From: an uncultured Alphaproteobacteria bacterium
GTDB lineage: Bacteria > Pseudomonadota > Alphaproteobacteria > Rhizobiales > Xanthobacteraceae
Assembly: GCA_963819355.1 (NCBI GenBank)
Contig: CAWFVZ010000002.1
Coordinates: 13,771 to 77,770, forward strand
Length of the DNA stretch: 64,000 bases
Direction of reading: 5' to 3'
Shown: positions 1 to 64,000 of the stretch, piece by piece
How positions within the stretch are numbered: position 1 is the first letter of the stretch
Layout of the letters: the number at the start of each line of letters is the position of its first letter
Made by a program: the position numbers and the translations under genes
Notes under the pieces: model-generated
What the model saw: the letters and a program-made list of their open reading frames with translations, nothing else
Told to the model about the DNA's origin: nothing
Databases searched by the model: none

Positions 1-469
1 TCTGGCCTCGCTGCGCGACATCGGCTTCCTCGACGCCGCCAAGGCCGGCCAGATCACCTTCGCGGTGTTCCACATCCTGGGCCCCTCGATCGCCTCGCTG
101 GACGAGATCGCCGAAACTGCGGGCTTCATGACCGGCGCGAAATATTTCCTGGTGAAGAACTTCATCAACGATACCCAGTTCTTTCAGTGGGACCAGGCGA
201 CCTACAATTCGTACTTTCACCGCATCAAGGATGCGACCGAGCTGACCATCCCCAAGCTCAACGAAATGGCCTATGAGCAGGTCGAGGTGTCCTCCGTTCC
301 GTTCCTGAAATTCGTCGCCAACAAGGGCATCAACGACGAGGCCGCGAACTATTCGTTCGTGCTGCGCGGTTATGTCCGGCACTGGCTCGCAAACGTCTGG
401 AGCGAGTTCGACCGCATCCACCTGACCGACATTGTCGGCTCCAAGCCCGGCGCCCGCAGCGAAAAATAG
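1..469 (+). CDS. P-loop NTPase-like (ParA/MinD/StbB-like) conserved protein, 5'-truncated by window edge
   Basis: The open frame runs from the window start (LASLRDIGFLDAAKAGQITFAVFHILG...) to TAG at 469. It resembles the C-terminal half of conserved Bradyrhizobium ParA-like proteins. Confidence 0.6.
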   Translation, partial: LASLRDIGFLDAAKAGQITFAVFHILGPSIASLDEIAETAGFMTGAKYFLVKNFINDTQFFQWDQATYNSYFHRIKDATELTIPKLNEMAYEQVEVSSVPFLKFVANKGINDEAANYSFVLRGYVRHWLANVWSEFDRIHLTDIVGSKPGARSEK

Positions 470-527
470 TTACGGAGTCCGACGGATACAGCTGGATTGA
501 GCGGTGCGTTCGCCCAGATAATAGCCC

Positions 528-1199
528 GTGATGCCCGCGACGCCCCTCTACATCATCTGTTCGCCCCGCCCGCAGGTCGGCAAGACGCTGCTGGCGCGGC
601 TTTTGAGCGAATTCCTGCTGCTCAAGAACGGCAACGTCACCGCCTTCGACGTCAATCTGAAGGAGCCGTCGCTGCTCGATTATCTGCCGAAGATCACCGA
701 GACCGCTGACGTGATCGACACCTACGGCAAGATGCAGCTGATGGACCGCGTCATCATCGATGACGGGCTCGCCAAGGTGATTGACCTCGGCTTCCACGCC
801 TTCGACGAGTTCTTCAAGATGACCGACGAGATCGGCCTGCTCAAGGAGGCGGCGCGCCGCCATGTCGCGCCGGTGATCCTGTTCGTCGCCGACACCGACC
901 GCGTCTCGGCCCGCGCCCACGAGATGTTGCGCCAGCAGATCCCAAGGATGAACCTGATCACCGTCGATAATGAGTTCATTATCCGCGGCGAGCTGCCGCC
1001 CGCGATGGAAGGCGGCCGGCTGTTCCGCCTGCCGGCGCTGCCCGGTTTCCTCAAGACCTATATCGACCGGCTGAACTTCTCCTTCACCGGCTATCTGCGC
1101 CAGGAGAAAGACTCGTCGACCGAGTTGCACCAATGGACCCGGCGAAATTACCTCGCCTTTCGCGAGCTTGAGCTCAGCCTGATCCTGCAATCGTCCTAG
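528..1199 (+). CDS. P-loop NTPase-like protein (deviant Walker A)
   Basis: N-terminal ICSPRPQVGKTLLARLL, followed by TAFDVN and KVIDLG strands of the ParA/MinD fold. Confidence 0.7.
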   Translation: MMPATPLYIICSPRPQVGKTLLARLLSEFLLLKNGNVTAFDVNLKEPSLLDYLPKITETADVIDTYGKMQLMDRVIIDDGLAKVIDLGFHAFDEFFKMTDEIGLLKEAARRHVAPVILFVADTDRVSARAHEMLRQQIPRMNLITVDNEFIIRGELPPAMEGGRLFRLPALPGFLKTYIDRLNFSFTGYLRQEKDSSTELHQWTRRNYLAFRELELSLILQSS

Positions 1200-1249
1200 G
1201 TCAAAATTATTACCCGGATAATATTGACTGCGGAGGCGAGCCTGGCTTA

Positions 1250-1624
1250 TTGAAGACGCCCATCAACGTCCTCAGCAAGGGGCCCCTCCCCGTGAACATC
1301 GACCGGAAAGCAGCCATCGCCGCCTACAAGGAGCGGAAGACCATTGCGGGCATCTACGTCGTCCGCTGCGCGGCGTCGGGCGAGGTGTGGGTCGGCCAGG
1401 CCCCGAACCTGGAGACGATCCAGAACCGGATCTGGTTCTCGCTGCGCCAGGGCAGCCACACCTGCCGCAGTCTCCAGACGGCATGGAACACGCATGGCGA
1501 GGCGGGCCTGACGTTTGGCGAATGCGAGCGTCTGGAGGATGAGGAGAGCGGCTATGTCAGGAACGCGCTTCTGAAGGAACGCGCGCTGCATTGGCGGGCC
1601 GAGCTGAAGGCCGAGGCGATCTGA
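1250..1624 (+). CDS. GIY-YIG nuclease family protein
   Basis: AGIYVVRC...VWVG followed by NR. The start codon is uncertain. Confidence 0.7.
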   Translation: MKTPINVLSKGPLPVNIDRKAAIAAYKERKTIAGIYVVRCAASGEVWVGQAPNLETIQNRIWFSLRQGSHTCRSLQTAWNTHGEAGLTFGECERLEDEESGYVRNALLKERALHWRAELKAEAI

Positions 1625-1643
1625 CAACCGCCGCGGCAAAAAC

Positions 1644-2183
1644 TCAATGCCCCTCGAACGTCATCAACGTGCGCACCGGCACGTCCATGGCGCGCAGCTT
1701 GGCGGCGCCTCCGAGCTCGGGCAGGTCGATGATGAAGCAGGCGGCGACGACATTGGCGCCGATCTGTCGCAGCAGCTTCACCGCGCCCTCCGCGGTGCCG
1801 CCGGTGGCGATGAGGTCGTCGACCAGGATGACGCGCTCGCCGGGCTGGATCGCGTCGACATGCATCTCCATCTCGTCGATGCCGTATTCCAGCGAATAGG
1901 CGATGCGCACGGTGGTATGCGGCAGCTTGCCTTTCTTGCGGATCGGCACGAAGCCGGCCGAGACCTGATGCGCCACCGCACCGCCGATGATGAAGCCGCG
2001 CGCCTCCATGCCGGCGACCTTGTCGATCTTGTTGCCGGCCCAGGGATTGACGAGTTCGTCGACCGCGCGGCGGAACGCGCGCGCGTCCGCGAGCAAGGTC
2101 GTGATGTCGCGGAACATGATCCCCGGCTTGGGATAGTCGGGGATCGTGCGGACGCTCGCCTTCAGATCGTGGTCAAAATTCAT
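1644..2183 (-). CDS. apt: adenine phosphoribosyltransferase
   Basis: [27 protein letters not shown] and the PRPP motif [13 protein letters not shown]. Confidence 0.97.
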
Positions 2184-2192
2184 GGGTGTCTC

Positions 2193-4359
2193 TCAATTGA
2201 CCGGCACATCCAGCCGGAACGCATTCTCAACGATACGTAGTCCCACCTCATTGCCAAGTGACATCAGCAATTCCGGATGGAACTGCACGCCGCCGACCGG
2301 CAGCGTCTTGTGCTCGAGCGCCATGGCGACACCGTCCTCGGTGCTGGCGGTGACGGACAAGACCTCGGGCATGCTGTCACGCTCGACATAGAGCGAATGA
2401 TAGCGGCCGATGACGATCTCGTTCGGCAGATTGCGCATCAAGCGCCCGCCGCGCACCTGGACCCGCGATGGCCGGCCGTGCGCGGGATGCGTCAATTGCC
2501 CAAGCTCGCCGCCAAAATATTCACCGATCGCCTGCACGCCGAGGCAGACGCCGAACACCGGCAGCTTGTTCTCCAGCGCCGCAGCGATGGTCGTCTTGAT
2601 CCCGAAATCCTCCGGGCGGCCCGGGCCTGGCGACAGCACCAGCAAATCCCACCTCTTCTGCTTGAGCATGTCGAGCGCATGCACATAGCGGACCACTGTG
2701 ACGCTGGCGCCGACCTGGCGGAAATAATCGGCGAGCATGTGGACGAAGCTGTCGTCGTGGTCGATCAGCAGCACCCGCTTGCCCGAACCGGTGGCATCGG
2801 GCGCAAAGGCCGACAGCGGCTTCGGCGGATCGCCGCGCAGCGCCTGGAACAGCGCCGCCGCCTTGACCTGGCATTCGCGATCTTCCGCGGCCGGATCAGA
2901 AGTCAAACAGGCAGGTCGCGCCGACACGCACCTCGGCAAGACCATCCTTCATGCGGATGGTACGGATGGTAAGGCCGGTGTTGATGCTGCCGTCGAAATT
3001 CACCGCGCCGATCGCGCCGGCGTACCAGCGCCGCGGCGAGCGTTCGTGGTCCTCGACGAACTGCATCGCCCACAGCTTCGGCGCGCCGGTGACGGTGACG
3101 GCCCAGGCATGGGTGAGGAATGCATCGAGCGCGTCGAAGCCGGGACGCAGCATGCCCTCGACATGATCGACGGTATGGAACAGCTTTGAGTAGGTCTCGA
3201 TCTGCCGGCGCGCCAGCACCTTGATCGTGCCGGGCACGCAGACACGCGCCTTGTCGTTGCGATCGACGTCGGTGCACATGTTGAGCTCGAACTCATCCTT
3301 CTCCGAGTTCAGGAGCTGGCGGATCTGCTCGGCATCGCCGATCGCATCGGTGCCGCGCGCGATGGTGCCGGAGATCGGGCAGGTCTCGACGCGGCGTCCG
3401 TCCGAGCGCACGAACATCTCTGGCGAGGCCGACACCAGAAACTCGCCGTCGCCGAGATTCATCAGCGCGCCATAGGGCGACGGATTGATGATGCAAAGGC
3501 GCTGGAAGACTTCGGCCGGCGAGCGGTCGCAGGGCTCGGCGAAAAGCTGGCCCGGCACGGCTTCAAAGAGATCGCCACGCGCAAAGGCGGCGCGCGCGGT
3601 CTCGACGGTGGCCTGATATTCGCCGGGGGCGTGATCGGCAAAGCCCTGGCGCGGCGTCTTCTGATACGGACTGTCAGCCGTCTCGCGCGACAGGCCTTCG
3701 GTGGACTTGCCCTTCCACGTGAAATCGTAACTCAGCACCACGCCGCGGCCGGTGGCGCGATCATAGGCCAGCAAGCGATCGGGGACATAGAGCACGATGT
3801 CCCGCTGGTCCTGCTCGCGCGGACGCTTCTGCACGAGGTCCTCGATCTGGAACACGAGGTCGTAGGCGAAGGCACCGAACAGGCCGAGCAGCCCGTCGTC
3901 GTTGGCGGAGAAGGCGGCGACGAGATCGCGCACCAGCGACATCACGCTGGCGCGCCGCGTGCGCTGGTCTTCCTCGATCGGGGCATCACCCCGGATGATG
4001 TGGCCGGACAGGCGCATGGCGGTCTTCTCGGCGATCACCACGCAGGGCTCGCGCAGGACATCGGCGAGGAAGGCGATCAGCACCTGCCCGCGTTCATTGA
4101 GCGCTTCCAGCTTGAAATTGACGCCAACGGTCTCAAGCTTGAGCGGCGGATCGGAGAAGCCGAGGTCAAAGCTCTCATAACGACCCGGCACGGTCGTGCC
4201 CGACGACAGCACCACGCCGCGTCGGCGGTCGAGCAGGCTGACGAGATCGTCGAGCCTGTTGGCGCCGCCGGTAAACTGCTCCGCCACGCGCGTGATCGCG
4301 AGACCTGAGCGGGTCACATAGTCGCTTCTGGCCGGGAGGGCAAAGACAGTCCTGTTCAT
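2193..4359 (-). CDS. trpE: fused anthranilate synthase TrpE(G), split by a +1 frameshift near 2900 (probably a sequencing error)
   Basis: The TrpE part (SPYG, SASPE, CPISGT, EKDEFELNMCTD) is in ORF 2896-4359. The GATase part (LIDHDDSF, SPGPG, GVCLG, RYHSL, QFHPE) is in ORF 2193-2945. Removing one base from GACTTCTGAT restores CLFDSDPAAED. Confidence 0.93.
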
Positions 4360-4444
4360 GGGGTCCTCTTACGAAACTTGCCGAGGGAACGCCACACAGG
4401 ACAAACGATCAGGCCGCCGCACTGCGTGGGCGACCTCAGACGAT

Positions 4445-4495
4445 TTGGGAAAGGAAAATCGCACCGGCCACCTCTTTAGGAGGTGCGCCACCAAA
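4445..4495 (-). promoter_or_regulatory. trp attenuator hairpins
   Basis: Alternative pairings CGCACC/GGTGCG and ACCTC/GAGGT, followed by a U-rich tract (ATTTTCCTTT), overlap the trpL stop. Confidence 0.75.
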
Positions 4496-4523
4496 GACGG
4501 GTTGGGCGGACGGCGGTGCTCAT
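4476..4523 (-). CDS. trpL: trp attenuator leader peptide MSTAVRPTRLWWRTS
   Basis: A 15-codon ORF with tandem TGG TGG lies ~115 nt upstream of trpE. Confidence 0.9.
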   Translation of the reverse strand: MSTAVRPTRLWWRTS

Positions 4524-4591
4524 GGGGCGGATACTCACCATGGCGCGGGGGCGGCGTCAAGGGCGGCCCCCCGCGACCCGGACGATGGCTG

Positions 4592-5266
4592 TTACCCCAA
4601 ATGCTTCCGGAAAAACTCCGTCGCCCTGCCCCAAGCGAGTTCGGCGGCTTCGCGGTCGTGCACGGCCTGGCGCTGCTCGTTGACGAAGGCGTGCTCGGCG
4701 TCATAGCGGAACAGCTCCAGCGACTTGCCGGCGGCCTTCATGGCTTTCTCGAAGCCGTTGACCAGGTCAGGCGTGCACCAATCGTCCTTGTTGGCGAAAT
4801 GGGCCTGGAGCGGAATCTTGATGTCGGCGGGCTTGGCGGCCTGCTCCGGCGGGATGCCGTAGAACACGACGCCGGCGGCGAGCTCCGGCACATGCACCGA
4901 GCCGATGATCGTCACGGCGCCACCGAGACAGAAGCCGGTCAGGCCGACCTTGCCGCCGTTGCGCGACAGATATTGCGTGGCGCCGCGCACCGTCTGCGTG
5001 GTGGCGTCCATGAAATCGAGCGAGTTCATCTCTTTGCCGGCCGCATCCGTGTCGTGATACGGCACCACCTTGCCCTTGTAGAGATCGGGCGCGAGCGCAT
5101 CGAAGCCGGCGAGCGCAAAGCGGTCGCACAGGCCCTTGATCTGGTCCGACAGCCCCCACCATTCCTGGATCACGACCACGCCCGGCGCGTTGCCGCGCGC
5201 GGCGTTGGCGAGATAGCCCGAGGCGTCCTTGCCGTCCGGGCGTTTGAAGGTGATTGCGGTTCCCAT
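4592..5266 (-). CDS. dienelactone hydrolase family protein
   Basis: VVIQEWWGL, GFCLGG nucleophile and HAF. The start MGTAITF has a GGAGG SD. Confidence 0.92.
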   Translation of the reverse strand: MGTAITFKRPDGKDASGYLANAARGNAPGVVVIQEWWGLSDQIKGLCDRFALAGFDALAPDLYKGKVVPYHDTDAAGKEMNSLDFMDATTQTVRGATQYLSRNGGKVGLTGFCLGGAVTIIGSVHVPELAAGVVFYGIPPEQAAKPADIKIPLQAHFANKDDWCTPDLVNGFEKAMKAAGKSLELFRYDAEHAFVNEQRQAVHDREAAELAWGRATEFFRKHLG

Positions 5267-5341
5267 GGTGTCCTCCGACGCGTTTCTGGGGAATGGTTGG
5301 CGGTATTTTGGCCGCTGGGAGCGCGCGGCGCAATCCACTCT

Positions 5342-5388
5342 CTCGTCATTCCGGGGCGCGCGATAGCGCGAGCCCGAATGACGGCGAG
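5342..5388. repeat. REP-like palindrome (shortened GTCATTCCGGGGCGCG family)
   Basis: CGTCATTCCGGGGCGCGC...GCGCGAGCCCGAATGACG imperfect inverted repeat. Confidence 0.7.
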
Positions 5389-5394
5389 CCAACA

Positions 5395-5418
5395 AAAAGC
5401 CCCCTCGCGGGGGCTTTT
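5395..5418. terminator. intrinsic terminator after fbcH
   Basis: AAAAGCCCCC-TCGC-GGGGGCTTTT. Confidence 0.85.
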
Positions 5419-5442
5419 CATTCTTGTCTCGCCTCAAGCCGC

Positions 5443-7506
5443 TCAGTGCGAGCTGGCCCAGACCTTCTTCTTGGTGAAGTACATCAGGAACGCGAAGATG
5501 ATCAGGAAGACGAAGACCTGGAAGCCGAGGCGCTTGCGCGCTTCCATGTGCGGCTCGGCGGTCCACATCAGGAACGTGGTGACGTCCTTGGTGTATTGCG
5601 CAACGGTGGCCGGCGAGCCGTCGTCATAGGTCACCTGGCCGTCGCTGAGCGGCTTCGGCATCTTGATGGCGTGGCCGGGGAAGTACTTGTTGTAGTACGA
5701 GCCCTCCGGGATGGTGACGCCTTCCGGCACCTTGTCCTCAAAGCCCTCGAGCACCGCCGCGACATAGTCCGGGCCCTGCTCCTGGTACTGGCTGAAGAAG
5801 TCGACCAGGAACATCGGGAAGCCGCGGCCGTAGGAACGCGCCTTGGTGATCAGCGACAGGTCCGGCGGCGCCGCACCACCGTTCGCTGCGCGCGCGGCCT
5901 GCTCGTTCGGGAATGGCGAGGGGAAGTAGTCGGCTGCCCGGCCCGGACGTTCGAACATGTCGCCGGCGTCGTTCGGGCCGTCCTTGATCTTGTAGTCGGA
6001 AGCAAACGCCGCCACCTGCGCCACCGAATAGCCGGGGCCGCCGGCATCTCCGAGATTGCGGAAAGCGATGTAGGACAGGCCGTGGCAGTTGGCGCAGACC
6101 TCCTTGTAGACCTTCAGGCCGCGCTGGAGCGCGCCGCGGTCGTACTTGCCGAAGGGACCGGCGAACGACCATTTGTTGCCCGGCGGCTTGGTGCCGCCCT
6201 CCTCGGCGCGCGCATCCTGCAAGCTGCCGAGGAACAGCGCGCCGGCGGCGACGAGCGCGACCGCGATGGAGGCCACTGCCTTGCCGCTCTTGGCGAGGAT
6301 CGCCTCCGAGATCGAGTTCGGCACCGGCCGCGGCGTCTCGATGCGCGCGAGCAGCGGCAGCACGATCAGGAAATAGGCGAAGTAGCAGACCGTCAGGACC
6401 CGGCCGGCGATCACGTAGATGCCTTCCGGCGGCTGCGCGCCGAGATAGCCGAGCAGGATGCAGACCGCGACGAAGATCCAGAAGAACTGCTTGGCCAGCG
6501 GACGGTACTTCGACGATTTGGTCTTGGCGGCATCGAGCCAGGGCAGGAAGCACAGGATGATGATCGCCGAGAACATCCCGATCACGCCCGCGAGCTTGTT
6601 CGGGATCGAGCGCAGGATCGCGTAGAACGGCAGGTAATACCATTCCGGCACGATGTGCGGCGGCGTCACGCCCGGGTTCGCCGGAATGTAATTGTCGGCG
6701 TCGCCGAGATAGTTCGGCATGTAGAAGATGAACCAGGCGTAGAGCAGCAGGAAGCAGGCGACGCCGAAGCCGTCCTTGATGGTCGCATGCGGCGTGAACG
6801 GCACCGTGTCCTTTTCCGTCTTCGGCTCGACGCCGTCCGGATTGTTCTGGCCGGCGACGTGCAGCGCCCAGACGTGGAGCACGACGACGCCCGCGATCAG
6901 GAACGGCAGCAGGTAGTGCAGCGAGAAGAAGCGGTTCAGCGTCGGGTTGCCGACCGAATAGCCGCCCCACAACAGCGTCACGATGCTCTCGCCGACATAG
7001 GGAATGGCGGAGAACAGATTGGTGATGACGGTGGCGCCCCAGAAGCTCATCTGGCCCCACGGCAGCACGTAGCCCATGAAGCCCGTTGCCATCATCAGGA
7101 GATAGATGATGACGCCGAGGATCCACAGCACCTCGCGCGGCTCTTTGTAGGAGCCGTAGTAAAGGCCGCGCAGCATGTGGACATAGACCGCGAAGAAGAA
7201 CATCGACGCGCCGCAGGCATGCATGTTGCGCAGCAGCCAGCCGTAATTGACGTCACGGACCAAAAGCTCGACCGACTTGAAGGCGAGATCGGCATGCGGC
7301 GTGTAGTGCATCGCCAGGACCACGCCGGTCAGGATCTGCATCCCGAGCATGAAGGAGAGGATGGCGCCGAACGTCCACCAGTAGTTCAAATTACGCGGGG
7401 TGGGATAAACGACGAACGAAGAATGCATGAGACCCAGGATCGGCAGACGTCGCTCGATCCATTGCAGGGCCGGATTGCTCGGCTGGTAGTCGGATGGTCC
7501 GCTCAT
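5443..7506 (-). CDS. fbcH: cytochrome b/c1 precursor polyprotein of the bc1 complex
   Basis: Cytochrome b motifs (WLLRNMH, PEWY), then an internal signal-like segment ending DARA, then cytochrome c1 CANCH and a C-terminal anchor. Confidence 0.97.
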
Positions 7507-7568
7507 GATGCGATCCTGAGGAAATAAAACGACGAGACGGCGCGAAGCTTCGGACGCGGGTCCGAAGC

Positions 7569-8099
7569 TCAGCCGATCTGGATTTTGGTGTCGGAAACGA
7601 ACTGGTACGGCGGCACCGGCAGGTTCGCGGGCGCGGGCCCCTGGCGGATGCGGCCGGACAAATCGTACTGCGAACCATGGCAGGGGCAGAAGAACCCGTC
7701 GTAATTGCCTTCATGAGCGATCGGGATGCAGCCGAGATGGGTGCAGATGCCGATCACGACCAGCCACTGGTCATGGCCGGATTTGACCCGGGCCTCGTCG
7801 GTCTGCGGATCGGGCAGGCTCGCCACGTTGACGGCGCGCGCCTCGTCGATCTGCTTCTTGGTACGGTGGCTGATATAGATCGGCTTGCCACGCCAGAACA
7901 CCTTGATGTCCTGCCCCTCGGCGACCGGGCTCAGATCGACCTCGATCGGCGCACCGGCGGCGATGGTCGAGGCGTCCGGATTCATTTGGGAGATGAAGGG
8001 CCAGAGTGCGACTGCGCCCCCTACTGCTGCGGCAGCCCCCGTTGCAACGAATAAGAAATCACGGCGTGTCGGATGGTCCGCCGAAGACGCTGTCGTCAC
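7569..8099 (-). CDS. fbcF: ubiquinol-cytochrome c reductase Rieske Fe-S subunit
   Basis: Tat motif TRRDFL, plus CTHLGC and CPCHGS boxes. Confidence 0.97.
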
Positions 8100-8378
8100 A
8101 ATTCCAACCCTTTCTTCTTATGCTGTCGGCGGAACCGCTCCAGGGGCCCCCAAGGTCCCCAGAACAGTCTGCCGGCGCCCGCGGCCCCCCCGCGGCGGCA
8201 GAACTTCACTTGTCCCCACCAAAACAAGGCGAAAACAGCAGTCCAAAATCGTTCTATTGGCACCCTTGCCGGGCGAGCGCAAGCCCGCTAACGGCGCGGG
8301 AGCGTGCAATGCACGAAATCCGCGGCTAGCGATGTTTTATTGAGACATTTCCGGCCCACAACCAACCAGTCACCGCCC

Positions 8379-8837
8379 ATGCAGATCGCGCTTTTTCAAC
8401 CCGACATCCCCCAGAACACCGGCACGATTCTCAGGCTGTGCGCCTGTCTGGGCATCGCCGCCCATATCATCGAACCTGCCGGCTTCCCGGTCTCCGACCG
8501 GCATTTCCGTCGGGCGGGAATGGACTACCTCGACCATGTCAGCATCACCCGCCACAATTCCTGGTCGAAATTCGAGGACTGGCGCGCGGCACAAGGCTAC
8601 CGCCTGCTGCTGTTCACCACCAAAGCCGCTACCGACTACCGCGATTTCCGTTACCAGACGTCGGACATCCTGCTATTCGGGCGCGAGAGCGCGGGCGTCA
8701 CCGACGCGGTGGTCGAGGCCGCGGATGCGCGGCTGGTGATCCCGATCACCCCGGGATTGCGGTCGCTCAATGTCGCCATGACCGCGGCGATGGCCGCGGG
8801 CGAAGCGCTGCGGCAGGTCCGAAACCCGCAAGTTTGA
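8379..8837 (+). CDS. trmL: tRNA (cytidine/uridine-34 2'-O)-methyltransferase, SPOUT
   Basis: PDIPQNTG, RRAGMDY, LFGRES, RSLN. Confidence 0.93.
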   Translation: MQIALFQPDIPQNTGTILRLCACLGIAAHIIEPAGFPVSDRHFRRAGMDYLDHVSITRHNSWSKFEDWRAAQGYRLLLFTTKAATDYRDFRYQTSDILLFGRESAGVTDAVVEAADARLVIPITPGLRSLNVAMTAAMAAGEALRQVRNPQV

Positions 8838-8855
8838 TGTGTTGAGGAGAGACCA

Positions 8856-9488
8856 TTGAGTTACGCGGTCAAGGAAATCTTCCTGACCCTGCAAGGCGAA
8901 GGCGCCCATGCCGGGCGTGCGTCCGTGTTCTGCCGTTTTGCCGGCTGCAACCTCTGGAGCGGCCGCGAGGCCGACCGCAACGATGCGACCTGCAAATTCT
9001 GCGACACGGATTTCGTCGGCACCGACGGCACGCTCGGCGGCCGCTACGCCTCGGCCATGGAACTCGCCGACACCATCGCCGCGCAATGGACAGCAACGGC
9101 CGCCAACCGCTACGTGGTGCTAACCGGCGGCGAGCCGCTGCTCCAGGTCGATGCGGCCCTGGTCGATGCGCTCCATGCCCGCGGCTTCGAGATCGGCGTC
9201 GAGACCAACGGCACGGTTGCCCCACCGGAGGGGCTCGACTGGATCTGCGTCAGCCCGAAGGGCGGCAGCGAGTTGGTCCTGCGCCATGGCCATGAGCTGA
9301 AGCTGGTCTATCCGCAGGCCCTCGCGGCGCCCGAGGTTTTCGAGGGCCTCGCCTTCGAGCGCTTCTCGCTCCAGCCGATGGACGGGCCCGAGGTCGCCCA
9401 AAACACCGCGCGCGCTATCGACTATTGCCTGCACCACCCGCAATGGCGGCTCAGCGTGCAGACACATAAATCGCTCGGCATCAGATAG
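8856..9488 (+). CDS. queE: 7-carboxy-7-deazaguanine synthase (radical SAM)
   Basis: LQGEG, FCRFAGCNL, CKFCDTDF, LTGGEPLLQ, QTHK. Confidence 0.95.
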   Translation: MSYAVKEIFLTLQGEGAHAGRASVFCRFAGCNLWSGREADRNDATCKFCDTDFVGTDGTLGGRYASAMELADTIAAQWTATAANRYVVLTGGEPLLQVDAALVDALHARGFEIGVETNGTVAPPEGLDWICVSPKGGSELVLRHGHELKLVYPQALAAPEVFEGLAFERFSLQPMDGPEVAQNTARAIDYCLHHPQWRLSVQTHKSLGIR

Positions 9489-9505
9489 GATTGGTTGACG
9501 GACAG

Positions 9506-9872
9506 ATGTGGGAATTGACGAAATCGTTCCGCTTCGAGGCGGCGCATTCGCTGTCGGGAACGACCTTTGGCGCGGCGAGCGAAGAGATCCACGGCCACTC
9601 GTTCCGCGCCGAGGTCACGGTCCGCGGCACGCCGGACCCTGCGACCGGCATGGTGATCGATCTCGGCCTCGTCCAGCGCGCCATCGAGGACGTGCGCGTG
9701 ATGCTCGACCACAAGTTTCTCAACAAGATCGAGGCGCTGGGAATGCCGACGCTGGAAAACCTGTCGCGCTTCGTCTGGGAGCGGCTCGCGCATATCGGCA
9801 AGCTGACCCGCGTCAGCATCCACCGCGACAGTTGCAACGAGAGCTGCACCTATTACGGTCCGCAGGGGCTGA
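9506..9872 (+). CDS. queD: 6-carboxytetrahydropterin synthase; the natural stop is apparently missed because of one extra G
   Basis: FRFEAAH, HGHSF, LDHKFLN, PTLENL. CAGGGGCTGA would read QG-stop with one G fewer. Confidence 0.8.
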
Positions 9873-9889
9873 CACGCATGACATCTACG

Positions 9890-10778
9890 ATGGACCCCAA
9901 TCTGATCGAAGACCGCAAGACGCGCGCCCGCAGCCTGGTTTGAGCATTTGCGCGACGACATCTGCGCGAGCTTCGAGCGGCTGGAGGATGACGCGCCGCA
10001 AAGCCTCTATCCCGGCGAGGCCGGCCGCTTCGCGCGCACGCCCTGGCAGCGCACTGATCACAGCGGCGCCGCCGGCGGGGGCGGCGTGATGTCGATGATG
10101 TCCGGCCGCCTGTTCGAGAAGGTCGGCGTGCACTGCTCGACCGTGCATGGCGAATTCGCGCCCGAGTTTCGTGCGCAGATTCCGGGCGCGGCCGAAGACC
10201 CGCGGTTCTGGGCCTCCGGCATCTCGCTGATCGCGCATCTGCGCAATCCGCACGTGCCGGCCGTGCACATGAACACGCGCTTCGTCGTCACCACCAAGGC
10301 GTGGTTCGGCGGCGGCGCCGATCTCACGCCGGTGCTCGATCGCCGGCGCACGCAGGAGGACGCGGACACGCTCGCCTTCCACGCCGCGATGAAGGAGGCC
10401 TGCGACCAGCCCAACGGCGTTGCCGATTACGACAAGTACAAGAAGTGGTGTGACGAGTATTTCTATTTGCCGCACCGGAAAGAGGCGCGCGGCATCGGCG
10501 GCATCTTCTACGACTGGCACGACAGCGGTGACTGGGACGCCGACCTCGCCTTCACGCAAGATGTCGGCCGCGCCTTCCGGAAGATCTATCCCGAGCTGGT
10601 GCGGCGCAATTTCGCGACCGCATGGACGGTTGCTGATCGCGAGGAGCAATTGATCCGGCGCGGCCGCTACGTCGAATTCAACCTGCTCTACGACCGCGGC
10701 ACCATCTTCGGACTCAAGACCGGCGGCAATGTGGATTCGATCCTGTCGTCGCTGCCGCCGGAGGTGAAATGGCCATGA
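9890..10778 (+). CDS. hemF: oxygen-dependent coproporphyrinogen III oxidase, with a +1 frameshift near 9932
   Basis: [47 protein letters not shown]. The N-terminus [14 protein letters not shown] sits in another frame. Confidence 0.93.
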
Positions 10779-11527
10779 TGACGATGAAGCCCGCAATCAA
10801 GCCGCTGCCGCGCGCCATGCTGATCGACATGGACGACACCATCCTGTCGGCCTATGGCCGGCCCGAGATCGCCTGGAACACGATCGCCAGCGAATTTGCC
10901 GAGGAGCTCGCGCCGCTGCCGCCGCAGCAGGTCGCAACCGCGGTGCTGGCCTATGCGCGGCAGTTCTGGTCGACTGCGGAGCCGATCTGGCGGATGAAGC
11001 TTGGCGAGGCGCGGCGGCTCACGGTGCGAGGCGGCTTCGCCGCGCTCGAAGCCTGCGGCCATCGCGCCCTCTCCGACGAACTCGCCAATCGCCTCGCCGA
11101 CCGCTTCACCACCTATCGCGAAGAAGCGATCTTCGTTTTTCCGGGCGCACATGATGCGATCGACGCGTTCAAGGCACACGGCATCAAGCTCGCGCTGGTC
11201 ACCAACGGCGCCGCCGACATGCAGCGTGCCAAGGTCGAGCGCTTCGAGCTGACCCATCGCTTCGACCACATCCAGATCGAGGGCGAGCACGGTTTCGGCA
11301 AGCCCGAGGAGCGCGCCTATCTGCACGCGATGGAGGCGCTCGGCGTCACCGCGAAAGACACCTGGATGATCGGCGACAATCTGGAATGGGAAGTCGTGAC
11401 GCCGCAGCGCCTCGGCATCTATGCGATCTGGATCGACGTGCATGGCGACGGCCTGCCCGAAGGCTCGACCGTCAAGCCCGACCGCATCATCCGCTCGCTG
11501 ACCGAACTGGTGCCGCACCAGGTCTAG
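10775..11527 (+). CDS. HAD-superfamily hydrolase
   Basis: DMDDT, LVTNG, GKP, MIGDN motifs. Confidence 0.9.
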
Positions 11528-11861
11528 CCAGGGCGCGACCACAAGATATCGAAAACAACCCCATGCACAGTAGCCGGCTGCTGCAATTTCAACGGCTTGC
11601 CGCAAACGCAAACGAACTGCTGATTTTACGAAATCATTTGACGCGTCGGGCAAAACAGGCGCATCATGTCACGATCGCCGCGCCTGGGACGGAATGGTCC
11701 TTGGGCGACCATCGAGCGATCCCCCACTCGAACCTCTGCCATCGACGTTTCGCGCAGTCTACGCAAGCCGACGCAAATTCACGGGTCACGCAGCCCGTGA
11801 TCGGCGTGTCATGACGGGTTGCTAGCCTTCCCTCTCGTCGATCAACCCGAAAGGACCATCC

Positions 11862-12071
11862 ATGGAACTGAAAACCGGCGACGTCGTGATGCTGAAATCC
11901 GGCGGCCAGCCGCTGACCGTCGCGGAGGTGAAAGGCGACGACATCCTCTGCCTCTGGATGGGCTCGGAAGGCGATCTGTTCCGCGAGACGCTGCCGCTGG
12001 CCACGCTCGAACGCCTGGAAATTGACGACGAGGACGAAGACGAGGACGACGAGGACGAAGACGACGAGTAG
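11862..12071 (+). CDS. DUF2158/YodC-like small protein with poly-Asp/Glu tail
   Basis: GDVVMLKSGG-x-LTV motif and AAGGA SD. Confidence 0.85.
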   Translation: MELKTGDVVMLKSGGQPLTVAEVKGDDILCLWMGSEGDLFRETLPLATLERLEIDDEDEDEDDEDEDDE

Positions 12072-12124
12072 GCGCGGCTAAGGCCGCGTCACAATTAGAT
12101 GAGATCGGAGTCCTCGGCTCCACG

Positions 12125-12168
12125 TGATGTCCGCTTGTCCGCCAATAAGGGCGCAATAGCGGACATCA
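12125..12168. repeat. inverted-repeat element at the left edge of an accessory patch
   Basis: 11-bp perfect inverted repeat TGATGTCCGCT / AGCGGACATCA. Confidence 0.6.
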
Positions 12169-12199
12169 TTCGATGTCGCCCATAAGGCGACGGAATCCC

Positions 12200-12517
12200 G
12201 GATTGTCCGAGCGGTTGCTCAGCCACGCGACGGCTTGTTCAGAATGACGCCAAGAAGCACGATGAACACAATCCATAGGACGAGCGCCTTGCACACAGAA
12301 CGAGAACCACAAAAGCCCATCTTCGCTGCCTGCTCGTAGCCTCCTTGTACAAGCCGTAGAGCCGCCAGCATGCGCCAACCGGGTAGAGGCCGATGGCTGC
12401 TGCACTCGCAATAAAAAGACATTGGTGTAGAGCTACGGGTTTTTTGAAGCGCCAGATCGTGTTCCCGGTACGATAAAATGGTTCGCCCCGTGACCGGATT
12501 ATCGTTGTGTCGCTCAT
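12200..12517 (-). pseudogene. possible small membrane protein, frameshifted
   Basis: Hydrophobic segments are split over two frames (…WAFVVLVL… and …LWIVFIVLLGVIL…). Confidence 0.35.
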
Positions 12518-12623
12518 TGACTTCCCCAGGCTCAGACTGCGTCGGTCGATCGGCGGCTGAACTGCTTCGCAACGATCCTCTCAGATCAGGTTGACTTCTC
12601 CAGCCCGTCGCGATATCACATTA

Positions 12624-12639
12624 TGGACTAATCGGTCCC
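12624..12639. promoter_or_regulatory. TetR-type operator 1, downstream of a TTGACT-N17-TATCAC promoter
   Basis: TGGACTAATCGGTCCC palindrome, with a second copy at 13234. Confidence 0.7.
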
Positions 12640-12647
12640 GAAACAAA

Positions 12648-13217
12648 ATGGCGCGCCTGAGAGAATTTGACTACGAGCAGGTCCTGGATGGCGCGCTTCA
12701 GCTATTTTGGCGCGGCGGCTATGAGGCAACTTCGCTCGATGGGTTGCTTAGCGAAGTGGGTCTCAGCAAAAGCAGCTTCTACGGTGCATTCGGCAGCAAG
12801 CACGAAATGCTCCTGGCGTGTCTCGACCGCTACATCGAGACCGTACTGCAAGCAAACATCGACGATTTGCGGCGTGGACCACCCCGCGCAGCGATTATCA
12901 GGAGCTTCGAAAAGATCCTCGGGTTCCAACCCGCCTCTAAAACCTGCTTTCTTCAGGTTTGCGCGATCGAACGAGGCGGACATGATCAACTCGTGCGCAT
13001 GCGCGTTCGGCGCGGGCTGGAGCAATTCGAGGAAGCCTACCGAGACACGATCGTACGGGGGCAGGAAGCCGGACAGTTCGATGCGGATGCCGATGCGCGC
13101 GTGCTGTCTACCTTTCTCGTCGCAAATCTCTACGGGCTGCAGGTTCTTGGCCGCGCCAATATCGCAGTGGATGCACGAACGAAGACTCTCGCAACGATCA
13201 TGAAGGCCCTCGCATAA
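12648..13217 (+). CDS. TetR/AcrR family regulator (NemR/ComR-like)
   Basis: FWRGGYEATSLDGLL...GLSKSSFYGAFGSK helix-turn-helix. Confidence 0.92.
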   Translation: MARLREFDYEQVLDGALQLFWRGGYEATSLDGLLSEVGLSKSSFYGAFGSKHEMLLACLDRYIETVLQANIDDLRRGPPRAAIIRSFEKILGFQPASKTCFLQVCAIERGGHDQLVRMRVRRGLEQFEEAYRDTIVRGQEAGQFDADADARVLSTFLVANLYGLQVLGRANIAVDARTKTLATIMKALA

Positions 13218-13233
13218 TTTTTTTGTCAAATTA

Positions 13234-13249
13234 TGGACTACATGGTCCA
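13234..13249. promoter_or_regulatory. TetR-type operator 2
   Basis: TGGAC-TACATG-GTCCA palindrome upstream of the SnoaL gene. Confidence 0.75.
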
Positions 13250-13287
13250 CAATAGAAGGTCGCCATGAATGAACAAGGGAGAGATAG

Positions 13288-13746
13288 ATGATGACTGATC
13301 GAAGAGCCTTCGGTTTTAGCTTGGCGGCAGCAGCGGCCGCCGGCGCCACGCCGGCGCACGCCGCCGACGATGTCCGCGAGGCTAACAAACGGACCGTCCT
13401 GGCGTTCTACGATGCGGCCTTGAACCGGTCGAACATCGACGAAGCCGCGGCCCATTTCGGGCCGCATTTCATCCAGCACAATCCCAGGAGCAAGGATGGG
13501 ATCGAGGGATTTCGCTCGTTGTTGCAGGACCTGAAAAAGCAATTCTCCGGACTTCGCAGCGACGTCAAACGCGTCTTCGCCGACGGTGACTTCGTGATAC
13601 TGCATGTCCACGTCAAGCTTCAGCCCGAAGAATTGGGGCTGGCGATCGTGGAAATCTTCCGGCTTGAACACGGCAAGATCGTCGAACATTGGGACGTGCG
13701 CCAACCCGTCCCCGAAACCGCCGCCAATACGAACGGGATGTTCTAG
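13288..13746 (+). CDS. SnoaL/NTF2-like protein with probable Tat signal
   Basis: DRRAF...AHA signal, FIQHNP, IVEIFRLEHGKIVEHWDV. Confidence 0.88.
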   Translation: MMTDRRAFGFSLAAAAAAGATPAHAADDVREANKRTVLAFYDAALNRSNIDEAAAHFGPHFIQHNPRSKDGIEGFRSLLQDLKKQFSGLRSDVKRVFADGDFVILHVHVKLQPEELGLAIVEIFRLEHGKIVEHWDVRQPVPETAANTNGMF

Positions 13747-13749
13747 CGA

Positions 13750-13858
13750 CGCTCGCAATTCCCGGACCTCGGCCTGGCGAATGGCGCGGGAAGCCACGAC
13801 GTCGACGATAACGCCAAATCTCACGTCGATGAGATAGTTGTCGGAGTAAGCGAAGAAT
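13750..13858 (-). mobile_element. transposase fragment (IS1182-like)
   Basis: FFAYSDNYLIDVRFGVIVDVVASRAIRQAEV resembles the DDE region of IS1182-type transposases, from memory. Confidence 0.65.
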
Positions 13859-13859
13859 C

Positions 13860-13940
13860 TGGGTGCCTCGCCTATTTCGCAAAGCCATTCTCGGCGAAGT
13901 CGCTGATGGAGCCGCTCCATAGGGCGGCGGCGTTTTCGTG
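13860..13940 (+). pseudogene. C-terminal fragment of a CheY-like receiver domain
   Basis: GCLAYFAKPFSAKSLMEPLHRA contains the conserved KPF motif. No N-terminus is present. Confidence 0.55.
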
Positions 13941-14066
13941 GCACCCTTGATGCCTGATGCCGTGATCGGCGGCATGGTACTAAAGGTCGTTGTCCCACAG
14001 AACAATTACCTAGGTTAATGATCCGCAGTAGCAAATGGCGGTGGGCGTAACCTGAAGGAGCGTGAC

Positions 14067-14231
14067 GTGCCTATCAGCGAACAACGCGAACTGGAAATTG
14101 AGCGGGAACTCGCGATCATCATGCGCGAGCTTGATCGCCATCTGCCGGTGCGAAAACCGGAACCCAACAAACTTGAACAAGCGGCTCGGTTCCCGTGGGC
14201 GCCCCCGCTCTTGCTTGACCTTGAGGAGTAG
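14067..14231 (+). CDS. 54-aa hypothetical small protein
   Basis: GTG start with AAGGAG SD; translates as MPISEQRELEIERELAIIMRELDRHL...LLLDLEE. Confidence 0.5.
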   Translation: MPISEQRELEIERELAIIMRELDRHLPVRKPEPNKLEQAARFPWAPPLLLDLEE

Positions 14232-14583
14232 GCCGCGCGCCGTCCCTCCTCGCGCGGATAGGCCATCATGACGCCGCACTGTACATCAGGACAATGTGCC
14301 TGAAGACAACTGTCCCCGACCGGGTTCCTGAGTTTAGATGCTTGCGTACCGAGGGTCGTCCCCCACCCCGGTACACCAATTCCTCCCAAGTCTTCCTCCC
14401 GAGACTTCGGCCCCGGTCCCTCAGATCGGGGCCGTTCCTTTTTGGCGACGTACGGTCGCGCTCAAGCTCCAACACCGCGACGGCGGCGCGGCAGTGCACC
14501 CATTTCAACGCAGACGACATCGGCGTTTCGCTGTTCCCTCTTGAGCCGGGGCGGATTTTCTCTGGGGTGGGAGTTGGGGGCAG

Positions 14584-14682
14584 ATGAAGCGAAACGACGT
14601 GTTTTTTTGGATTTCGATTGTTTGGCTAGCCGCACTTTGCGCCGCAGCGATCTGGATACTTTTTTTTGCCGTCAATGCATGA
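14584..14682 (+). CDS. 32-aa single-TM small protein
   Basis: MKRNDVFFWISIVWLAALCAAAIWILFFAVNA, with a purine-rich SD (GGGAG). Confidence 0.5.
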   Translation: MKRNDVFFWISIVWLAALCAAAIWILFFAVNA

Positions 14683-14809
14683 GCCTAGAGTGAACGCGTT
14701 CGGCGCGCGCCGACCTGCGCCCAGCGGCTCGTCATGAACCTTCGGACTAAGTCCGCCTCGGGCCGCCCCAGACATCAAGCCGTCAGCGCAGCCCCGTCAT
14801 CTTGCGCTC

Positions 14810-15120
14810 AAATCTGTCCTCACGCGCGCCACCGACTTTGGGCCGTCCGGGTCGGATGGAACGAGTTGCGCGTACGCTTCGAAGTCGGACAATGCCTGTT
14901 GCAGACTGCGCTTCTTCTCGCGCGCCACGCCTCGTAGGCTTCGACATAGTTCGGATCGAGGCGGAGCGCCTGATCGTAGTCGCCGATGGCGCGGTTGAGG
15001 TCGCGTCTGTTCTTATATTCAACGCCGCGGTTCGAGTAGATTTTCGCAACCTCCTCGCCGCTGAATTCGCCTGACGCAATGGCGCGGGAGCACGCCGCGA
15101 TGGCAGCCTCGCCCGATTGC
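14810..15120 (-). pseudogene. TPR protein remnant
   Basis: AIAACSRAIASG...YSNRG...AIGDYDQALRLDPNY. It is frameshifted after AY and lacks a start. Confidence 0.7.
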
Positions 15121-15274
15121 CTCGCGCCAGGTGTTCGGTTTCCGGTTTGGGTCGCCGATTAGGGTTAAGCCGGACGACTTCCGGTTTAAGCATGGAGCCG
15201 ACGTCTATCGGTACACGCCCTGGCCGAGGTTCGCTCCGCGGTCGAGGCGCGAGTGCCAATTGGGCCGGGGGCAT

Positions 15275-16045
15275 CTACGCGATGAGTTGCTTCGCCGCGG
15301 CCGAGATCATCACCAGCCCGCCGGTGATGACGGCGACGTCGAGGATCGCGGTGTGGATGTGCACCGGCATCCGCTCGACGAAGGCCCTGGCGAGGAACGC
15401 GCCGGGGATCGCGATCCCGCCGATCAGAAGCGCAAAGGCGAGCACCTGCGCGGTCACGGCGCCGGCGAGGCCAAACACCGAGATCTTGATGAGGCCGGTG
15501 CCGAGCGAGATCATCGCATCGGTCGCGATCACGGCGGCGCCTTCCAGGCCCGCGGCCATCAGCAGCGAGAGCAGGATCACACCGGAGCCGGAGGTGCCGC
15601 CGACCAGCACGCCGTAACCGACGGAGCCGGCGGCGAGACCGGCGTCGCCGATCTTGACCTGGCGGCGGCGAAGCACGCGGCGCAGCGGCACGCTCAGGAT
15701 CAGCATGGTGCCGATCACGAGCGCCGCGCCCAAATTGGTGAGCCGCGTGTAACCATAGGCGCCGAGCGCCGTCGTCAACGCCGCGCAGGCGAGCACGATC
15801 AGTGCGCGGCGGCGGTCGGCATAGCGGAGATAGGCAATCGCGCGGCTCGAATTGGTGAAGATCGCGGAGATCGCGATGATCGGCACCACGGGCTCGGCGC
15901 CGACCAGCGGCACCAGCACCAGCGGCATCAGGGCGCCGGTGCCGTAGCCGGCCAGACCACCGATGATCGAAGCAAACAACGCCATCAACGCGACCAGCAG
16001 GAGCTGGAGAAGCGAGATGTCGGCGAAGCCTGAGACGATGGTCAA
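15275..16045 (-). CDS. TSUP family (TauE/SafE) transporter
   Basis: GGLAGYGTG and GGTSGSG repeats in a multi-TM protein. Confidence 0.88.
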   Translation of the reverse strand: MTIVSGFADISLLQLLLVALMALFASIIGGLAGYGTGALMPLVLVPLVGAEPVVPIIAISAIFTNSSRAIAYLRYADRRRALIVLACAALTTALGAYGYTRLTNLGAALVIGTMLILSVPLRRVLRRRQVKIGDAGLAAGSVGYGVLVGGTSGSGVILLSLLMAAGLEGAAVIATDAMISLGTGLIKISVFGLAGAVTAQVLAFALLIGGIAIPGAFLARAFVERMPVHIHTAILDVAVITGGLVMISAAAKQLIA

Positions 16046-17298
16046 TTTTTCTGATCGCGGCTGGCGCGTGCCGCAGCTTGATCGGCGATGGAAGCGAGTG
16101 CGGCTTCATCTAGTGGAAAATCCGCCGCAAGCCAAGCATCCTCGGCAAGTGTCAACACATGCCCGAGCGCAGGCCCCTCGGCCATGCCGCGCGCGATGAA
16201 ATCGGCGGCGCGAAGCGGGAATTTCGGCGCGGTCCAGCGCTGCGGCAGTTCGGCGAGCTCGCGCCAGCGCGACGCGGTCACGTCGCCGCCGTTCCGCGCC
16301 CAGGCCAGCAACACACGATCGAGATAGCGCTCGCGCCCCAGCCGGTAGAGCAACCGCCGCGCATTGGCTTCGTCCTTGTTGGCGAAGCGCCACCAGCGAT
16401 GGCCCATCGAATCCAGCGCCTTGGCTTCGGCATTGGAGAGCCTCAAGCGCGCGGCGACGCGCTTGGCGTCTTCGGTCACGGCCACCGTCAGCGCGGCCAG
16501 GCGCCGCGTTGCGCTCGCCGGCAGGCCAAGCTCGCGCTCGATCGCAATCATCGCCGTCAGCGGCCCGGCATAGGCAACGCCGCCAATCAGCGCTTGCAGC
16601 GATCCGGCATCGACCATCGCGAGCGCCGCGCGCGATGCGCCGTTCGCCACCAATAGCTTCAGCATCTCCATGCGCACGCGTTCGGCCGACAGGCTCGCAA
16701 GGCCGCCGCGTCCACGGATGCAGGCGAGGTAGCCGTCGCGGTCGGGATCGCCGGCGCCGAAGGCGGCGTGGATGCGGAAGAAGCGCAGGATGCGCAGATA
16801 ATCCTCGGCGATGCGCTGGTCGGGATTGCCGATAAAGCGTACGCGCCGCGCTCTCGCATCCGCGATCCCGCCGACATAGTCGTAGACGACGCCGTTCGCA
16901 TCGACCGACAAGCCGTTCATCGTGAAGTCGCGCCGCTCGGCGTCCTTCACCCAGTCGCGGCCGAAGGCGACCTTGGCCTTGCGGCCGAAGGTTTCGGTGT
17001 CCTCGCGCAGCGTCGTGACTTCGTAGGGATGCTTGTCGATGACGAGCGTGACGGTGCCGTGGTCGATGCCGGTCGGCACGCTCTTGATGCCGGCGCTCCT
17101 GGCGCGACGTATCACCTCCTCCGGCCGCGCCGTGGTCGCGATATCCATGTCGCCCGGCGGCAGATCGAGCAGCGCGTTGCGCACGGTGCCGCCGACCACG
17201 CGTGCCTCCTCGCCATCCGTGCCGAGCAGTTGCAGGACACGCGCCGTCCCGCCTGTGGTCAGCCAGGGCGCATCGGCAAAGATCGGCTCAGCGCTCAT
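16042..17298 (-). CDS. cca: CCA tRNA nucleotidyltransferase
   Basis: VGGTVRN, DMD, RRDFTMN, EDYLRILRFFR. Confidence 0.92.
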   Translation of the reverse strand: MSAEPIFADAPWLTTGGTARVLQLLGTDGEEARVVGGTVRNALLDLPPGDMDIATTARPEEVIRRARSAGIKSVPTGIDHGTVTLVIDKHPYEVTTLREDTETFGRKAKVAFGRDWVKDAERRDFTMNGLSVDANGVVYDYVGGIADARARRVRFIGNPDQRIAEDYLRILRFFRIHAAFGAGDPDRDGYLACIRGRGGLASLSAERVRMEMLKLLVANGASRAALAMVDAGSLQALIGGVAYAGPLTAMIAIERELGLPASATRRLAALTVAVTEDAKRVAARLRLSNAEAKALDSMGHRWWRFANKDEANARRLLYRLGRERYLDRVLLAWARNGGDVTASRWRELAELPQRWTAPKFPLRAADFIARGMAEGPALGHVLTLAEDAWLAADFPLDEAALASIADQAAARASRDQKN

Positions 17299-17308
17299 CG
17301 TCCGGCCC

Positions 17309-17572
17309 TTATCTTTCCGTGCCCGGCACGAGCGTGCCGTTCACGACATGGGCGGGAACGTAGGTCGAGTTCGGCGCGGCGCCGGAGAAATGCGCAAGCC
17401 CGATCAGGCCCGCGATGACCAGCACGAGCGCCGCCAGGACCAGGCGCGCAACGACGGTGATCGGCCAGGACGATTGCACGAACAGGCCGGATCGGGTGGC
17501 GGCCAGGAACAGCGCATAGACGGCAAAGGGGATGAGGAAGATTCCGATCTCGGTCAGGACCGGCCGGATCAT
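17309..17572 (-). CDS. small membrane protein (DUF6111-like)
   Basis: Two TM segments and a YVPAH..G motif, within the operon. Confidence 0.75.
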   Translation of the reverse strand: MIRPVLTEIGIFLIPFAVYALFLAATRSGLFVQSSWPITVVARLVLAALVLVIAGLIGLAHFSGAAPNSTYVPAHVVNGTLVPGTER

Positions 17573-18240
17573 GACGAATAGATCCGCTCATACAACACAC
17601 GCAGCATTCCGGCCGTCGCACCCCAGATGTAGCGTTCCGCGAACGGCATTGCGTAGTAAAACCGCTCCAAGCCGCGGAATTCCTTGCTGTGCATCTGGTG
17701 GTTCGCCGGGTTCATCAGGAAGGATAGCGGCACTTCGAATGCGTCATCAACCTCGGAATGGTTGATCGTGAGCGCAAAACCCGGCCGCACCCTGGCTAAG
17801 GTGGGCAGGATACGGAAACCGAAGCCGGTGCCATAGAGGTCGAGATAGCCGATCGGCTCGACGAAATCGCGCGACAGCCCGACCTCCTCCTCGGCCTCGC
17901 GCAGCGCCGCGTCGAGCGGAGAGGAATCGGTCGCGTCGATCTTGCCGCCGGGAAAGGCGATCTGGCCGGCGTGGTCGTTGAGATGTGCCGAGCGCTGCGT
18001 CAGCAGGATGGTCGGTTCGGGATGGTCGACCACCGCGATCAGGACTGCGGCCGGCCGCACCGGCTGCTCCCGCGCGACGATCTCGAGCATCTTGTCGGTG
18101 CCGGGATCGCCGGAGGCCGGAACGATGTTCGGATCGTAGAGCCCGGGCGGAACGTCGAAGCCGAGCCGCGCCCTGGAGCGGGCGAAGAAATCCGCCGCTC
18201 CGACCACAACGGGCTCGTTGCTCAGGATAGGCTTGTTCAA
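17569..18240 (-). CDS. CoA pyrophosphatase (Nudix)
   Basis: LLTQRS, HAGQIAFPGG, ALREAEEEVGL, IWGATA. Confidence 0.9.
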   Translation of the reverse strand: MNKPILSNEPVVVGAADFFARSRARLGFDVPPGLYDPNIVPASGDPGTDKMLEIVAREQPVRPAAVLIAVVDHPEPTILLTQRSAHLNDHAGQIAFPGGKIDATDSSPLDAALREAEEEVGLSRDFVEPIGYLDLYGTGFGFRILPTLARVRPGFALTINHSEVDDAFEVPLSFLMNPANHQMHSKEFRGLERFYYAMPFAERYIWGATAGMLRVLYERIYSS

Positions 18241-18848
18241 GGCGCGGCCCTCACCTGCTCCGCGTCGGCCATGGCGAAGAATTCGCCGGCCGAACTCGAC
18301 GCCGAACATCGGCTGGCCATCGACCATCCGCTCCTCGCCCATGTCAACAAGATCGTAGTAGAGCGCGCGGGTGACCTTGGCCCAGAGATCGGCGCGGACG
18401 TGCAGATAGGGCGTCAGCCCGCCGTCCTTGGCCTGCTCGAAGCGAAGCCGGTGCGCGGCATCGCAAATGACCCAGTCGTCGACATTGGTACGGAATCGCA
18501 GCACGCGATGGTTGTCCTCGCCGTCCTTCTGCATCTCGACCGCCATGAACGGCGCGTCGTCGACGCGGATGCCGACCTTCTCCACAGGCGTGACGAGAAA
18601 ATGCTTGTCGCCTTCGCGCTTCAAGACCGTCGAGAACAGGCGCACCAGCGCTGGCCGGCCGATTGGCGTGCCCATGTAGAACCATGTACCATCGATGCCG
18701 ATTCGAATATCGAGATCGCCGCAAAACGGCGGATTCCACAGATGCACCGGAGGCAGTCCTTTCTTGACGCCTTCGGCACCGGCAGCACTTTTGGCGGCGG
18801 CAGCCAGCCCCTCAAGACCGTGATCGGCGCTCTGCCCTTGGTTCGCCA
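18237..18848 (-). CDS. DUF1285 protein; a +1 frameshift at ~18293 falsely fuses it to the Nudix ORF
   Basis: PPVHLWNPPFCGDLDIRI, WFYMGTPI, LVTPVEK, FRTNVDD. Removing one base gives VESAGEFFAMADAEQVRAAP-stop. Confidence 0.85.
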
Positions 18849-19126
18849 TGGTTTGCCCTGACTTTGTCATTTCGCTCGGATTGTCATTTGGCACGATTGG
18901 TGCAGGCCTACCTTGTAATCGGTGCTCGGTTCCACCCCCGGACTAGTCCGGTGTGCAGGTCGCCACTTCGTGATGCCCTACATAACCCTAAGCCGATAAG
19001 GTGGGGATAGGTTAATTCAACGAATACATGGCCTTCCTGCAAGTCTAGCATAGGGCCCATGATGCAAATTGACGCGATGATTTGACGACGCAAGAGAGCC
19101 GCGTCGCAGGCTGAAGGAGCTAACGG

Positions 19127-20125
19127 ATGGCGGAAAGTGTCGAGAAGCTCGAAGACGGCATCGTCCGTTCGGCCGAGCAGGTGTCGAGCCAGGTGCGCGC
19201 GGCGAAGGACGCGATCGCGTCGGTCATCTTCGGCCAGGATCGCGTAATCGAGAACACGCTTGTCACCATCCTCTCCGGTGGCCACGCGCTCCTGATCGGC
19301 GTGCCCGGCCTCGCCAAGACCAAGCTGGTCGAGACGCTCGGCGTCACGCTCGGTCTCGATGCCAAGCGCGTACAGTTTACTCCCGACCTGATGCCGTCGG
19401 ATATTCTCGGCGCCGAAGTGCTCGACGAGAGCAACGCGGGCAAACGCTCTTTCCGTTTCATCGCTGGCCCCATCTTCGCGCAGCTGCTGATGGCCGACGA
19501 GATCAACCGCGCCAGCCCGCGCACGCAATCGGCGCTGCTGCAGGCGATGCAGGAGCAACACATTACCGTCGCCGGCGCGCGCCACGATCTGCCCAAGCCG
19601 TTCCATGTGCTCGCAACGCAGAACCCGCTGGAGCAGGAAGGCACCTATCCGCTGCCTGAAGCGCAGCTCGACCGCTTCCTGATGGAAATCGACGTCGATT
19701 ATCCCGATCGCGACGCCGAGCGCCGCATCCTGTTCGAGACCACCGGCGCCGAAGAGACGCTGGCCAAGGGCTCGATGACCGCGGATGCGCTGATCACGGC
19801 GCAGCGGCTGATCCGACGCCTGCCGGTCGGCGATTCCGTGGTTGAAGCCATTCTGTCGCTGGTGCGCTCGGCTCGTCCGGGACCGGACAGCGGCGAGGCC
19901 GGCAAGTTCATCGCCTGGGGCCCGGGCCCGCGCGCCAGCCAATCCCTGATGCTCGCGGTGCGTGCCCGCGCGCTGATCGACGGACGTCTCGCGCCCTCGA
20001 TCGACGACGTGCTCGACCTCGCCGAGCCCGTGCTGAAGCACCGCATGGCATTGACGTTCCAGGCGCGCGCCGAAGGCCGCACGATTCCGGACGTGATCAA
20101 ACAATTGAAGACACGGATCGGTTGA
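19127..20125 (+). CDS. MoxR family AAA+ ATPase
   Basis: GVPGLAKT, QFTPDLMPSDI, ADEINRASPRTQSALLQAM, TQNPLEQEGTYPLPEAQLDRF. Confidence 0.95.
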   Translation: MAESVEKLEDGIVRSAEQVSSQVRAAKDAIASVIFGQDRVIENTLVTILSGGHALLIGVPGLAKTKLVETLGVTLGLDAKRVQFTPDLMPSDILGAEVLDESNAGKRSFRFIAGPIFAQLLMADEINRASPRTQSALLQAMQEQHITVAGARHDLPKPFHVLATQNPLEQEGTYPLPEAQLDRFLMEIDVDYPDRDAERRILFETTGAEETLAKGSMTADALITAQRLIRRLPVGDSVVEAILSLVRSARPGPDSGEAGKFIAWGPGPRASQSLMLAVRARALIDGRLAPSIDDVLDLAEPVLKHRMALTFQARAEGRTIPDVIKQLKTRIG

Positions 20126-21069
20126 TGGCCGCAGAGAACGGGCACACAGCGAAGGAGACAGTAGCGATCCGACGTGCCGATGGCGAAAGCCGTACGCTCG
20201 CCGCTTCGCTGCCGCGCCTGGTGCTGGAAGCCCGCCGCATCGCCGCCAACGTCATCCACGGCCTGCACGGCCGCCGCCGCGCCGGTTCCGGCGAAAATTT
20301 CTGGCAATACCGCCGCTTCGTCTCCGGCGAGCCGTCGCAGAACGTCGATTGGCGGCGCTCGGCACGTGACGACCATCTCTATGTCCGCGAGCTTGAATGG
20401 GAAGCCTCGCACACGGTCTGGATCTGGCCCGACCGCTCGCCTTCGATGGCGTTCGCTTCGAAGACCGCACGCGAGTCCAAGCTGGAGCGCACGCTGATTG
20501 TCGCGTTCGCGTTGGCCGAGCTGCTGGTCGCGGGCGGTGAACGCGTCGGCATTCCCGGATTGATGGCGCCGACCGCGAGCCGCAGTGTCATCGACAAGAT
20601 GGCGCAGGCGATGCTGCATGACGATGCCGACCGGCTGAGCCTGCCGCCCTCCTTCGTGCCTGCGGCGCTGGCCGAAACGATCGTGCTGTCGGATTTCTGG
20701 TCGCCGATATCAGAGATCCAGGCCACGCTCGCCGGCCTGTCCGGCTCGGGCGCGCATGGCACGCTGGTCCAGGTCGTCGATCCCGCAGAGGAATCGTTCC
20801 CCTATTCCGGCCGCGTCGAGTTCGTCGAGCCTGAAGGCTTTGGCGTGATCACCGCCGGCCGCGCCGAAAGCTGGGCGCAGGACTACACTGCGCGGCTCGC
20901 GCTCCACCGCGACCAGATCCGCGCCGAGACCAACAAGCTCGACTGGCTGTTCACGACGCATGCGACCGACCGCTCGGCCGCCGAGCTGCTGCTGTTCCTC
21001 CATGCCGGCATGCAGGTGAGCAAGTCGGGTGCGCGTACCACGGCGATCAAGGCGGGGCCGGCCGCATGA
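20125..21069 (+). CDS. DUF58 domain protein
   Basis: GENFWQYR, VDWRRSAR, YVRELE, DRSPSM. Confidence 0.92.
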   Translation: MAAENGHTAKETVAIRRADGESRTLAASLPRLVLEARRIAANVIHGLHGRRRAGSGENFWQYRRFVSGEPSQNVDWRRSARDDHLYVRELEWEASHTVWIWPDRSPSMAFASKTARESKLERTLIVAFALAELLVAGGERVGIPGLMAPTASRSVIDKMAQAMLHDDADRLSLPPSFVPAALAETIVLSDFWSPISEIQATLAGLSGSGAHGTLVQVVDPAEESFPYSGRVEFVEPEGFGVITAGRAESWAQDYTARLALHRDQIRAETNKLDWLFTTHATDRSAAELLLFLHAGMQVSKSGARTTAIKAGPAA

Positions 21070-23879
21070 TGGGATTGCCGCTCGCCTTCACCGAACCACT
21101 GCTCCTGATCGGCCTTATCAGCCTGCCGGTGCTGTGGTGGCTGCTGCGCGTGATGCCGCCGCGGCCGCGCCGCATCGAATTTCCGCCGACACGCCTGCTG
21201 TTCGACATCGCGCCGCGGGAAGAGACGCCCTCGCGGACGCCATGGTGGCTGACCGCGCTGCGCCTCCTGGCTGCGGCGCTGGTGATCTTCGCTGCCGCCG
21301 GCCCGATCTGGAATCCGCAGACCGGCCTCGCCGCCAGCAAGGCGCCGCTGATGATCATGCTCGACGACGGCTGGAGCGCCGCGTCGAACTGGGACATCAG
21401 GATCAGGGCCGCCGACGAGCTGATCGCCAATGCCGACAACGACCGCCGCGCGATCGCGCTGGTGCCGCTGTCCGAGCCGAACCGTGACATCACGCTGATG
21501 CCGGCGGGAGCGGCGCGCGTTGCGCTGCGCCAGCTCGCGCCAAAGCCCTATTCGATCGAGCGCGTTGAGACCCTGACCGCGATCGATCGTTTCCTGAATG
21601 CGACCGGCGACTGCGAGATCGCCTGGCTGTCCGACGGCGTCGATACCGGCCGCGGCGACGAGTTCGTGCAAGCGCTCGGCAAGACCGTCGGAGATCGCAG
21701 CTTGACGGTGTTCGAAGGCGGCACCTCCTCCCCACTGGCGCTGGTCGCGGCGGAGAATGCGGCTGCGAAAATGACGGTGAAGGTGCTGCGCACCGACAGC
21801 GGCATCGCCGCCGGCACCGTGCGGGCGCTGGACCAGAAGGCCTCGCCGATCGGCGAAGCGCGCTTTACCTTCGGGCCGCAGGACAAGGAGACCGAGGCGG
21901 CGTTCGACCTGCCGGTCGAGCTGCGCAACGACATCAGCCGGCTCGAGATCTCCGGCGAGCGTTCGGCCGGCGCGGTGCAGCTGCTCGACAAGCGCTGGCG
22001 TCGCCGCGCCATCGGCATCGTCTCGGGTGCGAGCAGCGAGACCGCGCAGCCGCTGCTGGCGCCGACCTTCTACCTCACCCGCGCGCTGGCGCCGTTCGCC
22101 GACGTGCGGCTCGCCGACAAGGGCTCGCCGCAGCAGGGCATCACCCAGTTCCTCGATCAGAAGCTGCCGATGATCATCCTGGCCGATGTCGGCACGGTCG
22201 CGCCCGAACTGCGCGAGCGTCTCAACGCCTGGATCGACCAGGGCGGCGTGCTGGTGCGATTCGCCGGTCCCCGGCTGGCGCAGGCCGAAGACGATCTCGT
22301 TCCGGTCAAGCTGCGCAAGGGCGGCCGCACGCTCGGCGGCAGCCTGACCTGGGAAAAGCCGCAGCATCTTGCCGCCTTCACGGCCGACGGCCCGTTTGCC
22401 GGCGTGTTCGTGCCCAAGGACGTCACCGTGAGCCGGCAGGTGCTGGCCGAGCCCGATGCCGTGCTCGCCACCAAGAGCTGGGCCTCGCTTGAAGACGGCA
22501 CGCCGCTCGTGACCGGCGAGCATCGCGGCAAGGGACTGGTCAGCCTGTTCCATGTCAGCGCCGACATGCGCTGGTCGGATTTGCCGATGTCGGGCACCTT
22601 CGTCGAAATGCTGCGGCGGATCGTCGACATGTCCGGCTACACCGCCAAGCCGGGCGCCGGTGTTGCCGGCGAGGTGGCCGCCGAGACGGTGGCGCCGCTG
22701 CACATCCTCGACGGCTTCGGTGCCTTCGGGCCGCCGCCGGCCACCGCCAAGCCGCTGACGGCTGATTATCGCGACCGCGCCACGCCGGATCATCCGCCCG
22801 GCTTCTACGGTCCGGCAGAAGGACCGCTCGCCGTGAACACGCTCGCCGCCGCCGACCGCATCGCAGCCCTCAACACCGCGGGGCTGCGCGCCCAGCACGC
22901 CACCTACACCAATGCCGAGCCGCGCGATCTGCGCGGCTGGCTGCTGTCGACGTCGCTCGCGCTGTTCCTGGTCGACGCCATCATCGTAGCCCTGCTCGGC
23001 GGCGGTCTCGCCGCGCTGCTGCGCCGCCGCGCCGCGCCTGCCATGATCGTGCTCGGGCTGGTGCTTGCGGGCCTGATGTCATTCGCGCCGACGCCGTCGC
23101 GCGCCGACAGTACGGCAGACGAGTTCGCGATGAAGTCGACGTCGCAGACCCGCCTCGCCTATGTCGTCACCGGCAACGCCGACGTCGATTCCATCGTCAA
23201 GGCGGGCCTGTCCGGTCTCACGCTGTTCCTGGCGCAGCGCACCGCGCTCGAGGCCGGCGATCCCGTCGGCATCGACCCCGCGCGCGACGAGCTCGCCTTC
23301 TTCCCGCTGATCTACTGGCCGATCGTGCCGGGCGTGCCGAAACCGCCACAGGACGCCATCAACAGGATCGACGCCTATATGAAGCAGGGCGGCACCGTGA
23401 TCTTCGACACCCGCGACGCGGTCGAAGCGCCGCCCGGCGAGAACGGCGCATCGCAGACGCCGGGCATGCAGGCCTTGCGCGAGATCCTGTCCTCGCTCGA
23501 CGTGCCCGAGCTCGAGCCGGTGCCGCGCGAGCACGTGCTGACCAAGACCTTCTATCTGCTGCGCGACTTCCCCGGCCGCTTCAACTCGGGTCAGACCTGG
23601 GTCGAAGCGCTACCGCGCGAGGACGACGACGAGAGCGCGCAGAAGCCCGCGCGCGGCGGCGACGGCGTCTCGCCGATCATCATCACCTCCAACGACCTTG
23701 CGGGCGCCTGGGCGCTCCGTCCCGACGGCCAGCCGATGCTGCCGCTGAGCCCGGGCGAGCCGCGCCAACGCGAATTCGCCTACCGCGCCGGCGTCAACAT
23801 CGTGATGTACACGCTGACCGGCAACTACAAGGCCGACCAGGTGCACGCACCGGCGCTCATCGAACGGCTGGGGCAATAG
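21066..23879 (+). CDS. BatA N-terminal double-TM / VWA-like / DUF4159 membrane protein
   Basis: FTEP..L...W...P start, LDDGWS MIDAS-like motif, C-terminal AGVNIVMYTLTGNYKADQ. Confidence 0.85.
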   Translation: MMGLPLAFTEPLLLIGLISLPVLWWLLRVMPPRPRRIEFPPTRLLFDIAPREETPSRTPWWLTALRLLAAALVIFAAAGPIWNPQTGLAASKAPLMIMLDDGWSAASNWDIRIRAADELIANADNDRRAIALVPLSEPNRDITLMPAGAARVALRQLAPKPYSIERVETLTAIDRFLNATGDCEIAWLSDGVDTGRGDEFVQALGKTVGDRSLTVFEGGTSSPLALVAAENAAAKMTVKVLRTDSGIAAGTVRALDQKASPIGEARFTFGPQDKETEAAFDLPVELRNDISRLEISGERSAGAVQLLDKRWRRRAIGIVSGASSETAQPLLAPTFYLTRALAPFADVRLADKGSPQQGITQFLDQKLPMIILADVGTVAPELRERLNAWIDQGGVLVRFAGPRLAQAEDDLVPVKLRKGGRTLGGSLTWEKPQHLAAFTADGPFAGVFVPKDVTVSRQVLAEPDAVLATKSWASLEDGTPLVTGEHRGKGLVSLFHVSADMRWSDLPMSGTFVEMLRRIVDMSGYTAKPGAGVAGEVAAETVAPLHILDGFGAFGPPPATAKPLTADYRDRATPDHPPGFYGPAEGPLAVNTLAAADRIAALNTAGLRAQHATYTNAEPRDLRGWLLSTSLALFLVDAIIVALLGGGLAALLRRRAAPAMIVLGLVLAGLMSFAPTPSRADSTADEFAMKSTSQTRLAYVVTGNADVDSIVKAGLSGLTLFLAQRTALEAGDPVGIDPARDELAFFPLIYWPIVPGVPKPPQDAINRIDAYMKQGGTVIFDTRDAVEAPPGENGASQTPGMQALREILSSLDVPELEPVPREHVLTKTFYLLRDFPGRFNSGQTWVEALPREDDDESAQKPARGGDGVSPIIITSNDLAGAWALRPDGQPMLPLSPGEPRQREFAYRAGVNIVMYTLTGNYKADQVHAPALIERLGQ

Positions 23880-23886
23880 GACCGAG

Positions 23887-25950
23887 ATGAATTACGGCAT
23901 CGCGTTCACGCCGCTGGTTCCCACGATCGTCCTGTGGATCGCGCTCGCTGCGATCGTGGTCATCGCGCTCGTGCTGCTGCTCGCACGGGCGCGCGGCACC
24001 GCGGTGCGCGTGGCAGCACTTGCGCTGTTCCTGCTGGCGCTCGCCAATCCCTCCTTCACGCGCGAGGATCGCGATCCCCTCACCTCGATCGCCGCCGTGA
24101 TCGTCGACAAGAGCCCGAGCCAGAATTTCGGCAAGCGCAACCAGGAGGCCGCGCAGGCCCAGGAGGCGCTGGTCGACAGCCTGAAGAAGATCAAGGGGCT
24201 CGAGGTGCGCGTCGTCGATGCCGGACAGGCCGACGGCGAGACCGACGGCACCCGTCTGTTCGGCGCGCTGGCCTCCACGCTTTCGGACGTGCCGGTCGAT
24301 CGCGTCGCCGGCGCGTTCCTGATCACCGACGGCCGCGTTCACGACATCCCGGCCAACGCCGCCGCGCTCGGCTTCCAGGCGCCGATACATGCGCTGATCA
24401 CCGGGCAGAAGGACGAACGCGACCGGCGCATCGCGATCACGGCAGCGCCCCGTTTCGGCATCGTCGGCCAGAACCAGACCATCACCTACCGGCTCGACGA
24501 CCAGGGCGTCACTGGCGAGCGCGCCAAGGTGACGGTCCGCCGCGACGGCGAGGTCATCAACGAGCGCACGCTCTCGAGCGGTCAGACCGCAAGCGTCGAC
24601 GTCGAGATCAAGCATGCCGGCCCGAACATCGTCGAGATCGAGGCCTCACCGCTCGAGCGCGAGCTGACGCCGGTGAACAACCGCGCCGTCGTCGCCATCG
24701 ACGGCGTGCGCGACAAGCTGCGCGTGCTGCTGGTCTCCGGCGAGCCGCATTCCGGCGAACGCACCTGGCGCAATCTCTTGAAGTCCGACGCCAGCGTCGA
24801 CCTCGTGCACTTCACGATTCTGCGTCCGCCGGAGAAGCAGGACGGCACGCCGATCAACGAATTGTCGCTGATCGCGTTTCCGACCCGCGAGCTGTTCCAG
24901 CAGAAGATCAACGAATTCCAGCTGATCATCTTCGACCGCTACGCCCGCCAGGGCGTGCTTCCGATCGCCTATTTCGACAACATCGCGCGCTATGTGCGCT
25001 CGGGCGGCGCCGTGCTGGTCTCGGCCGGCCCCGACTACGCCTCCAACACCAGCATCTGGCGCACGCCGCTGGATTCGGTGCTGCCGGCAGAGCCCGTCGG
25101 TGTGACCGAGAAGCCGTTCTATGCGCATCTGTCCGACGTCGGCAAACGTCATCCGGTGACGCGCGGGCTGGAAGGCTCGGCAACCGAGCCGCCGCACTGG
25201 AGCCGCTTCTTCCGCACCGTCGATACCCGCAATTCCGTCAACCCGCCGGTGATGACGGGCGCGGACGGCAAGCCGCTATTGTTCCTGACGCGCTTCGGCG
25301 AGGGCCGCGTCGCGCTCTTGCTGTCCGACCACATCTGGCTGTGGGCGCGCGGCTATGAAGGTGGCGGCCCGCATCTCGATCTCTTACGGCGGATGTCGCA
25401 CTGGCTGATGAAGCAGCCGGACCTCGACGAGGAAGCGCTGCGCCTCCAGGTGCAGGGCAAGGATCTCGTGGTGGTGCGTCAGACCATGGCGGACAGCGTC
25501 CAGCCGGTGAGCGTGACCTCGCCCTCCGGGGTCTCGCATGATCTGACGCTCAGCCCTGGCGACCCCGGCGAGTGGCGCGCCAGCCTGCCGGCCAGCGAGC
25601 TCGGCCTGTGGCAGGCGACCGATGGCACGCTGAAGGCGCTGATCAATGTCGGCCCGACCAATCCGAAGGAGTTTTCGGAAGTCACCTCCACCACCGAGAC
25701 CCTGAAGCCGCTGACGCAGGCCACCGGCGGCAACGCGGTGCGGATCGCGGATGGCTCCAGTGTCGAGCTGCCGCGCATCGTCCCGGTGCGATCGGCGAGC
25801 GTATTTGCAGGCGACGGCTGGATGGGGATGCGAATGCGCGACGCCAGCGTCGTGAAGGGCGTCGGCGTGCTGCCGATCTTCGCCGGGCTGATCGGGCTCC
25901 TGCTGCTGCTCGGCGCGTTCACCGCGACCTGGGTCCGCGAAGGACGCTGA
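23887..25950 (+). CDS. conserved membrane protein with VWA-like and class I glutamine amidotransferase-like domains
   Basis: VDKSPSQ, LITDG, VLLVSGEPH, translationally linked to the upstream operon. Confidence 0.75.
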   Translation: MNYGIAFTPLVPTIVLWIALAAIVVIALVLLLARARGTAVRVAALALFLLALANPSFTREDRDPLTSIAAVIVDKSPSQNFGKRNQEAAQAQEALVDSLKKIKGLEVRVVDAGQADGETDGTRLFGALASTLSDVPVDRVAGAFLITDGRVHDIPANAAALGFQAPIHALITGQKDERDRRIAITAAPRFGIVGQNQTITYRLDDQGVTGERAKVTVRRDGEVINERTLSSGQTASVDVEIKHAGPNIVEIEASPLERELTPVNNRAVVAIDGVRDKLRVLLVSGEPHSGERTWRNLLKSDASVDLVHFTILRPPEKQDGTPINELSLIAFPTRELFQQKINEFQLIIFDRYARQGVLPIAYFDNIARYVRSGGAVLVSAGPDYASNTSIWRTPLDSVLPAEPVGVTEKPFYAHLSDVGKRHPVTRGLEGSATEPPHWSRFFRTVDTRNSVNPPVMTGADGKPLLFLTRFGEGRVALLLSDHIWLWARGYEGGGPHLDLLRRMSHWLMKQPDLDEEALRLQVQGKDLVVVRQTMADSVQPVSVTSPSGVSHDLTLSPGDPGEWRASLPASELGLWQATDGTLKALINVGPTNPKEFSEVTSTTETLKPLTQATGGNAVRIADGSSVELPRIVPVRSASVFAGDGWMGMRMRDASVVKGVGVLPIFAGLIGLLLLLGAFTATWVREGR

Positions 25951-26029
25951 TCGTTGCACGAACGACACATCGAGCAGCCGGCCCGCGCGGGCCGCTGCGG
26001 CGGCGATTGACATCCGTTCATCGTTCGAG

Positions 26030-26050
26030 CGATGTTACAATATTACATCG
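26030..26050. promoter_or_regulatory. Fur-family (Zur-like) box overlapping a TTGACA promoter
   Basis: CGATGTTACAATATTACATCG palindrome, with TTGACA at 26007. Confidence 0.6.
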
Positions 26051-26097
26051 CGACGTCAGGGGATTGGCGTCACGCGATGCGCGGGTGGCATTTCCAG

Positions 26098-26490
26098 ATG
26101 AAGTGGTTCCGGTCGAATATCAGGCACGGCGCCCGGCTCGCGATGTTCGCGATGCTGGTGCAGTTCGCACTGACGTTCGGCCACAGCCACTGGTTCGCCC
26201 AGGCCGCCCCCCTCGCACAATCTCAGCTGAGCGACAGCGCGATCGCTTCGATCGACCGCGTCGCGGTCCAGAAGAAGTCACCCGCAGCCCCCGACCGCGA
26301 GCAGCCGGGCGACGACAATTGCGCGATCTGCGCTTTGGTCGCGATGGCCGGCACGGTCATGTTCGCGACGCCGCCCTTGCTGCTGTTGCCGCAGGCGGTC
26401 GAACTGCTTTACCGCACCACCGATGCCGAATTCATCCATCTGGAATCGGCCAGCACGGCTTTCCAGCCGCGTGCCCCTCCCGCCTCCTGA
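26098..26490 (+). CDS. DUF2946 (CruR/CutF-like) leader protein
   Basis: N-terminal hydrophobic helix, CAIC motif, C-terminal QPRAPPAS-stop. Confidence 0.85.
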   Translation: MKWFRSNIRHGARLAMFAMLVQFALTFGHSHWFAQAAPLAQSQLSDSAIASIDRVAVQKKSPAAPDREQPGDDNCAICALVAMAGTVMFATPPLLLLPQAVELLYRTTDAEFIHLESASTAFQPRAPPAS

Positions 26491-26640
26491 TCCCCATCGA
26501 TTGAGCTGCCATCGGGTTAGGCCGTGCGTTCAAGCCGACCCCGCAAGGCTTTCGAAATTGATCCGTCGCGTAGCGATGGCGCGTGCCGCCTGCCAAGCCT
26601 CGAAAACGAGCGCGGCGGTGTGCGATCGGAAATCAGGACA

Positions 26641-28914
26641 ATGCGGTCTCCCAAACCAATATTGGCGGGCACAAGCATCGCCGCACTCACGCTGTTCCAT
26701 CTCGGTAGCAGCGCCATGGCGCAGACCGCAACGACGCCCACCGTCACGACGCTGCCCAGCGTCGAGGTCGATGCGCCCAAGCGGACGCAGGCGCCGCGCC
26801 GCCCCAAGGTTCGCGTCGCCGTCGAGAAGCGACGTGCAACCCCGCAGGCACGGCCGCAGACCGACGCGCCGGCCACGGTCGAGGGCCAGAGCGAACGGCT
26901 CGACGCCGCGCGCCAAAGCGTCCTTCCGCCTGGCGGAGCCACGGCTCATACGCTCAATCGCCAGGCGATCGAGGCGCTGCCTCAGGGCACCAATGCCTCG
27001 CTCGACAAGGTGCTGCTGCAGTTTCCCGGCGTCACGCAGGATTCGGCGGCGAGCGGCGACCTGCATGTCCGCAACGAGCACGCCAATCTGCAATATCGCA
27101 TCAACGGCGTCATGCTTCCCGACGGCGTCGGCGCATTCGGGCAGATTCTCGACACCGGCATCGTCGGCAGCCTCAGCCTGCTCACCGGCGCGCTGCCGGC
27201 ACAATATGGCCAGCGAACGGCAGGGGTGCTGGACATCCAGACCAAGGCCGACGCCTTCAACAATTCGGGTGTCGTCGGCGTCTATGGCGGCAGCAACGGC
27301 ACCATCTCGACCAACGTCGAATATGGTGGGACGGCCGGCCAGACCCAGTATTTCCTGTCGGGACGCTTTCTTCAGAACAATCTCGGCATCGAGAACCCGA
27401 CCCCGTCGGTCAATGCGATTCACGACCGCACCAACCAGGAGAAGGGATTTCTCTATCTCTCGACGATGATCGATCCGACCAGCCGCCTCACCTTCATGAG
27501 CGGCGTGTCGAACGCGACATTCCAAGTTCCGAACAATCCCGGCCAGACGCCGAATTTCACGGCGTTCGGCGTCTCGAATTTCGACTCGTCCCGGCTCAAC
27601 GAGCACCAGAACGAGTTCAATCAATTCAATGTCGTCTCCTACCAGACATCGAACGGCGAGTTCGACACCCAGACCTCCTACTTCAACCGCACTAGCCAGT
27701 TGCACTTCTATCCCGACCCGGTCGGCGATCTCGTGTTCAACGGTGTGTCCTCGGACGTCTATCGCCAGAGCGTGGTCAACGGCATCCAGCAGGACATTTC
27801 GTGGCGCGTCGGCTATGCGCACACGCTGCGCTTCGGCCTTTCGGTGAGCGCGGAGCGAACGCTGGTCAACAGCGGGACCACGGTGCTGCCGCTGGTCGAT
27901 CCCGCGGACCCGACGGCGGGCACGATCGACGCTCCCTTCTCGGTGTTCGATTCCAGCGCCAAGACCGGCTGGCTGATCGGGACCTACGTCCAGGATGAAT
28001 GGAAGATCACCAACAATCTGACGCTCAACGCGGGCCTGCGCTTCGACCAGATGTACCAATATGTCGACGCAAACCAGCTCAGCCCGCGCGTCAGCCTGAC
28101 CTGGAAGCCGTTCGATGGCACCACGTTCCACGCGGGCTATGCGCGCAACTTCACCCCGCCCTCACAGGTGATCGCCGCACCGGTCAATCTCGCGCTGGTG
28201 ACCCCGCCCGGCGCGCCTGCCAACACGCAGACGCCGGAGGTCGCGCAGAACAGCCCGGTCCTGCCGGAGCGGTCGCACGTGTTCGACATCGGCGTGGTGC
28301 AGAAGATTGATCCGGTCCCCGGTCTCGAGGTCGGCGTCGACGCCTACTACAAGAAGGCGCGCGACCTGCTCGACGACGGCCAGTTCGGCGCGGCTTATGT
28401 GCTGAGCGGCTTCAACTATGATCGCGGCGAGAATGTCGGCGTCGAGCTCAAATCGACCTACCGCAACGGCAATTTCAGCGCTTACGCCAATCTGGCCTGG
28501 GCCAAGCAGATCGCAACCAATGTCGTCTCGAACCAGTATCTGTTCGGCGCGGATGAGCTCGCCTATATCGCGGGCCATTACGTCTACACCGACCACGCCC
28601 AGATGCTGTCGGCATCGGCCGGCGCCTCCTATCTCTGGGAAGGAACGCGCTACAGCGTGTCGATGATCTATGGCAGCGGCCTGCGCTCGGGCTTTGCCAA
28701 CACCGATCATCTGCCGGGCTACACGCAGGTGAATCTCGGCCTGTCGCATGACTTCAACATCGTCGCACCGAACAAGCCGACGACGCTGCGCTTCGACGTG
28801 GTTAATGTGTTCGACACGATCTACCAGATCCGCGACGGCTCCGGCATCGGCGTGTTCGCCCCGCAATACGGACCGCGCCGCGGCTTCTACTTCGGCGTCT
28901 CGCAGCAGTTCTAG
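26641..28914 (+). CDS. TonB-dependent receptor
   Basis: Signal peptide, TonB-box-like LPSVEVDA, plug motif QFPGV...LHVR, NAGLRFD, and terminal Phe. Confidence 0.92.
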   Translation: MRSPKPILAGTSIAALTLFHLGSSAMAQTATTPTVTTLPSVEVDAPKRTQAPRRPKVRVAVEKRRATPQARPQTDAPATVEGQSERLDAARQSVLPPGGATAHTLNRQAIEALPQGTNASLDKVLLQFPGVTQDSAASGDLHVRNEHANLQYRINGVMLPDGVGAFGQILDTGIVGSLSLLTGALPAQYGQRTAGVLDIQTKADAFNNSGVVGVYGGSNGTISTNVEYGGTAGQTQYFLSGRFLQNNLGIENPTPSVNAIHDRTNQEKGFLYLSTMIDPTSRLTFMSGVSNATFQVPNNPGQTPNFTAFGVSNFDSSRLNEHQNEFNQFNVVSYQTSNGEFDTQTSYFNRTSQLHFYPDPVGDLVFNGVSSDVYRQSVVNGIQQDISWRVGYAHTLRFGLSVSAERTLVNSGTTVLPLVDPADPTAGTIDAPFSVFDSSAKTGWLIGTYVQDEWKITNNLTLNAGLRFDQMYQYVDANQLSPRVSLTWKPFDGTTFHAGYARNFTPPSQVIAAPVNLALVTPPGAPANTQTPEVAQNSPVLPERSHVFDIGVVQKIDPVPGLEVGVDAYYKKARDLLDDGQFGAAYVLSGFNYDRGENVGVELKSTYRNGNFSAYANLAWAKQIATNVVSNQYLFGADELAYIAGHYVYTDHAQMLSASAGASYLWEGTRYSVSMIYGSGLRSGFANTDHLPGYTQVNLGLSHDFNIVAPNKPTTLRFDVVNVFDTIYQIRDGSGIGVFAPQYGPRRGFYFGVSQQF

Positions 28915-29132
28915 CCGCGGGCTTCCGTTTCAGTCGGGGCCCGCGGGCCCCGACACGCCTCGTCCGGTTGCGGGGTCAGGCAAAATCAGCGCCAACGCGC
29001 GATCGCCACGCGGGGAGCGGCGGGCCATCGCCCACGTCCCAAAAAACTGAAACGATGACTTTCAATTATTTTATTTCTGTTTCGCTCGCTGAGCCAGCAA
29101 CCACATCATCGCTCCACAGACAGGAGCCTCCG

Positions 29133-29549
29133 ATGACCCAACAGGCCAGCAAGACCAACGCCCCGCTATCGGTGGGCGCCGATGTGAGCGGGATAGAGAC
29201 GCTGCTCAACCGCAACCTGCAGGATGTCTTCGGTGAAGGCGATCCGGCGCGCCGAAGGCGCGCAATCCGGGAACTCTACACTGAGGACTGCGTGCTGTAC
29301 GCGCCGCCCGGCACCTTCGTCGGTCACGACGCACTGGACAAGTTCGCCGGCGATCTCCGGGCGACGCATCCGCATTTTGTCTATACGCCGCACGGCTCGC
29401 CCCAGGTCCTGCACAATTCGGGACGCCTGTCATGGGGATCGGGGCCGAAGGGCGAAGCGCCCGCCTACACCGGTGTGGATTTCGTCATCGCGCGCGACTG
29501 CAAGATCGCGGCTCTCTATGTTTACGTCGACTCGCCGTTAACAGAATGA
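29133..29549 (+). CDS. SnoaL/NTF2-like protein
   Basis: VFGEGDPARRRRAIRELY...GVDFVIARD.KI, with CAGGAG SD. Confidence 0.85.
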   Translation: MTQQASKTNAPLSVGADVSGIETLLNRNLQDVFGEGDPARRRRAIRELYTEDCVLYAPPGTFVGHDALDKFAGDLRATHPHFVYTPHGSPQVLHNSGRLSWGSGPKGEAPAYTGVDFVIARDCKIAALYVYVDSPLTE

Positions 29550-29572
29550 GGGAGCCGAAGCGCGCCTGATGC

Positions 29573-30055
29573 TCACGTCGAGCGCGTGAGCCGCTTCTCG
29601 TAGCGCCACTGGTCCACGGGAAAAGGCCCGTTCGAGGTCTCCGACAACATCACGAAGGTGCCAGCCATGCGCCAGCCGCTTTTCTCGTAGAATCGCGCAG
29701 CGCGCGTATTGCCGATCGCGCATGCGAGCCACGCCGTCTCCACACCGCGCGCGGCAAGCCGTGCCTCCGCGTCGGCGATCAGCGCGGCGGCTACGCCGGA
29801 GCCGTGCGCTTCGGGCGCCACGAAGAGCTGGTACAATTCCTCGCCCCTGAGGACACAGAGACCGAGGGGCCCGCCGACCGGCCCGACGACATAGATCTCA
29901 GGGAGTGCCGCCTCGAGCCGATCGCGAAAGCTCGCAAGCGTGCGAAGGCGGATCAGCTCGGGCGGCGCAAAGGACGCATGCGACTGGTGCCAGACGTCAT
30001 GCCACAAGCGCGCGAGACGATCGATCTCACTGGCATCAGCGGGCCTGACTTGCAT
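29573..30055 (-). CDS. GNAT acetyltransferase
   Basis: LYQLFV..AHGSGVA, N..A..FYEKSGW. Confidence 0.9.
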   Translation of the reverse strand: MQVRPADASEIDRLARLWHDVWHQSHASFAPPELIRLRTLASFRDRLEAALPEIYVVGPVGGPLGLCVLRGEELYQLFVAPEAHGSGVAAALIADAEARLAARGVETAWLACAIGNTRAARFYEKSGWRMAGTFVMLSETSNGPFPVDQWRYEKRLTRST

Positions 30056-30116
30056 CTTCGGCACTCCAGAAGGCGGCAATTGGCGTGCTCAAGTGCAATG
30101 GCGCGCACGCCGCGCT

Positions 30117-30632
30117 TTAACCCCGCGCCTTGCTCCAGTCCGGGACGACCGCCCCCGACACGCCTTCGAACGCACCGTCGACCAGCTCGAACACCAGGAC
30201 GCGCGCGGCATCGACCGGGCCCGGCAAGGTAACGCGGCCCTTGGGCACCGGCTTGAAGCCGACGCGGCTGTAATAGGGCTCGTCGCCGACCAGCAGCACG
30301 AGGCGGTGACCTTTGTCCCCGGCGTCCTTCACCGCGCGCTCCATCAACAGGCGGCCGATGCCGCGGCTGCGGAACGGCGGCTCGACGGTCAGCGGTCCAA
30401 GCAGCAGCGCCGGCGTCTCACCGATCAGGATCGGCAATTGCCTGACAGAGCCGACCAGCAGCGTACCGATGCGGGCGGTGAAGGAGACGTCGAGCAGATG
30501 GTCGACATGCTCGCGGATGCGATAGGCGCTGAGCACGAAACGGCCGGGACCGAAGGTGCGCTCGTGCAGCCGCTCGATCGATTGGGCGTCGCCCGGGACT
30601 TCAGGACGGATGGTGACGGAGAGATCGGTCAT
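30117..30632 (-). CDS. GNAT acetyltransferase (YhbS-like)
   Basis: LGPLTVEPPFRSRGIG, LVGDEPYYSRVGF. Confidence 0.9.
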   Translation of the reverse strand: MTDLSVTIRPEVPGDAQSIERLHERTFGPGRFVLSAYRIREHVDHLLDVSFTARIGTLLVGSVRQLPILIGETPALLLGPLTVEPPFRSRGIGRLLMERAVKDAGDKGHRLVLLVGDEPYYSRVGFKPVPKGRVTLPGPVDAARVLVFELVDGAFEGVSGAVVPDWSKARG

Positions 30633-30639
30633 ATCAGCA

Positions 30640-30690
30640 TAGCGTTTTCGAGCGAAGTGGATCCCGGTTCGCGTTGAGAAAACGCGTCAA
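30640..30690. repeat. RIME/REP-like element (AGCGTTTTC family), copy 1
   Basis: AGCGTTTTCGAGCGAAGTGG...GGTTCGCG..GAAAACGC. A related copy lies at 59434-59493. Confidence 0.75.
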
Positions 30691-30741
30691 TGCAGGAAGC
30701 GGAGTAGCATCTGCGCATGTGGAGGTCCATGGGCGTCGCGC

Positions 30742-31683
30742 TCAACTTCGGTCCCTTTTCGGCGCCGGCTGGGACAAATAGGCCAGCATCTTCATCTCCC
30801 GCCGCCCCCGCGTGACCGTGTCGAGCACGAGCCCCGATGAGACCGACAGCAACGCCATGATCGTCAATCCCATCGACAGCACGGCGGTCGGCAGGCGCGG
30901 CACGAGGCCGGTTTCGATGAAGGTGACGACGATCGGGATCGCAAGGATGATCGCGGCCAGTGCCAGCAGGATCCCGATCACGGTGAAGAAGCGCAGCGGC
31001 CGCTCCGAGCGGTAGAGCTTCAGCATGGTGCCGAGAATGCGGAAGCCGTCACGCCAGGTGTTGAGCTTCGAGAACGAACCCTCCGGCCGCGCGTAGTAGG
31101 GCGTCTCGACCTCGGCGACCGGCAGCGACAATTCCAGCGCGTAGACGGCGAGCTCGGTCTCGATCTCGAAACCGTCGGAAAGGACGGGAAAGGATTTGAC
31201 AAAGCGGCGCGAAAAAACGCGGTAGCCTGACAGGATGTCCTTGAACTCCTGTCCGAAGGTCGACGACAGGAATCCGGTCAGCATCCGATTGCCGGTGCGG
31301 TGGCCGAGGCGGTAGGCCGCCTGCGACTGGTCGATGCGGAGCCCGACCACCATGTCGAGATGCTCGTCGAGCAGCTTGTCGATCATGCGCGGGGCGCTCG
31401 GCGCGTCGTAAGTGGCGTCGCCGTCGACCAGCACGTAGATGTCGGCCTCGATGTCGGCGAACATGCGGCGCACGACATGGCCCTTGCCCTGCCGCCGCTC
31501 GCTGCGCACGATCGCGCCGGCGTCACGCGCGACGGCAGCGGTGCGGTCGCGCGAATTGTTGTCGTAGACATAGATCTCCGCCGCAGGCAGCGCGTTGCGG
31601 AAATTGGCGACGACGGCCGCGACCGCCGCCTCCTCGTTGTAGCAGGGCACCAGCACGGCGATGCGGGGTTGGGTCGATGTCAT
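30742..31683 (-). CDS. GT2 glycosyltransferase (GtrB/DPM-synthase-like)
   Basis: PCYNEE, YDNNSRD, QGKG, VDGD, two C-terminal TMs. Confidence 0.92.
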   Translation of the reverse strand: MTSTQPRIAVLVPCYNEEAAVAAVVANFRNALPAAEIYVYDNNSRDRTAAVARDAGAIVRSERRQGKGHVVRRMFADIEADIYVLVDGDATYDAPSAPRMIDKLLDEHLDMVVGLRIDQSQAAYRLGHRTGNRMLTGFLSSTFGQEFKDILSGYRVFSRRFVKSFPVLSDGFEIETELAVYALELSLPVAEVETPYYARPEGSFSKLNTWRDGFRILGTMLKLYRSERPLRFFTVIGILLALAAIILAIPIVVTFIETGLVPRLPTAVLSMGLTIMALLSVSSGLVLDTVTRGRREMKMLAYLSQPAPKRDRS

Positions 31684-32831
31684 CGCGGCAGCGCTCCCAG
31701 ACTGGCCGGTTCGCCTCGGACCGATGCAGCCTCCCGCACCTCGGCCGGCTGCAAGAGCCGGGCAAACGACAGCGTCCACAGCGACAGCATCGCGATCGGC
31801 ACGACGTAGTACGGCGTGAAGATCGGATGGCTCAGGAAGAAGCCGAGATTGACGACGAGGTTGCCGGCAACGACGAAGGCAGCCTGCCGCACATGCCCCG
31901 CGCCGGACCATAACAGCGAGAGCGTCGCGCCGACCGCAAGCACGATCAGCACGATCTGCATGTCGCGCAGGTACTGGCCGAGCACGGCGAGGTCCAGACC
32001 CGGCGCGACCACGTCAGCGCTGCCATAGGTCGTCGCCAGCGCACTGCCGGCGTTGATGGCCTGGGCGGCCAGCGTCGGCGCCATGCCGACGAGCACGCCG
32101 GTACCGAAGGCGAGGCCCTGCACGAACGTCGCAAGCGAGCGCATCCACAGGAAGGGAATGTCGAGGAACGGGAAATAGCCGGCCGCGAGCAGGGCATTCG
32201 GCAGTCTGAAATTGACGGACGCACCGAGCAGGAGGCCGATCAGCGCGATCAGCAAGACGCTGCGCTTGTCTCTGGCCAGCCACAGCGCCGTCAGGAAGCC
32301 CGCGACGGCGCACAGCGCCATGGTCGGCGCCACCGAATAGCTCGCTTTCGCCGGATTGACCATGAGATAGACCGCAAGCGCGCCGAACACGCCGGCACCG
32401 ACGATCGACGGCAGCGTGCGCGCCATGACAATGCCTGATAGCGCGAGGCCGAACACGATCAGGCTCGCGGCAATGTAGAGCGGCACCACCTGGTGGCCCT
32501 GCGGAAACAGCGCCAGCAGAAACCCGGTGCCCGGCGGATATTGCATCACGACCTTGCCGTTCGACATCGGATAGTGGCAGGGCCAGCGGATCGGATCCTT
32601 CCACCCAGCGAAGCCGATCTCCTTCATCTTGCCCTCGAAATAACGATCGTCGTTCCTGACCGCGTTGGTGTCGAGCCCACCGGCGCCGAAGCGCTCGAAC
32701 AGATGCGTCTGCCTGAGATAGCAGATGTCGTCATAGACCCCGCGCGCCTCGCTCCAGCGCGACATCGTGACGATGTTGCTGGCGAGGATCGCGAGGCAGA
32801 TCAGGCCGAAGGCGAGTTTGGCGATTTTCAT
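31680..32831 (-). CDS. polytopic membrane protein, possible GT-C fold transferase
   Basis: First TM followed by a loop with YDD..Y, then about 9 TMs. ATGA overlap with the GT2 gene. Confidence 0.6.
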   Translation of the reverse strand: MKIAKLAFGLICLAILASNIVTMSRWSEARGVYDDICYLRQTHLFERFGAGGLDTNAVRNDDRYFEGKMKEIGFAGWKDPIRWPCHYPMSNGKVVMQYPPGTGFLLALFPQGHQVVPLYIAASLIVFGLALSGIVMARTLPSIVGAGVFGALAVYLMVNPAKASYSVAPTMALCAVAGFLTALWLARDKRSVLLIALIGLLLGASVNFRLPNALLAAGYFPFLDIPFLWMRSLATFVQGLAFGTGVLVGMAPTLAAQAINAGSALATTYGSADVVAPGLDLAVLGQYLRDMQIVLIVLAVGATLSLLWSGAGHVRQAAFVVAGNLVVNLGFFLSHPIFTPYYVVPIAMLSLWTLSFARLLQPAEVREAASVRGEPASLGALPR

Positions 32832-32879
32832 CCGGTTTCCGTGGCGCGCTTTGGTGTAGGTTACTAGCACAGCCCACCC

Positions 32880-33371
32880 TCAGCGCCACGTCACCATCAG
32901 CGGCTTGCCGCCGAGCACTTCCGCGAGCCGCAGCCGCGTGCCGGGCGTGGTCCCCTCGGGCAGCGCGGCGCTATCGAAGAACCCGCACTCGATGATCTCG
33001 CGGTTGGGCGCAGGCAACCGGTCCTGCCGGAAATGCCTGACCACATAGACCGCGACATGGTCGCGGCGGGAGATGTGGCTGTTGAGGAAGATGCCGTGCA
33101 GCACGGCCTCTCCCGTCAGGTCGATATCGCCCTCCTCCTTGAGCTCGCGGCGCATCGCCTGGTCCAAGGTCTCGCCATAGTCGACGCCGCCGCCCGGCAG
33201 ATACCAGCCCGAGACGTAGCTGTGCTTGACCAGAAACACCTTGTTGTCGGCGTCGAGCACCACGGCGCGGACGCCGAGCGTCATGCCGCGGACCAGCAGG
33301 AAATAGGCGTGGAAGACACGCCGCAGCAGCGGCTCGAATCTCCGTCGGATCTGGTCCAGACGTTCCCCCAT
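32880..33371 (-). CDS. Nudix hydrolase
   Basis: LPGGGVDYGET....RRELKEEG. Confidence 0.9.
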   Translation of the reverse strand: MGERLDQIRRRFEPLLRRVFHAYFLLVRGMTLGVRAVVLDADNKVFLVKHSYVSGWYLPGGGVDYGETLDQAMRRELKEEGDIDLTGEAVLHGIFLNSHISRRDHVAVYVVRHFRQDRLPAPNREIIECGFFDSAALPEGTTPGTRLRLAEVLGGKPLMVTWR

Positions 33372-33463
33372 CAGGCTCTCTTGGAGCACCCTTGCAGGCG
33401 TCCCTTGCGCGATGTCGGCGACCTTGCCATTACAGCAAGCGAATAGCGAGGCAATCGCGCGCC

Positions 33464-34345
33464 ATGGCACCTTTCACGCTCGCCCATCTGTCCGACCCAC
33501 ATCTGCCGCCGCTGCCGAAGCCGCGGCTGATCGAGCTCGCGGGCAAGCGCGCGCTCGGCTACGTCAACTGGACGCGCAACCGCCACAAATACCAGCGCCG
33601 CGACGTACTCGACGCGCTGGTCGCCGACATCAAGGCGCAAGCGCCCGACCACATCGCGGTGACCGGCGATCTCGTCAATCTGGCGATGGAGGCGGAGTTC
33701 GCACCGGCGCGCGCCTGGCTCGACGGGGTCGGCCCGCCCGATCGCGTCACCACGATTCCCGGCAATCACGACGCCTATGTCCGCGCCACCACGCATCGCT
33801 TCGGCGAGACCTTTGCGCCTTATCTCGCGAGCGACGACGGCAGCATCGGCTTTCCCGCCATCCGACGCCGCGGGCCGGCCGCGCTGATCAGCCTCTCCAG
33901 CGCCGTGCCCACGCTGCCCCTGATGGCGACGGGCACGCTTGGGCGCGATCAGCTCGACGCGCTCGAACGGGTGCTCGACCAGCTCGCAGCCGAGGACGTG
34001 TTCCGCGTGCTGCTGGTGCATCATCCCCTGAAGTCCAACGCGCGCCACAAACGGCTGACGGATTCCGCCGCGCTGCTGGCGTTGCTCAGGCGTCACGGCG
34101 TCGAGCTGGTCCTGCATGGGCACGACCACATCCATTCGACGATGTGGTTCGAAGGCCCCAACGGCAACATTCCCTCGATCGGCGTGCCGTCGGCCTCCGC
34201 GCTGGCGCACGGGCGCTATCCGGCGGCGGCGTATAATCTGTTTGCGATCGAGAAGGACAATGCCGGCTGGCGCTGCGAGCAGATCGTGCGAAGCCTTGAT
34301 CATGGCTTGCAGATCCGCGAGATCAAGCGCGCGCGGTTGATTTGA
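33464..34345 (+). CDS. metallophosphoesterase
   Basis: SDPH, TGD, GNHD, HH, GHDH motifs. Confidence 0.92.
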   Translation: MAPFTLAHLSDPHLPPLPKPRLIELAGKRALGYVNWTRNRHKYQRRDVLDALVADIKAQAPDHIAVTGDLVNLAMEAEFAPARAWLDGVGPPDRVTTIPGNHDAYVRATTHRFGETFAPYLASDDGSIGFPAIRRRGPAALISLSSAVPTLPLMATGTLGRDQLDALERVLDQLAAEDVFRVLLVHHPLKSNARHKRLTDSAALLALLRRHGVELVLHGHDHIHSTMWFEGPNGNIPSIGVPSASALAHGRYPAAAYNLFAIEKDNAGWRCEQIVRSLDHGLQIREIKRARLI

Positions 34346-34384
34346 GACGCGCGCGTCGGCGCGAGCACGGACGACGGAGAGCAA

Positions 34385-34939
34385 TCACCAGCTCCGCAAC
34401 GCCGCAAGCACAGCGACGCCGAACAAGGCCGCGACACCAAGGATGAATCCGAGCACGAACGGCCAGATCCGCGAGCGGCGGGGCGGCTCCGTGACCGCCG
34501 GCTTCGGCTCGGGCAGGACCACCATCGCGTGCTCGCGCTCGATCATGCGGCGGGCGACGTAGTCGGTCACGGCCTCGACGATTATGGAGGTGTCGTGCGA
34601 TTCGGCGAGCACGATGCGGCCGAAGCGGGTGTCCTGGACGAAGCGGTACAGCCGCTTGTCGCGCCCCATCATGATGTGGGCGACGACGTCGATCCAGAGC
34701 CTCGGCGTATCGCCCTGGCTGATACCGCGGTCGAACAAATCGATCTGATCCGGCACCTGCGCGAACAGGGGATCGAGCGCATCGTTGAGGATCTCGAGCC
34801 GCGCCACCTCGGCGTCCCTGAGATCGACGACGACGCCGGTCCGGTCGGCAGCCTCGATCCGCGCGCGCAACAGCGCATCGCGCAGCCGCACCGGGCGCGG
34901 CTGGCTGGGATGGGTCCCGCTGGTCTCGGGCTCTGACAT
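34385..34939 (-). CDS. conserved hypothetical protein with C-terminal TM
   Basis: High-GC codon usage, plus PRLWIDVVAH and IARRMIEREH type motifs. Confidence 0.75.
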   Translation of the reverse strand: MSEPETSGTHPSQPRPVRLRDALLRARIEAADRTGVVVDLRDAEVARLEILNDALDPLFAQVPDQIDLFDRGISQGDTPRLWIDVVAHIMMGRDKRLYRFVQDTRFGRIVLAESHDTSIIVEAVTDYVARRMIEREHAMVVLPEPKPAVTEPPRRSRIWPFVLGFILGVAALFGVAVLAALRSW

Positions 34940-35129
34940 GGTCGGCCTCGTCCTCGACTTTCCGCCATTAACCTATCAGCAACCACAGCGTCCGCAAAGG
35001 GCCCATAATTCCAGATACTTACGGCGCCAACAGGCCGTTGATGTGTGCCAAAAACAGACGATCCCACCCGGCTTGCGCCGGATGGGACCCTCCGTCCTTG
35101 GACGTCTTCTTGGATTTGTCAGGCAGCCG

Positions 35130-35336
35130 TCAGGCCGAGACCCGCGACGGCTCTTCCACGATCGAGAAACGGACGCCGGCCTTGTGGCGGTTCTCTTCCG
35201 AAACCGAGCGCCAGGCATCCTCGGCTTCCTTGCGGGTCTTGAACGGACCCTGCACCTGAGCCGAGCCTTCGACGAGCTTGTGGAAGTTCATCGAACCGAA
35301 CTCGCCGCCGATCACCCAGAAATTGCTGCTGGTCAT
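35130..35336 (-). CDS. DUF4170-like small protein
   Basis: FWVIGGEF...GPF..R.EA...W. Confidence 0.8.
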   Translation of the reverse strand: MTSSNFWVIGGEFGSMNFHKLVEGSAQVQGPFKTRKEAEDAWRSVSEENRHKAGVRFSIVEEPSRVSA

Positions 35337-35359
35337 TGTCAGTCTCCTGTCGCGGTGCG

Positions 35360-36994
35360 TTAGCCGAACTGGTTCATCGTGTTGTGGGCGCCGCCCGCCT
35401 TCAGGGCAGCTTCGCCGGCGAAGTATTCCTTGTGGTCGTCGCCGATATCGGAGCCGGCCATGTTCTGATGCTTGGCGCAGGCGATGCCCTGACGGATCTC
35501 CTGGCGCTGGACGTTCTTGACGTAGCCCAGCATGCCCTGCTCGCCGAAATACTCGCGTGCGAGGTTGTCGGTCGACAGCGCTGCGGTGTGATAGGTCGGC
35601 AGCGTGATCAGATGGTGGAAGATGCCGGCACGCTTGGCCGAATCCGCCTGGAAGGTGCGGATGCGCTCATCGGCTTCAATGCCCAGCGGCGTATCGTCAT
35701 ATTCCGGCTTCATCAGCTCGGCGCGGCTGTACTTCGAGACATCCTTGCCGGCTTCCTTCATCGCGTCGTAGACCTGCCAACGGAAGTTGAGCGTCCAGTT
35801 GAACGAGGGCGAGTTGTTGTAGGCGAGCTTCGCGTTCGGAACGACCTTGCGAATGCGGTCGACCATCTTGGCGATCTGCTCGATATGCGGCTTCTCGGTC
35901 TCGATCCAGAGCAGGTCGGCGCCGTTCTGCAGCGAGGTGATGCTGTCGAGCACGCAGCGATCCTCGCCCGTGCCGGCGCGGAACTGGTAGAGGTTCGAGG
36001 GCAGCCGCTTCGGACGCAGCATCTTGCCGTTGCGGTTGATGATGACGTCGCCGTTGCGGGCGTTCTCCGCCGTCACTTCCTCGCAGTCGAGGAAGCTGTT
36101 GTACTGGTCGCCGAGGTCGCCCGGCTTGTGGCTGACGGCGATCTGCTGCGTCAGGCCGGCGCCGAGCGAGTCGGTGCGGGTCACGACGACGCCGTCTTCG
36201 ATGCCGAGCTCGAGGAACGCATGGCGGCAGGCGCGGATCTTCGCCAGGAAGACCTCGTGCGGCACGGTGACCTTGCCGTCCTGGTGACCGCACTGCTTCT
36301 CGTCCGAGACCTGGTTCTCGATCTGGAGGGCGCAGGCGCCGGCTTCGATCATCTTCTTGGCGAGCAGATAGGTCGCCTCGGCGTTGCCGAAGCCGGCGTC
36401 GATGTCGGCGATGACGGGCACGACGTGGGTCTGGAAGTTGTCGATCTTCGCGATCAACTCCTTCTCGCGGGTCTTGTCGCCTTCCTTGCGCGCCTTGTCG
36501 AGGCTACGGAAGATATCGTTGAGCTCGCGGGAATCCGCCTGACGGAGGAAGGTGTAGAGCTCCTCGATCAGCGCCGGCACAGAGGTCTTCTCGTGCATCG
36601 ACTGGTCGGGCAGCGGTCCGAATTCGGAGCGCAGCGCCGCGATCATCCAGCCGGAGAGATAGAGGTAGCGGCGATCGGTCTTGCCACCGAAGTGCTTCTT
36701 GACCGATATCAGCTTCTGTTGGGCGATGAAGCCGTGCCAGCAACCCAGCGACTGGGTGTACTTGGTCGGATCGGCGTCATAGGCCGCCATGTCGCTGCGC
36801 ATCAGCGCCGCGGTGTAGCGGGCGATGTCCAGACCAGTCTTGAAGCGGTTCTGGATGCGCATGCGCGCCACGGCCTCGGCAGAGACGCCGTTCCAGGTCG
36901 GCTGGGTCTTGAGGAGCGCCTGGGCCGCCTCAACTTCGCTCTGATACGAAGCCGGACCCTGGAGGGTGTTCAAGCCACGGGGCTGATAGTTCAT
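35360..36994 (-). CDS. aceA: isocitrate lyase
   Basis: YLSGW, ADIDAGFG, IENQVSDEKQCGHQDGKV, RTD, AYNNSPSFNW. Confidence 0.97.
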   Translation of the reverse strand: MNYQPRGLNTLQGPASYQSEVEAAQALLKTQPTWNGVSAEAVARMRIQNRFKTGLDIARYTAALMRSDMAAYDADPTKYTQSLGCWHGFIAQQKLISVKKHFGGKTDRRYLYLSGWMIAALRSEFGPLPDQSMHEKTSVPALIEELYTFLRQADSRELNDIFRSLDKARKEGDKTREKELIAKIDNFQTHVVPVIADIDAGFGNAEATYLLAKKMIEAGACALQIENQVSDEKQCGHQDGKVTVPHEVFLAKIRACRHAFLELGIEDGVVVTRTDSLGAGLTQQIAVSHKPGDLGDQYNSFLDCEEVTAENARNGDVIINRNGKMLRPKRLPSNLYQFRAGTGEDRCVLDSITSLQNGADLLWIETEKPHIEQIAKMVDRIRKVVPNAKLAYNNSPSFNWTLNFRWQVYDAMKEAGKDVSKYSRAELMKPEYDDTPLGIEADERIRTFQADSAKRAGIFHHLITLPTYHTAALSTDNLAREYFGEQGMLGYVKNVQRQEIRQGIACAKHQNMAGSDIGDDHKEYFAGEAALKAGGAHNTMNQFG

Positions 36995-37135
36995 GTGCGT
37001 GCTCTCTCTCGACATTTATGACAGTGCATTGCGAAGTGCGTGACATGAGCTAAACGCGAGAAAGAGAAGTTCGTATAGAGGCCTTGTATTTGAATGGTGA
37101 TGTCATGTAACATAAGAACATGTAATAGATGTAAT

Positions 37136-37152
37136 TTTGTAAAGTTTGTAAA
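37136..37152. promoter_or_regulatory. putative RamB-type sites
   Basis: Two TTTGTAAA units in the AT-rich aceA/ramB divergent region. Confidence 0.5.
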
Positions 37153-37192
37153 AATATAGGTCAATAAGACTGCCCTTAGTGGCTGTGGAGAC

Positions 37193-38644
37193 GTGAAGAT
37201 GCCCGCCGAGCCCGGGAAAAAACTGTTCGTCGGCCCGCGCTTCCGGCGGATCCGGCAGCAATTGGGGCTGTCCCAGACCCAGATCGCGGAGGGGCTCGGG
37301 ATCTCGCCGAGCTACATCAATCTGATCGAGCGGAACCAGCGCCCGGTGACCGCGCAGATCCTGCTGCGGCTGGCCGAAACCTATGACCTCGACCTGCGCG
37401 ACCTCGCGACCGCCGACGAGGACCGCTTCTTCGCCGAGCTGAACGAGATCTTCTCCGATCCGCTGTTCCGGCAGATCGACGTCCCCAAGCAGGAGCTGCG
37501 CGACCTCGCCGAACTCTGTCCCGGCGTCACCCACGCGCTGCAACGGCTCTATGCCGCCTATACCGAGGCACGCCAGGGCGAGACGCTGGCGGCAGCCCAG
37601 ATGGCCGACCGCGACGTCGGCACGCGCTATGAAGCCAATCCGGTCGAGCGCGTGCGCGAGCTGATCGAGGCCAACCGCAATTACTTTCCGGAACTCGAGC
37701 AGGCTGCGGAGACTCTTCGCGACGAGCTGAACGTGCCGGCCGAAGAGCTCTATGCCGCGCTCGCCGTGCGCCTGCGCGAAAAACATTCGATCCAGACCCG
37801 CATCATGCCGGTCGACGTGATGCGCGAGACGCTCCGGCGGTTCGACCGCCATCGCCGCCAGCTCCTGATCTCCGAGCTGGTCGATCCGCCCGGCCGCGCC
37901 TTCCAGCTCGCCTTCCAGCTTGGTCTCGGCGAATGCTCGCAGCATCTCGAGACCATCATCGGCCGCGCCGGCCCACTCGACGACGCGCCGCGGCGTCTGT
38001 TCCGCATCACGCTCGGCAACTATTTTGCCGCCGCCGTGATGATGCCCTACCCGGCGTTCCTGGCTGCCGCCGAAGCGCTGAACTACGACATCCATTTGCT
38101 GGCGCAGCGCTTCAATTCCGGCTTCGAGCAGGTCTGCCATCGGCTTACCACGCTGCAACGGCCGAACGCGCGCGGCATTCCGTTCTTCCTGTTGCGCGTC
38201 GACAATGCCGGCAACGTGTCAAAGCGCTTTTCGTCCGGCACGTTTCCGTTCTCGAAATTCGGTGGCACGTGTCCCTTATGGAACGTGCATTCGACCTTCG
38301 ACACGCCCGATCGCCTCCTGAAGCAGGTGATCGAGCTGCCCGACGGCACGCGCTATTTCTCCATCGCGCAGATGGTGCGCCGACCGGTGGCGCCGCACCC
38401 GCTGCCGCAACCGCGCTTCGCCATCGGCCTCGGCTGCGAGATCCGTCACGCGTCACGCCTGGTCTATGCCGCCGGCATGGACCTCGAGAAGACGGAGGGA
38501 ACGCCGATCGGCGTCAACTGCCGCCTCTGCGAACGCGAGAACTGCGCCCAGCGCGCCGAGCCGCCAATCACGCGCACGCTGATCCTGGACGAGACGACGC
38601 GGCGGGTGAGCTCGTTCGCGTTTTCGAACGCGCGGGAGTTGTGA
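37193..38644 (+). CDS. ramB: XRE-family short-chain acyl-CoA regulator (RamB/PrpR-like)
   Basis: HTH (LGISPSYINLIERNQRPVT), RVDNAGNVSKR, GGTCPLW, C-terminal CRLCERENCAQRA. Divergent from aceA. Confidence 0.85.
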   Translation: MKMPAEPGKKLFVGPRFRRIRQQLGLSQTQIAEGLGISPSYINLIERNQRPVTAQILLRLAETYDLDLRDLATADEDRFFAELNEIFSDPLFRQIDVPKQELRDLAELCPGVTHALQRLYAAYTEARQGETLAAAQMADRDVGTRYEANPVERVRELIEANRNYFPELEQAAETLRDELNVPAEELYAALAVRLREKHSIQTRIMPVDVMRETLRRFDRHRRQLLISELVDPPGRAFQLAFQLGLGECSQHLETIIGRAGPLDDAPRRLFRITLGNYFAAAVMMPYPAFLAAAEALNYDIHLLAQRFNSGFEQVCHRLTTLQRPNARGIPFFLLRVDNAGNVSKRFSSGTFPFSKFGGTCPLWNVHSTFDTPDRLLKQVIELPDGTRYFSIAQMVRRPVAPHPLPQPRFAIGLGCEIRHASRLVYAAGMDLEKTEGTPIGVNCRLCERENCAQRAEPPITRTLILDETTRRVSSFAFSNAREL

Positions 38645-38683
38645 GGGGCGGTTGCGTGTTGGCGGAAGGCGCGCTCCACAACC

Positions 38684-38720
38684 TCGCTGTCGTCGCGGCG
38701 AAGGCCGGGACGACACGGAG
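38684..38720. repeat. REP-like palindrome remnant
   Basis: TCGCTGTCGTCGCGGCGAAGGCCGGGACGACA. Confidence 0.55.
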
Positions 38721-38738
38721 GGAGAGCTCGCACTTACC

Positions 38739-39032
38739 TCACGCCAGCGTATGCACGATCACCGGCCCCGCCGCGGCGCTCGCATGCCCCGCCAGCAGCG
38801 AGCCCAGATCCTTTTCGATCCAGGCAATCGCACGCCGGTTCGCCTCTTCCGCCTGCTCGAACTTGTCGAAGATCGAAATCGCGGTCACCGTGTCGTCGCC
38901 GGCATAGACCACGTAATAGGCCCTGAAACCGTCGACATCGCTGATGATCGGAACGGCGCCGTCCTTGATGCGGCGCGCCAGCTCTTCCGCGCTCCCGCTT
39001 TTCGCCTTGGCCTGACGGATGGCGGCATACAT
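38739..39032 (-). CDS. small dimeric alpha+beta barrel (ABM-like) protein
   Basis: GFRAYYVV...AISIFD motif and GGAGGA SD. Confidence 0.75.
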   Translation of the reverse strand: MYAAIRQAKAKSGSAEELARRIKDGAVPIISDVDGFRAYYVVYAGDDTVTAISIFDKFEQAEEANRRAIAWIEKDLGSLLAGHASAAAGPVIVHTLA

Positions 39033-39259
39033 GGCATCCTCCTCCGGCTATCGATGTGGGCTTGGTGCCCGTCCTTGATGTTACGCCGAAGCGCGGACCG
39101 GGGATACCCTTCTTGGTTAACCCGGGACTAATCCACCTCCGTGATCTGCAACCAACGATTAAGCACGCCTCAACATCGGCGCCTTAGTCTTGCCCCACTC
39201 ACTTTTCGCAAACAACGGCGGTCTATCCTGCCGGGCGAAGTGACATCAGGGGGTTCATC

Positions 39260-40072
39260 ATGCGCATTGCGTTGCTGCTGACCGCGACCATTGTCGGCGC
39301 GCTGTTCGCCAATCCATCCAACGCCGGCTCGCTCGACGTCGCGTCCGCCGATGCCGCGAAGGCGCTGGCGCCCGGCTTCCAGAGCTATCGCGGCTACATG
39401 TTCGACGTGTCGGAGAATTCCGATCGCAAGGACGTCGACAAGCTCACCGACAATCTGAAACAGCAGATCGACCTCGTCGAGGCTGCCGGTTTCTCCCCGC
39501 GCGTGCTGCGCTTCTTCCATACCGTCCCGATCATCGCAAGCGAGCTGGCCTGCCTCGACGAAGGCGCTGCGACTGCGTGCTACGGCCGGGTCACGCCGGA
39601 CATCCAGCGCACCGCGCCCCGCGCACTGACGGTGTGGGACCACGACAAGCAGCGCTGGACCAATCCGAATGCCGTCGACCTCGCGGTCGATTCGGGTCTC
39701 GGCGTGATCATGGTGCGGCCGGACATGATGCGTTACGAGAAAGAGGCCGTGCTGCTCCACGAGATGCTGCACGCCTATCACGCGCGGCTCTTGCCCGACG
39801 GCTACGCCAACAAGGGCGTGATCGGCCATTACGCCTATGCCAAGTCCAAGGATTTCCTGCCCAAGGAAGCCTATGCGCTGAAGAACCACATGGAGTTCTT
39901 TGCGGTGACCGCCAGCATCTTCCTGGCCGGCAGGAGCGAGGTCCACGATCCGAAGAGCCGGGAAGCGCTCAAGGAGAAGATGCCGGACTATTACAAATAC
40001 CTGGTCGGCGTGTTTGGCTTCGACCCCGATCCGGCGGCTGCTTCGAACGGACCGGTCGCCTCGTTGAAATAA
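39260..40072 (+). CDS. secreted zincin-like metalloprotein
   Basis: Signal peptide, HEMLH, downstream EFFA. Confidence 0.7.
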   Translation: MRIALLLTATIVGALFANPSNAGSLDVASADAAKALAPGFQSYRGYMFDVSENSDRKDVDKLTDNLKQQIDLVEAAGFSPRVLRFFHTVPIIASELACLDEGAATACYGRVTPDIQRTAPRALTVWDHDKQRWTNPNAVDLAVDSGLGVIMVRPDMMRYEKEAVLLHEMLHAYHARLLPDGYANKGVIGHYAYAKSKDFLPKEAYALKNHMEFFAVTASIFLAGRSEVHDPKSREALKEKMPDYYKYLVGVFGFDPDPAAASNGPVASLK

Positions 40073-40107
40073 GGCGGACGCAGCGCATCTCACGCCAGAC
40101 CAACGCC

Positions 40108-40134
40108 AAAAGCCGCGCGGGATGCGCGGCTTTT
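40108..40134 (+). terminator. intrinsic terminator
   Basis: AAAAGCCGCGC-GGGAT-GCGCGGCTTTT. Confidence 0.85.
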
Positions 40135-40248
40135 CTGTTTTGTAAACCGGAAGCTGCGGATGACGCCCGACTGGGAATTGCCAAGGCGGGGCCCGATCTG
40201 CATAGTCCCGCCGCATCGATTGGGACTGTTTCGAAGAGGATAGAAGAC

Positions 40249-40599
40249 ATGGCGGACGCCGACCTGGATGTCGTGATCCGGCAACTGGCCAGACAGCTGC
40301 ATACGGGCCTGATGTCCCGCGCCAAGGAGCGGCGGGATCGCTTCAACGGCCTCGCGGCCAAGGCCAAGGGCAAGGAGACCGGCGACCGCTTCAAGATGAT
40401 GGCCAAGGCCACCATGGAGCAGGCTACCGCTGCCGCGAAGCGCCTGCAGATGTCGGCCGACAACGTCGCCGACAGCTACGCCCGCGCGATGCGAATCGCG
40501 GCCAGCACGCCCGTCGCGGTGAAGGCGGAGAAGAAGCCGGCGAAGGAGAAGCCGGTGAAGATGGCTGCGAAGAAGGCCAAAGCGAAGAAGGCGAAGTAG
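40249..40599 (+). CDS. basic hypothetical protein with Lys/Ala-rich tail
   Basis: GAGGA SD; ends KKAKAKKAK. Confidence 0.75.
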   Translation: MADADLDVVIRQLARQLHTGLMSRAKERRDRFNGLAAKAKGKETGDRFKMMAKATMEQATAAAKRLQMSADNVADSYARAMRIAASTPVAVKAEKKPAKEKPVKMAAKKAKAKKAK

Positions 40600-40614
40600 T
40601 CGCCAGTTGTTCCC

Positions 40615-40642
40615 TTCACCTCGCCCTGCTTGCGGGGAGAGG
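40615..40642. repeat. REP-like palindrome (CCTCGCCCCGC family)
   Basis: Related to the copy at 45773-45798. Confidence 0.55.
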
Positions 40643-40650
40643 AATTCCTG

Positions 40651-41292
40651 TCACCGCCGCGGTATGGAGACCTGGGTCGGCTCCGCGCTCGAAAGCTCGG
40701 CAAGCTTGGCGCGCGCGGCGTCGCGTGTCCGGCCGTCCTTGCCGGGGGGCAGCGCAAGGGCAGCTTCGAAATCGGCGCGAGCATCGTCGGCCTGGCCGCG
40801 GGCGAAGAAGGCGAGGCCACGGTCGAGGCGGGCCTGCGCGTCCGACGGGGCGAGGCGGACGGCGGTGCTGTAGCTCAGGATGGCGCGGTCGAGATCGCCC
40901 TTGGCGGCGAGCGCAAGGCCGCGCGCGTGATAGGGTGCCGCGAACTTGGGATTGAGCGCGATCGCCTCGTCATAATCGGCAATCGCAAGCTCCAGCTCGC
41001 CGCTCTGCCGGTAGGCCAGCGCGCGGTCGCGGTAGAGCGAGGCGCGGTTGGGATTGAGTTGGATGGCCTCGTTGAAATCGGCGATCGCCCGGCCGTGGTC
41101 GCCGTGGCGCAGCGCGATCTGCCCGCGCCCCTCATAGGCGAAGGCGATCAGCGAGCCGCGGAATGGCGAGAAGCCGATCACGGCCGAGCAGACGTCGGGC
41201 TCGTCCTCATCGCCGCAATTCACGACCGTATGCGTGGACAGCCCAACGAGCACGCCCAGGACGATCAACAATGGCACGACAGCTCTGGTCAT
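40651..41292 (-). CDS. TPR repeat protein
   Basis: Repeated A.AD(F/Y)..AI.L.P units. Confidence 0.88.
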   Translation of the reverse strand: MTRAVVPLLIVLGVLVGLSTHTVVNCGDEDEPDVCSAVIGFSPFRGSLIAFAYEGRGQIALRHGDHGRAIADFNEAIQLNPNRASLYRDRALAYRQSGELELAIADYDEAIALNPKFAAPYHARGLALAAKGDLDRAILSYSTAVRLAPSDAQARLDRGLAFFARGQADDARADFEAALALPPGKDGRTRDAARAKLAELSSAEPTQVSIPRR

Positions 41293-41426
41293 CGTCGACG
41301 GTGACCGGCACCGGGCCGGCCACGCATCTCCTTTCGCAGGAACACTCTCGATCAGGTGTTAACACCGGCCGGGGCAGGCCTGTGTGCGCCAGGTCACAAA
41401 GGCAAGCAAATCCGGCCGGTTCCGCG

Positions 41427-42383
41427 TCAGCCCCAAGGACCGCGAGAAGGCCCATGTGACGGATCGCGCGAGGACGAGCGACCCCAGGGGCCATGCGGGG
41501 GAAAGTTCTCGTTCGCACCAACCGACGGCGTGGCGTGCGCGCCGAGATCGGCCGCCAACTGCTGGAGCGCAGCGATACGGTTCTGAGTCGAGGGGTGGGT
41601 GGCGAAGAGATTGTCGACGCCGTGGCCCGACAACGGATTGATGATGAACATGTGCGCGGTCGCAGGGTTTCGCTCGGCCTCGACATTCGTCACCTGATGC
41701 GCCGCGCTCTCGATCTTCACCAGCGCCGAGGCAAGCCACATCGGCTGGCCGGCGATGCGCGCGCCGAGATTGTCGGCGGCGTATTCGCGGGTGCGGCTGA
41801 TGGCCATCTGCACCAGCATGGCCCCGAGCGGCGCCAGGATCATCATCAGGATCGAGCCGACGATGCCGGGGCCGTTGTTGTCACGGTTGCCGCCGAAGAA
41901 CATGCCGAACTGCGCCAGCATGGAGATGGCACCCGCAATGGTCGCGGTGATTGTCATCAGCAGCGTGTCGTGATGCTTGATGTGCGCGAGTTCATGAGCG
42001 ATCACGCCGGCGAGCTCCTCGCGGCTGAGCTGGCGCATCAGGCCGGTGGTGACGGCAACGGCGGCGTTCTCGGGATTGCGCCCCGTGGCGAACGCGTTGG
42101 GCTGCGGCTCGTCCATCAGGAACACCCGCGGCATCGGCAGGCCGGCGCGGCCTGCAAGCTCGGCGACGAGACCAACCAGCTCCGGCGCGCTGGCGCGGTC
42201 GACCTCATGAGCCCCGTACATCGAGAGCACCATGCGGTCGGAGTTCCAGTAGGTGAAGAGGTTGGTCGCCGCGGCAATGACGAGGGCGATCATGGCGCCG
42301 GCGGCACCACCGATCAGATAGCCCACGCCCATGAACAGGGCGGTGAGGCCTGCGAGAAGCATTGCGGTACGCAGATAATTCAT
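41427..42383 (-). CDS. htpX: zinc metalloprotease HtpX
   Basis: [29 protein letters not shown]. Confidence 0.95.
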
Positions 42384-42567
42384 GGCCGTCTCCCGGGCCG
42401 GCCCTGGCCGCTGGAGGCATTGCCGGCCGGCGCTATTGAGGTAGGAATGACCCCGGCCCAGGTGCAAGGTTTCAAGGTGCGTCGCGGAGCCGCGGCACTG
42501 GTTTGAACGCAATCATTCCATTAAACTTCGTCACGAATCCAGGCGCCTCCTCCCCACCGGAAACCTC

Positions 42568-43869
42568 ATGCTCCAGACCCGATTTGCGATCGCGGCCTTT
42601 GCCCTTGTTGCACTGTCCGCAAGCGCCTCTGCCCAGTTTCTGCCATCACCCGCCAAACCCGCAGCCCCCAAGGCCACCGCGCCCTCGCCGCGCGCGGCGT
42701 CGTGTCACAATGGCGCAAGCTTCGATCGCTTTCTGGCCGACGTGAAACAACAGGCGGTTGGCGCTGGCGTGTCGCAGCGCGCGCTTTCGGAAGCCGGCCC
42801 CTACCTCGTCTACGACCAGGGCATCGTCAACCGCGACCGCGGTCAGCGCGTGTTCGGCCAGCTCTTCACCGAATTTGCCGGCCGCATGGCCGCGCCCTAT
42901 CGCATGCAGAACGGCCAGCAGCAGATCAAGCGGCACGCGGCGGCGTTCGCGCGCGCCGAGAAGGAATACGGCGTGCCGCCGGCGGTGATCGCCGCGTTCT
43001 GGGGCCTCGAAAGCGATTTTGGCGTCAACATGGGCAATCTGCCGACGCTGAAATCGCTGGTGTCGCTCGCTTATGACTGCCGGCGCTCGGAGATGTTCGT
43101 GGGCGAGACCATCGCCGCGCTGAAGGTCATCGACCGCGGCGATCTTACGCCCGACGAGATGATCGGCTCCTGGGCCGGCGAACTCGGCCAGACGCAGTTC
43201 CTGCCGACGCACTACGTCAACTACGCCGTCGATTACGACGGTGACGGGCGGCGCGACCTCTTGCGCAGCGAGGACGACGTGATCGGCTCGACCGCGAACT
43301 ACATCGCCAACGGCTTGAAGTGGCGGCGCGGCGAGCCGTGGCTGGAGGAGATCAAGGTACCGCAAAACCTGCCATGGGATCAGACCGACCTCAGCGTGCA
43401 GCTGCCGCGCTCGAAATGGGCGCAGCTGGGCGTCACCTATCCCGACGGCCGGCCGCTGCCCAACGACAATCTTCCGGCCTCCGTGCTGCTGCCGATGGGA
43501 CGGACCGGGCCGGCCTTCATGGCGTATGCGAATTTCGCGGCCTATACCGAATGGAATAACTCGCTGATCTATTCGACCACTGCGGGCTACCTCGCCTCGC
43601 GCATCGCGGGCGCCGCGCCGATGCGCAAGCCGAGCGCGCCGGTGGCGCAATTGCCGTTCAACGAGCTCAAGGAATTGCAGCAATTGCTGGTGCGCGCCGG
43701 TTTCAATGTCGGCAAGGTCGACGGCGTGCTGGGCCAGCAGAGCCGCGCCGCCGTGAAGGCGATGCAGATCAAATACGGACTGCCGGCCGATTCCTGGCCG
43801 ACCGCGGAACTGCTCGCGCGAATGCGGGGCGCCACGGCCCAGGCGCAGCCGCCGGCGACGATCCGGTAG
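42568..43869 (+). CDS. lytic murein transglycosylase (MltB/SLT_2 with PG-binding domain)
   Basis: WGLESDFG, GSWAGELGQTQFLP, VDYDGDG, VGKVDG. Confidence 0.92.
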   Translation: MLQTRFAIAAFALVALSASASAQFLPSPAKPAAPKATAPSPRAASCHNGASFDRFLADVKQQAVGAGVSQRALSEAGPYLVYDQGIVNRDRGQRVFGQLFTEFAGRMAAPYRMQNGQQQIKRHAAAFARAEKEYGVPPAVIAAFWGLESDFGVNMGNLPTLKSLVSLAYDCRRSEMFVGETIAALKVIDRGDLTPDEMIGSWAGELGQTQFLPTHYVNYAVDYDGDGRRDLLRSEDDVIGSTANYIANGLKWRRGEPWLEEIKVPQNLPWDQTDLSVQLPRSKWAQLGVTYPDGRPLPNDNLPASVLLPMGRTGPAFMAYANFAAYTEWNNSLIYSTTAGYLASRIAGAAPMRKPSAPVAQLPFNELKELQQLLVRAGFNVGKVDGVLGQQSRAAVKAMQIKYGLPADSWPTAELLARMRGATAQAQPPATIR

Positions 43870-43977
43870 AATTTTCGCACTGCACAGGCTTTCCCCGCGA
43901 TTGTATTTTTCCATGACGCTCCCATGTGAGTGGCTCAGGTTTCTCCTGAATTTACCCCTCATTCGAGCGAGCATCAC

Positions 43978-44482
43978 ATGTCCTTCCACGACGCCGTCGT
44001 TCCCGCCTATTTGCAAATGCTGAACAGCTTGATCGGCCTGCTCACCAAAGCTGAGGCGCATTGCGCGGCCAAAAAGATCGACCCGGCCGTCCTGCTCGGC
44101 TCCCGGCTGTTTCCGGACATGCTGCCGCTGTCGAAGCAGATCCAGCTCGCCAGCGATTTCGCCTCCAAAGGCTGTGCGCGGCTGACGCATAGCGAAGTGC
44201 CCTCGACACCCGACACGGAAAAGACGTTTGAGGAGCTGAAGCAGCGGCTGGCCAAGACGATCGACTACGTCAAATCGTACAAGCCGGAGCAGTTCGAAGG
44301 TGCCGACACCAAGGACGTGACGTTCCCGGCGGGTCCGGACCGGTCCATGACGCTCAAGGGCCAGCAGTTCTTCAGTGCGGTCTCGCTTGCCGAACTTCTA
44401 TTTCCACGCCACGACCGCCCACGGCATTATGCGTCACAATGGCGTCGAGATCGGCAAGCGCGACTTCCTCGGCGTGAACTAG
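43978..44482 (+). CDS. DUF1993 protein with a +1 frameshift near 44388
   Basis: RLFPDMLPL..Q at the N-terminus; PNFYFHATTAHGIMRHNGVEIGKRDF lies in the shifted frame. Confidence 0.88.
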
Positions 44483-44663
44483 GTTCGCAAGGGGCCACGG
44501 CAGCGGAAATCCGCCGCCGTGGTCAAAAATGCACATGAATTATGCTGCGCGGGCGCCTGTCCGCGCAAGCTTACGCCTGCATTTCCGTCATGGCTCGTCC
44601 CTTGCGCTGATTGCCGCGATGCACATAGTGTTCCGCGACCTCTTAACCCCCGGAAGCAATCCA

Positions 44664-45764
44664 ATGAGCCGCCGACCAAATTGTTTGAGACCTACAAGCT
44701 CGGCCCGATCACGCTGGCCAACCGCCTTGTGATGGCGCCGCTGACGCGCAACCGCGCCGCGCCCGGCACCTTCGTACCCTCCCCGCTCGCCGCCGACTAT
44801 TACGGCCAGCGCGCCTCCGCGGGCCTCCTGATCACCGAAGCGAGCCAGGTCTCGCAGCAGGGCCAAGGATACCAGGATACGCCCGGCATCTACGAAGGAA
44901 CAGGTCGCTGGCTGGCGCAAGGTGACCGATAAGGTGCATCAGCGCGGCGGCAAGATCTTCATCCAGCTCTGGCATGTCGGACGCATCTCCCATGTCGACC
45001 TCCAGGCCAATGGCGCAGCCCCGGTGGCGCCGAGCGCGATCCGCGCCAAGGGCAAGACCTTCGTCAACGGCACCTTCGCCGACGTCTCCGAGCCCCGCGC
45101 GCTCGAGCTCTCCGAAATTCCAGGGATCATCGACGACTTCAAGCGCGCCACCAAGAATGCGCTGGAGGCCGGCTTCGACGGCGTCGAGATCCACGGCGCC
45201 AACGGCTATTTGCTCGAGCAGTTCGCCAAGGACGGCGCCAACAAGCGCACCGACGCCTATGGCGGCTCCATCGAGAACCGCGCGCGGCTGACACTGGAGG
45301 TCTCCAAGGCCGTCGTGGCCGAAGCCGGCGCCGACCGCACCGGTATCCGCATCTCGCCGGTGACGCCGGCGAACGATATCTCGGATTCGAACCCGCAAGC
45401 CTTGTACGACCATATCGTCGATGGCCTCAACGCGCTGAAGCTCGTCTATATTCACGTCGTCGAAGGCGCCACCGGCGGTCCGCGCGACATCGCGCCGTTC
45501 GACTATGCGGGCCTGCGCAAGCGCTTCTCCGGCGCCTACGTGGCCAACAACGGCTACGATTTCGAGCTCGCGACCAAGGTGCTGGACGCGAACGCGGCCG
45601 ATCTGATCGCGTTCGGCAAGCCATTCATCTCCAACCCCGACCTCGTCGAGCGGCTGAAGAAGGGCGCGGCGCTGAACGATTGGGACAAGAACACGTTCTA
45701 CGGTGGCGGCGCGAAGGGATATACGGACTATCCGGCGCTCGAGGCGGCCGACGCAGCGGAGTAG
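44664..45764 (+). CDS. old yellow enzyme (NemA/XenB-like alkene reductase), with frameshifts near 44672 and 44893
   Basis: MAPLTRNRA, YYGQRASAGLLITEA, QLWHVGR, EIHGANGYL, RTDAYGGS, FYGGG. Confidence 0.9.
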
Positions 45765-45772
45765 ATCTCTTC

Positions 45773-45798
45773 TCCCTCGCCCCGCAAGCGGGGCGAGG
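45773..45798. repeat. REP-like palindrome
   Basis: CCTCGCCCCGC-AA-GCGGGGCGAGG. Confidence 0.7.
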
Positions 45799-46297
45799 TG
45801 CCTCCGCAACGGTAGCTGCCAGTACATGCGAATTGAGCATGTCCATCTCGAGTTGGGAGCTCAAGCCGTTATAGGAAATATGGAGAAGCCCCGTGGTTCA
45901 TGATGCTGCACGGAAACTTCACGCGGAGGCTGCTCCTAGCCTCGCCACGAGCTAACCGCTTGTTTCGAGGAACCTGATCGCATCCTCAACGCGATCAAAT
46001 ATGAGCACGGGAGAAATCTGCATGTCCTCCAAGTGTCGTCGCGAGCTTGGAGAAGTGGCAAAGGCCAGGTGCGGATGCAAAGCCGCGCCCCATACCTCGG
46101 TAACTCTTCTGACGGTCAGATGTGCAATGGGTTGCGGCCGGCGACAACATCGACCTCGTCACCACCAACAAAGAGAACGCACCGATTCCTTTGCCGCCAC
46201 ACCACCAGCCGGCACGTCGATGTTGCGGCGCGCTTGATGAAACTTGATGACGGCCGCGATCCGCGAAGTGCGGCATCACCCATCTTGTCGAAGTGTA

Positions 46298-46582
46298 TTA
46301 TCGGGGCGGGTCAAAGGGGTTGCCGCACCTCTTCTCGATGATATCGGCGACGGCGTTGCCCTTCACGTAGGTGTTTCCCGACAGAACAGCATTAGAGAAT
46401 GATCTTACAATTATCGTTCCCGCCAGACCCCAACCTCCGTTTGGAGTTTTAATGAAGGCGTCGCACGACAAGGTGTTCAAATCTGCCGGCCACTTTTCAA
46501 TCGTAACTCTAAATTCGGCATCGGCTGAATTTGGGGCCGCAGCCAATAGACCGAACAAGCACGCTGTCAATAAGAGCCGCAT
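46298..46582 (-). CDS. small secreted hypothetical protein (2 Cys)
   Basis: Signal peptide ending ADA, LSCDAF...IEKRCG, GGAGG SD. Confidence 0.7.
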   Translation of the reverse strand: MRLLLTACLFGLLAAAPNSADAEFRVTIEKWPADLNTLSCDAFIKTPNGGWGLAGTIIVRSFSNAVLSGNTYVKGNAVADIIEKRCGNPFDPPR

Positions 46583-47120
46583 CCTCCGCGCCTCCTCGCG
46601 ATACGCTTGCCTTTAAAGCCCAATACTTCAACCGGTCGATGCTCGAATGCGCTTTCTGATTGATCAGGATTTCGGTTGCCAATCATTCGTCGCGCTCCAA
46701 CGCGTAATTCACGAACTTCTTGTATATCCGACGCCCGCCATCGTGACGCCGCCTAACTCGCTCATGCACAAGACGACCTGTAATTGAGCGCCGCGGAATG
46801 ACTTACTTCCACAAATGCCATGCCCACGCTGCTGGCGCACCCGTCGGGTGTATGAGTTGAAGGCTGCCTTGGCTCTTCGCCGTCATTTCACACCGGCCAC
46901 GCCAACCAAATTATCTTGCGCGTGCTTCGGCGCAACAAAACTCACCCATTAAGCTTGATGTCAGCGTTGGGAGTTAATTCGGGAACCGTGCAAGGCTCCG
47001 TGAACAGGCATTGGCAGCTTCACACAGCGCTCGCGCGGCAGACGATCTGGAGGCCGACCTACGACCAGGTCAAGCGCTTGGCGCGCGAATGAAGATTCCA
47101 ACCGACAAGAAGACAAGCAA

Positions 47121-47755
47121 ATGAGCATCTTCGGAAAAGCCACGCCCGAACCTGAAATCACCGGCGCCGACCGGTTGCGCGAGGCCCTGAAACAGAAGAG
47201 CCGCAAGCGAGCCCTCTCGCTCTTAGCCCGCGACGTTAACAACAACATGACCCGCGACAGCAATCGCCATGCGGCCCGCGACATCGCCAGCCGGATTGCC
47301 GGTGACGGCGCTGATCACGCGCGATGGCTGTCGCGAAAAGTCTCGTCAGCAATCTTCCGAACGGCATCGATAGGGAGGCACCGAACCTGACCGTCGGTCA
47401 GCTCGAAGCTTTCACGAATGGCGGGGTCGATCTCGGCGTCGAGCTGAAGAAGGCCTTGACCGAGCTGCTGTTCGACAGCCACGCGATCTTCGATCCGGAA
47501 TCAAAAATGCTGAAATCGGCTTACGCGGACAGGCCGCGGCTGCCGACGCCCGTAGCGCCGCCGAGCTTCGTGTTCGTGCCTGGCGTCCACTATGTCGCTC
47601 AAGCGGCCGGCAACGCACACGGACATGCCGACGAGCCGAAGGCGACGTCGCGGTCGCGGCCGAGCTGGGCTGGCGAGTATTACCCGACAAAGGTCGAGCC
47701 GAACGAACAGCCTCGCAAGGTTAAAGAGCCGTTTGTCCGAACGCGGCCGGAGTGA
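47121..47755 (+). pseudogene. hypothetical protein, probably one gene split into ORFs 47121-47390 and 47324-47755
   Basis: Two overlapping, protein-like ORFs on the same strand. Confidence 0.45.
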
Positions 47756-48063
47756 TTGAATCGGTGGATCGCTCCTGATTTAAGGGACAGCGCGCATGGC
47801 ATCGTTCGTTGGAACAGGGGTCCTTAGTCAAGGACGAGGCGAGCGCGGACTCTGGTTGCAGCTCGTTCAGCGATTCCGGAGCGCCGCCAGCCCGGCCGCG
47901 TCCCGGATGGGACCAATTGCGTTTCTGGACAGGTTTCCGAGTTGTCCCAGCTTTTCGTGACCGAGATGACTCAGCACTTGGTGGGTTTCAGAAACACATT
48001 CCGCAGACGACCAAAACAGCTCGGCGGCGAGCGAGCATGATGGTAACTCGCTGCTATAATTCC

Positions 48064-48750
48064 CTAGGATGGCCGTTCGACAAAGGCGACGGCCTTGTTG
48101 CTATAGGTCCATGTCGCGCCGTCGCGTTTGCTGATCCCGAGAAAGGCGGTCGACGTACCGGCATATTTCATGGCCTGATTGCCGCCATCGATGCCATAGG
48201 CCCATGGGTCGAGGCAGAGAAACTCGGTGACCTTGTTGTCGGCCCCCGTAGTGCGGTGGCCGACGATGCCGACATAATGGGCGCCGCCGAGGGAGGTCCG
48301 CACCGGTACTTTGTTTTCGAGATTCTTGATTGTCCAGTCCACCGCTTTGCTGGGATCCCGTCCCACGCTCACCTGGTCGCGCGCCGTCGGTTCGGCCATT
48401 TTCCAGCCCATGTAGCGGACGAACACAATCTTGAGGATCGAACCGCACCAATATTCATTGTTCACCGCCTTGAGGAAACCGTCATTGTTCTGGTTCCATG
48501 GCAGCTTGCTCTTCTTGTAGTTTTCCATCAACTCGTTCGTCGAAGTCGTCGATAGGGTGGGATGGGTGTGCAGCGGCTCATCCACCAGCATTTCATAGAC
48601 GCGATGGCGGTTGTCCAATTCGTCGCTGGGGTCTTGGTTGCTGTAGAACTTGCGATAGGTGGGCGCCTTGGCCGCCGTAGTGACGGTGTGGAAATAGTGC
48701 CAGATTAAATCGGTTTTCCACGAGGGGTCGCGGATATGGGGGTCGGACAT
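48064..48750 (-). CDS. orphan protein with papain-like Cys-His-Asp pattern
   Basis: YWCGS, GAHYVGIVG and LCLDPW occur in C39-like order. Confidence 0.6.
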   Translation of the reverse strand: MSDPHIRDPSWKTDLIWHYFHTVTTAAKAPTYRKFYSNQDPSDELDNRHRVYEMLVDEPLHTHPTLSTTSTNELMENYKKSKLPWNQNNDGFLKAVNNEYWCGSILKIVFVRYMGWKMAEPTARDQVSVGRDPSKAVDWTIKNLENKVPVRTSLGGAHYVGIVGHRTTGADNKVTEFLCLDPWAYGIDGGNQAMKYAGTSTAFLGISKRDGATWTYSNKAVAFVERPS

Positions 48751-48880
48751 GGAGACTTCCAATGAGGTATTCGGCTGCGGCGGCTCGCTGCCTCTTTCCA
48801 CTTGCGGTCAGACCAGCCGCGCTGAGAGGTTAGTCCCTGCTCGCGCCCTCGGCAATCGCGGTCTCGACCGCCGTAGCAAA

Positions 48881-49075
48881 TCAGAGATGGCGGCGGCGAA
48901 GCGGGATGAAGCCGGAGCGCTGATAGAACGCGACAGCAGACGGATGATCGAAGGTGCAGGTGTGCAGCCAGACGCGGCGCACGTCAGTGACCATGCACGC
49001 TCCAGCGCGCGGTTCATCGGGAAGCGGGCGACGACACCGATCGCGCACGCGCATGTCGAATCCATCATCCTGGTC
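48881..49075 (-). pseudogene. GNAT acetyltransferase C-terminal remnant
   Basis: MNRALERAWS and RRVWLHTCTFDHPSAVAFYQRSGF lie in different frames. Confidence 0.7.
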
Positions 49076-49333
49076 AGCGACGACGCAACCCGGCAGGGCC
49101 ACGCCGCGCTGTGGATCGCGCCTGCACTTGGTCGCCCAGCCGGGCGGCGCAGCCGCATTCGCCCGGCGTGGCTCACCACGGCCGGAATTGTCGGTGGAGA
49201 TGGTGAAGCAGATCACAAATTGTAGTTGTAAACGCGTTAGAATACAGGCGTGAAGCAATTGAGGGAATACATGCAGCCACACCGCAATTGAGCCGTTCGC
49301 AACGGCTCTGGCGGACAACAGGGAGGAATTGCC

Positions 49334-49786
49334 ATGACAGTTGTCCTGACCATGGGTAAGATCAGCGCCCTGACCGCAATTACGAAGATCGTTCCCGGTC
49401 ATGCCGACGCGTTACGCAAGACACTTCAGGGGTTAACCGCTGCAAACGGCGGCAAGATCGCTTCTCTCGGGACGATCCATATCGTGCGTTGGGTCATTTT
49501 CGACGATGACTCGCGTTTGTTGTTTGCAACGAATTTCGACGGCGACGTCGAAGACTATATGCGCGATTTTGCCGAGCGGGCCCCCGAGGGAATCGACGCG
49601 ATCTGGGGCCATTGCGAAGGGTATCCGGGAGCGCGCGACTATCCAAAGCTGCGCGATTACATTCTCGGCAGTGCCATCGAGACCACCGGTTATTACTGCG
49701 CCTATCCGAATTCCACCGTCGCCGACATCAATAAAGCGCTGGATTGGAAGGCCAAGTTCGACACGTTCCTTGACCAGATCGGTTGA
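49334..49786 (+). CDS. DyP-associated small protein (ferredoxin-like fold predicted)
   Basis: TIH..RWVI...LLFATNFDG...Y..DF...IW.HCEGYP pattern; GGGAGG SD; stop overlaps the DyP start. Confidence 0.8.
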   Translation: MTVVLTMGKISALTAITKIVPGHADALRKTLQGLTAANGGKIASLGTIHIVRWVIFDDDSRLLFATNFDGDVEDYMRDFAERAPEGIDAIWGHCEGYPGARDYPKLRDYILGSAIETTGYYCAYPNSTVADINKALDWKAKFDTFLDQIG

Positions 49787-51168
49787 CGGGAATGGCTGCC
49801 CAATCCGTCGCCGGCGATCTGGATCGGGCCGATATCCAGGGGATAGCGATGCGGCCGTATCGCTTCCCGTTTGCGCACTATCATCTGCTGAACGTGAGCG
49901 ACCCGGCTCGGGCCCGGCGATGGCTTGGTGGCGTTGCCGGGCGATGCACGACCGTGGCAAATCTGGACGCATCGCCTTCACTGGGTTTCAACGTCGCCCT
50001 CTCGTGGCAAGGTCTCTCGGCGATCGGTACGCCAGAGCCCAGCTTGCAGAGCTTCCCGCAGGAATTCCAGCAAGGAATGGCTGCGCGCGCTGATCGGCTC
50101 GGCGATGTCGGCGACAGCGCTCCGGCGCGGTGGGACGCACCGTTCGACAAGAGTGTGCACGCGCTCGTCGTGGTCAGTGCGATGACAGCAGCGGATCGTC
50201 ATGCCGCTTCGACAGCATTGCTGTCTGATTTGCGCGATAGCGGCCTGACCGCGGCAGCGACCATCGATGCGGAATTGCTGCCCGGGCCGGACGGCAGGCC
50301 TGTCCCAATTGAGCACTTTGGCTATCGTGACGGAATTACGCAGCCCGCTATCGAGGGCAGCGGGGAGCCCGTCTTGCCCGGCGCGGGCATTCCGGATGCA
50401 GGCGGGTGGCGAGCCCTGAAGGCTGGTGAGTTCGTACTCGGGCAGCCTGATGAGACGGGTGCCGTCCCTGACTTGCCCACCCCGGCAAGTCTCAGCGGCA
50501 ACGGCGCCTTCGTGGTGTTGCGCAAGCTGCACCAGCATGTCTGGGCTTTCCGGGATTTTCTGCGGCGCTCCGCCACTGACGACGTCGACGTCGCGCTGCT
50601 GGCGGCGAAGCTGATGGGACGCTGGCAAAGTGGCGCACCGCTGGCCTTGGCAGCAGGGCAGGACGACCTGGTGCTCGCCGGAGATCCGATGCGAAATAAT
50701 CAATTCACGTATCTTGACGACTTGCGGGGAACGAACTGCCCGATCGGGGCACACGTGCGGCGCCTCAATCCGCGCTCGGGGCTGACAGGACCGAATGGCG
50801 CATCCGTCCATCGGCATCGGCTGCTGCGCCAGGGTTTGCCCTATGGGCCGCGCCTGCCTGCGGATGCCACGGCCGATGACGGCGCCGAGCGCGGCGCCAT
50901 CATGTTGCTTGTGAACGCCGACATCGCCCGTCAATTCGAATTCGTTCAGAAGGTCTGGATCAATGACGGCGACTTCGCCGGGCTCGGGAACGACAAGGAT
51001 CCAATGATCGGCGGCAATGACGGGAGCGGAAGCTTCACGATCCCGCGTGCCGGAGCGCCGCGGCGTCGATTGCCCAATCTGCCGGCGTTCGTGAGTACTC
51101 GCGGCGGGGAGTACTTCTTCCTGCCGGGCATCGCTGCGTTGCGAACCTTGGCGGAAACGGCCTCATGA
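49783..51168 (+). CDS. Dyp-type peroxidase
   Basis: EHFGYRDGITQP (GXXDG), AHVRRLNPR (proximal His), RLLRQGLPYG (distal Arg), QFEFVQ. Confidence 0.92.
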   Translation: MTGMAAQSVAGDLDRADIQGIAMRPYRFPFAHYHLLNVSDPARARRWLGGVAGRCTTVANLDASPSLGFNVALSWQGLSAIGTPEPSLQSFPQEFQQGMAARADRLGDVGDSAPARWDAPFDKSVHALVVVSAMTAADRHAASTALLSDLRDSGLTAAATIDAELLPGPDGRPVPIEHFGYRDGITQPAIEGSGEPVLPGAGIPDAGGWRALKAGEFVLGQPDETGAVPDLPTPASLSGNGAFVVLRKLHQHVWAFRDFLRRSATDDVDVALLAAKLMGRWQSGAPLALAAGQDDLVLAGDPMRNNQFTYLDDLRGTNCPIGAHVRRLNPRSGLTGPNGASVHRHRLLRQGLPYGPRLPADATADDGAERGAIMLLVNADIARQFEFVQKVWINDGDFAGLGNDKDPMIGGNDGSGSFTIPRAGAPRRRLPNLPAFVSTRGGEYFFLPGIAALRTLAETAS

Positions 51169-51356
51169 TCAATTCAGCGAGGGCCGGCCCGGTTAAAGCC
51201 GGCGCTGTGGCCGATCCAGCCCGGCTGGCACCGCAATCAGAACCGACCGGCAACAAATGTGGAGATCAGGAGGCCGATGGTCAGGGTGCCCGGGCTTCGC
51301 CAAGGCCTTTGCCGGGCGCCGGCTGAGTTCTTCAACAGTCTGCCAAGGAGAACAAA

Positions 51357-53204
51357 ATGGCTGGGAAACCGAATTCAATCGTCGCCGCTCTGGCGCTGCT
51401 CATCTCGGTCACTGTTGCCGTGGTCATCGTGATCACGGGAGTTGTGGGCTACCACTATGGCTCCAAGGTCTATGACGGGATCAGGGTGAAGTTGCCAGAG
51501 TATCCAACCGCCCAAAAGACCCGCTGGCTCGAACAGAACTGGACGGATAAGCGCGAATGGTTTCACCACGCCGATCAGGGGACGGCGACTTTCCACATCC
51601 CTTACGAATGGTTCGTGGCCCTTGAACAGCCGGTATTGTCGCTAACGACAGTGGGACCTTTGGGCGCCCCCGCTTATCTCGACCGTTTCGGATTCATTCC
51701 CGATCCGACCGATCCAAAGCTCGGATTGCCGATTGGTATGGCGCGCGGCAAGGCCATGGTCGATGCCACCGCACAACCCTGGAAAAATCCACGGGCGCCG
51801 TACAATGACATGACGCGGATCGGGCTGACCTGCGCGGCGTGCCACACCGGACGTTTCACCTACCAGGGGACGGAGCTACTGGTCGACGGCGGCCCAGCAC
51901 TCACGGATCTCGGCAAGTTCCGGACCGCGCTTGGCCTCTCGCTGGCATTCACGCGCTTTGTGCCCTTCCGCTTCGACCGGTTTGCCGAAAAGGTGATCGG
52001 AGCAGACCCGAGCGAGGTGGAAAAGAGCCGGTTGCTCGCGCAACTCGACAAGGTCCTGGCGCAGGGCAAGGGACTTGCCGATCTCGACACCATGGTTGCC
52101 CCGCAGAGTGTAGTCGAGGGGTTCGGCAGGCTCGACGCTTTGAACCGCATCGGCAATGAGGTCTTTGCGATCGACCTCAAGATTCCCGCCAACTATGCCG
52201 CCACATCAGCGCCCGTGCATTTCCCGCGCATCTGGGATGCCTCGTGGTTCGATTGGGTCCAGTACAACGCATCGATCGAACAGCCCATGGTGCGCAATGC
52301 CGGTGAAGCCATGGGCGTATCCGCGATGATCAATCTGACAAACGCGAAGGGGGGCCTATTCAACTCAGGTATCGAAATCATGAACCTGGACAGGATTGAG
52401 AAATCGCTGGCCGGTAAGCAGCCGAATGAAAGCACAGGCTTCACCGGATTGAAGTCACCACAGTGGCCTTCCGAGCTTCCTCCAATCGACAAAAAGCTCG
52501 CCGAGCAAGGGGAGGCACTCTACAAGGAACATTGCCAGAAATGCCACCTGCCGCCAGTGAGCGGTGCTGAGTTCTGGAAGTCCGACCGCTGGTTGCTGCC
52601 AGACAATCGGAAGGATGAGCGCTATCCAGGCGAGCGTTATCTCCGCGTCGAGGTAGTCCCAATCACGCATATCGGCACCGACCCAGCGCAGGCCCAGGAT
52701 ATGCTCGATCGCAAGGTCAGGGTTCCGCAGGAGCTCGATATTCCTTACGACAGTTTCGGCCCAGCGCTCGGTGCAGTCAGCGAAAAGACCATCAAGCATT
52801 GGTATGACAGCCAGACACCACCGGCTGTGCCAGAAAAGCGCGAGGAGCTGAACGGATACCGGGACAACGGCATCCAGGCTCCACTGGCCTACAAGGCGCG
52901 TCCGCTCGACGGGATATGGGCAACGCCGCCGTACCTGCACAACGGCTCGGTGCCCAACCTTTATGCCCTGTTGTCGCCGGTCGACGAGCGGCCGACGAAA
53001 TTCTACCTGGGCAACCGCGAATATGACCCGGTCAATGTCGGATATCGCTATGACAAGTTGGAGGGCGGATTCGAGCTCGATACGAGGATCCGGGGCAACT
53101 ACAACACCGGGCACGAGTTCAATAATGGAAAGAACGGCGTGATCGGGCGCCTTTTGACGCCTCAGGAGCGGCGGGCGCTGGTCGAATTTCTGAAGACAAT
53201 GTAA
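51357..53204 (+). CDS. membrane-anchored di-heme cytochrome c, RoxA/CcP-MauG superfamily
   Basis: N-terminal TM, CAACH, CQKCH, GIWATPPYLHNGSVP, NTGHEF. Confidence 0.88.
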   Translation: MAGKPNSIVAALALLISVTVAVVIVITGVVGYHYGSKVYDGIRVKLPEYPTAQKTRWLEQNWTDKREWFHHADQGTATFHIPYEWFVALEQPVLSLTTVGPLGAPAYLDRFGFIPDPTDPKLGLPIGMARGKAMVDATAQPWKNPRAPYNDMTRIGLTCAACHTGRFTYQGTELLVDGGPALTDLGKFRTALGLSLAFTRFVPFRFDRFAEKVIGADPSEVEKSRLLAQLDKVLAQGKGLADLDTMVAPQSVVEGFGRLDALNRIGNEVFAIDLKIPANYAATSAPVHFPRIWDASWFDWVQYNASIEQPMVRNAGEAMGVSAMINLTNAKGGLFNSGIEIMNLDRIEKSLAGKQPNESTGFTGLKSPQWPSELPPIDKKLAEQGEALYKEHCQKCHLPPVSGAEFWKSDRWLLPDNRKDERYPGERYLRVEVVPITHIGTDPAQAQDMLDRKVRVPQELDIPYDSFGPALGAVSEKTIKHWYDSQTPPAVPEKREELNGYRDNGIQAPLAYKARPLDGIWATPPYLHNGSVPNLYALLSPVDERPTKFYLGNREYDPVNVGYRYDKLEGGFELDTRIRGNYNTGHEFNNGKNGVIGRLLTPQERRALVEFLKTM

Positions 53205-54129
53205 GATATTCAGGGATCGCTTCCCGATCTGCGACGACACCCAGAACATTGTGACCCGGTTGCTGGCGGTCGGAACCGCCCCTGGCGTCCCAGCCCCGAG
53301 GACTGGTGAGGACGCGGCGGCTCCCAATCCCGTGCCGGCATGCGTGGGGCGGATCAAGCCGCACTATCACTCCACCACGACGACGGGGATCATAATCACG
53401 ACAACGACGATCGGCGCGCACTACCCGAATTATATTACTTCAGAAAGCGGACGCGATCGTTGCCGTTGCGAGCTGTCGCCGCTTGGCGCGCAAATCGAGA
53501 AGGAAATCAGCATTCAGGTTCGTCTGATCCATCATCAGAATCGAATTGACAGGCCGGACGGGCTGAGATGCGACCAAATAAAAAGCCGCCCGAAGGCGCC
53601 CGTCCCCATCTTGGCCGGACCGAACTTCGGCCTGATCTCCCCGCCGCGCTGGTCGCACTTGGTGGAGAAGAACTGAAATGGACCCGCGGAGCGGGACCGG
53701 TTGAACCGGCTTGTTAGTTGGAAACTGATCGCTCCTGATCCCTATCTATCACGCAGCCAGAGATTCTGTCTGCTGCTGTTGCTGTGGGCATGTGGAGTAT
53801 TCAACCACGCTCGTTCCGCCCAGTGGATGATACTAGGCAGCCGAATGGCGGGAGCCGAGCCGGATTGCCGGCAACGCCGAGGGGGCCGAGCGCGGTCACG
53901 AGGAGGGTTCGCACAGCCCAAAGGGCCGCTGGTTTGAGCAGCGGGTCCTTACCTTATCGTTTTATCGGGCATGCAAATGATCTGGATTGAAATGTTTGGG
54001 TCAACCGACATCCGCGCCTACGTCCATACGGTCAAACAGGCGGCCCCCGGAGAGGCGATCGGTGCGGCCCGGAGGAAGTCGAGCGCTGGCGCGGTGGGCT
54101 CTCGCTGAAGCCGATCACTTCCAGCGTTT

Positions 54130-54361
54130 CCCCGAATTTACCACCCCGGTCGTTGATGACTGTGGACTTCGCGATTGCTTGCTCGCTCGTCCGGCCGGGT
54201 AGGCCTCGTTATCCGGTTTTTGTCCATCGGGCCGCGGCTTTGCTCCACGCTTCCTTCAGACCCCGCCTCGCGACGACGCCCTTGCGCTTCGGTAATCCTT
54301 CGCCGCCATCAGGCTGGATAGAAGACTTCCACCTCCAAGCTGTCGATCATGCTCGGCACAC
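54130..54361 (-). mobile_element. group IIC intron, 5' (domain I) remnant
   Basis: Begins GTGTGCCGAGCATG and carries GGTGGAAGTC, CGCAAGGGCGTC, TCTGAAGGAAGCG, AAGTCC and GTAAAT blocks. It abuts the U-tract of a terminator. Confidence 0.85.
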
Positions 54362-54392
54362 AAGAAAAAGGCCGGGATTGCTCCCGGCCTTT
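54362..54392 (-). terminator. intrinsic terminator of the glycerol ABC operon
   Basis: AAAGGCCGGGA-4nt-TCCCGGCCTTT with TTTTTCTT tail on the minus strand. Confidence 0.9.
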
Positions 54393-54411
54393 CGTCGTTA
54401 TGAGACGTGCG

Positions 54412-56205
54412 TTATTGCAGCGAGGCGCGCTTGGGCGGGGTTGCCGGCCACGACTTGATCAGCGTGTCGTAGTCGACGGTCTCGCCCTTCGGCTTCTCGT
54501 TGGCGAGCTTGCGCTGTGGCGCGATGGTGCCGTCCTTCTGGGCCTTGGCGAACCAGTACTCGGCCAACTCCTTCTTGTGCAGCTTCGGACCGCAGGCGCC
54601 CTGCACGCCCGACTTTTCCAGACGCTCCATGACGGAGTCTTGCGCTGCGGCAAGTGCATCCATCGCAGCTTGCGGCGTCTTCGCACCGGACGACGCATCG
54701 CCGATGTTCTGCCACCAGAGCTGTGCGAGCTTCGGATAGTCAGGCACGTTGTTGCCGGTCGGGGTCCACTGCACGCGCGCGGGCGAGCGGTAGAACTCGA
54801 TCAGGCCGCCGAGCTTGGGCGCACGCTCGGTGAACGACTTGTCCCAGATGTCGGATTCACGGATGAAGGTGAGACCGACGTGGCTCTTCTTCAAGGACAC
54901 CGTCTTGGAGACGATGAACTGGAGATACAGCCAGGCTGCCTTGCGGCGGTCCGCCGGAGTCGACTTCAGAAGCGTGAGTGAACCCGCATCCTGGTAGCCG
55001 AGCTTCATGCCTTCCTTCCAGTACGAACCGTGCGGCGAAGGAGCCATACGCCACTTCGGCGTACCGTCCGCGTTCATCACGGCGATGCCCGGCTTCACCA
55101 TGTCGGCGGTGAAGGCGGTGTACCAGAACATCTGCTGGGCGATGTTGCCCTGGGCCGGGACCGGACCGGACTCGGAGAAGGTCATGCCCTGGGCCTGCGG
55201 CGGAGCGTACTTTTTCATCCACTCGAGGTACTTGGTGATCGAGTAGACCGCGGCCGGACCGTTGGTATCGCCACCACGCTCGACCGAGGAGCCGACCGGA
55301 CGACAACCTTCCATGCGGATGCCCCACTCGTCGACCGGCAGACCGTTCGGAATGCCCTTGTCACCATTGCCGGCCATCGAGAGCCAGGCGTCGGTGAAAC
55401 GCCATCCGAGCGAGGGGTCCTTCTTGCCATAGTCCATATGGCCGTAGACCTTGACGCCGTTGATCTCCTTGATGTCGTTGGTGAAGAACTCGGCGATGTC
55501 CTCATAGGCCGACCAGTTCACGGGAACGCCGAGCTCGTAGCCATACTTGGCCTTGAACTTGGCCTTGTAGTCGGGGTTGGTGAACCAGTCGTAGCGGAAC
55601 CAGTAGAGGTTGGCGAACTGCTGGTCGGGCAGCTGGTAGAGCTTGCCGTCCGGCGCCGTGCCGAACGACTTGCCGATGAAGTCGTTGACGTCGAGCTGGG
55701 GATCGGTGACGTCCTTGCCTTCGCCGGTCATGTAGTCCGACAGCGCGATGGTCTGGCCGTAGCGGAAGTGGGTGCCGATCAGGTCGAAGTCGTTGATCCA
55801 GCCGTCATAGACGTTCTTGCCGGACTGCATCTGGGTCTGCAGCTTCTCGACCACGTCACCTTCCTGGATGATGTCGTGCTTGAGCTTGATGCCGGTGAGC
55901 TCGGAGAACGCCTTGGCCAGCGTCTGCAACTCGTATTCGTGGGTCGCAATAGTCTCGGAGACGACGTTGATCTCCATGCCCTTGAAGGGTTCGGCGGCCT
56001 TCGCGAACCACTCAAGCTCCTTCTTCTGGTTGTCCTTCGACAGCGTCGAGGGCTGGAATTCCGCAATCCACTTTTGGATCGTGGCGTCGTCGGCGGCGCG
56101 GACCGGCCCCGAGACGGCGAACGTTGCCGCAATGATGGCTGCCGCACTTGATACGCTCAGCAAGCTGACCTTGGTCAGCGGACCTTTCCTTCTAGACCGT
56201 CGCAT
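54412..56205 (-). CDS. glpV: glycerol ABC transporter solute-binding protein
   Basis: FQPSTLS, LPDQQFANLYWFRYDWF, VPVNWSAYEDIAEFF, GYQDAGS. Confidence 0.85.
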   Translation of the reverse strand: MRRSRRKGPLTKVSLLSVSSAAAIIAATFAVSGPVRAADDATIQKWIAEFQPSTLSKDNQKKELEWFAKAAEPFKGMEINVVSETIATHEYELQTLAKAFSELTGIKLKHDIIQEGDVVEKLQTQMQSGKNVYDGWINDFDLIGTHFRYGQTIALSDYMTGEGKDVTDPQLDVNDFIGKSFGTAPDGKLYQLPDQQFANLYWFRYDWFTNPDYKAKFKAKYGYELGVPVNWSAYEDIAEFFTNDIKEINGVKVYGHMDYGKKDPSLGWRFTDAWLSMAGNGDKGIPNGLPVDEWGIRMEGCRPVGSSVERGGDTNGPAAVYSITKYLEWMKKYAPPQAQGMTFSESGPVPAQGNIAQQMFWYTAFTADMVKPGIAVMNADGTPKWRMAPSPHGSYWKEGMKLGYQDAGSLTLLKSTPADRRKAAWLYLQFIVSKTVSLKKSHVGLTFIRESDIWDKSFTERAPKLGGLIEFYRSPARVQWTPTGNNVPDYPKLAQLWWQNIGDASSGAKTPQAAMDALAAAQDSVMERLEKSGVQGACGPKLHKKELAEYWFAKAQKDGTIAPQRKLANEKPKGETVDYDTLIKSWPATPPKRASLQ

Positions 56206-56282
56206 GTTGTTTCCTCCGTTGCAGCGACAAACTTTTGTACAGGCCCGGGTTGGTCCCGGATCTGGCCGTCCCTTCGCGAGCT

Positions 56283-56612
56283 TCAGACCGTGCGAAAAAT
56301 GAGCGCGGCCGTGACCAGCGAAATTCCTGATGCGAGCCACAGGCTCGAGATTTCAAAACCCTCCTCACCGACCGGCAGCGTGGCGAGCGCGTCGGTACCG
56401 ACGATAGCGATCCACAAGAGGTGGATGACGGCGGCCGTGATCAGCGAGATGAACAAGCGGTCGCCGCGCGTGGTCGGAATGCGCAGCACACCGACGCGCT
56501 CGGCTTCCGGATAGACCGCCGCAAGGTACGTCATGACCGCAAGCGTACAGGCGAGCGCGGCGAAGAAGATCGCCGTCGGGGGCGTCCAGGCCATCCATGC
56601 GATGGATTCCAT
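56283..56612 (-). CDS. glpU: DUF2160 small membrane subunit
   Basis: WMAWT.PT, TTRGDRLFISL. Confidence 0.8.
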   Translation of the reverse strand: MESIAWMAWTPPTAIFFAALACTLAVMTYLAAVYPEAERVGVLRIPTTRGDRLFISLITAAVIHLLWIAIVGTDALATLPVGEEGFEISSLWLASGISLVTAALIFRTV

Positions 56613-56624
56613 AAGAGCCTCCCC

Positions 56625-57431
56625 TCACACCCGGCCGAGCGCGAAACCGCTCGCGATGTAATTGCGGACGAACCAGATCACGAGCGCGCCCGGAATGATG
56701 GTGAGCACACCGGCCGCAGCCAGCAGCCCCCAATCCATGCCGGCCGCCGATACCGTGCGCGTCATGATCGCGGCAATCGGCTTGGTCTGCACCGAAGTCA
56801 GCGTGCGCGCAAGCAGCAGCTCGACCCAGGAGAACATGAAGCAGAAGAACGCGGCGACGCCGATGCCGCTGGCGATCAGGGGCACCAGGATCCGGATGAA
56901 GAAGCGCGGGAAGGAATAGCCGTCGAGGAAGGCGGTCTCGTCTATCTCGCGCGGCACGCCGGAGACGAACCCCTCGAGGATCCACACCGCCAGCGGAACG
57001 TTGAAGATGCAGTGCGCCAGCGCGACCGCCCAGGGCGTATCGAACAGGCCGATCGCCGAATAGAGGTTGAAGAACGGCAGCGCGTAGACCGCCGCCGGCG
57101 CCATCCGGTTCGACAACAGCCAGAAGAACAAATGCTTGTCGCCGAGGAAGCGGTAGCGCGAGAATGCGTAGGCCGCGGGCAGCGCCACCGAAATCGAGAT
57201 GATAGTGTTGAGGACGACGTATTCCAGCGAATTGATGTAGCCGGAATACCAGCTCTCATCGGTGAAGATACGCCTGTAGTGCTGCAACGTCGGGGCGTGC
57301 GGCCACAGCGTCATCGTCGAGACGATCTCGGCGTTGGTCTTGAAGCTCATGTTGACGAGCCAGTAGATCGGCAGCAGCAGGAAAATCAAAAACAGCGCCA
57401 TGATGACGCGACGGCCGGGGATCGAGTGCAT
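56625..57431 (-). CDS. glpQ: carbohydrate ABC permease
   Basis: EAA loop (IDETAFLDG), AAYAFSRY. Confidence 0.88.
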   Translation of the reverse strand: MHSIPGRRVIMALFLIFLLLPIYWLVNMSFKTNAEIVSTMTLWPHAPTLQHYRRIFTDESWYSGYINSLEYVVLNTIISISVALPAAYAFSRYRFLGDKHLFFWLLSNRMAPAAVYALPFFNLYSAIGLFDTPWAVALAHCIFNVPLAVWILEGFVSGVPREIDETAFLDGYSFPRFFIRILVPLIASGIGVAAFFCFMFSWVELLLARTLTSVQTKPIAAIMTRTVSAAGMDWGLLAAAGVLTIIPGALVIWFVRNYIASGFALGRV

Positions 57432-58332
57432 CACACGGCTCCTTCCTGCGGCTTGCGCTCGGCGCCGGCGTTGGTCATGACGGTGTAGAAGATCCAGCAG
57501 ACGATCAGGATGATCAGATTGTAGACGAGCGAGAGCGCTGCGGCCTTGCCGAGGTCGAACTGGCCGAGCGCGATCTTGACCAACTCGATCGATACGAAGG
57601 TGGTCGAGTTGCCGGGTCCGCCGCCGGTGACGACGAACGGCTCCGTATAGATCATGAAACTGTCCATGAAGCGCAGCAGCACCGCGATCAGCAGCACGCG
57701 GTTCATCTTCGGCAACTGGATCGCCTTGAACACGGCCCAGCGCGAGGCGCCGTCGATCTGCGCCGCCTGGTAATAGGCCTCCGGGATCGACTTCAGTCCG
57801 GCATAGCAGAGCAGCGCAACGAGGCTGGTCCAGTGCCAGACGTCCATCACGATGACGGTGACCCAGGCGTCGATGTCGTTGGAGACGTAGTTATAGTCGA
57901 GGCCGATGTGGTTAAGGACATAGCCGAGCAGCCCGATGTCAGGCCGGCCAAAGATCTGCCAGATCGTGCCGACGACGTTCCACGGAATCAGCAGCGGCAG
58001 CGCGAGGGTGACGAGACAGACCGCCACCGTCCAGCCCTGGCGGGCATCGACAGCGCGACGACGATGCCGAGCGGCACCTCGATCGCGAGGATCACCATCG
58101 AGAAGAACAGATTGCGCCCGAGCGAGGCCAGGAAGCGGCCGCCGAGATCGGTCGAGGGATCGAGCAGCTCCTTGAACCAGCCGACGCCGTTCCAGAAGAA
58201 CTGGTTGTTGCCGAACGTGTCCTGCATCGAATAGTTCACCACCGTCATCAGCGGCAGCACGGCCGAGAAGGCTACGACCAGGAACACCGGCAGCACCAGG
58301 AACCAAGCTTTTTGGTTGACGGTCTTGTCCAT
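57431..58332 (-). CDS. glpP: carbohydrate ABC permease, with a -1 frameshift near 58042
   Basis: YYQAAQIDGAS, LLRFMDSF. The N-terminus MDKTVNQKAW is in another frame; CCC should read CCCC. Confidence 0.85.
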
Positions 58333-59417
58333 CAGGCGGCTCCCTCCACCAGAAGGCTGTCGGCATAGACGTGGATGTGCGACGGATCGAATTTCAGCCC
58401 GGCGGTGCCTTCCGCGCTGGTGAAGCCCGCCGGCGCGCGTGCCGCGAGCTTGGCATCGCCGAGGCGGGCGCGCGCGAAGCGAATGCGGCCGAGGTCGTCG
58501 ATGCGCTCGATCTTCGCGGTGAGCAGGCCGGACGCGGGTGCGACGACCTCGACGAATTCCGGGCGCACGCCGATCTCGATCTTGGCGCCCGCCGGCAAGG
58601 TGTCATAGCTGCGGTTGAGCGCGATGACATGGCCGTCGATCCGCGCGTCGCGTCCCCTGACCTCGGCTGGAATGATATTCATGCCGGGCGAGCCGATGAA
58701 ATAGCCCACAAACGTGTGCGCCGGCTTGTCGAACAGCTCGGCCGGCGTACCGCTCTGCACCACGCGGCCGTCATGCATGACGACAACGGTGTCGGCGAAG
58801 GTCAGCGCTTCGGTCTGGTCGTGGGTGACGTAGATCATGGTGAGGTCGAGCTCGCGATGCAGCGCCTTCAGCTTGGAGCGGAGCTGCCATTTCAGCTCGG
58901 GGTCGATCACCGTCAGCGGCTCGTCGAACAGGACGGCGGCAACGTCGGAGCGCACCAGGCCGCGGCCGAGCGAAATCTTCTGCTTGGCATCGGCCGTGAG
59001 CCGCGTCGCCTTGCGGTTCAGATAGGGCTCGAGGTCGAGCAGGCGGCCGATCTCGGCGACGCGTTTGTCGATCTCCGCTTTCGGCACGCCGCGGTTCTTC
59101 AGAGGGAACGCCAGATTCTGCCCCACCGTCATGGTGTCGTAGATCACCGGAAACTGGAACACCTGGGCGATGTTGCGCTTCTGGGTTGACAGCGGTGTGA
59201 TGTCCTGGCCGTCGAACAGGATTTTCCCCCGCGACGGCGTGATGATGCCGGAGATGACGTTGAGCAGCGTGGTCTTGCCGCAACCGGACGGTCCGAGAAG
59301 CGCATAGGCGCCGCCCTGCCGCCAGGTCATGGTCACCGGCTTTAGTGCAAAGCTATCCTGCGGCGCATCATTGCCGCCGTAGGAGTGGGCGAGATCGACG
59401 AGGTCAATGCGAGCCAT
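58332..59417 (-). CDS. glpT: ABC ATP-binding protein
   Basis: GPSGCGKTT, LFDEPLT, YVTHDQ. Confidence 0.9.
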   Translation of the reverse strand: MARIDLVDLAHSYGGNDAPQDSFALKPVTMTWRQGGAYALLGPSGCGKTTLLNVISGIITPSRGKILFDGQDITPLSTQKRNIAQVFQFPVIYDTMTVGQNLAFPLKNRGVPKAEIDKRVAEIGRLLDLEPYLNRKATRLTADAKQKISLGRGLVRSDVAAVLFDEPLTVIDPELKWQLRSKLKALHRELDLTMIYVTHDQTEALTFADTVVVMHDGRVVQSGTPAELFDKPAHTFVGYFIGSPGMNIIPAEVRGRDARIDGHVIALNRSYDTLPAGAKIEIGVRPEFVEVVAPASGLLTAKIERIDDLGRIRFARARLGDAKLAARAPAGFTSAEGTAGLKFDPSHIHVYADSLLVEGAA

Positions 59418-59429
59418 GGCGCATCTCCC

Positions 59430-60569
59430 TCACGTTTTTTTCGTTGAAGCGTTTTCTTCACGCGAACCGCTAGGCACTTCGCTTGAAAACGCTGTGGGAC
59501 CGGGCGCGGCGACCAGACGGTCGGCCGCGTCAAAGACGAAGACGTCGTTGGGATCGAGCACAGCGTCGATGGTCTGGCCCGGCTCGAACTCGTGCACGCC
59601 GTGCAGCACCGCAACCCAGTTCGACCCGTCGCGGGTCAGATGCACGAAACTCTCCGAACCGGTGATCTCGGTCACCGTCACCGTGGCATGGAAGGCATGG
59701 CGGTCAGTCTCGCCATTGGCGAGTGCAAGCTGGTGCGCCCGAAAGCCGACGCGATAGGCGCCGTCGGCGAGAGAGGAATAAAGACCAGACGCCGGCGCGG
59801 CGATGCCTCCCGCATATTGCACGGAGCCGTTCTTCTTCTCGATGCCGACGAGATTGAGCGGCGGATCGGAGAACACCTGTGCGACGCGCAGCGTCTGCGG
59901 ACGGCGGTAGACGCTGGGCGTCTCACCGATCTGGAGCGCCCGGCCCTCCCACATGCACACCGTGTTGCCGCCGAGGAGCAGGGCCTCGGTCGGCTCGGTG
60001 GTGGCATAGACGAAGATTGCGCCGGACGCCTCGAAGATGCGCGGCAGCTCTGTGCGCAGCTCCTCGCGCAGCTTGTAGTCGAGATTGGCGAGCGGCTCGT
60101 CGAGCAGCACGAGATCGGCGCCCTTCACCAGCGCGCGCGCTATCGCGGTGCGCTGCTGCTGGCCGCCGGAAAGCTGGAGCGGCGTGCGCTTCAGGAACGG
60201 CTCGAGCCGGAGCAGCCTGGCGGCTTCCGCCACGCGCGTCTCGATCTCCTGGCGCGGCTTGCCCTGCACGCGCAGCGGCGAAGCAATGTTCTCATAGACC
60301 GTGAGCGAGGGGTAATTGATGAACTGCTGATAGACCATCGCGACCGAACGCTGGCGCACGTCGACACCGGTGACGTCATTGCCGTTGACCAGCAGCTTGC
60401 CTGTGGTCGGCTTGTCGAGGCCGGCAAGCAGCCGCATGATCGAGGTCTTGCCCGACAGCGTCGGCCCGAGCAGCACGTTGAGCGTGCCGCTCTCGAGCGT
60501 CAGCGAGACGTCGCGGATGTGCGGGACCCCGTCGACGGTCCGGGTCACGTGATCGAGTGTCACGCTCAT
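59430..60569 (-). CDS. glpS: ABC ATP-binding protein
   Basis: GPTLSGKTS, LSGGQQQR, LLDEPLANLD. Confidence 0.9.
   Translation of the reverse strand: MSVTLDHVTRTVDGVPHIRDVSLTLESGTLNVLLGPTLSGKTSIMRLLAGLDKPTTGKLLVNGNDVTGVDVRQRSVAMVYQQFINYPSLTVYENIASPLRVQGKPRQEIETRVAEAARLLRLEPFLKRTPLQLSGGQQQRTAIARALVKGADLVLLDEPLANLDYKLREELRTELPRIFEASGAIFVYATTEPTEALLLGGNTVCMWEGRALQIGETPSVYRRPQTLRVAQVFSDPPLNLVGIEKKNGSVQYAGGIAAPASGLYSSLADGAYRVGFRAHQLALANGETDRHAFHATVTVTEITGSESFVHLTRDGSNWVAVLHGVHEFEPGQTIDAVLDPNDVFVFDAADRLVAAPGPTAFSSEVPSGSREENASTKKT
59434..59493. repeat. RIME/REP-like element (AGCGTTTTC family), copy 2
   Basis: The reverse complement, AGCGTTTTCAAGCGAAGTG...GGTTCGCGTGAAGAAAACGC, matches copy 1. Confidence 0.75.
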
Positions 60570-62116
60570 GAGCGTCCTCCTGCTTCCAGCAGTGGACTTT
60601 GCGGCACAGCGTGGGTCCTGATCCAGTCGTCCAGGGCGGCAATTTCGTCGGCAGATAGTCGCAGACCGAGCTTGGAGCGGCGCCAGACGATATCCTCGGC
60701 GGTCACCGCCCATTCATTGGCCATCAGGTAGCGAACCTCGCGTTCGCTCAGAGTTGCGCCAAAAGCCTGGCCGAGATCGGTGGTCGATTTTGCGTCACCG
60801 AGCAATTTGATCGCGCGGGTGCCATAGGCGCGCGCGAGGCGCCGCGCATGCTCATGGCTGAGGAAAGGATAGCCGCGCTGGAGCTCGCCGATCAGGCCAT
60901 CGACGGCCGACACATCCATGTCGCCGCCGGGCAGCGGCCATTTGCCGGTCCAGCCTTCGCGCGCTTTCGCACTGCGAAGATAAGGGGCGAGCCGTTCCAG
61001 CGCCTCCTCGGCGAGGCGGCGATAGGTCGTGATCTTGCCGCCATAGATCGACAGCAGCGGCGCCCCGCCGGGCGTGTCGAGCTCGAACACGTAGTCGCGG
61101 GTCGCGGCCTTGGCTTCACTGGCGCCGTCGTCATAAAGCGGCCGCACGCCGGAATAGGTCCAGACCACGTCCTCCGGCGTCACCGGCTTGGCCAGATATT
61201 CGCTCGCAGCAGCGCACAGATATTGGATCTCCTCGGCCGTCGCCTTCACCTTGGAGGGATCGCCGTCATAATCGCGATCGGTGGTTCCGATCAGCGTGAA
61301 ATCGTCCTGGTAGGGGATGACGAAGATGATGCGGCCGTCGGCATTCTGGAACATGTAGGCGCGGTCGTGGTCGTAAAGCTTCCTCACCACGATGTGCGAG
61401 CCCTGCACCAGGCGCACTTTTGCTTTCGCATTGACGCCGGCGCCGCGGCCGAGCACCTCTTCGACCCAAGGGCCGCCGGCATTGACCAGCGCCCGGGCCT
61501 GGATCGACGAGCGCGCGCCCGTCAGCGTGTCGACCATGCTGACGGTCCAGATCCCATCGGACTGGCAGATGTCGGTGGCGCGGGTGCGGGTGCGGATCTC
61601 GGCGCCCTTGTCGGCAGCGTCGCGCGCATTGAGCACGACGAGGCGGGCGTCATCGACGAAGCAGTCGGAATATTCGAACGCGCGGGTATAGCGGTTCGGG
61701 ATCAGCGGACGACCGACCTCGTCGCGTCGAAGATCGACCGAGCGCGTTGCCGGCAGCAATTGGCGGCCGCCGATATGGTCGTAGAGGAACAGGCCGAGGC
61801 GCAGGAGCCAGGCCGGGCGCAGGCCCGCGTGGTGCGGCAAAACGAAACGCAGCGGGCGGATGATGTGGGGCGCGATGCCCCAGAGGATCTCGCGCTCGAT
61901 CAGCGCCTCGCGGACCAGCCGGAACTCGTAATATTCGAGATAGCGCAGGCCGCCGTGCACCAGCTTGGTCGACCAGGACGACGTCCCGCTCGCCAGATCA
62001 TTCATTTCGCACAGGAAAACCGTGTTGCCGCGGCCCACCGCGTCACGCGCGATGCCACAGCCGTTAACACCGCCTCCAATGATGGCGAGGTCGAAAATAC
62101 GCTCCAACAGACGCAT
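60566..62116 (-). CDS. glpD: FAD-dependent glycerol-3-phosphate dehydrogenase
   Basis: IIGGGVNGCG, SGTSSWSTKLVHGGLRYLE, GVRPL, GGKITTYR. Confidence 0.95.
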   Translation of the reverse strand: MRLLERIFDLAIIGGGVNGCGIARDAVGRGNTVFLCEMNDLASGTSSWSTKLVHGGLRYLEYYEFRLVREALIEREILWGIAPHIIRPLRFVLPHHAGLRPAWLLRLGLFLYDHIGGRQLLPATRSVDLRRDEVGRPLIPNRYTRAFEYSDCFVDDARLVVLNARDAADKGAEIRTRTRATDICQSDGIWTVSMVDTLTGARSSIQARALVNAGGPWVEEVLGRGAGVNAKAKVRLVQGSHIVVRKLYDHDRAYMFQNADGRIIFVIPYQDDFTLIGTTDRDYDGDPSKVKATAEEIQYLCAAASEYLAKPVTPEDVVWTYSGVRPLYDDGASEAKAATRDYVFELDTPGGAPLLSIYGGKITTYRRLAEEALERLAPYLRSAKAREGWTGKWPLPGGDMDVSAVDGLIGELQRGYPFLSHEHARRLARAYGTRAIKLLGDAKSTTDLGQAFGATLSEREVRYLMANEWAVTAEDIVWRRSKLGLRLSADEIAALDDWIRTHAVPQSPLLEAGGRS

Positions 62117-62149
62117 CCCCCGGCGACCGCCCGTTCAATCGAGCGGTTA

Positions 62150-62218
62150 CTTTCGTTTTTGATTAGATCACAGCAAAAAACGAAAGCAAGATGAAAGAGA
62201 GGCGAAAGGAAGTGAAAG
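62150..62218. promoter_or_regulatory. putative GlpR operator array
   Basis: CTTTCGTTTTT/AAAAAACGAAAG inverted repeat, plus GAAAG at 62182, 62193, 62204 and 62214. Confidence 0.6.
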
Positions 62219-62306
62219 CGGAACTTTTTCTGCGGGCATGGCGATGAAATAATAGGCACTGCGTCACGCCCCCTCTTTTCGAGAGGGTGACGAGCGAACA
62301 GGGGGT

Positions 62307-62387
62307 CGTCATGCCCGGGCTTGGCCACCCACGTTCTCGGTATCTTGGAGTAAGGCGTGGATGGCCGGGACAAGCCCGGCCATGACG
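62307..62387. repeat. REP-like palindrome (GTCATGGCCGGGCTTGTCCCGG family)
   Basis: CGTCATGCCCGGGCTTG...CAAGCCCGGCCATGACG. Confidence 0.8.
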
Positions 62388-62455
62388 ATGCGGAAGCTTC
62401 AGCGCAGCCCCTCACAGTCGTGCGATCGCCCAGCGTTCAAATGCGAAATGCGGTG

Positions 62456-63304
62456 CTACCGCAGCCGCACCACCGGCGCAGATTCGGCGACCGTATCCTG
62501 CGTATCGGCTTGGGAGTCGTCGATATCCGCCGCCCCCTTCGGCATCGCCGCCATCACCTCGATGCCCTTGCTGTGGCAGATGGTGGCGAGACGCTCAGGC
62601 AGTTCCTGGTCGGTGACGAACGTCTGGATCTGGCTGATATGGGCGATACGCACCGGCGCGCTGCGGCGGAGCTTCGTCGAATCGGCGACCAGCATAACGC
62701 TGCGGGCGTTGGCGATGATGGCTTGCGCCACCTGGACCTCGCGATAGTCGAAGTCGAGCAGCGCGCCCTCCTCGTCGATCGCGGAAGCACCGATGATGGC
62801 ATAGTCGACCTTGAACTGGCCGATCAGCTGCGTCGCGGTCGAGCCGACCACGGCACCGTCGGCGCGCCGCACCGTGCCGCCGGCGACCACCACCTCGATG
62901 CGGGGATGGCGGTAGAGCAGCATCGCAACGTTGAGATTGTTGGTGATGACGAGCAGGTCCTCATGCGAGGTCAGCGCGCTAGCAACCTCCTCCGTCGTGG
63001 TACCGATGTTGATGAACAGCGAGCAGCCGTTCGGAATCAGCGATGCGGCCGCCGCGCCAATGGCCTTCTTCTCGTCGGCGGCAACGAAGCGGCGCGCCTC
63101 ATAGGCGAGGTTTTCGACGCCGGAGGCGATGATGGCGCCGCCATGGATGCGGGTCAGCGAGCGACGCTCGCAGAGGTCGTTGAGATCCTTGCGGATGGTC
63201 TGCGCCGAGACTTCGAACCGGCGCGCGAGCTCCTCGACCATGACGCGGCCCGAGGCGCGCGCGATGTTGAGGATTTCGGCTTGGCGATGGGTCAATCCGG
63301 TCAC
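62456..63304 (-). CDS. glpR: DeoR family glycerol-3-phosphate regulon repressor
   Basis: VSAQTIRKDL, RIHGGA, INIGTTTE, ITNNL. Confidence 0.92.
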   Translation of the reverse strand: MTGLTHRQAEILNIARASGRVMVEELARRFEVSAQTIRKDLNDLCERRSLTRIHGGAIIASGVENLAYEARRFVAADEKKAIGAAAASLIPNGCSLFINIGTTTEEVASALTSHEDLLVITNNLNVAMLLYRHPRIEVVVAGGTVRRADGAVVGSTATQLIGQFKVDYAIIGASAIDEEGALLDFDYREVQVAQAIIANARSVMLVADSTKLRRSAPVRIAHISQIQTFVTDQELPERLATICHSKGIEVMAAMPKGAADIDDSQADTQDTVAESAPVVRLR

Positions 63305-63395
63305 GGCAATGGCCTCAAATCAGAGCAATGCATGGTGCGGCGGTTCGCGCGTCCGGTCAATGCGCAAGCGGAACACGGTTAACGGATGAGGCCCT

Positions 63396-64000
63396 TCACC
63401 ACGCCATGGCGGCGGCGAGGCGCGCGAGCAACTCCGGATCGTCGAACGCGCTTGCGGACGCGGCCGCGCCGGCGCCAACAAGGTCAGCATGGCTGAGGCT
63501 GGTCCGGATGCCGATGGTCGGAATGCCGGCCGCAGCGGCCGATTGCACGCCGGAGCGGGAGTCCTCGAACGCGATCGAGGCTGCCGCGCTGGCGCCGACG
63601 AAGCGCAACCCTTCCTGATAGGGCAGCGGATGCGGCTTGCCGTGCGGCAGCTCGTCGCCGATCACGATCGCCTTGAATCGCTGCGTGATGCCAAGGCCGG
63701 ACAACAGCAGCTCGGCATTGAGACGCGGCGCGTTGGTGACGGCGACCATGGGAATGCCGGCGGCATCCGCCCGGTCGAGCAGCGCCATCAGGCCCGGCAA
63801 CGGCTCGATCTGTCCGGCCACGAGCGTCCGAAAAACCTCCTCCTTCTCGCCGAGGATTGCGGCGCGCCGCTGCAATGTCTCAGCCGCCAAAAAGCGCTCG
63901 CCGATCGACGCATTGGCGAAGCCTTGCAGCTCCCTCGAGAAGCGCGCGTGATCGAAAACATGGCCGCGGGGGCCAAGCACCTGATTGAAGGCCTTCAGGT
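63396..64000 (-). CDS. HAD phosphatase, 5'-truncated by window edge
   Basis: VTNA, GKPHP, FEDSRSG. Confidence 0.88.
   Translation of the reverse strand, partial: LKAFNQVLGPRGHVFDHARFSRELQGFANASIGERFLAAETLQRRAAILGEKEEVFRTLVAGQIEPLPGLMALLDRADAAGIPMVAVTNAPRLNAELLLSGLGITQRFKAIVIGDELPHGKPHPLPYQEGLRFVGASAAASIAFEDSRSGVQSAAAAGIPTIGIRTSLSHADLVGAGAAASASAFDDPELLARLAAAMAW

Follow-up and report, generated by a model that had tools for sequence, protein, structure and literature searches.

One of the closest described systems to the locus considered here is the cruR-crtA(bfrG)-bp2921 operon of Bordetella pertussis (Roy et al. 2022, PMC9426467; Hachmi et al. 2026, PMC12914433), whose leader CruR has been shown to arrest the ribosome (PMC12992588) and whose family, DUF2946/CruR, is characterized by a spacing of 45 ± 2 residues between its CxxC and RAPP motifs. 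The operon found in the window, i.e. the 64,000-nucleotide stretch of DNA analysed in this work, shares with cruR a DUF2946 leader with an export signal, a CxxC motif, the spacing of about 45 residues and a C-terminal RAPP, as well as the gene order, with the leader gene first, then a long spacer and then a TonB-dependent receptor gene. The two operons differ in other respects. That of Bordetella responds to copper, and no site for a transcriptional metalloregulator has been described for it, its authors stating only that a Fur site is lacking; it has a PepSY_TM gene in third position, whereas the window operon has a predicted Zur box, no PepSY_TM gene and a receptor of an unrelated subfamily.

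With respect to the predicted Zur box, the closest precedents are from Caulobacter crescentus, where Zur operators overlap the -10 elements of the zinc receptor genes znuK, znuL and znuM (Mazzon et al. 2014, PMC4176598), and where the znuK/znuGHI site is bound by purified Zur in EMSA (PMC4176598). Like the candidate site in the window, the znuK, znuL and znuM operators are 19-nt inverted repeats with a GTTA-N5-TAAC core at promoters of TonB-dependent receptors. The second half-site of the candidate reads TTAC where those of Caulobacter read TAAC, and the comparison covers the operators; further, the Caulobacter receptors have no DUF2946 leader gene in front of them in that report (PMC4176598), unlike the receptor studied here. 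In R. leguminosarum, znuA and zniCBA bear Zur boxes, and mutation of zur derepresses them.

A DUF2946 gene of C. crescentus, CC2720, heads the Zur-activated czr/zntA zinc-efflux operon (PMC4176598). As in the window, the DUF2946 gene comes first in its operon and a Zur-binding sequence lies 5' of it; in contrast to the window, the CC2720 site lies 5' of the -35 element, Zur acts as an activator, the operon serves efflux and no binding by Zur was seen in vitro. The published accounts consulted on DUF2946/CruR and RAPP leaders of receptors are copper-related and mention neither zinc nor Zur, CC2720 being the only zinc/Zur link to DUF2946 that we found in print. The initial annotation had suggested that a Zur-controlled DUF2946 member would be a new variant. 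Because the published leaders are copper-related and CC2720 is the only printed link to zinc, we consider a Zur-repressed CruR-type leader-receptor operon to be a new combination of two known things rather than a new kind, with CC2720 as a partial precedent.

The genome that contains the window (7.6 Mb, 63.8% GC, 40 contigs) is a soil/rhizosphere metagenome assembly, and its sequence was found in 23 sequencing runs of soil/rhizosphere DNA and in one metatranscriptome (5% of sampled words, as contigs). The candidate site lies in a gap of 147 nt between an upstream gene that ends at 25950 and the DUF2946 gene. In the direction of transcription, the order is a -35 hexamer, a spacer of 18 nt, the box, a stem-loop, the leader gene, a gap of about 150 nt and the receptor gene, as follows:

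26007-26012, plus strand: -35 promoter hexamer TTGACA, by direct reading; (G)TTGACA is conserved 16-18 nt 5' of the box in 17 of 17 box-bearing loci of the genus.
26029-26051: full palindrome around the predicted Zur box, imperfect and AT-rich.
26031-26049, no strand assigned: predicted Zur box, 19-nt operator core GATGTTACAATATTACATC, from matrix score, palindrome arms and conservation.
26031-26036, plus strand: candidate -10 hexamer GATGTT, weak and spaced 18 nt from the -35 hexamer, proposed from spacing only.
26046-26079, plus strand: 5'-leader stem-loop, an inverted repeat with arms CATCGCG (26046-26052) and CGCGATG (26073-26079).
26098-26490, plus strand: DUF2946 (CruR-like) leader gene of 130 codons, Pfam PF11162.
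26524-28914, plus strand: TonB-dependent receptor, longest open reading frame, with Pfam TonB_dep_Rec_b-barrel (1.1e-32) and Plug domain matches.

Direct reading of the sequence confirms both the TTGACA hexamer at 26007 and the 21-bp palindrome reported in the initial annotation, the latter being CGATGTTACAATATTACATC G at 26030-26050. A repeat search returned perfect 7-nt arms, GCGATGT (26029-26035) and ACATCGC (26045-26051), separated by 9 nt, with AATATT at the centre (26039-26044); over the 23-nt span, 9 of the 11 arm pairs are complementary. The 19-mer GATGTTACAATATTACATC occurs once in the window even when three mismatches are allowed, and none of 100 shuffles matched it. The placement of the palindrome over the -10/+1 region, as first proposed, is consistent with the conserved spacing to the -35 hexamer, but a canonical -10 was not recovered: a strict sigma-70 scan of 25800-26700 called no promoter, and in the 16-18 nt range downstream of TTGACA there is no good TATAAT, this position being taken by GATGTT, the first six bases of the box. 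GATGTT retains A2 and T6 of TATAAT and is not called by the strict scan. The box is thus placed over -10/+1 on account of the conserved -35 spacing and not of a recognisable -10 or a mapped start, and it is from this spacing that we infer promoter occlusion.

On the combined evidence of motif class, position and conservation set out below, the palindrome is very probably a Zur operator on the promoter of the DUF2946 leader-TonB-dependent receptor operon. To score it, a matrix was derived from zinc-uptake operons of the same family. The znuC orthologues of 30 genera were taken, and the 600 nt 5' of each were searched, without a sequence model, for the most palindromic AT-rich 19-mer; after iterative refinement, the de novo box nATGTTATAnTATAACATn was found 5' of znuC in 28 of the 30 genera, at distances from znuC of 170-350 nt. 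The training znu operators (28 loci) score 21.5-38.4 bits. Scored with a matrix made from the znuC-upstream boxes of 26-28 other genera of the family, the candidate reaches 27.9 bits and ranks second of 7.6 million positions across the whole 7.6-Mb genome. With the full matrix, the genome's own znu operator scores 35.2 bits and the third-best match 17.0; with the candidate's own genus left out, the top five scores are 34.9 (own znu operator), 28.0 (candidate), 17.1, 16.6 and 15.3 bits. The znu operator and the candidate are the only sites in the genome above 18 bits, and a match at the candidate's level is expected by chance at most 0.03 times per genome.

The candidate has one mismatch to the 8-base GTTA-N5-TAAC core, and its departures from the consensus, GTTACA and TATTAC, are both present in genuine znu operators. 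On the znu-operator matrix the C. crescentus znuK site scores 28.9 bits, compared with 27.9 for the candidate, and the CC2720 site scores 1.6. The site in the window thus shares its motif class with the znu operators of its family and with a Caulobacter site proven by EMSA. The matrix score bears out the Zur-box reading of the initial annotation: at 28 bits on a matrix built from the znu operators of other genera, the candidate is second only to the znu operator itself.

Genome matches at or below 17 bits were rejected as background since the genes that flank them, i.e. those for a GntR regulator and a solute-binding protein and radical-SAM, amidohydrolase and acetolactate-synthase-type genes, have no zinc link. 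A separate observation concerns an AT-rich divergent intergenic region of the window, at 37016-37192, which carries repeated (A)TGTAA(C/T) units (CATGTAACATAAGAACATGTAATAGATGTAATTTTGTAAAGTTTGTAAAAATA) and gives weak Zur-matrix matches of 12.9 and 9.7 bits. It is flanked by a minus-strand gene of 551 codons and by a plus-strand gene whose product begins with an XRE-like helix-turn-helix, and is probably an operator array of another regulator rather than a Zur site. In the znuC loci of two other genera (L026 and L035), the family Zur box is absent 5' of znuC, and the two share another palindrome, (A)GATACTCT(A/G)TATC, at about -210 to -225, which may be a diverged Zur box or the site of a different regulator.

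The genome contains one ZnuA-family gene, which lies in a minus-strand operon composed of a small His-rich open reading frame, znuC, znuB and znuA, with ATACGTTATATTATAACATTACG directly 5' of the operon. It encodes three Fur-family proteins, i.e. one of the Fur type, an Irr and one of the Zur type. The operator and the candidate regulator are located as follows:

G000 C40:347440-347458 (L005:6441-6461): znu operator of the same genome, 35.2 bits.
L003:1363-1890 (G000 C4): Zur-type gene, 176 aa, best NCBIfam match NF008646 (Zur) at 119.9 bits.

The score of the Zur-type protein, which has two CxxC pairs, is below the NF008646 equivalog cut-off of 167 bits. The znu operator is of the same motif class as the candidate, the two having the core ATGTTAnAATATnAC in common; it differs in being nearer to the consensus and in being followed by a His-rich 78-codon open reading frame and znuCBA, not by a RAPP leader. 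This 78-codon frame (L005:6199-6435, minus strand, G000 C40; MVPAAPHAHHHDHSHGHHHDHAHLHGHDHSHAHVHD..., with a hydrophobic tail) heads znuCBA directly 3' of the znu Zur box, and its stop overlaps the znuC start. Its conservation is suggested by runs of His codons at the matching position in another genus (L012) together with the 170-350 nt that separate box and znuC across genera.

Of 60 genomes sampled from the genus, 26 contain receptor homologues, and in 17 of the loci fetched from them the box occurs just 5' of the leader gene, with scores of 13-37 bits. Together with two loci from a family-level sample (one of them from the same genus), these make up 19 related box-bearing loci, in all of which the box holds a fixed position: GTTGACA precedes it by 16-18 nt, and the conserved start of the leader follows it at 41-58 nt. 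In a box-anchored alignment, (G)TTGACA and the leader start are conserved while the other flanks diverge; the exact half-site pattern ATGTTAT/ATAACAT is conserved across the loci. In other genera of the family sample, the box stands before more divergent leader-receptor pairs (19-35 bits) and, in two further genera, directly before receptors that have no leader (about 21 bits). The family-level search was more informative in this regard than an order-wide receptor search (301 genomes, E ≤ 1e-80, three candidates scored per genome), which returned only the candidate's own genus.

The box is absent from sister DUF2946-receptor loci with other leader subtypes, which score below 0; a class-wide sample of 22 DUF2946 loci likewise lacks it, with no score above 3 bits. 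A quick tree built from 44 receptors has box-bearing members in several clades and requires the box to have been gained or lost at least four times, which implies that the link between box and receptor is recurrent or labile and is not the trait of one clade; the notion of a single zinc subfamily of receptors was rejected on these grounds. The genome itself has a second DUF2946 leader-receptor locus (L132:2251-5100, minus strand, equivalent to G000 C17:547750-550600). Its leader matches PF11162 at 50.9 bits and ends in ARGPPQFS, its receptor is an unrelated TonB-dependent receptor, 23% identical to that of the window, and the Zur box is absent there, the best score being -4.5.

The 5' arm of the stem-loop overlaps the 3' end of the predicted operator. 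Covariation in 19 loci supports the helix, which is 84.6% paired, compared with 27-45% in controls with a slid partner; six of the seven pairs change on both sides, and none of 500 shuffles reaches the observed score. The stem-loop is compatible with transcription that begins within the box; as a hairpin at the 5' end it may stabilise the transcript, or it may link operator and leader.

The leader matches PF11162 at 39.1 bits (cut-off 23.7). Its sequence comprises a hydrophobic segment at the N-terminus, FGHSHW, CAIC and, after a spacer of 46 residues, a RAPP that lies three residues before the stop, the protein ending in FQPRAPPAS. Because the start ATGAAGTGG (MKWFRSN) is conserved across the loci and an in-frame ATG at 26077 lacks such conservation, translation of the window leader is taken to begin at 26098 and not at 26077. 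Every leader of this receptor family, whether or not its locus has the box, carries an FGHxH motif at the point where the N-terminal hydrophobic segment ends; this motif is not among the hallmarks listed in the CruR paper.

The longest open reading frame of the receptor opens at a GTG (26524), but its start is likely the ATG at 26641 (Met40), which begins the signal-peptide-like MRSPKPILAGTSIAALTLFHLGSSAMA. About 150 nt separate the leader stop from this start, close to the published cruR-bfrG distance of 162 nt. Against NCBIfam, no specific family reaches its cut-off, and the best weak matches are to haem-type subfamilies. A single-sequence search of the PDB gave nothing at E ≤ 1e-5 and CirA fragments only at E ≤ 5, while a profile of 21 sequences found only CirA-type and other generic barrel segments. 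No relationship to ZnuD, OprC or solved TonB-dependent transporters was found in this set, which may lack the 2026 CrtA structure; as the PDB matches are generic, they do not allow assignment as a zinc or a copper receptor.

The gene that follows the receptor is convergent in the window and in the majority of box-bearing loci of the genus, and the operon is therefore bicistronic. In one box-bearing locus the receptor is followed by a DUF1007 gene (L057:3180-3830, plus strand); DUF1007 genes recur in predicted Zur regulons. ExbB-family genes follow the receptor in many loci of other genera, whether or not these have the box (L053, L061, L071, L072, L074, L078 and L080).

The metal sensed by the leader is a question separate from the identity of the operator. 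FGHxH and CxxC could, judged from the sequence, form a His2Cys2 site, and it may be, as we propose only tentatively, that the leader of the Zur-boxed subfamily senses zinc, not copper, via such a site. The alternative that comes closest is that Zur binds the box but that both the cargo and the signal for the leader are copper, the receptor being a CruR-type importer of copper or of a copper/zinc metallophore, with import allowed only under zinc starvation or with copper exerting a veto during zinc scavenging. We regard this as possible, though rather doubtful. Copper is the signal for every characterized receptor leader of the DUF2946 or RAPP kind, and the window leader retains both the CxxC and the CxxC-RAPP spacing of CruR (46 compared with 45 residues). 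In an alignment, leaders with and without the box have the same FGHxH, D-x-CAIC and F-Q-x-R-A/G-P-P motifs, and no difference in candidate ligand motifs was found between the two groups; hence the sequence offers no argument for zinc over copper sensing, and the earlier proposal that the system is not copper-linked is left without support. Against a copper importer, the operon contains none of the copper genes looked for (PCuAC, Sco, CopC, YcnI and PepSY_TM), and the receptor matches neither the OprC type (TIGR01778 is not among its NCBIfam matches) nor a solved receptor in a PDB set that may lack the 2026 CrtA structure; further, Zur control in itself points to a demand for zinc. A copper veto on a metallophore receptor that is induced by zinc starvation is nonetheless a serious alternative.

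That the box is instead an operator of Fur/Mur (manganese or iron) or of Irr (iron/haem), with the receptor an iron- or manganese-regulated importer, is improbable. Fur-type and Irr proteins are both encoded in the genome, the latter scoring 213.8 bits on NF045678 and having the GCPWHD haem motif; the boxes of Fur-family regulators are all AT-rich 19-nt palindromes, and the weak NCBIfam matches of the receptor to haem-type subfamilies would be in keeping with such a role. The consensus sequences, however, fit poorly: at its best position in the intergenic region, the classical Fur box AATGATAATnATTATCATT has 9 mismatches in 18 positions, and the Bradyrhizobiaceae Irr ICE consensus TTTRGAAYNRTTCYAAA has 6 in 16. 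In addition, the only other genomic site of the motif class belongs to the znu zinc-uptake operon, and the same matrix gives a proven Zur site 28.9 bits. Assignment of the palindrome to the Zur type rather than to another branch of the Fur family, as in the initial annotation, is upheld by these comparisons. That the palindrome is just an AT-rich part of the promoter, or an inverted repeat that arose by chance, and serves no dedicated regulator is scarcely credible, for although the position of the palindrome fits the expected -10 and start, its AT-richness would aid promoter melting and no separate -10 hexamer can be recognised, the low chance expectation, the conservation of the half-sites while the flanks diverge, the occurrence of the same pattern 5' of znuC in 28 genera and the loss of the box from sister loci all argue against it.

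Taking the palindrome as a Zur operator, the most likely working of the operon is classical Zur repression by promoter occlusion combined with arrest-peptide control of the CruR type. When zinc is sufficient, zinc-loaded dimers of the Zur-type protein (encoded at L003, G000 C4) would bind the box and exclude RNA polymerase; when zinc is short, Zur would depart and the operon would be transcribed, from a start that is probably inside the box, yielding a transcript that would bear the conserved 5' stem-loop. The CruR-like leader, with its export signal, FGHxH, CxxC and RAPP, would then provide a second gate on the receptor, one that would work post-transcriptionally by ribosome stalling, as has been shown for CruR in Bordetella. 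The two layers of control put forward at the outset, repressor and stalling peptide, are consistent with the presence of an operator on the promoter and of a DUF2946 leader with CxxC and RAPP, and are inferred from these features.

A conserved Zur operator on such a promoter would connect the zinc-starvation response of Bradyrhizobium and related genera to a leader family for which only copper control has been described; the accounts consulted give no transcriptional metalloregulator for CruR/DUF2946 operons. The two-layer design of repressor and arrest peptide is clean and testable. The receptors, which form an uncharacterised family, are candidates for the import of zinc or a metallophore in a genus that matters to agriculture. 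The boxed and box-free loci, along with the two DUF2946-receptor loci within one genome, constitute a comparison set for the metal specificity of the leaders, the second locus providing a natural contrast pair within the same genome. If the leader does sense zinc, the operon would be under two-compartment control, with Zur reporting on cytoplasmic zinc and the exported nascent leader on periplasmic zinc; the leader would be the first zinc-responsive ribosome-arrest peptide, and the receptors of soil Bradyrhizobium would represent a new family for the uptake of zinc or zincophores.

What the first reader, a model, noticed from the sequence alone, without database searches (positions are those of the whole stretch)
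26098..26643. CxxC + RAPP arrest-peptide uORF whose stop region can pair with the SD of a TonB-dependent receptor
Seen: a 130-aa ORF with an N-terminal hydrophobic helix, CAIC and a terminal QPRAPPAS-stop. The nucleotides spanning its stop (TCCTGAT-CCCCATCG, ~26485-26499) are complementary to CGATCGG-AA-ATCAGGA (~26623-26638), which contains the receptor's AGGA SD just before ATG 26641. Established: RAPP-like motifs stall ribosomes, and DUF2946 uORFs CruR (Bordetella) and CutF (Rhodobacter) control downstream copper genes this way. Inference: a ribosome stalled at RAPP opens the stem and permits receptor translation, while metal binding to CxxC relieves the stall. This would be a metal-sensing translational switch for a receptor of unknown ligand.
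Basis: partly seen in the sequence, partly recalled or inferred. Interest (0 to 1): 0.75.

Follow-up and report, generated by a model that had tools for sequence, protein, structure and literature searches.

The report
Stall-operated leader gene masking receptor start
A small leader gene of the known metal-sensing CruR/DUF2946 ribosome-stalling family sits before an outer-membrane receptor gene in a Bradyrhizobium genome. Its last codons and stop codon base-pair with the receptor's ribosome-binding site, a design that recurs across the whole family and here lies behind a zinc-repressor-type operator.

Summary
ORF 26098-26490 (130 aa) is a DUF2946/CruR-type leader: a TM helix, CAIC, 46 residues, then RAPP-AS-stop. 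It lies 150 nt upstream of a TonB-dependent receptor gene (ATG 26641).

UCCUGAU (26485-91, Ser codon + stop + U) pairs with AUCAGGA (26632-38, containing the SD). The modelled pairing probability is 0.9-1.0. Blocking the footprint of a ribosome stalled on RAPP frees the SD.

In this window alone the pairing is only weakly unusual: 5.8% of random 30-mers pair as well. However:
- All 22 Bradyrhizobium orthologues keep it.
- A divergent paralogue in the same genome has its own version.
- In two independent surveys (56 and 51 non-redundant DUF2946 loci) each leader's tail matches its own downstream SD better than other loci's SDs (z -6.4 and -9.3).
- 400 ordinary gene pairs from this genome show no such effect.
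- The anti-SD bases peak at +12 to +16 from the stall P-site.

The class is published (CruR, CutF, RAPP uORFs before TonB receptors). SD masking has not been described for RAPP/CruR-type leaders with long spacers in the papers I read.

A conserved Zur-type palindrome over the promoter suggests a zinc link rather than a copper link. The identity of the sensed metal, the stall itself and any Rho involvement are untested.

The parts
26007..26012 (+). -35-like hexamer TTGACA of the leader-receptor promoter
   Evidence: Conserved in the window and all 22 Bradyrhizobium orthologous loci. The strict sigma-70 scan found no full promoter, so the -10 element is unassigned.
26031..26049 (.). Zur-box-like palindrome GATGTTA-N5-TtACATC, about 50-65 nt upstream of the leader ATG
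   Evidence: Most of the 22 orthologues have a perfect GATGTTA-N5-TAACATC; several differ by one base (TAACGTC, TTACATC). It contains the GTTA-N5-TAAC core that PMC4176598 uses for Zur sites. The only other AT-rich match in the 7.6-Mb genome lies upstream of a His-rich protein / ABC ATPase / permease / AztC-like zinc-binding-protein operon. A Zur-like Fur-family gene is present.
26098..26490 (+). Leader gene (uORF), 130 aa, DUF2946/CruR family
   Evidence: Pfam PF11162 E 2e-9, 38.7 bits against cut-off 23.7. The peptide is conserved from the MKWFRSN start through FQPRAPPAS in 22 orthologues.
26137..26178 (+). N-terminal hydrophobic segment (residues about 14-27), followed by the conserved GHSH (26179-26190)
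   Evidence: Read from the sequence; invariant or nearly so in the orthologues. No signal-peptide predictor was available.
26320..26331 (+). CAIC, the CxxC putative metal-binding motif
   Evidence: Invariant in all 23 sequences. 46 residues separate it from RAPP, against 45 +/- 2 reported for the family (PMC9426467).
26470..26481 (+). RAPP arrest motif codons (CGT GCC CCT CCC). Expected stall has CCT 26476-78 in the P-site and CCC 26479-81 in the A-site
   Evidence: Invariant RAPP in 23 of 23 sequences. The stall position is inferred from the CruR toeprint in PMC12992588.
26410..26547 (+). C>G bubble (C-rich, G-poor stretch) across the leader's 3' end and the start of the spacer
   Evidence: GC skew -0.19 to -0.37 in 78-nt windows. 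This is the same position as the bubble that holds the rut site in CruR (PMC9426467).
26480..26495 (+). Anti-SD strand: CCGC (26480-83), UCCUGAU (26485-91, = Ser codon + TGA + U) and CC (26494-95)
   Evidence: Pairs with 26643-46, 26632-38 and 26628-29 in the MFE and centroid folds at p 0.83-1.0. TCC TGA is present in 23 of 23 orthologues. It lies at +9 to +15 from the P-site, inside a stalled ribosome's footprint.
26496..26624 (+). Structured spacer: three hairpin domains (26496-26562, 26563-26579, 26580-26624) enclosed by the long-range helix
   Evidence: Single-sequence fold and RNAalifold on 8 group-A sequences. No Rfam family matches. No intrinsic terminator on the + strand. Unique in the genome.
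26628..26646 (+). SD strand: GG, AA bulge, AUCAGGA (SD AGGA at 26635-38), ACA, start codon AUG 26641-43, CGG
   Evidence: GGAA(A)TCAGGAC[AC]ATG is conserved in nearly all 23 loci (three carry one substitution), although two unrelated receptor genes follow it. Modelled as paired when the RNA is free. When 26461-92 is blocked, all but the two G's of the SD are modelled as unpaired.
26641..28914 (+). TonB-dependent receptor gene, 757 aa
   Evidence: Pfam TonB_dep_Rec_b-barrel 1e-32 with a weak Plug match. No specific NCBIfam equivalog; the best weak hit is the heme/hemoglobin receptor subfamily. No PDB relative at 1e-5.

Best explanation
This is a two-gene operon in a Bradyrhizobium genome. Its first gene is a CruR-type (DUF2946) ribosome-arrest leader peptide, and its second is a TonB-dependent outer-membrane receptor.

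Transcription probably starts behind a Zur-type operator, so it should rise under zinc shortage (inferred).

On the free mRNA, the last sense codon, the stop codon and the next base of the leader (UCCUGAU) pair across a 150-nt three-hairpin spacer with AUCAGGA. That sequence contains the receptor's Shine-Dalgarno. Flanking pairs also cover the start codon, so initiation on the receptor gene is blocked (shown by folding and comparative analysis, not by experiment).

When the ribosome translating the leader arrests on RAPP, the two Pro codons occupy the P and A sites. Its mRNA channel then covers +9 to +15, which is exactly the anti-SD. The SD becomes free and the receptor is translated (inferred from geometry).

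By analogy with CruR, metal bound by the nascent CAIC motif would release the arrest. The ribosome would terminate, the helix would re-form and receptor synthesis would stop (inferred, untested). The untranslated, C-rich RNA could then also be a target for Rho, as shown for CruR, so the two outputs may act together.
For: Family membership:
- DUF2946 above the Pfam cut-off.
- CAIC, a 46-residue spacing and RAPP two residues before the stop.
- First gene before a TonB-dependent receptor with a long spacer, as described for CruR homologues.

Pairing in this window:
- Present in the MFE and centroid folds, with pair probability 0.9-1.0.
- The SD is largely released when 26461-92 is blocked.

Conservation:
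- All 22 orthologous loci keep TCC-TGA. Nearly all keep GGAA(A)TCAGGAC next to the ATG.
- This holds even though group B carries an unrelated receptor (<30% identity) and a diverged spacer.
- Groups A and B extend the core helix differently (CC..:GG against UUCC:GGAA).
- L064, with a GCC-GCC-TAA tail, uses its Pro codons against a GGGA SD instead.
- The divergent RGPP paralogue in the same genome pairs UUCCUGAC with GUCAGGAA.

Family-wide tests:
- Own tail against own SD is stronger than permuted pairs in 56 loci of the order (-12.9 vs -10.55 kcal/mol, z -6.35, 0 of 20000 permutations).
- The same holds in 51 independent loci from other classes (-13.2 vs -9.7, z -9.3).
- The excess peaks for windows centred -8 to +4 of the stop codon.
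- On the other strand it peaks for targets centred -20 to -5 of the start codon (paired t -5.9).
- Anti-SD bases peak at +12 to +16 from the P-site Pro codon.
- 400 ordinary same-strand gene pairs of this genome show no excess.

Stall position: CruR arrest was shown by toeprint with the Pro codons in the P and A sites (PMC12992588).
Against:
- In this window alone the pairing is not rare (5.8% of random 30-mers), and the overall fold energy is ordinary (z -0.81).
- Within the Bradyrhizobium orthologues the core helix is invariant, so it offers no true covariation. Synonymous variation in these close relatives is low everywhere.
- The only RAPP-type member studied at the bench, CruR, was explained by Rho-dependent termination, with no SD masking invoked (PMC9426467). 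A comparable C>G bubble exists here.
- The downstream start codons in the surveys were called by a simple rule that requires an SD. Some may be wrong.
Confidence: 0.65

Rival explanations
1. Pure CruR-type transcription attenuation. The RAPP stall only shields a rut site and blocks Rho. Release of the stall lets Rho terminate in the spacer. The tail:SD helix would have no regulatory role and would be incidental or merely structural.
For: - Rho dependence was shown for CruR in vivo and in vitro, with the rut site in a C>G bubble at the leader's 3' end (PMC9426467).
- The same kind of bubble lies at 26410-26547.
- The spacer is long and structured, as in cruR-bfrG.
- The single-locus pairing is only weakly above chance.
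Against: - This reading does not explain the locus-specific, position-specific tail:SD complementarity seen in 107 non-redundant DUF2946 loci and absent from control gene pairs.
- It does not explain why the anti-SD sits at +12 to +16 of the stall P-site.
- The two mechanisms are not exclusive.
Confidence: 0.2
2. CutF-type logic. The metal induces or prolongs the stall, so the receptor is switched on by metal excess rather than by metal shortage.
For: - CutF is in the same DUF2946 superfamily, and there copper-induced stalling melts an SD-shielding stem-loop (PMC9973294; bioRxiv 10.1101/2025.02.05.636593).
- The RNA design here would serve either logic.
Against: - The cargo is an uptake-type receptor behind a Zur-type repressor site, which fits expression under shortage.
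- The motif is CxxC + RAPP with 46-residue spacing, as in CruR, not CxxxC + PPP as in CutF.
Confidence: 0.1
3. The ORF encodes a working periplasmic or membrane metal-binding protein (a chaperone or receptor partner), and its position before the receptor is ordinary operon organisation without leader function.
For: - The whole peptide, not only CxxC and RAPP, is well conserved among orthologues (MKWFRSNIRHG, FGHSHWF, DAEFxHL).
- CutF was first thought to be a chaperone (PMC8456105 abstract).
Against: - RAPP at a fixed short distance from the stop, the CxxC-RAPP spacing and the tail:SD pairing are regulatory signatures.
- CruR and CutF act only in cis and are not detectable as proteins.
Confidence: 0.05

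Closest known systems
CruR (Bp2923) of Bordetella pertussis, the DUF2946 copper-responsive upstream ORF before the TonB-dependent transporter BfrG/CrtA (PMC9426467; arrest shown in PMC12992588)
   Same: - Pfam family.
- N-terminal hydrophobic segment.
- CxxC, a spacing of about 45 residues, and RAPP two or three residues before the stop.
- First gene of the operon, followed by a long structured spacer (150 vs 162 nt) and a TonB-dependent receptor.
- A C>G bubble at the leader's 3' end.
   Different: - The published output for CruR is Rho-dependent termination. Here, and family-wide in my survey, the leader tail is complementary to the downstream SD, which suggests direct translational unmasking.
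- The promoter here carries a Zur-type operator, pointing to zinc rather than copper.
- There is no PepSY_TM gene downstream.
- The receptor is not in a recognised copper-receptor family.
CutF of Rhodobacter capsulatus (cutFOG; PMC9973294, bioRxiv 10.1101/2025.02.05.636593)
   Same: - DUF2946-related leader that acts in cis.
- A stall near the C-terminus opens an RNA structure that shields the SD of the next gene.
   Different: - CutF has CxxxC and a PPP-type motif, a short spacer with a local stem-loop, and copper-induced stalling, and it controls a detoxifying multicopper oxidase.
- Here the motifs are CxxC and RAPP.
- The anti-SD is the leader's own last codon plus its stop.
- The helix closes a 150-nt three-hairpin domain.
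- The cargo is an uptake receptor.
- The CutF authors expected stem-loop unfolding to be limited to short spacers.
Classical arrest-peptide switches: SecM-secA, MifM-yidC2, VemP-secDF2, ApdA/ApdP (RAPP) (PMC10987492, PMC12992588), and ErmCL-type leaders (own knowledge)
   Same: A ribosome arrested near the end of a leader ORF keeps an anti-SD strand inside or next to its mRNA channel, so the downstream SD is exposed. ApdA and ApdP use the same RAPP arrest motif.
   Different: Those systems sense protein export or antibiotics by pulling force or drug binding. This one carries a CxxC motif and metal-homeostasis context.
Zur-repressed TonB-dependent zinc receptors (ZnuK/L/M of Caulobacter, PMC4176598)
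   Same: An operator with the GTTA-N5-TAAC core overlaps the promoter of a TonB-dependent receptor operon.
   Different: The Caulobacter genes are not described as having a RAPP leader. Here a Zur-type site and an arrest leader are stacked.

Membership tests
DUF2946 / CruR-type upstream ORFs | Match to Pfam PF11162 above the gathering score | tested here: met
   38.7 bits against cut-off 23.7, covering the full profile 1-117.
DUF2946 / CruR-type upstream ORFs | Conserved CxxC motif | tested here: met
   CAIC at residues 75-78, invariant in 23 orthologues.
DUF2946 / CruR-type upstream ORFs | RAPP motif a few residues before the C-terminus | tested here: met
   RAPP at residues 125-128 followed by AS-stop. 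It is invariant in the orthologues. In the surveys the usual distance is 2-4 residues.
DUF2946 / CruR-type upstream ORFs | CxxC-RAPP spacing of about 45 residues (+/- 1-2) | tested here: met
   46 residues. The criterion comes from PMC9426467.
DUF2946 / CruR-type upstream ORFs | N-terminal export signal or Nin-Cout TM segment | tested here: inconclusive
   A hydrophobic stretch LAMFAMLVQFALTF follows basic residues. No signal-peptide or topology predictor was run.
DUF2946 / CruR-type upstream ORFs | First gene of an operon with metal-homeostasis genes, with a long spacer before the next gene | tested here: met
   150-nt spacer, then a TonB-dependent receptor on the same strand. No intrinsic terminator lies between them.
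DUF2946 / CruR-type upstream ORFs | Ribosome arrest on RAPP, relieved by copper | not testable with these tools
   Needs toeprinting, in vitro translation or reporter assays. Only analogy with CruR is available.
DUF2946 / CruR-type upstream ORFs | Rho-dependent termination between leader and receptor | tested here: inconclusive
   A C>G bubble is present at 26410-26547.
CutF-type leaders (SD-shielding stem-loop) | RNA structure that pairs the downstream SD with an anti-SD reachable by the stalled ribosome | tested here: met
   26485-91 pairs with 26632-38 at p 0.9-1.0, and the SD is largely released when the footprint is blocked. Family-wide enrichment was found and the control was negative.
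CutF-type leaders (SD-shielding stem-loop) | CxxxC motif, PPP-type proline motif, short spacer, multicopper oxidase downstream | tested here: not met
   This locus has CxxC, RAPP, a 150-nt spacer and a TonB-dependent receptor. It works like CutF at the RNA level but is not a CutF orthologue.
Zur regulon member | Palindromic operator with the GTTA-N5-TAAC core overlapping the promoter; the same motif at canonical zinc-uptake genes; a Zur gene in the genome | tested here: met
   The window site has one mismatch in the core, while the core is perfect in 21 of the 22 orthologues. The second genomic site precedes an AztC-like zinc ABC operon. A Zur-like protein scores 120 bits, below the equivalog cut-off of 167. 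Zur binding itself was not tested.

The most novel reading that the evidence does not exclude
Two linked readings remain open.

(1) SD unmasking by a ribosome stalled on RAPP may be the general, ancestral output of the whole DUF2946/CruR family. That would include members with spacers of 100-260 nt, where the anti-SD in the leader's tail reaches the SD through a long-range helix. The Rho dependence reported for CruR would then be partly a consequence of failed translation initiation.

(2) This Bradyrhizobium lineage may have re-tuned the leader to zinc. That would make it a zinc-sensing arrest peptide stacked on Zur repression, in the same genome as a copper-linked paralogue heading the pcu-type operon.
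Probability: 0.3. Interest if true: 0.75.

Novelty: new variant of a known kind. Interest (0 to 1): 0.6.

Why it matters
RAPP/RGPP leaders before TonB receptors, YcnI, PCuAC and PepSY genes are now known to be very common (PMC12992588). How the arrest is turned into gene control is stated there as an open question. The one bench-studied case (CruR) points to Rho, and the CutF authors assumed SD unmasking needs short spacers.

The analysis here gives a testable answer. Across about 100 independent loci, the anti-SD sits in the leader's last codons, at the leading edge of the stalled ribosome. It can reach the SD across long structured spacers.

For this locus the analysis also predicts a two-layer metal check, a Zur-type operator plus an arrest leader, on a receptor of unknown cargo. 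The non-pathogenic, genetically tractable genus Bradyrhizobium carries a second, copper-linked copy of the same device for comparison.

Tried and rejected
- **Rfam:** a scan of 25900-26800 at E <= 1 gave only a sub-threshold COG2908 RNA hit (17.9 vs 58.7 bits). No known riboswitch or leader family matches.
- **Promoter and terminator scan:** no intrinsic terminator in the spacer and no strict sigma-70 promoter. Classical terminator/antiterminator attenuation is rejected.
- **Fold energy against shuffles:** not significant. Energy alone is therefore not used as evidence.
- **Covariation inside the Bradyrhizobium orthologues:** the core helix never varies and synonymous variation is low overall. 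This was uninformative, so I replaced it with cross-family permutation tests.
- **Query error:** my first related-locus query used 26100 instead of 26098 and so the wrong reading frame. The loci it returned were nevertheless the right ones.
- **Start calling:** three early rules for calling downstream starts picked internal or wrong-frame starts. The final rule takes the first ATG with an SD in the frame with the best GC3. Loci without such a start, or with a spacer outside 25-260 nt, were dropped.
- **B. pertussis cruR-bfrG DNA:** attempts to fetch it failed. The alignment was too diverse, and a single-protein query found only other Betaproteobacteria.
- **Repeat-element explanation for the spacer:** rejected, because the spacer is unique in the genome.
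- **General operon property:** rejected, because 400 control gene pairs show no own-versus-permuted difference.
Full report
**What is in the window.** ORF 26098-26490 (+) encodes 130 aa:
- a basic N-terminus and a hydrophobic segment (about residues 14-27);
- a conserved GHSH;
- CAIC at residues 75-78;
- 46 further residues;
- RAPP at residues 125-128;
- Ala-Ser, then TGA at 26488-90.

It matches Pfam DUF2946 over the full profile, at 38.7 bits against a cut-off of 23.7. A 150-nt spacer follows, then ATG 26641 opens a 757-aa TonB-dependent receptor (barrel 1e-32, weak plug). The receptor fits no specific NCBIfam equivalog and has no close PDB relative. The spacer matches no Rfam family, has no intrinsic terminator and is unique in the genome.

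**The pairing.** TCCTGAT (26485-91: the Ser codon, the stop codon and one more base) is the exact complement of ATCAGGA (26632-38), which contains the AGGA Shine-Dalgarno. The MFE and centroid folds of 26440-26660 contain this 7-bp helix. They also contain CC:GG (26494-95 with 26628-29) and CCGC:GCGG (26480-83 with 26643-46, across the start codon). Together these enclose three hairpins. In a partition-function model of 26400-26675 the SD bases pair with the tail at p 0.9-1.0. If 26461-26492 is made unavailable, as under a ribosome stalled on RAPP, all but the two G's of the SD become unpaired (p 0.9-1.0).

**Is it more than chance?** Not on this locus alone. The fold energy is ordinary (z -0.81), and 5.8% of random 30-mers from the window pair with the SD window at least as well. 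The comparative evidence carries the argument.

**Orthologues.** Twenty-two Bradyrhizobium loci were fetched.
- All keep FQPRAPP(A/V)S with TCC-TGA, and nearly all keep GGAA(A)TCAGGAC[A/C]ATG (three carry one substitution).
- They fall into two groups. Group A, which includes the window, has a receptor 89-93% identical to the window's. Group B has an unrelated receptor (<30% identity) and a diverged spacer, yet the same leader, promoter and upstream synteny.
- The two groups extend the invariant core helix differently: U-A plus CC:GG in group A, and G-C plus UUCC:GGAA with a bulged C in group B.
- One species (L064) has a GCC-GCC-TAA tail. There the Pro codons pair with a GGGA SD instead.
- Because the core never varies there is no true covariation inside this set, and synonymous variation is low throughout.

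**Paralogue.** The same genome has a second DUF2946 gene at contig C17:550181-550513(-).
- It ends ...ARGPPQFS-TGA.
- It heads a receptor, YcnI-like and CopC/D-like operon of the pcu type.
- Its tail UUCCUGAC is complementary to GUCAGGAA at that receptor's SD.

**Family-wide test.** I located PF11162 genes in 251 genomes of the order and in 401 genomes of the phylum. I fetched 158 loci. Nearly all end in R[A/G]PP plus 2-4 residues plus a stop codon.

Downstream starts were called by a fixed rule, and loci were de-duplicated at 75% identity of tail plus SD. I then compared the duplex energy of each tail (stop -15 to +15) with its own SD window (start -22 to +3) against permuted pairings.
- Order set, 56 loci: -12.9 vs -10.55 kcal/mol, z -6.35, 0 of 20000 permutations as low.
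- Independent set from other classes, 51 loci: -13.2 vs -9.7 kcal/mol, z -9.3.
- The own-minus-permuted excess is confined to leader windows centred -8 to +4 of the stop codon, at -2.5 and -3.8 kcal/mol in the two sets.
- It is also confined to target windows centred -20 to -5 of the start codon (paired t -5.9).
- The sequences used differ widely. Examples are CUCCUGAG:CUCAGGAG, UCUGAUCC:GGAUCAGA, CCUUAAUUAGUC:GACUAAUUAAGG, GCUUCCUC:GAGGAAGC and ACCUGAAAG:CUUUCAGGU.
- One pair of related loci shows a compensatory change: UGACACG:CGUGUCA against UGACACAG:CUGUGUCA.
- A control of 400 ordinary same-strand gene pairs of this genome, with spacers of 25-260 nt, shows no excess (-13.0 vs -12.9 to -13.3).

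**Geometry.** PMC12992588 reports, for CruR, in vitro arrest and a toeprint that places the two Pro codons of RAPP in the P and A sites. Counting from the first base of the P-site codon, the anti-SD bases in 77 loci peak at +12 to +16 and mostly lie within +6 to +20. That is the leading edge of the stalled ribosome. In the window the anti-SD is at +9 to +15. This also gives a reason for the tightly kept 2-4 residues between RAPP and the stop codon.

**How it most likely works.** Shown by computation: the free RNA hides the SD, and the hiding strand lies where a RAPP-stalled ribosome sits. Inferred: the stall exposes the SD and turns receptor translation on. Inferred by analogy with CruR: metal bound by nascent CAIC releases the stall and turns translation off. 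A C>G bubble at 26410-26547 matches the position of the CruR rut region. Rho termination of the untranslated RNA may therefore act alongside; the two are not exclusive.

**Which metal.** The promoter region carries TTGACA (26007) and a palindrome, GATGTTA-N5-TtACATC (26031-49). Most of the orthologues have a perfect GATGTTA-N5-TAACATC, and the rest differ by one base. It contains the GTTA-N5-TAAC core that PMC4176598 used to find Zur sites.

The only other AT-rich match in the 7.6-Mb genome precedes an operon for a His-rich small protein, an ABC ATPase, a permease and an AztC-like zinc-binding protein. A Zur-like Fur-family protein is encoded in the genome. Of the 158 surveyed DUF2946 loci, only the Bradyrhizobium window-type loci have such a box. 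This agrees with an earlier first-reader note on this window. The receptor is therefore probably zinc-regulated at transcription. Whether the leader senses zinc or copper is open.

**Comparison with what is known.**
- The class is published. This covers CruR and its many homologues before TonB receptors, including in Alphaproteobacteria and Bradyrhizobium (PMC9426467). It also covers CutF-like proteins (PMC9973294) and RAPP/RGPP uORFs before TonB receptors (PMC12992588).
- SD unmasking by an arrested ribosome is the classical SecM/MifM/CutF logic.
- I did not find one thing in the papers I read: that RAPP/CruR-type leaders carry the anti-SD in their own tail and reach the SD across long spacers. 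The CutF paper expects the opposite for long spacers.
- Other notes from this scan report the same idea in other genomes. They are not independent evidence.

**Limits.**
- There is no bench evidence for this locus.
- The start-codon calls in the surveys are heuristic.
- The B. pertussis locus could not be fetched for a direct check.

**Verdict.** The feature is real and its family is known. It is a new variant: SD masking by the leader's stop region over a long spacer, combined with a Zur-type operator. Interest is moderate to good.

Noticed in passing
window 26007-26049: TTGACA plus a 19-bp palindrome, GATGTTA-N5-TtACATC. Most of the 22 orthologues carry a perfect copy. The only other good match in the genome precedes an AztC-like zinc ABC transporter operon, so it is probably a Zur operator.
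   Followed up: partly
own genome contig C17:550181-550513 (-), outside the window (L023): A second DUF2946 leader, ending ARGPPQFS-TGA, heads a receptor plus YcnI-like plus CopC/D-like (pcu-type) operon. Its tail UUCCUGAC is complementary to the receptor SD GUCAGGAA. It has an 85-nt spacer and no Zur-like box.
   Followed up: partly
L002, L003, L005, L007, L009, L011-L015, L017, L019-L022 (group B) versus window 26641-28914: At the same chromosomal position, with the same leader and promoter, many Bradyrhizobium species carry an unrelated TonB-dependent receptor (<30% identity). This looks like a cargo swap behind a conserved leader, and the SD segment has been kept.
   Followed up: partly
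own genome contig C40, about 347200-347460 (-), outside the window: A small His-rich membrane protein (MVPAAPHAHHHDHSHGHHHDHAHLHGHDHSHAHVHD...) is the first gene of the AztC-type zinc ABC operon, directly behind the second Zur-like box. It could itself be a sensor or leader.
   Followed up: no
L121, L131, L138, L140, L141, L143, L146, L151, L152: DUF2946 leaders in other Pseudomonadota end in PRASP instead of RAPP. Several still show strong tail:SD complementarity (for example GCUUCCUC:GAGGAAGC and ACCUGAAAG:CUUUCAGGU).
   Followed up: no
L130, L142, L156 (low-GC genomes G525, G468): These leaders end in an Arg-less SAAPP. AAPP is the non-arresting control in PMC12992588, yet two of the three have a 10-bp tail:SD match (CUCCuACACAA:UUGUGUGGAG).
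   Followed up: no
window 21066-25950: Upstream neighbours are a BatA-N/DUF4159 protein (937 aa) and a 687-aa protein with a weak GATase1-like match. This is an aerotolerance-type Bat cluster, syntenic with the leader in the orthologues.
   Followed up: no
window 28968-29549: A SnoaL-like ORF lies downstream of the receptor on the same strand. Whether it belongs to the operon was not examined.
   Followed up: no
window 26077-26097: An in-frame ATG lies 21 nt upstream of the leader start in the window. In the orthologues it is out of frame (20 nt) and ends in a TGA that overlaps the ATG. ATG 26098 is therefore the conserved start.
   Followed up: yes
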